Shown piece by piece: positions 1-38,928 of a DNA stretch of 38,928 bases. The notes under the pieces were generated by a model. The model ran no database searches and had not been told where the DNA came from. It saw only the letters and a program-made list of their open reading frames with translations. A program made the position numbers and the translations under genes. The stretch's first letter is position 1. Each line of letters begins with the position of its first letter. The stretch is taken from the sequence record SRR2962707_4497. One strand, 5' to 3'.

Positions 1-438
1 ACGGCGCGCGACCGCTGGAGCGACAAGGTGGCGGGCTTCGATGCCGGCGCTGACGATTATGTGGCGAAGCCCTTTTATATGGAGGAAGTGCTGGCACGCC
101 TGCGCGCACTGGTCCGCCGGGCGACAGGCCACGCGACGAGCGAACTCGAATGCGGGCCGGTGCGGGTCGATACGCGGAGTTCCCGCGTCACGGTGAACGG
201 TTGCGCGATCAAGCTCACCTCGCTCGAATACAGGCTCCTCGCCTATATGATGCACCATCAGGGTCGTGTCATATCGCGCACCGAACTTGTGGAACATCTC
301 TACGACCAGGATTTCGACCGCGATTCAAACACGATCGAAGTCTTCGTGGGACGCCTGCGCCGCAAGCTCGGCAAGGATGTGATCGAGACCGTGCGTGGCC
401 TCGGCTACCGGCTGGCGGCGGCGGAAGATGCGGTCTGA
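1..438 (+). CDS. feuP: OmpR/PhoP-family response regulator, FeuP-like (5' truncated by window edge)
   Basis: Frame is open from base 1 (TARDRWSDKVAGFDAGADDYVAKPF). Winged-helix C-terminus LYDQDFDRDSNTIEVFVGRLRRKLG..IETVRGLGY is typical of rhizobial FeuP. Overlaps the downstream kinase start. Confidence 0.85.
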   Translation, partial: TARDRWSDKVAGFDAGADDYVAKPFYMEEVLARLRALVRRATGHATSELECGPVRVDTRSSRVTVNGCAIKLTSLEYRLLAYMMHHQGRVISRTELVEHLYDQDFDRDSNTIEVFVGRLRRKLGKDVIETVRGLGYRLAAAEDAV

Positions 439-1807
439 CAGTCTTGCATTTCGGCTGATCGCGGGCGCTGCGCTCTGGAGTGCCATCGCGCTCCTGGCGG
501 GCGGACTTATTTTATCGGCCATCTTCCGTAACTCGGTCGAACGCAGCTTCGACGGACGCCTCAACGTTCTCCTGCACAGTCTGCTCGCGACGACCGAAGT
601 GAACGAGGATGGCGAAATCATCCGCTCTCGCGGTCTTTCCGAAACGCGCTTCGACCTCGCCTATTCGGGCTGGTACTGGCAGATATGGCCAGTCGCGCCG
701 CGTCCCGCGCTTCGCTCGCGTTCGCTGTTCGACCAGTCGCTCGATTTGTCTCCCGCCGAAAAGACTATCCGCAATGAGGTCGGTCTGAAGATATTCGACA
801 CGATAGGGCCGGAGAACCAGCCGCTCCGCGTGGTAGAGAGACGCGTTACGCTGCCGGACTACGACGTGCCGGTGTCCTTTGCGGTCGCGGGCGAACGCTC
901 GGAGATGAATGTCGAAATCCAGAGTTTTAACACCTGGCTCTTCGCCGCCATGGCGGCGATGGGAGCAGGCCTTCTCGTCGCGCTCCTGATCCAGGTCCGC
1001 TTCGGGTTGCGCCCGCTCGACCGCGTGCGCCGCTCGCTCGCACAGATAAGAACGGGCCGGGCGTCAAAGCTGGAAGGCGACTTTCCTCTCGAAATCGAAC
1101 CGTTGGCCGAGGAACTGAACGGTCTTCTCGAAGGCAACCGCGAAGTGCTGGAGCGCGCCCGCACGCATGTCGGTAACCTTGCTCATGCGCTGAAGACGCC
1201 GCTCAGCGTGCTGACCAACGAAGCCCGCTCGCACAAGGATCCGTTTGGCGAAACCGTGAGCCGCATGGCGATGCAGATGCGCGAACAGATCGACCGTCAT
1301 CTCGCGCGCGCGCGTATGGCGGCCGCCGCGAATGTGCTTGGCGCGCATACGCCGGTTGAGCCGGTGATTGGCCGCATCGCCAGGACGCTCGAGCGCATCC
1401 ATGCGGAGCGCGGCATCTCGATTGAGGTTTCCTGTCCTTCGGATGCAGGCTTTCGTGGCGAAGCGCAAGACTTGGAAGAAGTTGCGGGCAATCTCCTCGA
1501 CAATGCCTCCAAATGGGCGGAGCAGCATGTTCGGCTGACGGTGACAGCGGAAGGGATCGAGCGAAAGAACCGTCCATTCCTTCTCATCTCGATCGAGGAT
1601 GACGGTCCAGGCCTGCCGGAATCCGACCGCAAGACGGTGTTGCAGCGGGGCACGCGGCTCGACGAAACCAAACCCGGCTCCGGCCTCGGGCTTTCCATCG
1701 TCACGGAGATCGCGAACCTCTATGGCGGTGAACTGAAGCTCGCAACTTCCGCCATGGGTGGCCTCCGCGCCGAGCTTTACCTGCCCGCCACGGCCCCCCT
1801 CTCATAA
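428..1807 (+). CDS. feuQ: Membrane sensor histidine kinase, FeuQ/PhoQ-like
   Basis: ATG at 428 overlaps the RR stop. Two TM segments, HAMP region, H-box NLAHALKTPL, N-box GNLLDNASKW, G-boxes EDDGPG and GSGLGL. Confidence 0.85.
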   Translation: MRSDSLAFRLIAGAALWSAIALLAGGLILSAIFRNSVERSFDGRLNVLLHSLLATTEVNEDGEIIRSRGLSETRFDLAYSGWYWQIWPVAPRPALRSRSLFDQSLDLSPAEKTIRNEVGLKIFDTIGPENQPLRVVERRVTLPDYDVPVSFAVAGERSEMNVEIQSFNTWLFAAMAAMGAGLLVALLIQVRFGLRPLDRVRRSLAQIRTGRASKLEGDFPLEIEPLAEELNGLLEGNREVLERARTHVGNLAHALKTPLSVLTNEARSHKDPFGETVSRMAMQMREQIDRHLARARMAAAANVLGAHTPVEPVIGRIARTLERIHAERGISIEVSCPSDAGFRGEAQDLEEVAGNLLDNASKWAEQHVRLTVTAEGIERKNRPFLLISIEDDGPGLPESDRKTVLQRGTRLDETKPGSGLGLSIVTEIANLYGGELKLATSAMGGLRAELYLPATAPLS

Positions 1808-1830
1808 AACCGGCTCTTTCGGCCCGCCAA

Positions 1831-1870
1831 GCTGAACGCCACATGAATGCCGCATTCAGCCCTCGCTCAA
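1831..1870. promoter_or_regulatory. Candidate OmpR-family (FeuP) binding array upstream of the lipoprotein gene
   Basis: TGAA at 1833 and 1844, then inverted TTCA at 1855 and CTCA at 1866, all 11 bp apart (gcTGAAcgccacaTGAAtgccgcaTTCAgccctcgCTCAa). Confidence 0.45.
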
Positions 1871-1930
1871 GGGCGGTTCTCTATCTTCATGATCATCGGA
1901 TCAACCAATCAAGCAATTGGGGTACGGATC

Positions 1931-2410
1931 ATGAAGATCAAAAGCACTCTTCTCGTCGGCGCATTCGCCATCGCCCTTGCGGGCTGCCAGACCGGCAACC
2001 CTTATGGCTACAGCGGCGGCCCGAAGCAGGGCATCGGCACATTGGCCGGCGCCGTTGCGGGCGGGCTTGCCGGTTCGCAGATCGGCGGCGGCTCGGGCCG
2101 TCTCTGGGCGACGGGTGCGGGTGTGCTCGTCGGCGCACTGGTCGGCAACAATATCGGCCGCAGCCTCGACCGTGCCGATCAGAACTATCTGCAGAACGCT
2201 TCTTACGGCGCCTTCCAGTCCGGCCAGGCGACACAGTGGCGGAACCCGCAGAGCGGCAACTACGGCTATGTGGAGCCGGGCCGGTCCTACCAGACCGGCG
2301 GCTCCTACTGCCGGGAATACAGCCAGACCGTCTATATCGGCGGCCGCCCGGAAAGCGCTTACGGCACCGCCTGCCGCCAGCCGGATGGAAGCTGGCAGAT
2401 CGTGGGCTGA
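1931..2410 (+). CDS. Glycine-zipper outer-membrane lipoprotein (17-kDa surface antigen / RT0821-Lpp0805 family)
   Basis: MKIK signal with lipobox LAGC. Gly zipper GTLAGAVAGGLAGSQIGGG..GALVGNNIGRSLD. C-terminal WRNP..CREY..GTACRQPDGSW. Confidence 0.9.
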   Translation: MKIKSTLLVGAFAIALAGCQTGNPYGYSGGPKQGIGTLAGAVAGGLAGSQIGGGSGRLWATGAGVLVGALVGNNIGRSLDRADQNYLQNASYGAFQSGQATQWRNPQSGNYGYVEPGRSYQTGGSYCREYSQTVYIGGRPESAYGTACRQPDGSWQIVG

Positions 2411-2429
2411 TTGCCCGCGACACATGAAT

Positions 2430-2508
2430 GAACGGCCGAGAGGCCGTTCGGCCTCACCCTTGGTGAACTCCGTCCCCCGACCAGCGCCTGGGTGAGGCCA
2501 CCTTTTTC
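2430..2508 (+). terminator. Tandem hairpins plus U-tract 3' of the lipoprotein gene (terminator, possibly a 3'-UTR RNA)
   Basis: GAACGGCC-gaga-GGCCGTTC (2430-2449), then GGCCTCACCC (2450-2459) pairing with GGGTGAGGCC (2490-2499), followed by accTTTTTc. Confidence 0.5.
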
Positions 2509-2529
2509 AGAGAGACCGTTCGAAGACGT

Positions 2530-2566
2530 GAAAAGGCCGCCGCTTTCCTTTTGGAAGGCGGCGGCC
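2530..2566 (-). terminator. Intrinsic terminator of the minus-strand sORF transcript
   Basis: Minus strand reads GGCCGCCGCCTTCC-aaaa-GGAAAGCGGCGGCC-TTTTC, a long GC stem followed by a U-run. Confidence 0.7.
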
Positions 2567-2689
2567 AGTTCGGAACGGCAGTGACGCGGTCGCCTTTGTT
2601 TTATCTGCGGGACCGCCCCGTTTGCACCAATCTACTTCGCTCGAAGAGTCGCCGCGCCGTCAGCCGGTGCGACGATAAAGGATAAAGGC

Positions 2690-2797
2690 TCAGGCAGAAG
2701 TGCCTCCGGAAGTATCCGGCTTCTGCCTCGCCACACGACCCTCTATCGAGATCGAAACTTTGGCGATGGCAAACGGCGTCAGCAAACCGTTAGACAT
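2690..2797 (-). CDS. Unannotated 35-aa small ORF (MSNGLLTPFAIAKVSISIEGRVARQKPDTSGGTSA) within a probable structured small transcript
   Basis: Hand-translated, ATG at 2797 to TGA at 2690. Preceded by GAAAGGAGGTGATCCG, with a putative promoter upstream and a terminator downstream. Below the ORF-track size cutoff. Confidence 0.55.
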   Translation of the reverse strand: MSNGLLTPFAIAKVSISIEGRVARQKPDTSGGTSA

Positions 2798-2835
2798 CGG
2801 ATCACCTCCTTTCAATTGTTGAACCTAGGATCTCA

Positions 2836-2864
2836 AGCGTGAATCCGCGGCGCGCTCACGTCAA
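2836..2864 (-). promoter_or_regulatory. Putative sigma70 promoter for the sORF/sRNA unit
   Basis: Minus strand TTGACG (2864-2859), 17-bp spacer, CACGCT (2841-2836). Implied TSS near 2829-2830. Confidence 0.5.
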
Positions 2865-3023
2865 GGAAATGTATGTGAAGGATCGATGCATACCGCATGC
2901 TGTGCACCGTTTCCTTTGAATTGCGCCCTTTTCGAATTCGAGGGAACCCGGATCGCGAGCGACGGAAGGCATGGCGAGAGCGCGAAACGCTCCGCTTCTG
3001 CGCGTCGGGCACGAATCAAACCG

Positions 3024-4400
3024 TTAATTTGCGGCCGTCGCGGGCAGGCTCGCTTCGGGTTCCGCCTCGCTGGCCGCCATCAGCGACGCGATGGTGACCG
3101 GCCCGGCGAGGCCGGCCTCTTGTTCGTCCAGCTTCTCGAAGAAGGCTTCGACGCGCGGCTCGTGCGCGAGCGTGCTGTCGGACACGCTGCGGTTGTAGCG
3201 CCGGGCGCGGACCGCAGCGAAGATGTCCTTCAGGGCCGTCTTGTCGGCGGGACGGCCGGGCACGAAGCGGCTCGGCGTGCCGGTCGCGAAGGTGAGAAGC
3301 CCCGCCTCGCAGAGCGATACGGATATCTCCCCCATGGCTTCCATCGGTACATGAAGCCGCTTGGCGAGTGCTTCCTCGGTCCACGGCGTCTGCCCGCGCT
3401 CGAACGCTTCATGGACGAGGAGCAGCGCTTGCACCGACATCCGGTCTAGCTGACGCAGTGTCAGCAGGCTCACGCCCGCATGCGGCGAGAGATAGGCCCG
3501 GTTCTGATAGTAGAAGGCAATGGTGCAGCCGCCGAGCAGGATGAGCCACGCGGCATAGAGCCAGATCATGAAAAAGACGAGGCTCGCAAAGGCGGAATAG
3601 ATCGCGACATATTGCGCGGATTTCACGACGAAGGTCGCGAAGGTCCAGCCTGCCGCGCCCCAGGCGATGCCTGCAACCGTCGCGCCCACAGCCGCGGCTG
3701 CGAACGTCACGCGGGTATTCGGGATCATTCGGTAAATGAAACCGAAAGCGGCAATGAGGACGAGGTAGGGCAAAGCCCGGCTCGACTGATCGATGAGGTA
3801 GCGGACGGCTTCGTATTCGGCGAGCGAGCCGACGAAGGAGTTTGATACCGCGCCCGCCATGACGCCGAACACCGCCAGCACCACGACCACGCCGAGCGCG
3901 CCCATGCTGACGATCTCGGTGAACTGGCGCGCCAGCGAGCGGCTGGATTCCACGCGCCAGATCGCGTTGAAGGAGGCTTCGATCTTGTTGATCAGCGAGA
4001 CGACCGTGTAGATCAGGAAAAAGAAGCCGACCGTGCCGAGCACGTTCACGTTCACCCGGTTTACAAACTCCATCATCTGTTCGGTGATGTCGGCGCCCTG
4101 ATTGCCGAGCGGCGCGAGGAAATCGCGCAGCATGGTCTGCAGATAGCTGTCGAAACCGAAGAGGCGGAAGATCGCAAAGGAAATGGCGAGCGCGGGCACC
4201 ATCGACAGGAGCGTCGTGTAGACGAGGCTCATGGCGCGCAAGCTGAGCGCGCCGCCCAGCAGGTCGCGGATGACGGACCAGCCGATGCGGGCGGCGAGAA
4301 GCAGCGAACGCTGCCAGAAAGGCAGCTCCGCGAGCGGCGGCTCCCAGACAAAGGCGTGGGCGCGATCGAGTAACGTGGCGGAACCAAACATGGCCGTCAT
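3024..4400 (-). CDS. YihY/BrkB-family inner-membrane protein with C-terminal winged-helix-like extension
   Basis: RAMSLVYTTLLSMVP, IEASFNAIWRV, IYRMIPNTRV and YSAFASLVFFMIWLYAAWLILLGG motifs. Multiple TM helices. Alternative ATG at 4391. Confidence 0.85.
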   Translation of the reverse strand: MTAMFGSATLLDRAHAFVWEPPLAELPFWQRSLLLAARIGWSVIRDLLGGALSLRAMSLVYTTLLSMVPALAISFAIFRLFGFDSYLQTMLRDFLAPLGNQGADITEQMMEFVNRVNVNVLGTVGFFFLIYTVVSLINKIEASFNAIWRVESSRSLARQFTEIVSMGALGVVVVLAVFGVMAGAVSNSFVGSLAEYEAVRYLIDQSSRALPYLVLIAAFGFIYRMIPNTRVTFAAAAVGATVAGIAWGAAGWTFATFVVKSAQYVAIYSAFASLVFFMIWLYAAWLILLGGCTIAFYYQNRAYLSPHAGVSLLTLRQLDRMSVQALLLVHEAFERGQTPWTEEALAKRLHVPMEAMGEISVSLCEAGLLTFATGTPSRFVPGRPADKTALKDIFAAVRARRYNRSVSDSTLAHEPRVEAFFEKLDEQEAGLAGPVTIASLMAASEAEPEASLPATAAN

Positions 4401-4456
4401 GCTAGCCGCCGCCGCGTGCTTCGGCCAGTGGCCGGTTCGAGAGCGGCATTTCTACA

Positions 4457-4488
4457 TAAAAAGGCCCTCCACCGAAGAGGAGGGCCTT
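4457..4488 (-). terminator. Intrinsic terminator after the cold-shock gene
   Basis: AAGGCCCTCC (4461-4470) pairs with GGAGGGCCTT (4479-4488). The adjacent A-run gives a U-tract on the minus strand. Confidence 0.7.
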
Positions 4489-4532
4489 GATCTTCTCGAA
4501 CGCGGCGGCGTTCGTTCCGCTTGATACAGGTA

Positions 4533-4739
4533 TTAGCCGAGAACCAGCTCTTCGGCGGAGAAGCGACCGTTGCGCCCCTCGACCAGTTCGTACTGGATCT
4601 GCTGACCTTCTTGCAGGGATTTCTGGCCGGCGCGCTCAACGGCTGAGATATGGACGAAAACGTCCTTGCCGCCATCCGCCGGCGCAATGAAACCATAACC
4701 CTTAGTGGCGTTGAACCACTTCACGACTCCGCTAGCCAT
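4533..4739 (-). CDS. Cold-shock protein (CspA family)
   Basis: 68 aa, MASGVVKWFNATKGYGFI (RNP1) and DVFVHISAV (RNP2). Confidence 0.95.
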   Translation of the reverse strand: MASGVVKWFNATKGYGFIAPADGGKDVFVHISAVERAGQKSLQEGQQIQYELVEGRNGRFSAEELVLG

Positions 4740-5014
4740 AGTGCCTTGAATGCCTCGTGTGGAATTAAGGAACAGATGCCAGCCTGACGATGGCATCCAG
4801 CAAAAACGCTATCACCGAATTTTCCGTCGGACTATCGAAAATCGCGGCCCGGAACAGCCCTTTTTAGCGGCGGGTTTACAGACAAACCCTGTGGTTTTTT
4901 CGCACTGGAACCAAATTTTAAGCATGGCTGGCTAGCCTGCGGATTGGACTGCAACCAACAGGGCAATCCGGAAGGCGGCAGCTGCTGTGGAAGCGCCTCC
5001 CGGGCGATCCCTGT

Positions 5015-6451
5015 ATGCCGAAGAAGCCAATGAAAACGGAAGCTCAAGCCTCGATCAGACAGAAGCTCGCCAGCTATCTGGCGCAATTGCCGCCGCCGGC
5101 GGTGATCAAGCTCGCCTCCGGGCTGGAGCGGGAGAAGCTGCGCGGCACGGCGGGCCTTCCTTACGAAATGATCCTCTCCGGCTTGCGGCCGCTGCTGGCT
5201 TCGCTCAAAGGATCGGAACGGCCGGGCACGCCGGATGCGCTGCGCCAGTTCTGCCGTCCTTTCGAGGACCTCCTGTCGGACGGAGAAGCCGTCCATCGTC
5301 AGGGCCACATTTCGCGCAGCTCCGTGATGAGCGTATGGAATTGGCTCGAAGAAGAATTGCTGCCCGACGCGCTGCCCGACGTGAAGCGCCGCATCGTCGA
5401 CCACACGCTGAAAGGCGACAAGGTCGCGCTTGAAGCCGCCGTCTCCGTCATGCATGCATCGGCAGCGTCCGCCATTGTCGCCGCAGTGGACGCAGCCCGC
5501 AGCGATGCGGAAAAGCGCAAGCAGGCAGAAAAGCGTCTCGGCGGCGAAAACGGCTTCGACGATGCACGCGAGATCGCGGCGGTTCTTTCGGTTGCGCCCG
5601 CCATGCTGAAACTGCAGGCCGAATTGCCGCGCTTCATCGAGAACTTCGACGACGAGACGGTTGCGATCGTCAAGGCGATCTACGATGAAGTGGTCGAGAC
5701 CGCGCCGGCCGAAGCGCTCTACATTCCTTTCGCGGTGATGAACCGCCTCGACGAGCAGTCGCAGATACTGAGGTTCGTCCGCAAGGCCGCGCAGCAGCGA
5801 AACGATGTGGTCATCAGCCGCAGCGAACTCGCCATCTTCGGCGAAGTGTTGCTGTCGGAGCTGGAAGACATCGCGCGCCGCACCGACACGTTGAGGCCGG
5901 GTCATACCGATCTCGCCCCGTTGCTCACCGACATTCGCCGCTTCGCGCAGCTTTCCAAAGGGTTCGCCGCCGAGATAGACCTGCGCCGCAATGGCGAATG
6001 GGGCCAGCGCCTGCTGGCGGCGCGCGGCCGTGTATCCGCGGCGATCTCGCAAGAAGTGTCGCGCTTCGAAACCGAACTTGTGCGCGCGCTGCCGTTTCAC
6101 CAGATCGGTCAGTACGGCCGCGGCGGTCCGATGAAGCCGGATCTGGCCAAGGGCCCGGATCGCGACCGCGCGGCGCGCATGACGGCATGTCTCCGCTTCG
6201 TCGCGGGCATCGCTCCGATTTGCGAACCGCTTGGCGCGCAAAGCCATTGCCGCAGTATCAGGCAGCAGATCGAGTCCTATCTTTCTGCTTATGAGGACCG
6301 GCTGCTCGAGGAACTGCGCACGGCCAGCGGTACCGCCCGCGCCAATGCGGAATCCTTTCTCGAGATCGCGGCCGGTTTCCACGAGGCCCTCGGCCAGGAG
6401 AAACAGGCGGATGTGCTCCGCCGCCGCGGTCATGTCGCCGCGCGGGCCTGA
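5015..6451 (+). CDS. Hypothetical, probably all-alpha-helical soluble protein (478 aa)
   Basis: Long ORF with host-like codon usage, divergent from csp and ending 6 bp from the convergent gene. No motif recognised. Alternative ATG at 5030. Confidence 0.75.
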   Translation: MPKKPMKTEAQASIRQKLASYLAQLPPPAVIKLASGLEREKLRGTAGLPYEMILSGLRPLLASLKGSERPGTPDALRQFCRPFEDLLSDGEAVHRQGHISRSSVMSVWNWLEEELLPDALPDVKRRIVDHTLKGDKVALEAAVSVMHASAASAIVAAVDAARSDAEKRKQAEKRLGGENGFDDAREIAAVLSVAPAMLKLQAELPRFIENFDDETVAIVKAIYDEVVETAPAEALYIPFAVMNRLDEQSQILRFVRKAAQQRNDVVISRSELAIFGEVLLSELEDIARRTDTLRPGHTDLAPLLTDIRRFAQLSKGFAAEIDLRRNGEWGQRLLAARGRVSAAISQEVSRFETELVRALPFHQIGQYGRGGPMKPDLAKGPDRDRAARMTACLRFVAGIAPICEPLGAQSHCRSIRQQIESYLSAYEDRLLEELRTASGTARANAESFLEIAAGFHEALGQEKQADVLRRRGHVAARA

Positions 6452-6457
6452 ACCGGC

Positions 6458-7483
6458 TCACGCCGCCGAAAATTCATCTTCATAGGCAAAGAGTCCGGGC
6501 ATGCCGCCAGTATGCAGGAAGACGGCGGCTTGCCTGTCTGCATGTTTTCCCGCGATCACCTGCGCAATGAAGCCCGCCATCCCCTTGCCGGTATAGACCG
6601 GATCGAGAAGCACGCCTTCTGTCCGGGCGACAAGTTCCACCGCCTTGCGCATGGCGTCAGTCGGCATCCCGTAGCGTTCGCCGACATGGGCGCCATCCAG
6701 CGCGATCGCGTCCGGCGCGGGAGCAGGAACATCGAGCAGCTTCGCCGTCTTGCTGGCGAGCGCGTGAATGCTTTTCGCCATCTCGTCATTGTCGGCCCGG
6801 TAGACATTGATTCCCGCAATGCCGGGCCCGCTGCCGCGCAACTGTGCGCCCGCGACGAGACCGGCCTGCGTGCCGCCGCTCGACGAGGCATGGACAAGAA
6901 CGGCATCCGACAATCCCGCATCGTCGAGTTGGTCGCCGAGTTCCAGATAGGCGCGGGCATAGCCGAGCGAGCCTGTAGCACTCGATCCGCCGACAGGCAC
7001 GAAATAAGGCTTGCCGCCTCCCGCCTCGATCTCCCCCATGACCTTCTTGAATACCGTCACCGCGTCGGCCTCCGCCGGCTCCACGCGCACCTCGGCGCCC
7101 AGCACACGGTCGAGCAGCAGGTTGCCCGATCCGCGATAGGTGCGGCCCTGGTAAGGCACGGTGTCGAACAGAACCAGCACGCAGCGCAGGCCCGCGACGG
7201 CGGCCGCCGCTGCGGTCTGCCGGGCATGGTTCGATTGCAGGGCGCCGGTCGTCACCACCGTATCGGCTCCCGTGGCAAGCGCCTCACCGATCAGATATTC
7301 GAGTTTGCGGGTCTTGTTGCCGCCGCCCGCAAGCCCGGTGCAGTCGTCGCGCTTGATGAAGAGACGCGGCGGCACCGTCTCCATCTCGCTCGCAAGCGCC
7401 TCGCGCAACCGCCGCATCTCGGCAAGCGGCGTCGGCAAATGGGCGAGAGGGAAGCGCGGGAAATCGTCAAGCGAAACGGCCAT
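6458..7483 (-). CDS. PLP-dependent D-cysteine desulfhydrase / cysteate sulfo-lyase family enzyme
   Basis: KRDDCTGLAGGGNKTRKLEY (PLP Lys), QSNHARQTAA, SSSGGTQAG, LDPVYTGK, FLHTGG. Confidence 0.88.
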   Translation of the reverse strand: MAVSLDDFPRFPLAHLPTPLAEMRRLREALASEMETVPPRLFIKRDDCTGLAGGGNKTRKLEYLIGEALATGADTVVTTGALQSNHARQTAAAAAVAGLRCVLVLFDTVPYQGRTYRGSGNLLLDRVLGAEVRVEPAEADAVTVFKKVMGEIEAGGGKPYFVPVGGSSATGSLGYARAYLELGDQLDDAGLSDAVLVHASSSGGTQAGLVAGAQLRGSGPGIAGINVYRADNDEMAKSIHALASKTAKLLDVPAPAPDAIALDGAHVGERYGMPTDAMRKAVELVARTEGVLLDPVYTGKGMAGFIAQVIAGKHADRQAAVFLHTGGMPGLFAYEDEFSAA

Positions 7484-7485
7484 CG

Positions 7486-8712
7486 TCAGATCACGCCTTC
7501 GTCACGGAACGCCGCGATATCCGCCGCCGTGTAGCCAAGCTCGGTGAGAATAATGTCGTTATGCTCGCCGAGAACCGGCGCACGCTCGCGCACCGAGCCC
7601 GGCGTGCGCGACAGGCGCAGCGGCGTCTCCATGATGGGCGCGGGACCGGGCAGGCCCGGAAAGTCGAGCGGCTTCAGATAGCCCATCTCCTTGATGTGCC
7701 TGTCGTCCAGCGCCTGCTGCGGCGAATAAACAGGCCCGGCCGGGATGCGCGCCTTTTCGAGTTCGGCGAGCGCCTCCTCCGTCGTCCGCTCCTCCGCCCA
7801 ACGCTGCGTGCGTGCCGACAGGAGTTCGCCGTGATCGCCGCGGGAGAGATCATCCTTGAAGCGCGGATCGGAAAGCCACTGCTCTTCCTCGCCCATCAGC
7901 CGCGCCCAGCGTTTGAAGAGCGGCATGCCGATTACCTGAACGAGAATCCAGCCGTCCTTCGTGCGCACGATGTCGGCAGGCCCTGCATAGGGAGAGCGGT
8001 TGCCGATAGCGACGCGGTTTGTCTGCCGGAGCTGCTGCTCGATAAGGTGGAAGTTGAAATAGGCGAGCGCGGTTGAAAGAAGCGAGCCTTCCACAACCTG
8101 CCCCTTGCCGGATTGTGCGCGCTCCATCAGCGCCGCCATGGTGCCGAAGGCGGAGAGCGAGGCCGTGCCGAAATCGACCCAGGGCGCATAGCTCTTCACC
8201 GGCTCTTCCGGCTGGCCCGTCAGATAGGCTGCGCCGACCATTGACTGCGCCACTCCGTCGAAGCCCGTCCGCTCGCTATACGGTCCGCCATGGCCGAAGG
8301 CCGAAACCGTGGTGAGGATGATGTCGGGTTTCGCGACCACCAGGCTCTCATAGTCGAGGCCCATGGCCTTGAGCGTGGAGGGCGGCAGGTTGGCGACAAC
8401 GACATCGGCGGTCGCGACGAGGCGGCGGACGATCTCGCGTCCCGTCTCCGTCATCGGGTCGAGCGTGAGGCCGCGCTTGTTCCGGTTCATTTGCAGGAAC
8501 ATCGCGCCTTCGCCGCCTTCGCCCGGCGCAGCATCAGGTACGATCGGCTGTACGAAACGGTCTTCCGAGCCCTCGCGCCGCTCGATGCGGATGACTTCCG
8601 CGCCCATGTCGCCAAGTAGCGCCGCGCAATAAGGCCCGGCGATATAGCGGCCGAAATCGAGAACTCTCACGCCTGCCAGAATGCCCTTCGCCGCGCCGCC
8701 TTGTTCCGTCAT
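7486..8712 (-). CDS. Family III CoA transferase (CaiB/BaiF)
   Basis: Start MTEQGG at 8712. LAGVRVLDFGRYIAGPYCAALLGDMGAEVIRIE, NRNKRG, GFDGVAQ, APVLGEHN. Confidence 0.9.
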   Translation of the reverse strand: MTEQGGAAKGILAGVRVLDFGRYIAGPYCAALLGDMGAEVIRIERREGSEDRFVQPIVPDAAPGEGGEGAMFLQMNRNKRGLTLDPMTETGREIVRRLVATADVVVANLPPSTLKAMGLDYESLVVAKPDIILTTVSAFGHGGPYSERTGFDGVAQSMVGAAYLTGQPEEPVKSYAPWVDFGTASLSAFGTMAALMERAQSGKGQVVEGSLLSTALAYFNFHLIEQQLRQTNRVAIGNRSPYAGPADIVRTKDGWILVQVIGMPLFKRWARLMGEEEQWLSDPRFKDDLSRGDHGELLSARTQRWAEERTTEEALAELEKARIPAGPVYSPQQALDDRHIKEMGYLKPLDFPGLPGPAPIMETPLRLSRTPGSVRERAPVLGEHNDIILTELGYTAADIAAFRDEGVI

Positions 8713-8899
8713 GTCTCTCTCCCGTGTCTCGTCCTGTCTCGTTTTGATACGCCGGACAGGCTGCCGAAACCATAGGCGTCGAGCTGCGCGCAAGAAAGAC
8801 CAGCCAAGAGAATTTTGCATTTTATTTAGGCTTTCGCACATACGCTGTCGGCGCTTGGGGAACGGGATACGCGCGACACGTCGCAGTTCGGAGGATGGG

Positions 8900-10756
8900 G
8901 TGAGGGGGTCGGAAGACACGGTCGGAGAGTTGTTGTCCGAGGCAGGGCACACGACCGAAAGAGAACATGCCTATCGCTGGAGTGGCGAGTTTGCTGACCC
9001 GCAACTCGAAGACACCTATTTGCGTGCGAGCTGGCCGGAAATCCATGCTCGGCTCGGCGCTGTGCTTGTCGCTGTCTATGTCTTCGTCAGCTGGGCGATT
9101 TTCGATTTCGTGACGCTCGGGTTCAGTTGGCCTTTCTTTGTCCTGACGATTGGCCGCTTCACCGCTCTGGGTGCAACGCTTCTCGCTCTGAAATCCTTCC
9201 GCACTGCCGACGACCGGCGCGGCTTCATGGCCTGCGCCATCATCACGCAAATGCTGGTCTGCTGCATCGCGCCGCTTTCTCTGATGCTTGGCGAAGTGAA
9301 CTTCGCCGCCGCACTGCTCAGCATCGTCGTCATCCTGTTTGCCTTCTATATTGGTGTGCCCACCCGCCTCGTTCCGAACCTCCTCCTCTCCTGTGCGCTC
9401 TGCCTCGGTTTTGTCGCCGTGTCGCCGACGCTCGCGGAAATGGATACGCTCACTCTTGTCGAAATCTGCGTGCTTTTCGCGGTGGTGAATGCCATCGGCG
9501 TCGAGATGGTGCGCGCTGCGAACCGCCTTCGACGCGACGGCTTTGTCACGCTCATGCGCCAGCAGGAGCTATATGACCAGTTGAAGCGCGAGGTCGAGAG
9601 CCGCCAGGAAGCCGAAGCGACGGTGCGGAATACGGAAGAGAGCTTCCAGAGCATCTTCTATACCGCTCCGCTTCCCATCGCGCTTGTCGATCCATCGGGC
9701 TTCAGCGTCATGCAGGCGAACAATGCCGCGCTCGAAATGTTCGGCGTCGACGCCGACGAAGTACAGACCGTGGACGTGCGCACTTTCTTCGATCATGAGG
9801 ACCTTCCCGCGCGGATCGAAATGCTGCTCGCCAGCAGCCGTGCGGGTGCGCCTATAGAATTCCGAATGAAGCGGAAGAACGGGACGGTCCTTCACGTGCT
9901 GGTATCGGCGGCGACGGTTCACTTCCAGGGACGTCGCGCCTTGTTGATCGGCATACAGGACGTCACGGCTCGCCGGAAAGAAGCCGAAGCTCTTCGCGAA
10001 GCGCGCGATCAGGCAACAGGCGCGAGCCGGTCGAAATCCGAGTTCCTCGCCAATATGAGCCACGAGCTGAGGACACCGCTCAATGCGATCATCGGATTTT
10101 CCGAGGCGCTGGAGCGGGAACTCTTTGGGCCGGTCGGAAATCCGCGCTACCGCGAATATGCCGAAGACATTCACAACAGCGGCGTCCACCTGCTGAGCCT
10201 CATCAACGACATTCTCGATCTTTCGAAGATCGAGGCTGGACACTTCAAACTCCACGAGGATGAAACCGAACTCGATCACATCGTCGAGGCGGCAACGCGC
10301 ATCGTCCGTCACCGCGCCCAGCAGGCGAATATCGAGATCGCATGCACTCTTCCCTCGCCACCGCTTGTCCTCGTGGCCGACGAACGGGCGCTGAAGCAGG
10401 TGCTCATTAATCTCTTGTCGAATGCCGTGAAGTTCAGCCCCGACCGCAGCCTTGTCCGTATCGAGGCGGCCGTGACCGCGGAGCATCTGCGTATTTCCGT
10501 GACCGATTGCGGCGATGGCATCGCCGCGGAAGATATCCCCAGAGCCTTGACGCCGTTCACCCAGCTCGACGGTTCCCTGTCGCGGGCACATGAAGGTACG
10601 GGCCTCGGCCTGCCGCTCGCCAAACACCTGACGGACCTTCACGAAGGCGTTCTGTCGATTGAAAGCACGGTAGGCGAGGGTACCACTGTTCATGTCGACC
10701 TGCCGCTTTCGCGCGTCGTCGGCAAGGATCTATCGCATGAGAAGGCGGCTCTCTGA
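8900..10756 (+). CDS. Multi-TM, PAS-domain sensor histidine kinase of PleC/DivJ (PdhS)-like type
   Basis: GTG at 8900 after GGAGG. About 6 TM helices, PAS (APLPIALVD..ANNAALEMFG), H-box FLANMSHELRTPLNAIIGFSE, KQVLINLLSNAVKF, GTGLGL. Confidence 0.85.
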   Translation: MRGSEDTVGELLSEAGHTTEREHAYRWSGEFADPQLEDTYLRASWPEIHARLGAVLVAVYVFVSWAIFDFVTLGFSWPFFVLTIGRFTALGATLLALKSFRTADDRRGFMACAIITQMLVCCIAPLSLMLGEVNFAAALLSIVVILFAFYIGVPTRLVPNLLLSCALCLGFVAVSPTLAEMDTLTLVEICVLFAVVNAIGVEMVRAANRLRRDGFVTLMRQQELYDQLKREVESRQEAEATVRNTEESFQSIFYTAPLPIALVDPSGFSVMQANNAALEMFGVDADEVQTVDVRTFFDHEDLPARIEMLLASSRAGAPIEFRMKRKNGTVLHVLVSAATVHFQGRRALLIGIQDVTARRKEAEALREARDQATGASRSKSEFLANMSHELRTPLNAIIGFSEALERELFGPVGNPRYREYAEDIHNSGVHLLSLINDILDLSKIEAGHFKLHEDETELDHIVEAATRIVRHRAQQANIEIACTLPSPPLVLVADERALKQVLINLLSNAVKFSPDRSLVRIEAAVTAEHLRISVTDCGDGIAAEDIPRALTPFTQLDGSLSRAHEGTGLGLPLAKHLTDLHEGVLSIESTVGEGTTVHVDLPLSRVVGKDLSHEKAAL

Positions 10757-10759
10757 TCT

Positions 10760-12925
10760 TCAGTTGTCGCGTTCGCCGGGGCGGTAGCTTTCTGCGACAT
10801 GTCCCTCGAGTTGATCCCGCGTGAAGCGAACCGGCTTCGTTCGCATGCCGGCGAAAAGCGGCGCCTGGTCGGCATAATGCGGCGACGAGGCATCGAGCGT
10901 CGCGGAGCCGAAGGGATGCATGCTTTCCGAGGTGAGCTTTCCCGCCCGGTCCCATTCCACAAACATGATCAGCGTGTCGCCCGCGCGCGCAGTGAGTGTG
11001 CCGTCTTCGTCTCGTGAGCCGTAGATCGCGCGCAGGATATCCGGCCCGCCATCGATCGGCAGGTCGACCGGCCCGCGCCGGAAGCGGTTGACCTCGCCCC
11101 ATTCAGGATCGAGCCTGCCGAAATGCGTCTCGAGGCGCGTCATCGCCTCGCGCAGCTTGTCCATAGGCTCGGGCGGCGTCTCTCCGCGGATGCGAGCGAC
11201 GATCACGGGTTCGGCAGTAAGCACGGCGAGCGCCGCGCCCCGGCTCGCGACATCCGTTCGCCGGTCCCACTTGCGCAATATCTCCAACGCTTCTTTGAGT
11301 TCTTCATCCTCGCCGGGATCAGAAGCGAGAAGTCCGTTCACGATCTCCGCCATTTCCGATTTGTCGCTGTAGCGAAGATCGTATTTGTAGTCGCGAAACT
11401 CGGCCGCCGTGATCGAGCTATCGGCGCCATATGTCTCCTCAAGGCGGATCGCCCGGTTCGTCATGTCGGTCTGTATGCCGAGCCAGTCTGGAAAATTCGC
11501 AGGATCGAGATTGTCGTTCGCGGCGGTCGCGAGGAACGGGGTGTTGTTCGCGTTGTAGACATAGCCGGAATTCGGATTGACGACTTTCGGCACCGCATCG
11601 AATGGCACATAGCTCTGCCAGATGAGCGAGGAGTCATCGCCCGGGAGAACGCCCGACCAGTCCGGCCCTTCCTTTCGCTCTGGGAATTGCGCGTTGTAGA
11701 CATAGGCGATATTGCCCTGCCGGTCGGCATAGATGTAGTTGATGCTCGGCAGCGCCTGCAGCTTCATCGCTTCGATCCACTCGCCGAACTGCGTCGCCTT
11801 GTCGAGCGCGTAATACTGCTCCACCTGCCTGATCTCGCCGATCCCCGCATAGCGCACCGCGAAAAAGCCGTTCGGTGTTTCGAGCACTGGCCCATGCTCC
11901 GAGCGCTGCACCTCGCGCTTCGCTGTCCACCAGAACGGGCCCCAGAGATCGACGGGGATTTTCGCCGTGCTCTTTTCGAAGTCGCGCCACTCGCCGTCGA
12001 GGCGGTACTGGCCGTCATTGTCGGGATTGATTTCGAGGCGGTAGATATCGACGAGATCGGGCTCGTTCACTGTGTTCGCCCAGCCGAGATTGGCGTTGTG
12101 TCCGTGCAGCATGAAGGGCGAGCCGGGAAAGAAGCCGCCCGCGACGTGCCAGCCCTCTTCGCTCTCGAGCACCGCTTCGTACCAGGCGACGGGCCCCGTA
12201 AAAGGCTGGTGCGAATTGACGAGAAGCCGCGTCGCGCCGTCGGCGGTGCGCGCCGGGCTGACCGCGACGCCGTTCGAGCCGATGGGAAGCGGGTCTTTCG
12301 CAGGCAGGAATGCATCGACACCCTGTTTCGACAGGCCCTCTTCCTTGCCGATCTTTCCCTCGAATACCGCCATCAAAGTTTTGTCGAGACCGTAGAAGAA
12401 TGGCGCCTTGAACATGAAGCCCGCGGCAACGTCCTGTCCCCGGACAGGCAAAAAGCCGTTTATGGCGGCATCGGGGTGTAGTGCCGCGTAGTAGTTCACG
12501 CCATCTGCATAGGCCTCGATCACCGTGCGAACTTCCGGTGAGAGGTCGCTCTCGTAGCGCGCGTCGACTGTTTCCCATATTCCCATCAGGCGGACGAGAT
12601 AGTCGCTCACCGCCGCGCGCTCGCCTTTGACGGAGGCGAGCTCTCCCCGTGTCGCGATCAGCACTTCCTGGATGGTTGCGAAATCGTCTTCCGAGTGGGC
12701 GTAGCCGATGCCGAAGGCAACGTCCGCGTCCCGCTTCCCGAAGATGTGAGGCACGCCCCATTCGTCGCGGTCGATGGTCGCGTCATAGGTTTCCGCCTTC
12801 GCGATCAGCGGCGCCGGATCGGCGAGCGAAGGGGCCTCAATGGCGCCCCGGACGAGAATGACGGCGAGAACCGTCAGAACGAGCCCGAAAACTCCGAGAA
12901 TTCCCGTCTTGGCATAGCGCAGCAC
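10760..12925 (-). CDS. Penicillin/AHL acylase family (Ntn hydrolase), exported or membrane-anchored
   Basis: GTG at 12925 after AAGGAGAG. N-terminal TM, RDEWGVPHIFG, FGIGYAHSEDDF, beta-subunit start G|SNGVAV, LLVNSHQP, YNANNTP. Confidence 0.88.
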   Translation of the reverse strand: MLRYAKTGILGVFGLVLTVLAVILVRGAIEAPSLADPAPLIAKAETYDATIDRDEWGVPHIFGKRDADVAFGIGYAHSEDDFATIQEVLIATRGELASVKGERAAVSDYLVRLMGIWETVDARYESDLSPEVRTVIEAYADGVNYYAALHPDAAINGFLPVRGQDVAAGFMFKAPFFYGLDKTLMAVFEGKIGKEEGLSKQGVDAFLPAKDPLPIGSNGVAVSPARTADGATRLLVNSHQPFTGPVAWYEAVLESEEGWHVAGGFFPGSPFMLHGHNANLGWANTVNEPDLVDIYRLEINPDNDGQYRLDGEWRDFEKSTAKIPVDLWGPFWWTAKREVQRSEHGPVLETPNGFFAVRYAGIGEIRQVEQYYALDKATQFGEWIEAMKLQALPSINYIYADRQGNIAYVYNAQFPERKEGPDWSGVLPGDDSSLIWQSYVPFDAVPKVVNPNSGYVYNANNTPFLATAANDNLDPANFPDWLGIQTDMTNRAIRLEETYGADSSITAAEFRDYKYDLRYSDKSEMAEIVNGLLASDPGEDEELKEALEILRKWDRRTDVASRGAALAVLTAEPVIVARIRGETPPEPMDKLREAMTRLETHFGRLDPEWGEVNRFRRGPVDLPIDGGPDILRAIYGSRDEDGTLTARAGDTLIMFVEWDRAGKLTSESMHPFGSATLDASSPHYADQAPLFAGMRTKPVRFTRDQLEGHVAESYRPGERDN

Positions 12926-13090
12926 GCGGTCTCTCCTTCTTGTGGCAGGCGCGCAGCCTAACCGTCTGCCGGGTTCCGTCAAACTAATGCAGGGTGCTTG
13001 CCCCGCCTGCGTCCCTCCGCCGCTTTCCGCTCCGCCGCGAAACCTCTATACAGGGCGCGCTTTCCCGGCCACCCGCAAAAGGCGGACCCC

Positions 13091-14179
13091 TTGCTGCTTT
13101 CGGCGAACGACATCCTGATTTTTCTGGCCTTCGCGGCGCTGACGGGCATCGCGCTCTGGCTGCTGCTCAGGCCGTTGCGCGCCGGCGCCGCAGTGGCGGA
13201 CGAAGGTGAGAGTGAAGTCGCGATCTACCGCGATCAGCTCGCCGAGATCGCGCGCGATCTTGAGCGCGGCGCGATTGCCGGGGCGGAAGCGGAGGCCGCG
13301 CGCGTGGAAGTCTCGCGCCGCCTCATCGCGGCGGACGAGGCGAGGCAAGCAGCGCGCAGTGCGGACGGCGCGGGCGACGCTCGCTGGCGCAAGGGCACCG
13401 CGCTCGCGCTTGCACTCGGTCTCCCGGCGTTCGCGCTCGCCGTTTATCTCGCGGAGGGCTCGCCGGGCATGGGCGACCACCCGATCGCGGCGCGCATGGA
13501 AGCACCGGCCGACGAACTTCCAGTTGAAGGGCTCGTTGCGCGCGTCGAACGCCGCCTCAAGGAACAGCCCGAAGACGTGCAGGGCTGGGAGACGATTGCG
13601 CCCGCCTATCTGATGCTTGGCCGCACCGACGATGCGGCCCATGCATGGACGCGGGCGATGATGGCGGGGGGCGTGACCCCGGCGCGGCTTGCCGCGCGGG
13701 GAGAGGCACTGGTTCTCGGCAATGACGGCGTTGTCGGCTCATCCGCGAAAGCCGACTTTGAAGAGGCCGTGAAGCTCGACCCGGACGAACCGCGCGCGCA
13801 ATATTATCTCGGCGCCGCCGAACTCGACGCGGGTGACCGTGACGCCGCGCTCAGCCGCTGGAAATCGCTGCTTGCCGGAGCGCCCGAGGACGCGCCATGG
13901 GCGCCCGCGCTCCGCGCACGGATCGCTGCCGCCGAAGGGCGTCCCGTCATTTCCGCCGAAGACGAACCGATGATCCGGGGCATGGTCGAAGGGCTTGCCA
14001 CGCGCCTCGAAGACGAGCCGGACGATATCGAAGGCTGGCTCCGCCTCATCCGGTCCTACGGCGTGTTGCAGGAGAACGACAAGGCGGCGAAGGCCCTTGC
14101 AACGGCCCGCGACACCTTCGCGGACCACCCGGACGCGCTCGCCCGTCTCACGGAAGCCGAAGCCGCGCTCGAAGAGTAA
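13091..14179 (+). CDS. ccmI: Cytochrome c maturation protein CcmI/CycH (TPR)
   Basis: N-terminal TM, IYRDQLAEIARDLERG..EVSRRL, second TM YLAEGSP, TPR repeats, IRGMVEGLATRL..GWLRLIRSY. Start uncertain (TTG at 13091). Confidence 0.88.
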   Translation: MLLSANDILIFLAFAALTGIALWLLLRPLRAGAAVADEGESEVAIYRDQLAEIARDLERGAIAGAEAEAARVEVSRRLIAADEARQAARSADGAGDARWRKGTALALALGLPAFALAVYLAEGSPGMGDHPIAARMEAPADELPVEGLVARVERRLKEQPEDVQGWETIAPAYLMLGRTDDAAHAWTRAMMAGGVTPARLAARGEALVLGNDGVVGSSAKADFEEAVKLDPDEPRAQYYLGAAELDAGDRDAALSRWKSLLAGAPEDAPWAPALRARIAAAEGRPVISAEDEPMIRGMVEGLATRLEDEPDDIEGWLRLIRSYGVLQENDKAAKALATARDTFADHPDALARLTEAEAALEE

Positions 14180-14241
14180 TCCCCGGCTGCCTCAGCCCCG
14201 CGCTAGAATGTGCGGCGACTCGTCAAACGGGCAGGGGCACC

Positions 14242-15168
14242 ATGCTGAACGAACTCCAGAAGGAAACGGCGAAGGCCATCGTCAACATTTTCGAGACAGG
14301 GTCGGCGCGCGGCGATTATGCGCGCGTGACGCTTCTCACCGGCGATAGCGGGCATCTTACCTATGGCCGTACGCAGACGACGCTAGGCAGCGGTAATCTC
14401 CACCTTCTCATCAAGGCCTATTGCGGGGTGCCGGGCGCTGCGTATGCGCGACCGCTCAAGCCCTATCTGCCGCGACTGGCCGACATCGACCTCCGCCTCG
14501 ACACCGATTGGACTTTCCGAAGTCTTCTGAAGGAAGCGGGCGGCGATCCCGTGATGCGCGACACGCAGGACGATTTCTTCGACCGTGTTTACTGGGTGCC
14601 TGCCGTCGCCTCCGCCAAACGCGTTGGGCTGGGCGAAGCACTCTCCGTCGCCATCGTCTATGACAGCGCGGTACATGGCTCGTGGACCGCGATGCGCGAC
14701 CGCACGCTGGCGAAAGTGGGCGCATCCGCAGGCGAACGCAAATGGGTTGCCGCCTATCTCGACGTGCGGCGAGACTGGCTCGGCAATCACTCGAACGCTC
14801 TCCTGAGGAAAACCGTCTACCGCATGGATGCCTTCAAGGCGCTCGCAGCGACCGGCAACTGGGCGCTCGATTTACCGATGACCGTGCGCGGCGTGCGGAT
14901 CGATGCCGATACGCTCGGCCTTCGCCCGCCGGTCAATGTCTCGGCAATCGAGGCCACGACGCGCAATCTCCGTCTCACCGATCCGAAAATGACGGGTAAC
15001 GACGTCCGCGCGCTCGAAGAGGCGCTCGCAAAAGAGGGCTATGCCATCAATCGCGATGGAGTCTTCGACGAAGGCCTCGAAACCGCACTCAAGTCCTTCC
15101 AGCGCGAATTCGGTCTTGTCGACGACGGCATTGCCGGGCCCGGCACGAGGCTGATGCTGGGGATTTGA
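14242..15168 (+). CDS. GH46 chitosanase/lysozyme-fold protein with C-terminal peptidoglycan-binding domain
   Basis: IVNIFETG..GDSGHLTYG..QTT and YDSAVHG resemble the GH46-like fold. C-terminus GNDVRALEEAL..DGVFDEGLETALKSFQREFGLVDDGIAGPGT matches PG_binding_1. Confidence 0.75.
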   Translation: MLNELQKETAKAIVNIFETGSARGDYARVTLLTGDSGHLTYGRTQTTLGSGNLHLLIKAYCGVPGAAYARPLKPYLPRLADIDLRLDTDWTFRSLLKEAGGDPVMRDTQDDFFDRVYWVPAVASAKRVGLGEALSVAIVYDSAVHGSWTAMRDRTLAKVGASAGERKWVAAYLDVRRDWLGNHSNALLRKTVYRMDAFKALAATGNWALDLPMTVRGVRIDADTLGLRPPVNVSAIEATTRNLRLTDPKMTGNDVRALEEALAKEGYAINRDGVFDEGLETALKSFQREFGLVDDGIAGPGTRLMLGI

Positions 15169-15289
15169 GGGCTGGTTTCGCCGATATTGCAGCGCCCCCG
15201 CGACGATTTACCTGTTTCGCGGGCCGTTCTCCCCGGGCTATACCTCGGCTCAACCGGCCCGTTCCGGCCGGTCAGGGAACGGAATCGCC

Positions 15290-15772
15290 ATGACGCGCAA
15301 GCAGCGCCGCGCCACTTTCATCGCCGTCAGCCTCGGCATACTGGGTCTCGCCGTGGGCCTCGTCCTCTATGCGATGAGCGACAGCATCGTTTATTTCTAC
15401 AGCCCGAGCGACGCGGTCGAACGCGGCGTGGAGCCGGGCGAGCGCATCCGCCTCGGCGGTCTCGTCGAACAGGGCTCGCTGGAAGATCTCGGCGACGCGA
15501 CCGTCCGCTTCAACATCACCGACTTCGTCGAAACCGTCATCGTCACCTATCGCGGCGTCCTGCCGGATCTCTTCCGCGAAGGGCAGGGCGTCATCACCGA
15601 GGGTGCGTTCGATGAAGCGGGCGCCTTCACCGCCGACAATGTGCTTGCGAAGCATGATGAATATTACATGCCGCCCGAAGTCGCGGACGCGCTGAAGAAG
15701 TCCGGCAACTGGCAGGGCGAAGGCGCCGAGGCGCCGCATTCGGAAACCTACGGCCAAGGCAGCTATCCATGA
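15290..15772 (+). CDS. ccmE: Heme chaperone CcmE/CycJ
   Basis: IRLGGLVEQGS, GVLPDLFREGQG, LAKHDEYYMPPEV heme-binding motif. Confidence 0.96.
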   Translation: MTRKQRRATFIAVSLGILGLAVGLVLYAMSDSIVYFYSPSDAVERGVEPGERIRLGGLVEQGSLEDLGDATVRFNITDFVETVIVTYRGVLPDLFREGQGVITEGAFDEAGAFTADNVLAKHDEYYMPPEVADALKKSGNWQGEGAEAPHSETYGQGSYP

Positions 15773-17751
15773 TCGTGGAGCTTGGCCATTTCGCGCTGGT
15801 GCTCGCGCTCGGCGTTTCGCTGGTTCAAATGGCTGTGCCTGCTATCGGCGCGCATCGCCGCGAAGCGCCGCTCATGCGTGTCGCCGAGCCCGCCGCGCTC
15901 CTGCAATTTGCGCTGATCACGCTCGCCTTCGCTGCGCTCACTTATGCTTTCGTGGTTTCCGACTTCTCAGTGAAGCTCGTCTACGACAATTCCCATTCCG
16001 CGAAACCGCTGATCTACAAGGTGAGCGGCGTCTGGGGCAATCACGAGGGCTCCATGGTCCTCTGGGTGCTGATTCTCGCGCTGTTCGGCGCGCTGGTCGC
16101 GCTCTTCGGCAACAACCTGCCGGACACGCTGCGCGCCCGCGTCCTCGCCGTTCAGGCGTCCATCGCCGTTGCCTTCCTTCTCTTCATTCTCCTGACCTCC
16201 AATCCCTTCCTCCGGCTCGACCCCGCGCCATTCGAGGGCCGAGGCTTGAACCCGATCCTCCAGGATCGTGCGCTCGCCTTCCACCCGCCGTGGCTCTATG
16301 CGGGCTATGTCGGCTTTTCCATGACCTTCTCCTTCGCCATCGCTGCGCTCATCGAAGGCCGCGTCGATGCAAGCTGGGCACGCTGGGTCCGGCCATGGAC
16401 GCTCGCCGCGTGGCTCTCGCTCACCATCGGCATCGCCATGGGCTCGTGGTGGGCCTACTACACGCTCGGCTGGGGCGGTTTCTGGTTCTGGGACCCGGTG
16501 GAGAATGCCTCTTTGATGCCGTGGATCGCGGGCACGGCGCTCCTCCATTCCGCCATCGTTGCGGAAAAGCGCGGCGCGCTGAAAAGCTGGACGATCCTCC
16601 TCGCCATCCTCGCCTTTTCGCTGTCGCTGCTCGGCACGTTCCTCGTGCGCTCGGGCGTTCTCACTTCCGTTCACGCTTTCGCCGTCGATCCTGCGCGCGG
16701 CAGCTTCATCCTCGGCATTCTCGTCGTCTTTGTCGGCGGCTCGCTCGCGCTTTATGCGTGGCGTGCACCGCTGCTAAAGGCGGGCGGCCTCTTCGCGCCG
16801 CTGAGCCGCGAATCCGCGCTGCTCATGAACAACATGCTGCTCGCCGCCGCCGTTGCCTCCGTCTTCATCGGCACGCTTTATCCGCTGCTGCTCGACGGAT
16901 TGACCGGCATGAAGATCACGGTCGGCCCGCCCTTCTTCAATTACACTTTCGTCCCGATCTTCGTGCCGCTGCTTTGCCTCGCGCCGCTCGGGCCGCTGCT
17001 CGGCTGGAAGCGCGCCGATGTGAAGGCCGCCGCCGAGCGCCTTCTCGCTGCTGCGGGGCTTGCGCTTGTCGCGTGCCTCGCGACTTTCGCCATCGTTCGG
17101 GATGGGCCGTGGCTCGCGCCGTTCGGCATGGCGCTGGCCGTCTGGCTGGTGGCGGGCGCCGCCTCCGAGATCGCATGGCGCATCAAGCTCTTCTCGACAC
17201 CGCTTGCCGAAAGCCTCGGCCGCGCGCGCCGTTTGCCCCGCGCCGCGTGGGGCACCGCGCTTGCGCATGGCGGCCTCGGCATCGTCGTTGCGGGCATTGT
17301 CGGTGTCACGGCATGGCGAGCTGAACTGATCACCTCGCTCGCGCCCGGCGAAAGCGCGGAGATTGCTGGCTACACGCTGACGCTCGAACAAGTGGGCCTG
17401 CGCGACGGCCCGAACTATGAAGCGACGGTCGGCCTCATTCGCGTTGCGCGCGGTGGCCGTGAGCTCGGCGTTCTCACGCCGGAAAAGCGCCGCTTCCCGG
17501 CCGAACGGCAGGAAAAGACCGAAGCTGCCATCCGCACCAACGGCTTCGCCGATCTTTATGTCGTTCTCGGCGAGCGGGCAGGCGACGGTAAGTGGGTGCT
17601 GCGCGCCTATCACAACAGTCTCGCACCCTGGATTTGGATCGGCGGTGCCATCATGGCGCTTGGCGGCGCCATGTCGCTCATGGACCGGCGCCTGCGTGTC
17701 GGTGCGCCAACGGGTCCCCGCGCGCGGACCGCGCCCGCACCGGCGGAGTAG
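15769..17751 (+). CDS. ccmF: Heme lyase CcmF/CycK
   Basis: WGNHEGS, HPPWLYAGY, WWD motif WGGFWFWDPVENAS, SVHAFA. ATGA overlap with ccmE. Confidence 0.97.
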   Translation: MIVELGHFALVLALGVSLVQMAVPAIGAHRREAPLMRVAEPAALLQFALITLAFAALTYAFVVSDFSVKLVYDNSHSAKPLIYKVSGVWGNHEGSMVLWVLILALFGALVALFGNNLPDTLRARVLAVQASIAVAFLLFILLTSNPFLRLDPAPFEGRGLNPILQDRALAFHPPWLYAGYVGFSMTFSFAIAALIEGRVDASWARWVRPWTLAAWLSLTIGIAMGSWWAYYTLGWGGFWFWDPVENASLMPWIAGTALLHSAIVAEKRGALKSWTILLAILAFSLSLLGTFLVRSGVLTSVHAFAVDPARGSFILGILVVFVGGSLALYAWRAPLLKAGGLFAPLSRESALLMNNMLLAAAVASVFIGTLYPLLLDGLTGMKITVGPPFFNYTFVPIFVPLLCLAPLGPLLGWKRADVKAAAERLLAAAGLALVACLATFAIVRDGPWLAPFGMALAVWLVAGAASEIAWRIKLFSTPLAESLGRARRLPRAAWGTALAHGGLGIVVAGIVGVTAWRAELITSLAPGESAEIAGYTLTLEQVGLRDGPNYEATVGLIRVARGGRELGVLTPEKRRFPAERQEKTEAAIRTNGFADLYVVLGERAGDGKWVLRAYHNSLAPWIWIGGAIMALGGAMSLMDRRLRVGAPTGPRARTAPAPAE

Positions 17752-17755
17752 CGCC

Positions 17756-18226
17756 ATGCGTCGCCTCCTCGCCGCACTTCTGTTTTCCCTTGCCGTCGTC
17801 GCGCCTGCCTTGGCGCTGGTCGATCCCTCCGAGCGCCTCGCCGATCCCGCACAGGAAGAGCGCGCGCGGAACATCTCCAAAGACCTGCGCTGCCTCGTCT
17901 GTCAGAACCAGTCCATCGACGACTCGGATGCCGAGCTTGCAGGCGACCTCCGCCGCGTCGTCCGTGAGCGGATCGCCGCAGGCGATACGGACGAAGAGGT
18001 CTACGATTACGTGGTGGACCGCTACGGCGAATTCGTGCTCATGACCCCCCGTTTCGAGCCCGCCACCTGGGCGCTCTGGCTCGGCCCCGTCTTCTTTCTT
18101 CTGGCGGGGGCGGGTGTCGCCTTCCTCGTTCTGCGCCGCCATCGCGCCCGTTCCGGCGAGCCGGAACTGACCCCGGAAGAGGCAGCGCGAGTCGCTGCCC
18201 TTATGAAAGACGGCGGAAACCCCTGA
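17756..18226 (+). CDS. ccmH: Cytochrome c biogenesis protein CcmH/CycL
   Basis: Signal peptide, LRCLVCQNQSIDDSDA, RYGEFVL, C-terminal TM. Confidence 0.95.
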   Translation: MRRLLAALLFSLAVVAPALALVDPSERLADPAQEERARNISKDLRCLVCQNQSIDDSDAELAGDLRRVVRERIAAGDTDEEVYDYVVDRYGEFVLMTPRFEPATWALWLGPVFFLLAGAGVAFLVLRRHRARSGEPELTPEEAARVAALMKDGGNP

Positions 18227-18269
18227 CGGCTCCCCCTAGAGGCGCGCCGTCTTTTCGCCTTACTGATCT

Positions 18270-18318
18270 GTAATAATTCAGACATGATTTGGAAAGGGTT
18301 GGGACATGATCCTGACGC
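18270..18318 (+). promoter_or_regulatory. Phased direct-repeat array upstream of degP (candidate OmpR/CpxR-type binding sites)
   Basis: GTAAT (18270), GACAT (18281), GAAAG (18292), GACAT (18303), GACGC (18314) at exact 11-bp spacing. GACATGAT occurs twice, 22 bp apart. Confidence 0.45.
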
Positions 18319-18388
18319 CTGAGCATGCCGCCATCGCTCTTGAATGAAGACGCGGACGAAGCGGCGCAACGACACGGGAGTTCGAATA

Positions 18389-19870
18389 ATGCGGAACGGT
18401 CGGAACATTTCATGGCGCCGCTCGGCGCTGGCGCTCACCACGGCCGGCATCTTCGCCGCCGGTGTCTGGTCGGCAACCGCGCTCGCCGCACCTGCGCCGC
18501 TCGACACGCAGTCAGCGGCCCCGGCCGCGACCGCGCTTGAGCGCCTGCCGAGCTTCGCCGACCTTGTCGAGAAGGTGAACCCCGCCGTCGTCAGCATCCG
18601 TGTGGATGAGGAAGTCGCGGCGCAGGGCCCCGGCGCGATGCCGGACCTCCCGTTCCCGCCCGGCAGCCCGTTCGAAAAGTTCTTCCGCGACATGCAGCCC
18701 CAGGGCCCGGACGGTGCGCCGCGCCGCCGCCACGCAACGGCGCTCGGCTCCGGCTTTCTGATTTCCGCGGACGGCTTCATCGTCACCAATAATCACGTCG
18801 TCGGCGACGGCAAGGACATTACTGCCGTTCGCGAGGACGGCACGGAAATGAAGGCAAAGCTCATCGGTCGCGACCCGAAAACGGATCTCGCGCTCGTGAA
18901 GGTCGAGAGCAAGGAGCCGCTGCCTTACGTCGTCTTCGGCGATTCCGATGGCGTGCGTGTCGGCGACTGGGTGCTCGCGGTCGGCAATCCTTTCGGCCTT
19001 GGCGGCACCGTCACCACGGGCATCGTCTCGGCGCGTGGCCGCGAAATCGGTGCAGGCCCCTATGACGATTTCATCCAGATCGACGCCTCCATCAACAAGG
19101 GCAACTCCGGCGGCCCGACCTTCGACGTACAAGGCAATGTCGTTGGCGTGAACACCGCGATCTTCTCGCCCACGGGCGGCAGCGTCGGCATCGGCTTCGC
19201 AATCCCGTCTTCCATCGCGCAGAAGGTCATCGCGCAGCTCAAGAAAGACGGCAAGGTCACGCGCGGCTGGCTCGGCGTCACCATCCAGCAGGTGGACGAT
19301 GATCTCGCCGCCTCGCTCTCGCTCGACAAGGCGCGCGGCGCGCTCGTCGCGCAGGTCGCCGAAGACAGCCCCGCCGAAGATGCAGGCATCAAGACGGGTG
19401 ACGTGGTTCTCAATGTGAACGGCAAGGAAATGGAAGATGTCCGCGCGGTCAGCCGCACGGTCGCCGACCTCGAGCCCGAGACCGATGCGGAGATCGTCGT
19501 GTGGCGGGACGGGCGCCGCAAGACGATCGATGTCGAAATCGGCACGTTCCCCGAGAACCTCGAAGTGGCCGCGGCCGCGCCGTCAGAAGGCAAGCCGGAA
19601 GCAGGCACCACCGAAAGCCTCGGCCTTGCGCTCGCCGAAACGCCGGACGGCGTTGTGGTGCGCAGCGTCGACCCCGCGAGCGACGCCGCCGAGAAAGGCG
19701 TCCGCCCCGGCGATGTCATCGTCAAGGTGTCTGGCCGCGACGTGAAGAAGCCGGCCGATGTCGTGAAGGGTGTCGAGGAAGCGAGCAAGGCCGACAAGAA
19801 CTCGGTGCTTCTCCTCCTGCGCACCGAAGAGCAGCAGCGTTTCGTCGCGCTGACGCTCGAAAAGTCTTAA
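18389..19870 (+). CDS. degP: Periplasmic Do/HtrA serine protease with two PDZ domains
   Basis: Signal peptide, catalytic triad motifs TNNHVV, DLALVK and GNSGGP, RGWLGV PDZ1 and a second PDZ. Confidence 0.93.
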   Translation: MRNGRNISWRRSALALTTAGIFAAGVWSATALAAPAPLDTQSAAPAATALERLPSFADLVEKVNPAVVSIRVDEEVAAQGPGAMPDLPFPPGSPFEKFFRDMQPQGPDGAPRRRHATALGSGFLISADGFIVTNNHVVGDGKDITAVREDGTEMKAKLIGRDPKTDLALVKVESKEPLPYVVFGDSDGVRVGDWVLAVGNPFGLGGTVTTGIVSARGREIGAGPYDDFIQIDASINKGNSGGPTFDVQGNVVGVNTAIFSPTGGSVGIGFAIPSSIAQKVIAQLKKDGKVTRGWLGVTIQQVDDDLAASLSLDKARGALVAQVAEDSPAEDAGIKTGDVVLNVNGKEMEDVRAVSRTVADLEPETDAEIVVWRDGRRKTIDVEIGTFPENLEVAAAAPSEGKPEAGTTESLGLALAETPDGVVVRSVDPASDAAEKGVRPGDVIVKVSGRDVKKPADVVKGVEEASKADKNSVLLLLRTEEQQRFVALTLEKS

Positions 19871-19906
19871 CCGCCGCGCGGAAGGCAAAGGGAGTTTTCG
19901 GAAACG

Positions 19907-20584
19907 ATGCGCATTCTTGTGATCGAAGACGACCTTGAAGCGGCGGCCTATGTCGTGAAAGGCCTCCGTGAAAGCGGCCACATCGTCGATCATGCGGCGG
20001 ATGGCGAGGAAGGGCTCACGCTCGCACTTTCGAGCACAGTCGATGTCATGATCGTCGACCGCATGTTGCCGAAGCGCGACGGCCTCAGCGTCGTGGAGAC
20101 AATACGCGAGGAGGGCGTTCGCACGCCCGTCCTTTTCCTCTCGGCGCTCGGCGAGGTGGATGATCGCATCAAGGGCCTGAAGGCAGGTGGCGACGACTAC
20201 CTGACGAAGCCTTACGCCTTTGCCGAACTCCTCGCCCGCATCGAGGTGCTGGTCCGCCGGGCAAACCCGGATCAGGTTCGCACGCGGCTTCAGGTCGGCA
20301 ATCTCGAAATCGACCTCCTCGCCCGCAAGGTCATCCGCGAGGGGACGGAAATCGACCTCCAGCCACGCGAATTCCGCCTCCTTGAATACCTCATGAAGCA
20401 TGCCGGTCAGGTCGTCACCCGGACCATGCTGCTCGAAAATGTCTGGGAATATCATTTCGACCCGCAAACCAACGTGATCGACGTCCATATTTCTCGGCTC
20501 CGGGCCAAGATCGACAAGAATTTCGAGCAGCCGCTCTTGCACACCGTGCGGGGTGCGGGATACTCGCTGCGTGCCGCTGATTAA
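19907..20584 (+). CDS. OmpR-family response regulator (position of S. meliloti ActJ-type regulator)
   Basis: MRILVIEDD, DRMLP phospho-Asp, KPY, winged helix VWEYHFDPQTNVIDVHISRLR. Confidence 0.92.
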   Translation: MRILVIEDDLEAAAYVVKGLRESGHIVDHAADGEEGLTLALSSTVDVMIVDRMLPKRDGLSVVETIREEGVRTPVLFLSALGEVDDRIKGLKAGGDDYLTKPYAFAELLARIEVLVRRANPDQVRTRLQVGNLEIDLLARKVIREGTEIDLQPREFRLLEYLMKHAGQVVTRTMLLENVWEYHFDPQTNVIDVHISRLRAKIDKNFEQPLLHTVRGAGYSLRAAD

Positions 20585-21971
20585 ACTCCTCAAGACCTCG
20601 ACCTTCCGGCTCGCGGTCATTTACCTCGCCCTGTTCGCCGCCTCGGCGATCACGTTGCTGGCCTATGTCTATTGGAATACGGCGGGCTTCCTCGCCCGCC
20701 AGACCGACGAGGCCGTGGAAGTCGAGATTGCGGGGCTTGCGGAACAATACCGGCAGGGCGGCCTGCCGCTGCTCGTACACACCGTCATCCAGCGTTCGCG
20801 CGATCCGGGCCAGAGCCTCTATCTCGTGCTCGATCCGGCGGGCCGTGTTCTCGCCGGAACGCTCGACGGCCGCCCGCAGGTCGAGCCCGGCCCCGATGGC
20901 TGGTTCGACTTTACCTACAACCGCAAGATGCTCGACGGCACGGAGGTAAAGGCGGCGCGCGCGCGCGCCTTCTTCCTGCAGGAAGGATTTTATCTTCTCG
21001 TCGGCCGCGACGTGCAGGAACGGCGCGAGATCGAGAACCTCATCACCAACGCGCTGATCTGGGCCATCGGAATGACGCTCGCACTCGGTCTTGCCGGTGG
21101 TCTTTTCATGAGCCGAAACATGCTGGCGCGTGTCGACGAGATCAACCGGTCGAGCCGCGACATCATGGAAGGTGACCTCTCGCAGCGCCTGCCGATTGCG
21201 GGCACGGGCGACGAACTCGATCAGCTCGGGCGAAATCTGAATGCCATGCTCGACCAGATCGAGGCACTGATGACGGGCATGCGCCAGGTAACGGACAATG
21301 TCGCGCATGATCTGCGCAGCCCGTTGAACCGGCTGCGAAACCGCCTTGAAGTCACGCTGATGAAGGAAGCCTCCGCCGAGGATTACAAACACGCGCTCGA
21401 AAAAACCATCGCCGAGGCGGATGGTCTTCTCGGCACTTTCAACGCGCTCCTCATGATCGCGCGCGCCGAAGCGGGCTCGCTCCGCGACTCCATGACCTGG
21501 GTCGATTTGAGCGCGACGCTGCAGGACGCCGCCGAACTATACGAGCCGCTCGCCGAAGAAAACGATCTCGCAATTGAGATTGCCGCACCTGAAGGCCTGA
21601 CGATCTGGGGCAATCGCGAACTCCTGTCGCAGGCGATTGCCAATCTTCTCGACAACGCAATCAAGCATGGTCTTCCCCAGACGGGAAACGCGGCGCGCGT
21701 CATCGAAATGTCCGCCGCGCCCGATCCGGCCCGCTCCGGGCGCGGCGTCATTCTCTCCGTCGCCGATCATGGTCCCGGTATTCCCGAGAGCGAACGCCAC
21801 CACGTGCTTGAGCGCTTCGTTCGGTTGGAGGCAAGCCGCAACACGCCGGGCTCCGGCCTCGGCCTCAGCCTCGTCGCCGCTGTCGCGAGACTTCATGGCG
21901 GCAGCACGGAAATGGCCGACAACGACCCAGGGCTGAAGGTGATGCTTTTCCTCCCCGTTTCGGGGCGTTGA
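20571..21971 (+). CDS. HAMP sensor histidine kinase cognate to the upstream RR (ActK-type position)
   Basis: GTG overlaps the RR stop. Two TM, HAMP, NVAHDLRSPL, NLLDNAIKH, DHGPG, GSGLGL. Confidence 0.92.
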   Translation: MPLIKLLKTSTFRLAVIYLALFAASAITLLAYVYWNTAGFLARQTDEAVEVEIAGLAEQYRQGGLPLLVHTVIQRSRDPGQSLYLVLDPAGRVLAGTLDGRPQVEPGPDGWFDFTYNRKMLDGTEVKAARARAFFLQEGFYLLVGRDVQERREIENLITNALIWAIGMTLALGLAGGLFMSRNMLARVDEINRSSRDIMEGDLSQRLPIAGTGDELDQLGRNLNAMLDQIEALMTGMRQVTDNVAHDLRSPLNRLRNRLEVTLMKEASAEDYKHALEKTIAEADGLLGTFNALLMIARAEAGSLRDSMTWVDLSATLQDAAELYEPLAEENDLAIEIAAPEGLTIWGNRELLSQAIANLLDNAIKHGLPQTGNAARVIEMSAAPDPARSGRGVILSVADHGPGIPESERHHVLERFVRLEASRNTPGSGLGLSLVAAVARLHGGSTEMADNDPGLKVMLFLPVSGR

Positions 21972-22019
21972 TGTCCCGCGGAATCTGCTAGGCTGCGCGC
22001 CGTTTCGGAAGGAGAGGCC

Positions 22020-24983
22020 GTGCCGATATTCGGGTCGAAGGAAAATGCCGGAAAGCAGCTCCGCGATTGGGCGGCAAAGGCGCCCCCGCCTTATGATGCC
22101 GCTCGCGTCGCTCGCGAAATGGAAGACCTTGAGGCCGCTGTTGCCCGCCTGGAAGACACCGCCGCCGCCTCGCTTCTGAAGGACAAGGGCGTTCGCCACC
22201 TTTCAGCCTCGCTCTTCGGCAATTCCCCGTTCCTGGGCCGTATTCTGCGTCTTCATCCAGACTGGTTGCCGCGTCTTCTCGACCGTGCGCCGGAGGAAGC
22301 ACTCGCCGATCTCCTTTCCCGCGTCGCCGCCGCGCGCGACCTCGACAAGCAGGCGGATGTCATGTCGGCGCTGCGCCTCGCGAAGTCGGAAGCGGCGCTG
22401 CTGATCGCGATTGCGGACATAACCGGAGCATGGCCGCTCGAACAGGTGACGGAAGCGCTCTCCGCCTTTGCCGATAGCACCGTCGAAAGTTCCATCATCT
22501 GGCTCCTCCGCAACGCCGCAACGCGTGGGCAGGTTTTGCGCGCGCCGGATGAAGTATCGCCGGAGGGGTCCGGCCTCGTCATTCTCGGCATGGGCAAATA
22601 CGGTTCCCGGGAGCTCAATTATTCAAGCGACATCGACCTCGTCGTCTTCTATGAGCCGGGTGAACTCCCCCTGAAGGACGGGCTCGACCACGGCGAGTTT
22701 TTCGTCCGCCTCACGAAAGACCTCGTGAAGATGCTGCAGGAGCGCACGGCGGACGGTTATGTCTTCCGCACCGACCTCCGCCTACGTCCCGATCCCGGCG
22801 GTACGCCCGTCGCGGTCTCGCTTCCCGCCGCCGAAAGTTACTACGAGAGCCGAGGCCAGAATTGGGAGCGTGCCGCTTTCATCAAGGCACGCCCCGTTGC
22901 AGGCGACATGGCCGCGGGAGAGCGCCTACTGAAAACACTGTTGCCCTACATCTGGCGCCGAAATCTCGACTTCGCCGCCATCGACGACATCCATTCCATG
23001 AAGCGCCAGATCCATGCCGTCGGCGGTCATGGCGTCATCGCCGTCGCGGGCCACAACATCAAGCTCGGGCGGGGCGGCATCCGCGAAATTGAATTCTTCG
23101 TCCAGACCCAGCAATTGATCGCGGGCGGCCGCGACTACGATCTGCGTGGCAAGCAGACCTGCCTGATGCTGGATCAGCTTGCCGAAAAGAAATGGATTGC
23201 GCCCGAGACGGCGGAGGAACTGAAGGAAGCCTACCGTTTCCTCCGCACGCTCGAGCATCGCCTTCAGATGATCGAGGATGAGCAGACGCATTCGCTCCCC
23301 ACCACCGACGCGGACCTCGATCACGTCGCCTGCTTCATGGGTTTTGAGAATCTGAAATCGTTTTCCGCCGCGCTGACGAAACGCCTTGAATGCGTGCGCG
23401 ATCACTACGCGAAGCTGTTCGAAACCGCACCGCCCTTGAGCGAGGAGCGCGGCAGCCTCGTCTTCACCGGCACCGAAGACGACCCAGACACGCTGAAGAC
23501 GCTCGGCGAACTGGGCTTCCGCAAGGTATCCGAAATGTCGGAGACCATTCGCGGATGGCATTCGGGCCGCTTCGCCGCCACGCGCTCGCCGCGCTCGCGC
23601 GAACTGCTGACAAGCCTCATGCCCGCGCTGCTCCGCGCGCTCTCGCGGACCGTCAACCCCGATGCGGCCTTCGACCGCTTCGACCGTTTTCTCACCGGGC
23701 TTCCCGCGGGCGTGCAGCTCTTTTCGATGCTCTATTCGAACCCGCATCTCCTCGATCTGCTCGCGGGCATTTGCGGCACGGCGCCGCGCCTTGCGACTTA
23801 CCTGAGCCAGAACCCGCGCGTTCTTGAAGCGGTGGTCGATCCCGACTTCTTCAAGGTGTTGCCGGGCCGTGACGAACTGAACCGGAGCCTCAGCGAAGAG
23901 CTGACCCACGCCGAGGACTACCAGGACACGCTCGACTTCGCGCGCATCTGGGCGAGGGAATATCGGTTCCGTCTTGGCGTCCGCGTTTTGTCGGGCAGCG
24001 CCGATGCGGAAGAGGCGGGCCCTGCCTATGCCGCGCTTGCATCCGAACTTGTCGCCGCGCTCGCTCCTGTCGCGGAGGAGGGCATCGCCGCGAAGCATGG
24101 CCGCATCCCGCGCGGACGCTTTGTTGTCGTCGCCATGGGCAAGCTCGGCAGCGAGGAATTGAGCGCAAGCTCGGACCTCGACCTCATCATGATCTATGAC
24201 ACGCCTGACGCCGCTGTCATGTCGGACGGCGAGCGCCCGCTCTACGCTTCTCAATATTACGCCCGCGTTTGCCAGCAACTCATCAACGCGCTCACAGCGC
24301 CGACAGCGGAGGGCAAGCTCTACGAAGTCGACATGCGGCTGCGTCCCTCCGGCAACGCCGGGCCGATCGCGACGGCCTTCGACAGTTTTGTCGCCTATCA
24401 GGAAACCGAAGCATGGACATGGGAACGCATGGCGCTGACCCGCGCCCGCGTGATCGCCGGGCCCGATGAACTGAAGACGCGCGTCGAAGAAGCGATAGCG
24501 CATGCGCTCGACCAGCCGCGCGACATGAAGGAAATCGCCACCGATGTCGCCGATATGCGTGCCCGCATCGCGAAAGAGAGGGTGAGCAGTAATCTCTGGG
24601 AGTTGAAACATGTGCGCGGCGGCCTCGTCGACATCGAGTTCATCTGCCAGTACCTGCAGCTCGCTCACGGCCACGCTCATCCCGGCATACGCAACACGCA
24701 TACACGCACAGCGCTTGCCCGCATCGCCGATGCCGGTCTCGTCGCGCCTGAAACGGCGGACATGCTCGTTCGCGCCATCGCCCTCAATCACAATCTCACC
24801 CAGGTGATCCGCGTCTGCATCGAAGGCGTGTTTGATCCTGTCGAAGCGCCGAGCGGCCTGAAGTCGCTTCTCGCCCGCGCGGGCGACGCGCCGGACTTCG
24901 CCGCCCTTGAGGCCGATCTCGCCGAGAGCCAGCGCAAGGTCCGCGAAGCCTTCCAGAGCATCGTCACCGCAGCCGCTGGCTGA
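22020..24983 (+). CDS. glnE: Bifunctional glutamine synthetase adenylyltransferase/adenylyl-removing enzyme
   Basis: Two nucleotidyltransferase domains: GMGKYGSRELNYSSDIDL..RTDLRLRPDP and AMGKLGSEELSASSDLDL..EVDMRLRPSG. Also KLGRGGIREIEF. Confidence 0.96.
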   Translation: MPIFGSKENAGKQLRDWAAKAPPPYDAARVAREMEDLEAAVARLEDTAAASLLKDKGVRHLSASLFGNSPFLGRILRLHPDWLPRLLDRAPEEALADLLSRVAAARDLDKQADVMSALRLAKSEAALLIAIADITGAWPLEQVTEALSAFADSTVESSIIWLLRNAATRGQVLRAPDEVSPEGSGLVILGMGKYGSRELNYSSDIDLVVFYEPGELPLKDGLDHGEFFVRLTKDLVKMLQERTADGYVFRTDLRLRPDPGGTPVAVSLPAAESYYESRGQNWERAAFIKARPVAGDMAAGERLLKTLLPYIWRRNLDFAAIDDIHSMKRQIHAVGGHGVIAVAGHNIKLGRGGIREIEFFVQTQQLIAGGRDYDLRGKQTCLMLDQLAEKKWIAPETAEELKEAYRFLRTLEHRLQMIEDEQTHSLPTTDADLDHVACFMGFENLKSFSAALTKRLECVRDHYAKLFETAPPLSEERGSLVFTGTEDDPDTLKTLGELGFRKVSEMSETIRGWHSGRFAATRSPRSRELLTSLMPALLRALSRTVNPDAAFDRFDRFLTGLPAGVQLFSMLYSNPHLLDLLAGICGTAPRLATYLSQNPRVLEAVVDPDFFKVLPGRDELNRSLSEELTHAEDYQDTLDFARIWAREYRFRLGVRVLSGSADAEEAGPAYAALASELVAALAPVAEEGIAAKHGRIPRGRFVVVAMGKLGSEELSASSDLDLIMIYDTPDAAVMSDGERPLYASQYYARVCQQLINALTAPTAEGKLYEVDMRLRPSGNAGPIATAFDSFVAYQETEAWTWERMALTRARVIAGPDELKTRVEEAIAHALDQPRDMKEIATDVADMRARIAKERVSSNLWELKHVRGGLVDIEFICQYLQLAHGHAHPGIRNTHTRTALARIADAGLVAPETADMLVRAIALNHNLTQVIRVCIEGVFDPVEAPSGLKSLLARAGDAPDFAALEADLAESQRKVREAFQSIVTAAAG

Positions 24984-25211
24984 AGACTTGCACCTCCCGT
25001 TTGCCGGCCGGGGTGCTGGTGCGTTTACCGTGTTTTATCGGTGCGCATCGAAAGCAAGACAATCCCCGGACATTCTTGGTTAACGCGCGGGTTCTCTCCG
25101 GTAGTGCCCGTGCTTCTGCACCGCGCGACACGTGTCAATTCGGCACGTTTCGGGTAGGTAAGGCATGGGGGGAATCCCATGCCGGGCAGGTTGTGTGTGG
25201 AGTAAGGACGC

Positions 25212-26810
25212 ATGGAGCGTCACGATGCGATCGTGATCGGAGCCGGGCTGAACGGGCTCGTCGCCGCCGCCTATATGGCGCGGGCCGGTCTCGACGTGCT
25301 GGTGCTCGATCGTGCCTCGGAGCCGGGCGGCGTCTCCGTCGCGCATGAAATCGCGCCGGGCTTTCGCCTGCCGCGCTACACGCTCGGAAGCGGCGGCCTG
25401 CCGCCCCGCATCGCCGCCGATCTTGGCCTTGCCGAACATGGTCTCCGCTTCATCCGCGCCGAAGGCGGCGTCTCCTGCTTCCCCGATGGCCGCTACCACG
25501 CGAACTACCGCGATGGCGTCGTCCACCGCCGCGAGATCGCGCGCTTCTCCCGCCGCGATGCCGATGCCTTCACGCGCTACCGCCGCGACATGCTGCGCGC
25601 CGCGCGTGGCCTCGCGCCGCTGCTCTCCGGCCCGGCGCGCGCGCAACACAAAGGTCTCTTCGCGGGTTTGCGGGCGCGCCTCTCGCTTGCGGGCCGCATC
25701 GCTTCGATCTCGCCGGACGATCTGAACGACATGCTCCGCCTTTGGGCGCTTCCCATGTCCGAATATCTCGACGCCTATTTCGAGTCCGAGATCGTGAAGG
25801 CGCATCTCGCCTCCGCCGCGCTGATGGGAGGCACGCTCGGCCCCTGTTCGCCGACCGGCGCCGCGCGCCTCGTCGCGCCCTGGCTCTCCGAAACCGGCGA
25901 CGCGACCGGCGGCGCGCCCGATACGTTGATGCCCCATGGCGGCCCGGCCGCGCTCATCGACGCGCTGACCGGCGTTCTCGATGCCCATGGCGGAAGGCTT
26001 CGCCTCGAAGCGGAAGTCACCGACATTCTCATCAAGGACAGCAAGGTGCGCGGCGTCGTCCTCGCCAATGGCGAAGAGATCGGCGCGGACGCGATCCTCT
26101 CCGGTCTCGACGTAAAGCGGAGCTTCCTCAGCCTCTTCCGCTGGAAGGATTTGCCGGACGGGCTTGTCGATCGCGTCGGCCGTGTTCGCATGAAGGGTGT
26201 CGCCGCCAAGGTGAACATCGCGCTCGACGCGATGCCCGAGTTTCCCCATCTGCCCGAAGGCTGCCCCTCGCTGGGTGGCGGCCTCCGTCTCACTGGGTAT
26301 ATGCCCGCCATGGAACGCACCTTCGCGGATTGGCGCGAGCGCATGCCGCCGCGCGATCCGCTGATCGACGTGCTCATCCCCTCGCTCATCGACCCCACGC
26401 TCGCGCCGCCCGGCAAGCACGTCCTTTCCGCACTGGTGCAGTTCGTGCCGGAAGCGCTGCATGAGGGCGCCTGGTCGGACGAGCGCCGCGATGCGCTCCG
26501 CGATCTGGTGACCGCGCGTCTCGCCACGGTAAGTCCCGGCATCGAAACACGCATCCTCGCCTGCGAGGTGCTTCTGCCTGACGACATCGAAAACGAAATT
26601 GGCCTCACCGGCGGCGATCTCGCTTACGGAGAAACGACGCTCGACCAGATGTTCATGAACCGGCCCTTCCCCGGTTATGGTGGCGCGGCGACACCGCTCC
26701 GCAATTTCTATCTGTGCTCTCCAAGCGCCCATCCGGGCCCGCTCGTCATGGGCGGCTCCGGCGCCAATGCCGCTGCGGAAGTCATCGCAGCGCGCGGCAG
26801 GAGGCGCTGA
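25212..26810 (+). CDS. Phytoene-desaturase-like (PYROXD2-like) FAD oxidoreductase A
   Basis: DAIVIGAGLNGLVAA dinucleotide-binding motif, PSLIDPTLAPPGKH, atypical C-terminal NFYLCSPSAHPG. Confidence 0.85.
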   Translation: MERHDAIVIGAGLNGLVAAAYMARAGLDVLVLDRASEPGGVSVAHEIAPGFRLPRYTLGSGGLPPRIAADLGLAEHGLRFIRAEGGVSCFPDGRYHANYRDGVVHRREIARFSRRDADAFTRYRRDMLRAARGLAPLLSGPARAQHKGLFAGLRARLSLAGRIASISPDDLNDMLRLWALPMSEYLDAYFESEIVKAHLASAALMGGTLGPCSPTGAARLVAPWLSETGDATGGAPDTLMPHGGPAALIDALTGVLDAHGGRLRLEAEVTDILIKDSKVRGVVLANGEEIGADAILSGLDVKRSFLSLFRWKDLPDGLVDRVGRVRMKGVAAKVNIALDAMPEFPHLPEGCPSLGGGLRLTGYMPAMERTFADWRERMPPRDPLIDVLIPSLIDPTLAPPGKHVLSALVQFVPEALHEGAWSDERRDALRDLVTARLATVSPGIETRILACEVLLPDDIENEIGLTGGDLAYGETTLDQMFMNRPFPGYGGAATPLRNFYLCSPSAHPGPLVMGGSGANAAAEVIAARGRRR

Positions 26811-26812
26811 TC

Positions 26813-28393
26813 ATGGTCACGGGTGGAACGAAATACGATGCGATCGTGATCGGCGGCGGCCATAACGGCCTCGTCGCGGCCGCGCGTCTGTCCCGCTCCC
26901 ATGGCCGCGTGCTGGTGCTGGAGGCGGGCGACCGGCTCGGCGGCGCTGCGGCGACCTCGGAAATCGTGCCGGATTATCGCGCGCCCGCCGTCGCCCATCT
27001 CATCGACGGGTTTCCCCGCCGTATCGAACGCGAACTGAAGCTCGCCAAACACGGTCTGCGCTATGCCGCGCGCGATGTACCCGCCGTGGCGCTCGACCGC
27101 GATGGAAATCACATCATGCTCCCGCGCAACCGCAAGGAATACGCGGCCTTCAAGAAGCGCCTGCCGAAGGACGCGGAAGCCTATCGCGACCGTGTCGCGC
27201 TTCTGCGTGCGCAGGCCGACCTTGTCGCACCGCTTCTCGGCGAATTGCCGCCGCGCCATGACGACCCGGATGCGGTGAAGCGTTTTCTCCGCCGTGTCGT
27301 CCTTCGCGCGCAGTGGCAGGGCCGCTCCGCGCTTCGCAAGCTCATGCACACGCTGCCCGAAAGCATCGGCGACAGGCTCGACGCCGAATTCGAGTCGCCG
27401 CTCCTGAAAGGCATACTCGCCTTCGACGCGACGCTCGGGGGCGGCGAGGGGCCCTACGCGCCGGGAACATCCTTCCGCGCCGTCTGGCGCGAAGCGATCC
27501 GCATGCAAGGGCAGGGAACACGTCAAATCGCGGGTGGGATAGGAGCTCTCGCCGTTGCGCTCGCCGCCGCCATTGAGGCGCAGCGGGGAGAAATTCGCCT
27601 TGGCGCGCGCGCGGTTCGCATCCTCGTCGAAGACGACGCGGTCTCAGGCGTCGAATTGTCGGACGGCACGGTGCTCCATGCGCCGCTCGTCGTCTCTGCG
27701 CTCAATCCGCGCGTCACCATGCTGGGAATGCTTGGCGCCGCTCAGCTCGAAACGGAAGCGGCCACCGAGTTGCGTTTCGCCGCGCCGGTCGGCAACACGG
27801 CCAAGATCAATCTCGCGCTCGAAACGATCCCGGTCTTTTCCGGCCTCGCGCCAGAGCTTCACGGTGCCCGCCTCGTCGTCGCTCCCTCGCTGCATGAGCT
27901 TGATGAGACTGCTGCCGAATGCCGCGACGGCAGGTTCGCTTCCGAACCCGTCATGGAAATGCTTGTGCCGAGCCTCGCCGATCCCTCGCTCGCGCCCGAA
28001 GGCCACCACATTCTTTCGATCATTATTCACAACGTGCCTTTCGAGGTCGAAGGCGGCTGGGACGCGCAGCGCGAAATCTTCGTGCAGAAAGTCGTGCGCA
28101 CCGTCGAGGCCTATGCGCCCGGCATCGCCGACGCGATGATCGCCGGCGAAATCCTGACGCCGCCCGATATCGAGCGAAAATACGGCCTGGCTGGTGGCGA
28201 CTGGCATCAGGGCGATCTCCGCCTCGACCGTCTTTTCAGCTTTCGTCCGTCGCCGTCCTTCGGCCGCTACGAAGCGCCGGTGCCGGGGCTTTATCTCTGC
28301 GGCGCGGGCAGCCATCCGGGCGGCGGCGTTACCGGCTTGCCGGGCTGGCTCGCCGTCGAAGCCATAGGCACGCGCAAGGGAGGTGGCCGATGA
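26813..28393 (+). CDS. Phytoene-desaturase-like (PYROXD2-like) FAD oxidoreductase B
   Basis: YDAIVIGGGHNGLVAA, PSLADPSLAPEGHH, GLYLCGAGSHPGGGVTGLPG. Starts 2 bp after gene A. Confidence 0.85.
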   Translation: MVTGGTKYDAIVIGGGHNGLVAAARLSRSHGRVLVLEAGDRLGGAAATSEIVPDYRAPAVAHLIDGFPRRIERELKLAKHGLRYAARDVPAVALDRDGNHIMLPRNRKEYAAFKKRLPKDAEAYRDRVALLRAQADLVAPLLGELPPRHDDPDAVKRFLRRVVLRAQWQGRSALRKLMHTLPESIGDRLDAEFESPLLKGILAFDATLGGGEGPYAPGTSFRAVWREAIRMQGQGTRQIAGGIGALAVALAAAIEAQRGEIRLGARAVRILVEDDAVSGVELSDGTVLHAPLVVSALNPRVTMLGMLGAAQLETEAATELRFAAPVGNTAKINLALETIPVFSGLAPELHGARLVVAPSLHELDETAAECRDGRFASEPVMEMLVPSLADPSLAPEGHHILSIIIHNVPFEVEGGWDAQREIFVQKVVRTVEAYAPGIADAMIAGEILTPPDIERKYGLAGGDWHQGDLRLDRLFSFRPSPSFGRYEAPVPGLYLCGAGSHPGGGVTGLPGWLAVEAIGTRKGGGR

Positions 28394-29682
28394 CGCCGGA
28401 CACCGCACCCCGGAAAGAAGAGCCCGTGGAGCCGAACCGCAAGGACATCGACCCGCAGGACGAACAGGCATCCATCGATCCCGCGCTCTTCGAGGAGAAG
28501 CCCGCCGCGCCACCTTTCGAGCGCACGGTGCTGACGACGCCGCTTCATCTCGTGACCTCGGTCGAGAGCCGTACCAACCGTTGGACGGACTGTAACGGCT
28601 ACACCGTGCCCGACGTGCTGACGGGCCTTGGCGATGAATACCGCGCGCTTCGCGGCGCGGCGGCGCTTATGGACGTTTCGCCTCTTGTCAAATACCGGAT
28701 CGCCGGCCGCGACGCACTCGCCTTCCTCCAGCGCCTCGTCATCCGCGACATCGCAGACCTCGGCGTTCATCGTGCGGCGCATGTCGTGATGTGCGAAAGC
28801 CGCGGCCTCGTCCTCGGCGATGGCCTTCTCTTCCGGCTTGCCGATGACGAATACCGTCTGGTGACGGAGGAAACGCATCTTGCCTGGTTGATGGACAGCG
28901 CGGACGGATTCCGTGTCCGCATCGAGGATGTGAGCGCCACGCTGGGCGTCCTTTCCCTGCAGGGCCCGCTTGCTGCGTTCTCGCTCATGCAGGCGGGTGT
29001 CAGCGATATCGCCTCGCTCGCTCCTTTTGCCGCCCGCTGGATCGCGGTCGCGGGTATGCCCGTCTATCTCAGCCGCACGGGAACCTCCGGCGATCTCGGC
29101 TACGAGCTCTGGTGCGACGCCGAAGACGCGCCTCATGTCTGGCGCTGGCTTGTCGAATGCGCAGGCCCCCTCGGACTGCGTCCCGCCGGTTTCGCGCTGC
29201 GTGAGCTTGCGCGCCTCGAAGCCGGTCTTCCCCGCGCCGGAGTGGACTACCTCTCGGCCTTCGCCGCCATCGACAGCCGCGACGCGCTGCCGCCCGCCGC
29301 GATCTGGCCGGCGCACAACCTCGATCTCGACAAGACCCTCTTCAATGGCCGTCAGGCGCTTCGCCGTCTGGCAAACGAGACGCCCGCGCGCCGGATCGTG
29401 CCGCTGGCCGTTGAAGGGCTGGAGCCTCTGCGCTTCGCGGCCCTCTCCCATGACGGGCGCTTGGCCGGCATGGCGACCAGCACCGGCTTTTCGCCCGCCC
29501 TTGGCGCCAATATCGCGCTGGCGACCCTCGACGTGGACGCTCTCGCCGCCGCCCTGACGGCCACGGCGGAACGCCGCGACGGCATCTCCGTCCGGGAAAT
29601 CCTCGCATCCGCCCGGATTCTCGCGAAGCCCGCCTTCGCGCATCCCCGGCGGCTCGCGGTTCCGGCCCCCCTCAGGCCCTGA
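28390..29682 (+). CDS. GcvT-like aminomethyltransferase / THF-dependent demethylase family protein
   Basis: ATGA overlap with gene B. EYRALRGAAALMDVSPLVKYRIAGRDA, SRTGTSGDLGYELW, ARLEAGL. Confidence 0.82.
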   Translation: MTPDTAPRKEEPVEPNRKDIDPQDEQASIDPALFEEKPAAPPFERTVLTTPLHLVTSVESRTNRWTDCNGYTVPDVLTGLGDEYRALRGAAALMDVSPLVKYRIAGRDALAFLQRLVIRDIADLGVHRAAHVVMCESRGLVLGDGLLFRLADDEYRLVTEETHLAWLMDSADGFRVRIEDVSATLGVLSLQGPLAAFSLMQAGVSDIASLAPFAARWIAVAGMPVYLSRTGTSGDLGYELWCDAEDAPHVWRWLVECAGPLGLRPAGFALRELARLEAGLPRAGVDYLSAFAAIDSRDALPPAAIWPAHNLDLDKTLFNGRQALRRLANETPARRIVPLAVEGLEPLRFAALSHDGRLAGMATSTGFSPALGANIALATLDVDALAAALTATAERRDGISVREILASARILAKPAFAHPRRLAVPAPLRP

Positions 29683-29880
29683 TTTTTTCGTTTTTCTCCG
29701 ACGGATATCGGCCCCTCCTGCGTTTGTTCTTGTAACGGACGGCGTTCTATCCGCCGCGAGATCCCCCCAGACCCCGGCGGGTCCGTCGTCCGGCTCTGGA
29801 AGCGCAGTGCCTTGTGGCGTGTCTGCGCTTCCGGAGCCCAACTCACCGGGGTACGGAACCTTAGGAAGAGGACAAACAAG

Positions 29881-30567
29881 ATGCGTAAACTGAAATATGG
29901 CTTGCTCGGCGGCGCTGCTGCCCTCGCGATGGCGATGGCTCTCCCGGCGCTCTCTCAGGCCGAGCCCGGCAAGGGTGGTCACGGTGCCCGTCTGTTCGAA
30001 ATGACCGACACCGACAAGAGCGGCGGCATCTCGAAAGCCGAAATGCAGGCCGCTGCCGAAGCCCGCTTCGATGCCGCCGATACGAACAGCGACGGCGTGC
30101 TGACAAAAGAAGAATCGGAGGCCGCGAAGAAGGAGCTTCACAAGAAAGCCGCGAAGCATCGCGGCGATCCGGCGGAACGCTTTGCCAAGGCCGATGCCAA
30201 TGGCGACGGCAAGCTTACTCTCGACGAGATGAAGGAAGCCGCCGCGAAGCGCATGGCCGAACACGGCAAGGATGGCGAAAAGTCCGGCCGCCATGCGGAT
30301 CGCATGGAGAAGTTCTTCGACAAGGCCGATACGGACGGTGACGACGCCCTTACCCTGGAAGAAATGCAGGCTGCGGGTGAAAAGATGAAAGAGCGCCACG
30401 CCGGGAAAAACGGAAAGCGCGGCGACCTCTTCAGCCGTCTCGATGCCGACAGCGACGGTCAGGTGACGAAGGCCGAGTTCATTGCCGGCTCCGACAAGAT
30501 GTTCGAGCGCATGGACAAGAACGAAGACGGGACGATCGAGCCCGGTGAAGGCCGCCGCGGCAAGTAA
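29881..30567 (+). CDS. Secreted EF-hand calcium-binding protein (six EF loops)
   Basis: Signal peptide. Loops DTDKSGGISKAE, DTNSDGVLTKEE, DANGDGKLTLDE, DTDGDDALTLEE, DADSDGQVTKAE, DKNEDGTIEPGE. Confidence 0.9.
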   Translation: MRKLKYGLLGGAAALAMAMALPALSQAEPGKGGHGARLFEMTDTDKSGGISKAEMQAAAEARFDAADTNSDGVLTKEESEAAKKELHKKAAKHRGDPAERFAKADANGDGKLTLDEMKEAAAKRMAEHGKDGEKSGRHADRMEKFFDKADTDGDDALTLEEMQAAGEKMKERHAGKNGKRGDLFSRLDADSDGQVTKAEFIAGSDKMFERMDKNEDGTIEPGEGRRGK

Positions 30568-30584
30568 CGCGGACGGGATGCGTA

Positions 30585-30615
30585 TTCGTCCGAAGCCGGT
30601 TAGGCTTCGGACGAA
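30585..30615. repeat. Perfect 13-bp inverted repeat between the EF-hand gene and the ECF sigma gene
   Basis: TTCGTCCGAAGCC-ggtta-GGCTTCGGACGAA, with no U-tract. Confidence 0.7.
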
Positions 30616-30644
30616 CCATCTTGAAGGAACGGAGGCCGCGCCGG

Positions 30645-31220
30645 GTGGATGAAGCGTCGGACGATGAACTGGTGGCCGCTGTCGCTAAAGGCGACGAGCG
30701 GTCTTGCCGCGTCCTGATGGATCGTCATCTCGGGCGCATCGTCGCGCTCGCCCGCCGCATGCTCGGCAATCAGGCAGATGCGGAAGAAGTCGCGCAGGAG
30801 GTCTTCCTCCGCGTCTGGACCCATGCGGATCGCTGGCAGCCGGGCAAGGCGCAGTTCGGCACCTGGCTTCATCGCGTCGCGGCCAATCTCTGCCTGGACA
30901 GGCTCCGCCGCCGCCGCGGCACGGTCGACATCGACGAGATGCCGGATCTTGAAAGCGGCGAGCCCGGCCCGGATCGCCAGCTTGAGGAAAGCCAGCTCGC
31001 CGCCCGCGTCGAGGCTGCGCTCCAGCAATTGCCGGAGCGTCAGCGCGCGGCCATGGTGCTCTCGCATTATCAGGGTCTCACCAACACCGAGACGGCGGAA
31101 ATTCTCGACGTGACCGTCGAAGCCGTGGAATCGCTGCTGTCGCGGGCGCGGCGGCAATTGCGCACCTCGCTGGCGACGGAAAAAGATGAGTTGTTACGTT
31201 CAACGGAAATGAGCGCCTGA
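30645..31220 (+). CDS. ECF sigma-70 factor
   Basis: Region 2 DAEEVAQEVFLRVW..FGTWLHRVAANLCLDRLR. Region 4 LPERQRAAMVL..ETAEILDVTVEAVESLLSRAR. GTG at 30645 after GGAGG (TTG 30621 possible). Confidence 0.92.
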   Translation: MDEASDDELVAAVAKGDERSCRVLMDRHLGRIVALARRMLGNQADAEEVAQEVFLRVWTHADRWQPGKAQFGTWLHRVAANLCLDRLRRRRGTVDIDEMPDLESGEPGPDRQLEESQLAARVEAALQQLPERQRAAMVLSHYQGLTNTETAEILDVTVEAVESLLSRARRQLRTSLATEKDELLRSTEMSA

Positions 31221-31245
31221 GGCGTTCGGGCACGGACTGGATACG

Positions 31246-31743
31246 ATGCAGAAAGAAATAACATTGGAGCGTTTCGCCGGAATCGTCGATGCCTATGGGG
31301 CATCCCCCGAGCGATGGCCGGACAGCGAACGCGCCGCCGCCGAGGCGCTCGCTGCAGCCTCCGCCGAGGCCCGCACGCTCTTGACGCAAGCTGCCGCGCT
31401 TGACGTTGTGCTTGGCCATGCGCCCGCCGAGGCGCCTTCCGCCGCCCTTTTCGAGCGTTTGATCGCGGCGCGCCCGCGCGGTCTCGCGCCCCTCGCATCG
31501 CCCCGGCCTCAGGGGTTCCTCCGTGGTCTGATCGACGCCGTGTGGCCCTATGGGTCGCCCGCCGTGCCCGCAGGTGCGCTCGCCGCTTCCATCATGCTCG
31601 GCGTGGCCCTTGGCTCGGTGGCCGATATTCCGGTTCTGACGCAGGAAACTGCCGTCGCGGCGTCGGTGGAGGTGGGCACGGAAGACAGGCTCATGGCGCT
31701 CGCGCTTGCCGAACCCGCATGGCCTGAGGAGTGGATGCAATGA
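31246..31743 (+). CDS. Putative single-TM anti-sigma factor
   Basis: Directly follows the ECF gene. Cytoplasmic N-terminus RFAGIVDAYGASPERWP and one TM (GALAASIMLGVALG). Confidence 0.7.
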   Translation: MQKEITLERFAGIVDAYGASPERWPDSERAAAEALAAASAEARTLLTQAAALDVVLGHAPAEAPSAALFERLIAARPRGLAPLASPRPQGFLRGLIDAVWPYGSPAVPAGALAASIMLGVALGSVADIPVLTQETAVAASVEVGTEDRLMALALAEPAWPEEWMQ

Positions 31744-32303
31744 GCGACATGAACACAGCCCCCGACGGCAAGCCGTCACGCCGCTGGCTCGGGCCCGCCT
31801 TTCTCGCCTCCGTCGCGATCAATGTTTTTCTGATCGCGCTGATTTCGGTGTCGGTCTTTTCTCGGCCTCAAGACCGTGGCTTCGGTCCGCCGCCGGAGGG
31901 ACATGGTGCCATGCTGATGCACGGCGCATTCAAGGCGCTGCCGGAGGAAGACAGGCTCGTCTTCCGGCGGACAATGAGAGAGAACTTCCGAAAGATACTT
32001 CCGCATATGCGTGAAACGCAGGAGGCGCGCGACGCCCTGATCGATGCGATTTCTGCGGAGCCTTATGACGAAGGAGCCGTCCGCGACGCTTTCGATGACA
32101 TGTCGAAGGCGGCAGCCGTAATGAGCGACATGGGACGTGATGCGATGCTTGACGCCTTTGCAACGCTCAGCCCCGAACAGCGCCAGCGCGTCGCGGAAGC
32201 CATGCGCGAGGAGCGCCAGAAGGTCAGAAAGCGCTTCCGCGAACACATGGAGAAACGCCGCTCCGGCTCAGGGGAGATGCCGCCGTCCAACAAGGATGAG
32301 TGA
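31740..32303 (+). CDS. Periplasmic heavy-metal sensor-like protein (CnrX/ZraP/Spy-like helical family)
   Basis: ATGA overlap. N-terminal TM (LASVAINVFLIALI), Met/His-rich helices, EPYD and LSPEQR motifs. Confidence 0.75.
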   Translation: MSDMNTAPDGKPSRRWLGPAFLASVAINVFLIALISVSVFSRPQDRGFGPPPEGHGAMLMHGAFKALPEEDRLVFRRTMRENFRKILPHMRETQEARDALIDAISAEPYDEGAVRDAFDDMSKAAAVMSDMGRDAMLDAFATLSPEQRQRVAEAMREERQKVRKRFREHMEKRRSGSGEMPPSNKDE

Positions 32304-32409
32304 CACGCGTTCCGTTTCCACGCGGGAGAGAATATAAACGCTGCTACGGTATGATGCCGGAGCGGCGTTTCTTTTGGCGTCCCTTGGAGCGAAACGGAAA
32401 GAATTCCCG

Positions 32410-33750
32410 ATGAGCTGGTATCACGCCGGCATGTACGACGCAGGCCGCCCCGCCGGCAGTCTCTGGGAGGATACCGCGCCGCCGCTCGTGGATGGCATCG
32501 ATCTCGGTCCCAACACCAGCGACACCTGCGACATCGCCATCATCGGCGGCGGCTACACCGGCCTTTCCTGCGCGCTGCATCTCGCGCGCGACATCGGCGC
32601 CGATGTGCGCCTTCTCGAAGCGGGCCCTCTCGGCTGGGGCGCATCGGGCCGCAATGGCGGCTTCTGCACCTTGCCGCCCATGGGGCTCTCCTACGAAGGT
32701 CTGATCGCGCGCTACGGCGAGGCGGAAGCAAAACGCTTCATCGTCTCGCAACTTGAAGCGATCTCCTTCGTCCGCGATTTTGCACACTCGGAAAACCTCG
32801 ACATCTCGCCGCAAGGCGAGGGCGAACTCCATGTCGCGCATGCGCCATCCCGCTACTCAGAACTCGAACAGGAACGCGATCTCCTCTCCCGCACCTTCGG
32901 CCTAGCCGCGCGGCTGATCCCGCGCGAGGAAGTCGCGGCGGAATGGTACGACTCCCGTGAGCAATTCGGCGCCCTCCACATGCCTGTCGGCTTCGGCCTC
33001 CACCCGCTTCGCTTCGCACGCGGCCTTGCCGCCGCCGCCGCCCGCGCGGGCGCGAAACTGCATGGGCGTTCCCCCGTCATCCGCTGGGAAAGGGAAGGGG
33101 CCTCGCATCGGCTTGTGACGCCCACCGGCACAATCCGTGCCTCCCGCGTCGTCGTCGCCACAAACGGCTTCACGCGCCCGCCCGTGCCCGCCGCCATCGC
33201 GGACAACGTCATCCCCGTCATGTCGAACATCATCGTCACGCGCCCCCTGACCGACAGCGAGCTCGCCACGCAGAACTGGCGCACCGAGACGCCTTGCGCC
33301 AACACACGCAATCTCCTCTTCTACTATCGCCTCCTGCCGGACCGCCGCTTCCTGTTCGGCGCGCGCGGCGACCTCACCGGAAAGCCCGAAGACGGCGCGC
33401 GCATGCGCCGCTTCATGGAGCGGCGTCTGGCTGAGGTCTTCCCCGGCTGGGCGCATGTGGAAATCACCCATTCCTGGCGCGGCTTCGTCTGCATGGCCGC
33501 CCGCCTCACCCCCTCAATCGGCGCGCTTCCAGACGACAAAAGCGTCTTTTTTGCCCTCGGCTATCATGGAAACGGCGTCGCCGCCGCTCCTTGGGCGGGC
33601 CGCCTTCTCGCTCAACTCATTGGTGGAAAAGCCGAATTCCGCGATATTCCTGCGCCCATGCGCGGGCCGCCCCGCTCAATCCCCTTTCCCGCGTTGCGGC
33701 GCTGGTATCTTCGGGCGGCTCTCGGTTACTATCGGTTTATGGATACATAG
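32410..33750 (+). CDS. FAD-dependent oxidoreductase, DAO/PuuB (gamma-glutamylputrescine oxidase)-like
   Basis: DIAIIGGGYTGLSCALHLA, GASGRNGGF, LHPLRF, VVVATNG, GYHGNGV. Confidence 0.85.
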   Translation: MSWYHAGMYDAGRPAGSLWEDTAPPLVDGIDLGPNTSDTCDIAIIGGGYTGLSCALHLARDIGADVRLLEAGPLGWGASGRNGGFCTLPPMGLSYEGLIARYGEAEAKRFIVSQLEAISFVRDFAHSENLDISPQGEGELHVAHAPSRYSELEQERDLLSRTFGLAARLIPREEVAAEWYDSREQFGALHMPVGFGLHPLRFARGLAAAAARAGAKLHGRSPVIRWEREGASHRLVTPTGTIRASRVVVATNGFTRPPVPAAIADNVIPVMSNIIVTRPLTDSELATQNWRTETPCANTRNLLFYYRLLPDRRFLFGARGDLTGKPEDGARMRRFMERRLAEVFPGWAHVEITHSWRGFVCMAARLTPSIGALPDDKSVFFALGYHGNGVAAAPWAGRLLAQLIGGKAEFRDIPAPMRGPPRSIPFPALRRWYLRAALGYYRFMDT

Positions 33751-33804
33751 AGCGCCTTCCGGGCGCTGCGGAGGGGGCTTCGCGGCGGGGAAACGCGGTT
33801 TGAA

Positions 33805-35202
33805 ATGCAGGACATCATGAGCGATCGCGAAAGGCCAGGCCCGGCGGGCTGGGCGACCTTGGGCGAATTCAACGCCTTCCTCGCCGAGCATGGCGACATC
33901 GACTATCTGGATGCCGTTTTCTGCGACATGTGCGGCACGGTGCGCGGCAAGCGCTTCCCCTCCGAGGAGGCCGACAAGGTCTTCACGTCGGGCGTGCAGA
34001 TGCCGCAGTCGATCTATTTCTTCGACGTCACGGGCGTCAACGAAGACATCCTCGGCATGGGTTATTCGGATGGCGATCCGGACGCGCAGGCCCATCCCGT
34101 CGCGGGCTCCATCGTGCCCGTCCCCTGGGCCTCCATGAAGCAGGCGCAGGTTCTGATGACGATGGTGGACGGCGAGGGCAATCCACTCATGCTCGAGCCG
34201 CGCAACGTGCTCGCCCATGTCGTGAAGAAGCTCGACGAGATCGGTCTCAAGGCGACAGTCGCCTGCGAATTCGAATTCTACCTGCTCGACAAGGACATGG
34301 ATCGCAAGGGTCGTCCCCAGCCGCCGATCAATCCGGCGACGGGCGCGCGCGAAACCGCGCATGAGGTCTACGGCATCACCGAACTCGACGGCTTCATGGG
34401 CCTCCTGAAGGAGATCGACGAAGCCTCGGCGGAGCAGGGCGTGCCGGCGTCGGGCGCCACCGCCGAGTTCGCGCCCGGCCAGTACGAGATCAACCTCAAG
34501 CACGAAGACGATGTCATCCGCGCGGGCGACCACGCCGTCATGCTGCGCCATCTTATCGGCACCATCGCCCGCAAGCACAACTTCCTCGCGAGCTTCATGG
34601 CCAAGCCCTTCGTCGACCAGACCGGCAATGGCATGCATGTCCATTGTTCGGTGCTGGACGAGAAGGGTAACAACATTTTCAACGACGGCACGGATGAGGG
34701 TTCGCCGAAGCTTCGCCATGCCATCGGCGGCTTGCAGGCAACGCTTGGCGACGCCATGGCCTTCTTCGCACCGAACCTCAATTCCTACCGCCGCTTCGGC
34801 CCCAATCTCTTCGTGCCGGTGAACCGCACCTGGGGCTACAACAACCGCTCCGTCGCCTTCCGCGTGCCGAACGGCTCGCCGGATTCGCGCCGCATCGAAC
34901 ATCGCGTGACGGGCGCCGACGCGAACCCCTATCTCGTGCTCGCCGCGATCCTTGCCGGCATCCACTACGGCATCGTCAACGAGATCGACCCCGGCGACCC
35001 CGCCGAGGGCAATGCCTGCGAAATCATGGACGAGGGCATCCCCTTCTATTTGCCGAGCGCGCTGAAGCGGCTCCGCAACTCCGATGTCATGCGGGAATAT
35101 CTCACCGACCGCTATGTCGACGTCTATGCCGAGACGAAGATCCTCGAATTCGAAAAATTCCAGGAAGCAATCTCACCGCTCGAATACGACTGGTACCTCT
35201 GA
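33805..35202 (+). CDS. Glutamine synthetase-like gamma-glutamyl-amine ligase (PuuA-like)
   Basis: RGKR, EFEFYL, EFAPGQYEINL, FMAKPF..GNGMHVHCS, WGYNNRSVAFRVP, RIEHRVTGADANPYL, C-terminal EYDWYL. Alternative ATG at 33817. Confidence 0.88.
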   Translation: MQDIMSDRERPGPAGWATLGEFNAFLAEHGDIDYLDAVFCDMCGTVRGKRFPSEEADKVFTSGVQMPQSIYFFDVTGVNEDILGMGYSDGDPDAQAHPVAGSIVPVPWASMKQAQVLMTMVDGEGNPLMLEPRNVLAHVVKKLDEIGLKATVACEFEFYLLDKDMDRKGRPQPPINPATGARETAHEVYGITELDGFMGLLKEIDEASAEQGVPASGATAEFAPGQYEINLKHEDDVIRAGDHAVMLRHLIGTIARKHNFLASFMAKPFVDQTGNGMHVHCSVLDEKGNNIFNDGTDEGSPKLRHAIGGLQATLGDAMAFFAPNLNSYRRFGPNLFVPVNRTWGYNNRSVAFRVPNGSPDSRRIEHRVTGADANPYLVLAAILAGIHYGIVNEIDPGDPAEGNACEIMDEGIPFYLPSALKRLRNSDVMREYLTDRYVDVYAETKILEFEKFQEAISPLEYDWYL

Positions 35203-35207
35203 AACGG

Positions 35208-35245
35208 CGGCGCCTCCGGGTGTGTGTTCCCGGAGGCGCCGTTTC
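35208..35245 (+). terminator. Hairpin/terminator after the GS-like gene
   Basis: CGGCGCCTCCGGG (35208-35220) pairs with CCCGGAGGCGCCG (35229-35241), followed by TTT. Confidence 0.6.
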
Positions 35246-35288
35246 GACGCGGCGCGCCCCCCGCTGCGCGCGTCGGAGTTTGGGCTCG

Positions 35289-35345
35289 CCGATCGGTATT
35301 TACCGATCAGAACTTGCCCGATCGGTACTTGCCGATCAGAACTTG
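35289..35345. repeat. 28-bp tandem direct repeat overlapping the autotransporter stop codon
   Basis: CCGATCGGTATTTACCGATCAGAACTTG (35289-35316) and CCGATCGGTACTTGCCGATCAGAACTTG (35318-35345), 26/28 identical. Confidence 0.8.
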
Positions 35346-38179
35346 TAAGTCAGCCCGACCTCCACTGCCTGTGCGAACAGATTGCCCGTCGGCAGCACTG
35401 CCTGATATCCAGCATGGAAGCTCAGCCGGTTGTCTACTTCGGCGTCGAGCGTCAGCCCCGCTGTTACACGGTCTTCCGACGGCTCAAGCCCGCGCACGGT
35501 GAACGTGCCGCCGCCGACCGACACAGTGCTCGACGGCGCATCGTCCATCGTCTCGCGGCTGTACTCGAGGCTGAGCTGCGGCTTGAGCTTCGTGCCGTCT
35601 TTCATCGCGAAGGATTTCGCAATGTCGACGCCCACGAACGGCCTGAGGCTTTCCGTGTTGCGGCTTGCGACGGTGAGGTTGAAGCCCGGCGCCCCGCTTT
35701 CCACGAAGCTCTCTTCGGAGAGATGCGTGTACATCGCGCCTGCCCTCGGGGTGATCGTGACATCGCCTGCCTCGATCCGGTAGCTCGCCTGAACGGCGGC
35801 CGCAATCTCGTCGCCGCCATGGTCCGCTTCCGCCGTCTGCGCCGTTGCCGTCACAAGGCGGCGCGTATCGATGAAGTGATGCGCGTAGCCGAGCGTGGCA
35901 TCGAAGGCGAGGGGGCCCGTCTCGTAGGTCCCGTAGAGCGCGACGCGCGGCGTCGAGACATGGCCGCTATTGCCATTATCCTCGTCGATATAGGTCTGGT
36001 CGAAACCGAAGGCGATACCGGCGAGCACGTCGTCGCCGAAGCCCCGGTCGATACCGCCCATGAAGCCGCCGCTCTTGGTCTTGAAGCCCGGCGTTGCGCC
36101 ACTCCCATCGAGGTTGGAGAGCCGCCCCGTCGCGCGGAACCAGGCGTTGTAAAGCGTGGTGACGCCGGGGGAGAAGAGTTCGGCCAGCCCGCCATCTCCC
36201 GCCATCGCAATTTGGATCGGCTTTCTGAGGAAAGCCGTGCCGCCGCCGTCTCCACCCCCGTGCTGCCCGCCGAGATAGTCGAACAAGTTGGCTGTCGAGG
36301 TCTGTGAGGTGTTGATCGTCGAACTGCCGGTAGCGGAAAAGGTTGTGCTGTCGGTCGGCTCGATCACGCCGCCGCCGCCCACGTCGCTCATCGTAAGAAC
36401 CAGTGAGACGACGGTTGGGTCGTAGTCGAGTACCTGGCTGCCGCCGTCAGGCATCCCCTCCATCGTTTCGGTGGTGAAGGTGCCGGACACGCTGGCGGCC
36501 GTGAGGATTTCATAGGTCGACGACGTATAAACACCCGGTGCGTAGACGGTCTTCAGAGTACCACCCAGCGTCGCATTGCCGGTAATCGCCAGCATGGACG
36601 CCTTCTCCGGTGTCACGAGAACGGTGAGATTGCCCGTATAATCCGGCGTGTCGCCAATCTGGGTATAGTCACCGACGATGGTGAGTTTGCCTGCTTCCGT
36701 CAGGCTGCCAGGCATGACGGTGCCGCCGGAGAAGTTTCGGAGATTGCCGGTATAGGTACCGAAGCCCGCCAGCGTTCCATCGGGCCCGATTTTCGCGGTG
36801 CCGACAAAGTTGGTGTCGGGGTCACCCAGCATCAGAGTGCCTCCTCCGATGAACCAGGACATCGAACCGGCACTTGCATCGGCGGCGCCTGTTACCGTCC
36901 AGGTGCTCAATCCGCTTTTTTCAAACAATTCGAAATCGGTATATTGCGTACCGATAGTTGAAAGGTCGAAATCGTCGTCTCCGTCGCCGCCCAGCTCCAG
37001 CACATCGTCAGCATTATAGCCGCCATAAGCCTTGCCAAGGATCGTCGAGCCCATTTCGAGTGTGAGCCGGTTGTCGCCTCCGTCAGAGAAGTAGATCGCG
37101 TACCCCGCACCATTATTGCCTGACTGGATTGTGCCGCTGTTCGTGACGTGCATATAGCCGCCCCTGATGCCGAAGCCCGGCACGCTGGCGGTGCCGTCTG
37201 CGGTCCGGCTGTCGCCGCCGGCGATTGTACCGCTGTTCACGATGGTGAGCCGTCCCCCCGAGATTCCGCTCCCGGCCGCGGGGGAATAGATACCCGCTCC
37301 CTCACCCGCGAGCCCATTCTTGCCGCCGGTGATGGTGCCGCTGTTCGTGATCGTCGACCACCCGCCCGAGATGCCCGCTCCCCCTTTGCCGCCATTGCCG
37401 CGAAAGCCTGACGCCGATCCGCTGCCTGCATTCCCGCCATCGCCACCATCGCCGCCGGTGATGGTGCCTTCATTGGTGAATTCCATTTCGTCTGTTTTTA
37501 GTTGCACACCGACGCCGCCATCGCCGCCCCAACCGCCATTCGGCCCTGCGCCGCTCAATGCTGCTGCGCTACTGCCGCCATTGCCGCCATTGCCGCCGGT
37601 TATGACGCCTGAGCCCTGGTTAACACTGGCAGAGCTCGCGTCGCCGATGACCGCGCCATAGCCGCCCGCACCGCCACCGCCCCCGGAGGGTCCGTTCAGG
37701 CTTTCGCCACTGGCTGATCCGCCATTGCCGCCATTGCCGCCGGTCAATATTCCGGCATTGTCGAGAACGGTCGTCGCCCCGCCATCGCCATGATAGCCGC
37801 CACCGCCGCCACCACCGCCGCCATCCACTCCCTGCGTCCCGTCGGCGCCATTCGGCACGAGCGCGGTGCCGCCATCGCCTCCGGCGCCGCCAACGCCGGC
37901 GCCGTTGGAATTGCCGCCATCGCCACCATCCCCGCCACCCGCGCCGCCGCCGCCGCCGCCAGCAGCGGAACTCGCAGATGCATCGTCGCCGTTGTCGCCG
38001 TTATAACCAGAGCCACCTGCCGGTGCCCCGCCGGAATAGCCGCCGTTGCCGCCATCTGCCGACACTGGACCCGCAAGGCCAATCGTTAACGCGCTCACCG
38101 CGCAGCCCGACAGCAACAGGCCGCAGAATCCCGTTCGCCCAAAGCGGTTTTCACCGCGGGCGTTACCCAGTTTCGTCAT
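35336..38179 (-). CDS. Type Va autotransporter with Gly-rich (GGxGG-repeat) passenger
   Basis: Signal peptide, many GGNGG/GGDGG and ITGG repeats, FEKSGLSTWTVTG passenger repeat, about 280-aa beta-barrel ending VGLTYKF. Confidence 0.88.
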   Translation of the reverse strand: MTKLGNARGENRFGRTGFCGLLLSGCAVSALTIGLAGPVSADGGNGGYSGGAPAGGSGYNGDNGDDASASSAAGGGGGGAGGGDGGDGGNSNGAGVGGAGGDGGTALVPNGADGTQGVDGGGGGGGGGYHGDGGATTVLDNAGILTGGNGGNGGSASGESLNGPSGGGGGAGGYGAVIGDASSASVNQGSGVITGGNGGNGGSSAAALSGAGPNGGWGGDGGVGVQLKTDEMEFTNEGTITGGDGGDGGNAGSGSASGFRGNGGKGGAGISGGWSTITNSGTITGGKNGLAGEGAGIYSPAAGSGISGGRLTIVNSGTIAGGDSRTADGTASVPGFGIRGGYMHVTNSGTIQSGNNGAGYAIYFSDGGDNRLTLEMGSTILGKAYGGYNADDVLELGGDGDDDFDLSTIGTQYTDFELFEKSGLSTWTVTGAADASAGSMSWFIGGGTLMLGDPDTNFVGTAKIGPDGTLAGFGTYTGNLRNFSGGTVMPGSLTEAGKLTIVGDYTQIGDTPDYTGNLTVLVTPEKASMLAITGNATLGGTLKTVYAPGVYTSSTYEILTAASVSGTFTTETMEGMPDGGSQVLDYDPTVVSLVLTMSDVGGGGVIEPTDSTTFSATGSSTINTSQTSTANLFDYLGGQHGGGDGGGTAFLRKPIQIAMAGDGGLAELFSPGVTTLYNAWFRATGRLSNLDGSGATPGFKTKSGGFMGGIDRGFGDDVLAGIAFGFDQTYIDEDNGNSGHVSTPRVALYGTYETGPLAFDATLGYAHHFIDTRRLVTATAQTAEADHGGDEIAAAVQASYRIEAGDVTITPRAGAMYTHLSEESFVESGAPGFNLTVASRNTESLRPFVGVDIAKSFAMKDGTKLKPQLSLEYSRETMDDAPSSTVSVGGGTFTVRGLEPSEDRVTAGLTLDAEVDNRLSFHAGYQAVLPTGNLFAQAVEVGLTYKF

Positions 38180-38426
38180 TTGAAAAAAAGCCCCCGTCCT
38201 CCGGCCCGATACTCAGGCGCTCAAGAGAAATACATCCGCGTCCTGTTTCGACGCATCGTCATGCGAGCCACGTTAGATTTCCGTCGGCGAAATCCAAGAA
38301 GATGTTGGGTTCCCGACTCTACTTTTTTTGGGTGCATCTCTGCGCGCACGGCTGCGCCCCGGATTCGTTGGTAAACGGGATCCGCTACTGGAAAGTGAGA
38401 TGGAAAGGTAAAGTGTCGCCCGGCAA

Positions 38427-38928
38427 TCAGATCGGCAGCGTGAAGCTCACCGTCGTGCCGACGCCTTCGGTGCTCTCTATGCCGAGCGTGCCGCCATGCA
38501 GTTCCACGAGCGAGCGGGACAGCGCGAGCCCGAGGCCTGTGCCCTTGTGCGACTTCGAGTGCTGGCTTTCCACCTGCTCGAACGGCCGCCCGATCTTGGG
38601 CAACGCGCTCGCCGGAATGCCGATGCCGGTGTCTTCGACGGCGATGGTGACGATGCCGTCTTTCGCTACGCCCTTGAGGTGGATGGTGCCGCCTGCAGGT
38701 GTAAACTTTACCGCGTTGGACAGAAGGTTCAGCAGCACCTGCTTCACCGCACGCTTGTCCGCATTCACCGAGGGCAGTTCCGGCAGTTCGTTCTCGATGG
38801 TGACACTCGCCATTTCCGCACGGCCCGAAACGAGGCGGAGAGATTCCTCCACCACTTCGGAAATTTCCAGCGGCTGCGTTTCAAGCGTCATCCGTCCCGC
38901 CTCGATCTTCGACATGTCGAGAATGTCG
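38427..38928 (-). CDS. pleC: C-terminal part of a PleC-like histidine kinase (truncated by window edge)
   Basis: DILDMSKIEAG, ADKRAVKQVLLNLLSNAVKFT, PFEQVESQHSKSHKGTGLGL. Convergent orientation downstream of glnE as in rhizobia. Symbol tentative because only the catalytic region is visible. Confidence 0.65.
   Translation of the reverse strand, partial: DILDMSKIEAGRMTLETQPLEISEVVEESLRLVSGRAEMASVTIENELPELPSVNADKRAVKQVLLNLLSNAVKFTPAGGTIHLKGVAKDGIVTIAVEDTGIGIPASALPKIGRPFEQVESQHSKSHKGTGLGLALSRSLVELHGGTLGIESTEGVGTTVSFTLPI

Follow-up and report, generated by a model that had tools for sequence, protein, structure and literature searches.

A probable rre-type small mRNA with a 35-codon frame behind an extended Shine-Dalgarno sequence

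What kind of RNA opens with a Shine-Dalgarno (SD) sequence that matches nearly the whole free 3′ tail of 16S rRNA, and then encodes just a few dozen amino acids? The question is raised by the minus strand of a 38,928-nucleotide stretch of DNA from sequence record SRR2962707_4497, referred to here as the window, whose numbering is used throughout. The following features frame the problem:

2868..2878, minus strand: conserved box TCACATACATT, directly upstream of the -35 hexamer (from columns of the alignment A1 described below)
2860..2865, minus strand: -35 hexamer CTTGAC, identical in all 23 sequences of A1
2836..2841, minus strand: -10 hexamer CACGCT (CA[C/G]GCT in relatives), invariant in A1
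2816..2821, minus strand: leader motif CAACAA, common to the wider family
2799..2813, minus strand: extended SD GAAAGGAGGUGAUCC, from the strand read, with 15 Watson-Crick pairs to the 16S 3′ tail
2690..2797, minus strand: small open reading frame (sORF), ATG, 35 codons, TGA, from translation; frame open in 23 of 23 aligned sequences
2531..2566, minus strand: predicted intrinsic terminator GGCCGCCGC...GCGGCGGCC then UUUU, with 7 of 13 pairs changed on both sides

Read directly, the strand gives GAAAGGAGGTGATCC at 2813..2799 (-), then G2798, then an ATG at 2797-2795, exactly as the first-pass annotation of this DNA had claimed. Beyond the 15 Watson-Crick pairs, G2798 could contribute an extra G-U pair; pairing was counted against the conserved 16S 3′ end, the host's own 16S 3′ end lying outside the window. 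Simple arithmetic puts the chance expectation for such an exact 15-mer at about 7e-5 in 2 x 38,928 bases. The 13-mer AAGGAGGTGATCC has a single exact match in the window, its sole other match carrying 2 mismatches, and AGGAGGTGAT at one mismatch or fewer is found 3 times for 1.2 expected, the other two matches being imperfect. Because the remaining matches to both words carry mismatches, the annotation's remark that no other gene in the window has a comparable SD also holds. The observation is real and goes beyond chance. A relic of a 16S gene on the plus strand can be ruled out, the match being 15 nt only and free of any SSU rRNA hit. The predicted SD/anti-SD duplex reaches -26.8 kcal/mol, as against -7.0 for GGAGG alone and -4.6 for the weak leader hairpin predicted in the window's RNA.

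A conserved unit between promoter and terminator

A metagenome scan with the window's SD and first codons as query yielded 31 loci. The peptide start MSNGL[LMV]TPFA... is carried by 26 of them, and the 25 complete relatives of this kind have 36-37 codons, against 35 in the window; 3 of the 31 loci have the same SD ahead of a longer signal-peptide-like ORF, and the other 2 are AT-rich, with unrelated ORFs of 28-30 aa. The alignment A1 joins the window to 22 of the 26 loci (23 sequences), leaving out L123, L141 and L149, which lie near contig ends, and L148, a duplicate row. Throughout A1 the SD and the start codon are invariant (in loci found via an SD query), and the CAACAA leader and the terminator are conserved as well. 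A sORF of a few dozen codons is thus conserved within the clade, as in the rre mRNAs discussed below.

The promoter proposed by the annotation, TTGACG-17-CACGCT (2864-2836), is real and conserved: CTTGAC and CA[C/G]GCT are invariant in the window and its 22 relatives, and the sequence of the spacer between them (17 nt from TTGACG, 18 from CTTGAC) is variable in A1. A generic sigma-70 scan found no promoter-like site, because the -10 hexamer is far from TATAAT. Judging from the hexamers, transcription would start near 2829. Directly upstream, in the box at 2868..2878, A16, C17 and A18 are invariant and the adjoining columns are at least 70-90% conserved (23 sequences). The box may be an UP element or bind a regulator; its clade form on the minus strand is TCACA(C/T)ACATT. 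At the other end, the terminator placed by the annotation at 2530-2566 is found conserved at 2566-2531, with a stem at 2566-2535 followed by TTTT, a U run conserved in A1, and compensatory changes in 7 of the 13 pairs. The proposed stand-alone unit of about 300 nt stands on this conserved promoter and covarying terminator, and the element appears to be an independent small transcript.

RNA libraries add a hint of transcription. Logan contigs of three of them cover parts of 2553-2899 at 90-99% identity and derive from relatives; one 155-nt contig of library X9 runs over 2665-2816, which comes close to the extent of the Rfam match reported below. Such contigs cannot show transcription, ends or strand, and the libraries may contain DNA. 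The raw-read RNA run X23, from the same species label, placed 0 reads and is no test either way. Among the contigs of library X1, the 3′-UTR part (2553-2633) has a depth of 46 versus 7.5-12 for the ORF part; this could hint at a stable 3′-derived fragment, contig depth being a poor measure.

Could the element simply belong to a neighbouring gene, as a leader or 3′-UTR element of the BrkB/YihY-type gene or of the convergent lipoprotein gene? The gene order is histidine kinase, convergent 17-kDa-antigen lipoprotein gene, element, BrkB/YihY-type gene and cold-shock gene. The latter two lie upstream on the same strand as the element, which comes 160 nt past the stop of yihY, and the gene downstream is convergent in the ORF list. 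This position is kept: of the 31 loci, many of them short, 25 have a YihY-type gene and 19 the lipoprotein gene, and with YihY identities of 39-92% the conserved arrangement spans considerable divergence. Against such a dependence stand the element's own invariant -35 and -10 hexamers and its own terminator. In addition, the element motif GGAGGTGATC is carried by 0 of 6 YihY-type loci fetched from more distant genomes, and the association of YihY with the element is therefore specific to the window's clade. Other rre genes sit in contexts that are unrelated between clades (PMC5711450). The chance that the element is a mere appendage of its neighbours seems to us very slight. Across 401 sampled alphaproteobacterial genomes the best YihY match is 46% identical, so none of them is a close relative.

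Place among the rre mRNAs and the CC2171 RNAs

RNAs of this design have been described before. Under the name of rre, Hahn et al. (RNA Biol 14:1353, PMC5711450; what follows rests on the accessible part of that paper) reported small mRNAs in which 16 nt or more, directly upstream of or overlapping the start codon, complement the 16S 3′ end. Their founding member is rreB of Bradyrhizobium (Bradyrhizobiaceae), a transcript of 165 nt encoding 14 aa that was detected on Northern blots, and whose 17-nt complement of the 16S 3′ end extends into its GTG start codon. rreB is found mainly in the ribosome fraction, where it binds strongly to 30S subunits and co-sediments with them; rreB-EGFP fusions are weakly translated, owing to both the long SD and the GTG; an ATG start raised translation; and the RNA was stabilised once its start codon was swapped for a stop (PMC5711450). 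In Rhodobacterales, rreR is the 18-codon counterpart. The function of these RNAs "remains elusive," and overexpression was without growth effect (PMC5711450). The coding and ribosome-binding role that the annotation had taken to be unexplored was thus published in 2016. The accessible text contains no mention of Rfam, CC2171 or Sphingomonadales, and the window's variant may already be listed in the supplements.

How close is the window to these RNAs? The same 15 contiguous Watson-Crick pairs (2813-2799) are present as in the rreB block, with a G replacing the A of rreB and the A of the ATG mismatched. Like rreB and rreR, the element would be a stand-alone, structured small transcript with an intrinsic terminator, whose leader complements essentially the whole single-stranded 16S 3′ end and is followed at once by a tiny clade-specific sORF, and whose genomic position is kept within its clade but not between clades. 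It differs in length (about 300 nt versus 165 nt for rreB), in codon number (35-37 in the window's clade versus 14 for rreB or 18 for rreR) and in its start, which is an ATG after a G with 15 Watson-Crick pairs plus a G-U, whereas rreB and rreR have GTG and 16-17 contiguous pairs. The peptides have Met-Ser alone in common. The biochemistry was done on rreB.

Rfam gave no match for the whole window at the gathering threshold. In E-value mode, 2821-2649 (-) aligns with RF01867 (CC2171) at 36.2 bits (E 5e-6) for a cut-off of 75, so that the element is a distant relative of CC2171 and not a member. This partly upholds the idea that it belongs to a known alphaproteobacterial sRNA family: the relation to one such family stands, whereas BjrC1505, which had been named as an example, is absent from the 4 Rfam matches at E <=10 in 2400-3050. 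Further matches to MIR4374, Mcr7 and gyrA (E 0.49-10) are sub-threshold and were judged to be chance. The CC2171 consensus opens with cAAcaAucGAAAGGAGGUGAUCCAGUGUCU, which makes the super-SD the most strongly conserved stretch of a curated RNA family. Its first letters, cAAcaAuc, match the CAACAA leader, and its conserved 5′ block cAAcaAucGAAAGGAGGUGAUCC-N-RUG-UCU is present in the window with an alignment posterior probability of "*". The window and CC2171 thus have in common CAACAA-N2-GAAAGGAGGUGAUCC-N-RUG-UCU, and in both the start-proximal codons are predicted to pair with a segment ahead of the 3′ hairpin. CC2171 has been validated by Northern blot in Methylorubrum extorquens (bioRxiv 10.1101/2022.01.24.477521, as far as its accessible part goes). 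In the literature searched, which lacks most subscription journals, the CC2171 and rre papers cite each other nowhere and no functional follow-up of rreB, rreR or CC2171 was found.

A scan for AAAGGAGGTGATCCNRTG in one genome per prokaryotic species returned at least 120 loci; its pattern demanded NRTG, which partly builds in the conservation of the start codon. Among the matches listed, about 100 of 120 loci are labelled Alphaproteobacteria or unclassified Proteobacteria, including Sphingomonadales, Rhodobacterales, many Hyphomicrobiales families, Acetobacteraceae and others, and in 95 of the 120 a complete ORF of at most 60 aa goes with an AAC within 12 nt upstream. In these 95 family-like loci (again among the matches listed), an A-rich/C-rich consensus occupies -9..-4, codon 2 is Ser (TCN) in 89, and the start context is A-GTG in 48, G-ATG in 31 and other in 16, so that the window's GATG form is common to 31 of them. 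Going by the descriptions in the accessible text of PMC5711450, the listed loci match both published types: 14-aa rreB-like ORFs beside tRNA genes at L024, L100 and L118, and 18-aa rreR-like MSRKVLERGVGT... ORFs. The 15 complete rreR-type ORFs among the matches listed each have 18 codons, ending with TAG (8), TAA (4) or TGA (3).

When Rfam was run on 18 rre-type loci, 4 scored above the cut-off for CC2171, each with an MSHC... peptide (L076, 96.8 bits; L058, 88.5; L049, 86.2; L037, 82.9). Below it, among the 18 tested, were the rreB-like, rreR-like, Sphingomonadales, Mesorhizobium, window-clade and Burkholderiales loci. This makes CC2171 look like a sub-family within the rre class; the "sRNA" of Rfam and the "mRNAs" published as rre seem to form a single class. 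By these comparisons the window's element falls within the rre class and outside Rfam CC2171 as curated; it is very probably an rre-type small mRNA. Arguably it is a clade-specific longer form of the published kind, a distinct sub-type and not a new class, and it adds to rre a second architecture, which is longer, with 35-37 codons in about 300 nt.

In the same family-like loci, the early codons are family-wide T- or A-ending in GC-rich genomes: TCT is used in 65 of 95, CAT in 46 versus CAC in 1, and GGT and TGT recur (among the matches listed). This bias fits a nucleotide-level constraint or low structure near the start, rather than codon preference.

Open frame, peptide and RNA fold

Translation bears out the 35-codon ORF at 2797-2690 that the annotation had read: the peptide is MSNGLLTPFAIAKVSISIEGRVARQKPDTSGGTSA (35 aa), with the TGA at 2692-2690. 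In the mechanical ORF list this frame begins further upstream, at a TTG (2690..2815, 41 aa). Is the frame itself under selection? Over the first 105 nt, the 23 sequences have 0 stops in frame 0 versus 56 and 40 in the other frames. In the variable C-terminal part, stops occur in 0 of 19 distinct sequences, compared with 8 and 6 of 19 out of frame, a rough chance of 0.009 if 10 loosely independent groups are assumed. Both indel events within the ORF are of 3 nt, in a transcript whose 3′-UTR indels have many lengths, and TGA, TAA and TAG are exchanged at the same stop site across A1.

The peptide presents a different picture. In-frame pN/pS is 0.79, versus 1.08 and 0.58 out of frame, in sequences that are not independent and in which constraint on the RNA would cut synonymous change and inflate the ratio. 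The three codon positions have 17, 18 and 17 variable columns, that is, no codon periodicity. Within the first 12 codons, 6 sites vary, 4 synonymously and 2 conservatively (L/M/V, I/V), so some constraint at the peptide level is possible. We read this as pointing to selection for the translation of a fixed-length frame, with no visible amino-acid-level signal.

These data bear on two opposite alternatives. The first is that the product is a functional micropeptide of 35 aa, MSNGLLTPFAIA..., whose expression level the super-SD merely sets. Such a reading would account for the conservation of start, stop position and a 35-37-codon open frame in the 25 complete relatives, and for the near invariance of the first 12 residues with their synonymous or conservative changes; Hahn et al. 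also call RreB and RreR conserved small proteins (PMC5711450, accessible part). It is nevertheless unlikely: the in-frame pN/pS is higher than one out-of-frame value and lower than the other, the N-terminal codons that are conserved are those taken up by helices 4 and 5 of the RNA (see below), and peptides of different orders have nothing in common beyond Met-Ser. Synthetic RreB and RreR were unstructured, and their presumed overproduction was without phenotype (PMC5711450, same part). For the 35-aa peptide NCBIfam returned 0 families, and Pfam a chance-level phage tail match alone (E 0.24).

The second alternative, in line with Rfam's classification of CC2171 as "Gene; sRNA," is a purely non-coding base-pairing sRNA in which SD-like leader and ORF are incidental. 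The strong structural covariation in the 3′ half and the lack of an amino-acid-level selection signal would suit it well. We hold it to be improbable all the same, as the exact 15-nt 16S complement stands 1 nt before an ATG or GTG in 95 of 120 loci (among the matches listed, with a pattern that demanded NRTG), codon 2 is almost always Ser in those 95, the frame is kept open with ORF indels in multiples of three, and rreB-EGFP fusions are translated, if weakly (PMC5711450).

The fold was derived with RNAalifold from the transcribed part of A1, on which pairs were then counted. Its main elements are:

2769..2791, minus strand: 5′ strands of predicted helices 4 and 5, codons 3-10, AACGGUUUGCUGAC and CCGUUUGC, 19 pairs
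2618..2625, minus strand: predicted 3′ strand of helix 5, GCAAACGG, from the A1 pair count
2574..2585, minus strand: predicted 3′ strand of helix 4, GUCACUGCCGUU, from the A1 pair count
2692..2728, minus strand: ORF-end hairpin, helices 9-11, with 6 of 14 pairs changed on both sides
2649..2675, minus strand: 3′-UTR hairpin, helix 12, with 8 of 9 pairs changed on both sides
2586..2616, minus strand: 3′-UTR hairpin, helix 13, with 6 of 7 pairs changed on both sides

The consensus comprises 82 pairs in 14 helices. In A1, 93.1% of cells are paired versus 88.6% in shuffles, and 27 pairs are changed on both sides versus 14.3 in shuffles, with 0 of 500 shuffles reaching 27; slid-partner controls give 9-13 such pairs. 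The predicted fold is supported by covariation, which comes from the 3′-UTR hairpins and the terminator, and less so from the ORF-end hairpin, within which the model pairs the U of the stop codon. Helix 12 is aligned by the Rfam match with the terminal hairpin of CC2171.

Helices 4 and 5 would join the early codons to the 3′ UTR over a long range. With 95-100% of their cells paired they are nearly invariant, and they have no covariation support because their sequences never vary; they are plausible but unproven. Structure prediction on the window's RNA gives codons 3-12 a mean unpaired probability of 0.29. Among the matches listed, an exact 6-mer complement from codon 3 is found downstream in 34 of 92 loci, versus 0-14 at other offsets outside the SD block, and the paired words, compared by eye, differ by order (CAUUGUC/GACAAUG in one, CAUGGU/ACCAUG in another). 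This codon-3 peak fits the long-range helix of the Rfam CC2171 model. A crude duplex-energy test of the start-proximal closing helix in 92 loci (among the matches listed) gave a median z of -0.2, with 4 of the 92 below -2, and so brought out no signal.

A proposed mode of action

How could such an RNA work? In the scheme that we somewhat favour, the minus strand from about 2829 to 2531 would be an independent rre-type small mRNA, about 300 nt long, that docks on 30S subunits, is weakly translated and is remodelled by that translation, with fold and frame both under selection. Its mostly single-stranded leader would pair with nearly the whole free 16S tail (15 Watson-Crick pairs and a possible G-U), and docking on the 30S subunit would therefore be far tighter than for an ordinary mRNA, a proposal made by analogy with rreB. 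The spacing between the GGAGG core and the start codon would be normal. Initiation and clearance would be slowed by the over-long duplex and by two long-range helices burying codons 3-12, so that translation would be weak. Going by the sequence, a ribosome reading the 35-codon frame would have to melt these helices, thereby remodelling the RNA and tying its lifetime to translation. Selection would then chiefly keep the fold of the RNA and a fixed length of open frame, which is to say ribosome transit and not peptide sequence. We infer 30S docking, weak translation and start-codon-dependent decay by transfer from rreB, a distant homologue with a 14-codon GTG frame, to a variant of 35 codons started by ATG. 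Candidates for the physiological output are a sensor of free 30S subunits or translation status, a ribosome-associated regulator, or the peptide.

The annotation had wavered between a highly translated micropeptide and an RNA that captures 30S subunits. Capture fits the co-sedimentation of rreB with 30S, whereas the extended SD lowers translation instead of raising it (PMC5711450, accessible part). Could capture itself be the function, the RNA being a sponge that titrates 30S subunits and damps global translation, as the annotation also suggested? The predicted duplex of -26.8 kcal/mol would be strong enough to invite the idea, as would the presence of rreB mainly in the ribosome fraction with the 30S subunits. 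Its authors disfavour it: overexpression left growth unchanged, and ribosomes far outnumber the RNA (PMC5711450, accessible part). A pure sponge, moreover, needs no start codon, open frame or fixed stop, all of which are conserved here. We regard a sponge as most improbable.

The docked and translated mini-mRNA that we prefer has a parallel in ribosome-dependent leader peptides and attenuators such as Sinorhizobium trpL/rnTrpL, where translation of a tiny frame remodels RNA structure. In both, the act of translation can outweigh the peptide. The window's element, in contrast, has no downstream gene to regulate in cis, and its SD is extreme, whereas attenuators use ordinary ones. One may go further and, quite tentatively, imagine the sORF as a track for ribosome transit, indifferent to the peptide, and the RNA as a sensor of translation status that waits on idle 30S subunits, bound to their 16S tail. 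On the rare occasions when a ribosome moves through codons 3-12, it would flip the long-range helices and switch the conserved 3′ half between a stable, possibly trans-acting state and a degradable one. If true, the whole rre/CC2171 class, 14- and 18-codon forms included, would be a widespread riboregulator reading ribosome availability via the anti-SD.

To our knowledge, few natural transcripts pair with the whole of the anti-SD tail as the rre RNAs do. Apart from its longer architecture, the window adds a covariation-backed fold, and evidence suggesting that what is conserved is the RNA with its open frame and not the peptide. These points narrow the experiments needed and by themselves reveal no new mechanism.

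Related blocks occur at other loci. Many rreR-type loci (e.g. L002, L010, L016, L036) have a CACCUCC(U) word about 100 nt downstream that mimics the 16S tail; pairing with their own SD could amount to self-sequestration. The word is absent from the window's RNA. A complement at offset -16, in the SD region, is present in 20 of 92 loci (among the matches listed). L026 is labelled Cytophagales, yet carries a Sulfitobacter-like rreR at its contig end.

Outside Alphaproteobacteria, the block precedes a tiny ORF in a series of MAGs (L056, L079, L119; L034, L092, L054, L057, L070; L089; L019, L106). In Burkholderiales these are MRD... ORFs of 24-27 aa with a shared CAACCACG leader, and in Planctomycetota ORFs of 9-16 aa; Krumholzibacteriia and Gammaproteobacteria MAGs also have the block with a tiny ORF. 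Some of these loci may be mis-binned contigs.

At L052, L086, L125, L127 and L131, one of them labelled Azospirillum, the extended SD stands ahead of ORFs of 48-68 aa with a signal-peptide-like hydrophobic N-terminus, a motif that contains Cys, and a tail rich in Ser, Thr, Ala and Pro with GG at its end. A second kind of gene seems to use the extended ribosome-binding site here. Finally, three Flavobacteriia genomes (L023:~2986, L033:~463, L077:2201) have the same 14-nt block and a GTG ahead of a frame of 82-83 aa, MPLR.SEVNRMLGKVDEL...VKVIDGPFNGF.GT..., which may correspond to the C-terminal KOW part of NusG and would then place a super-SD inside a gene.
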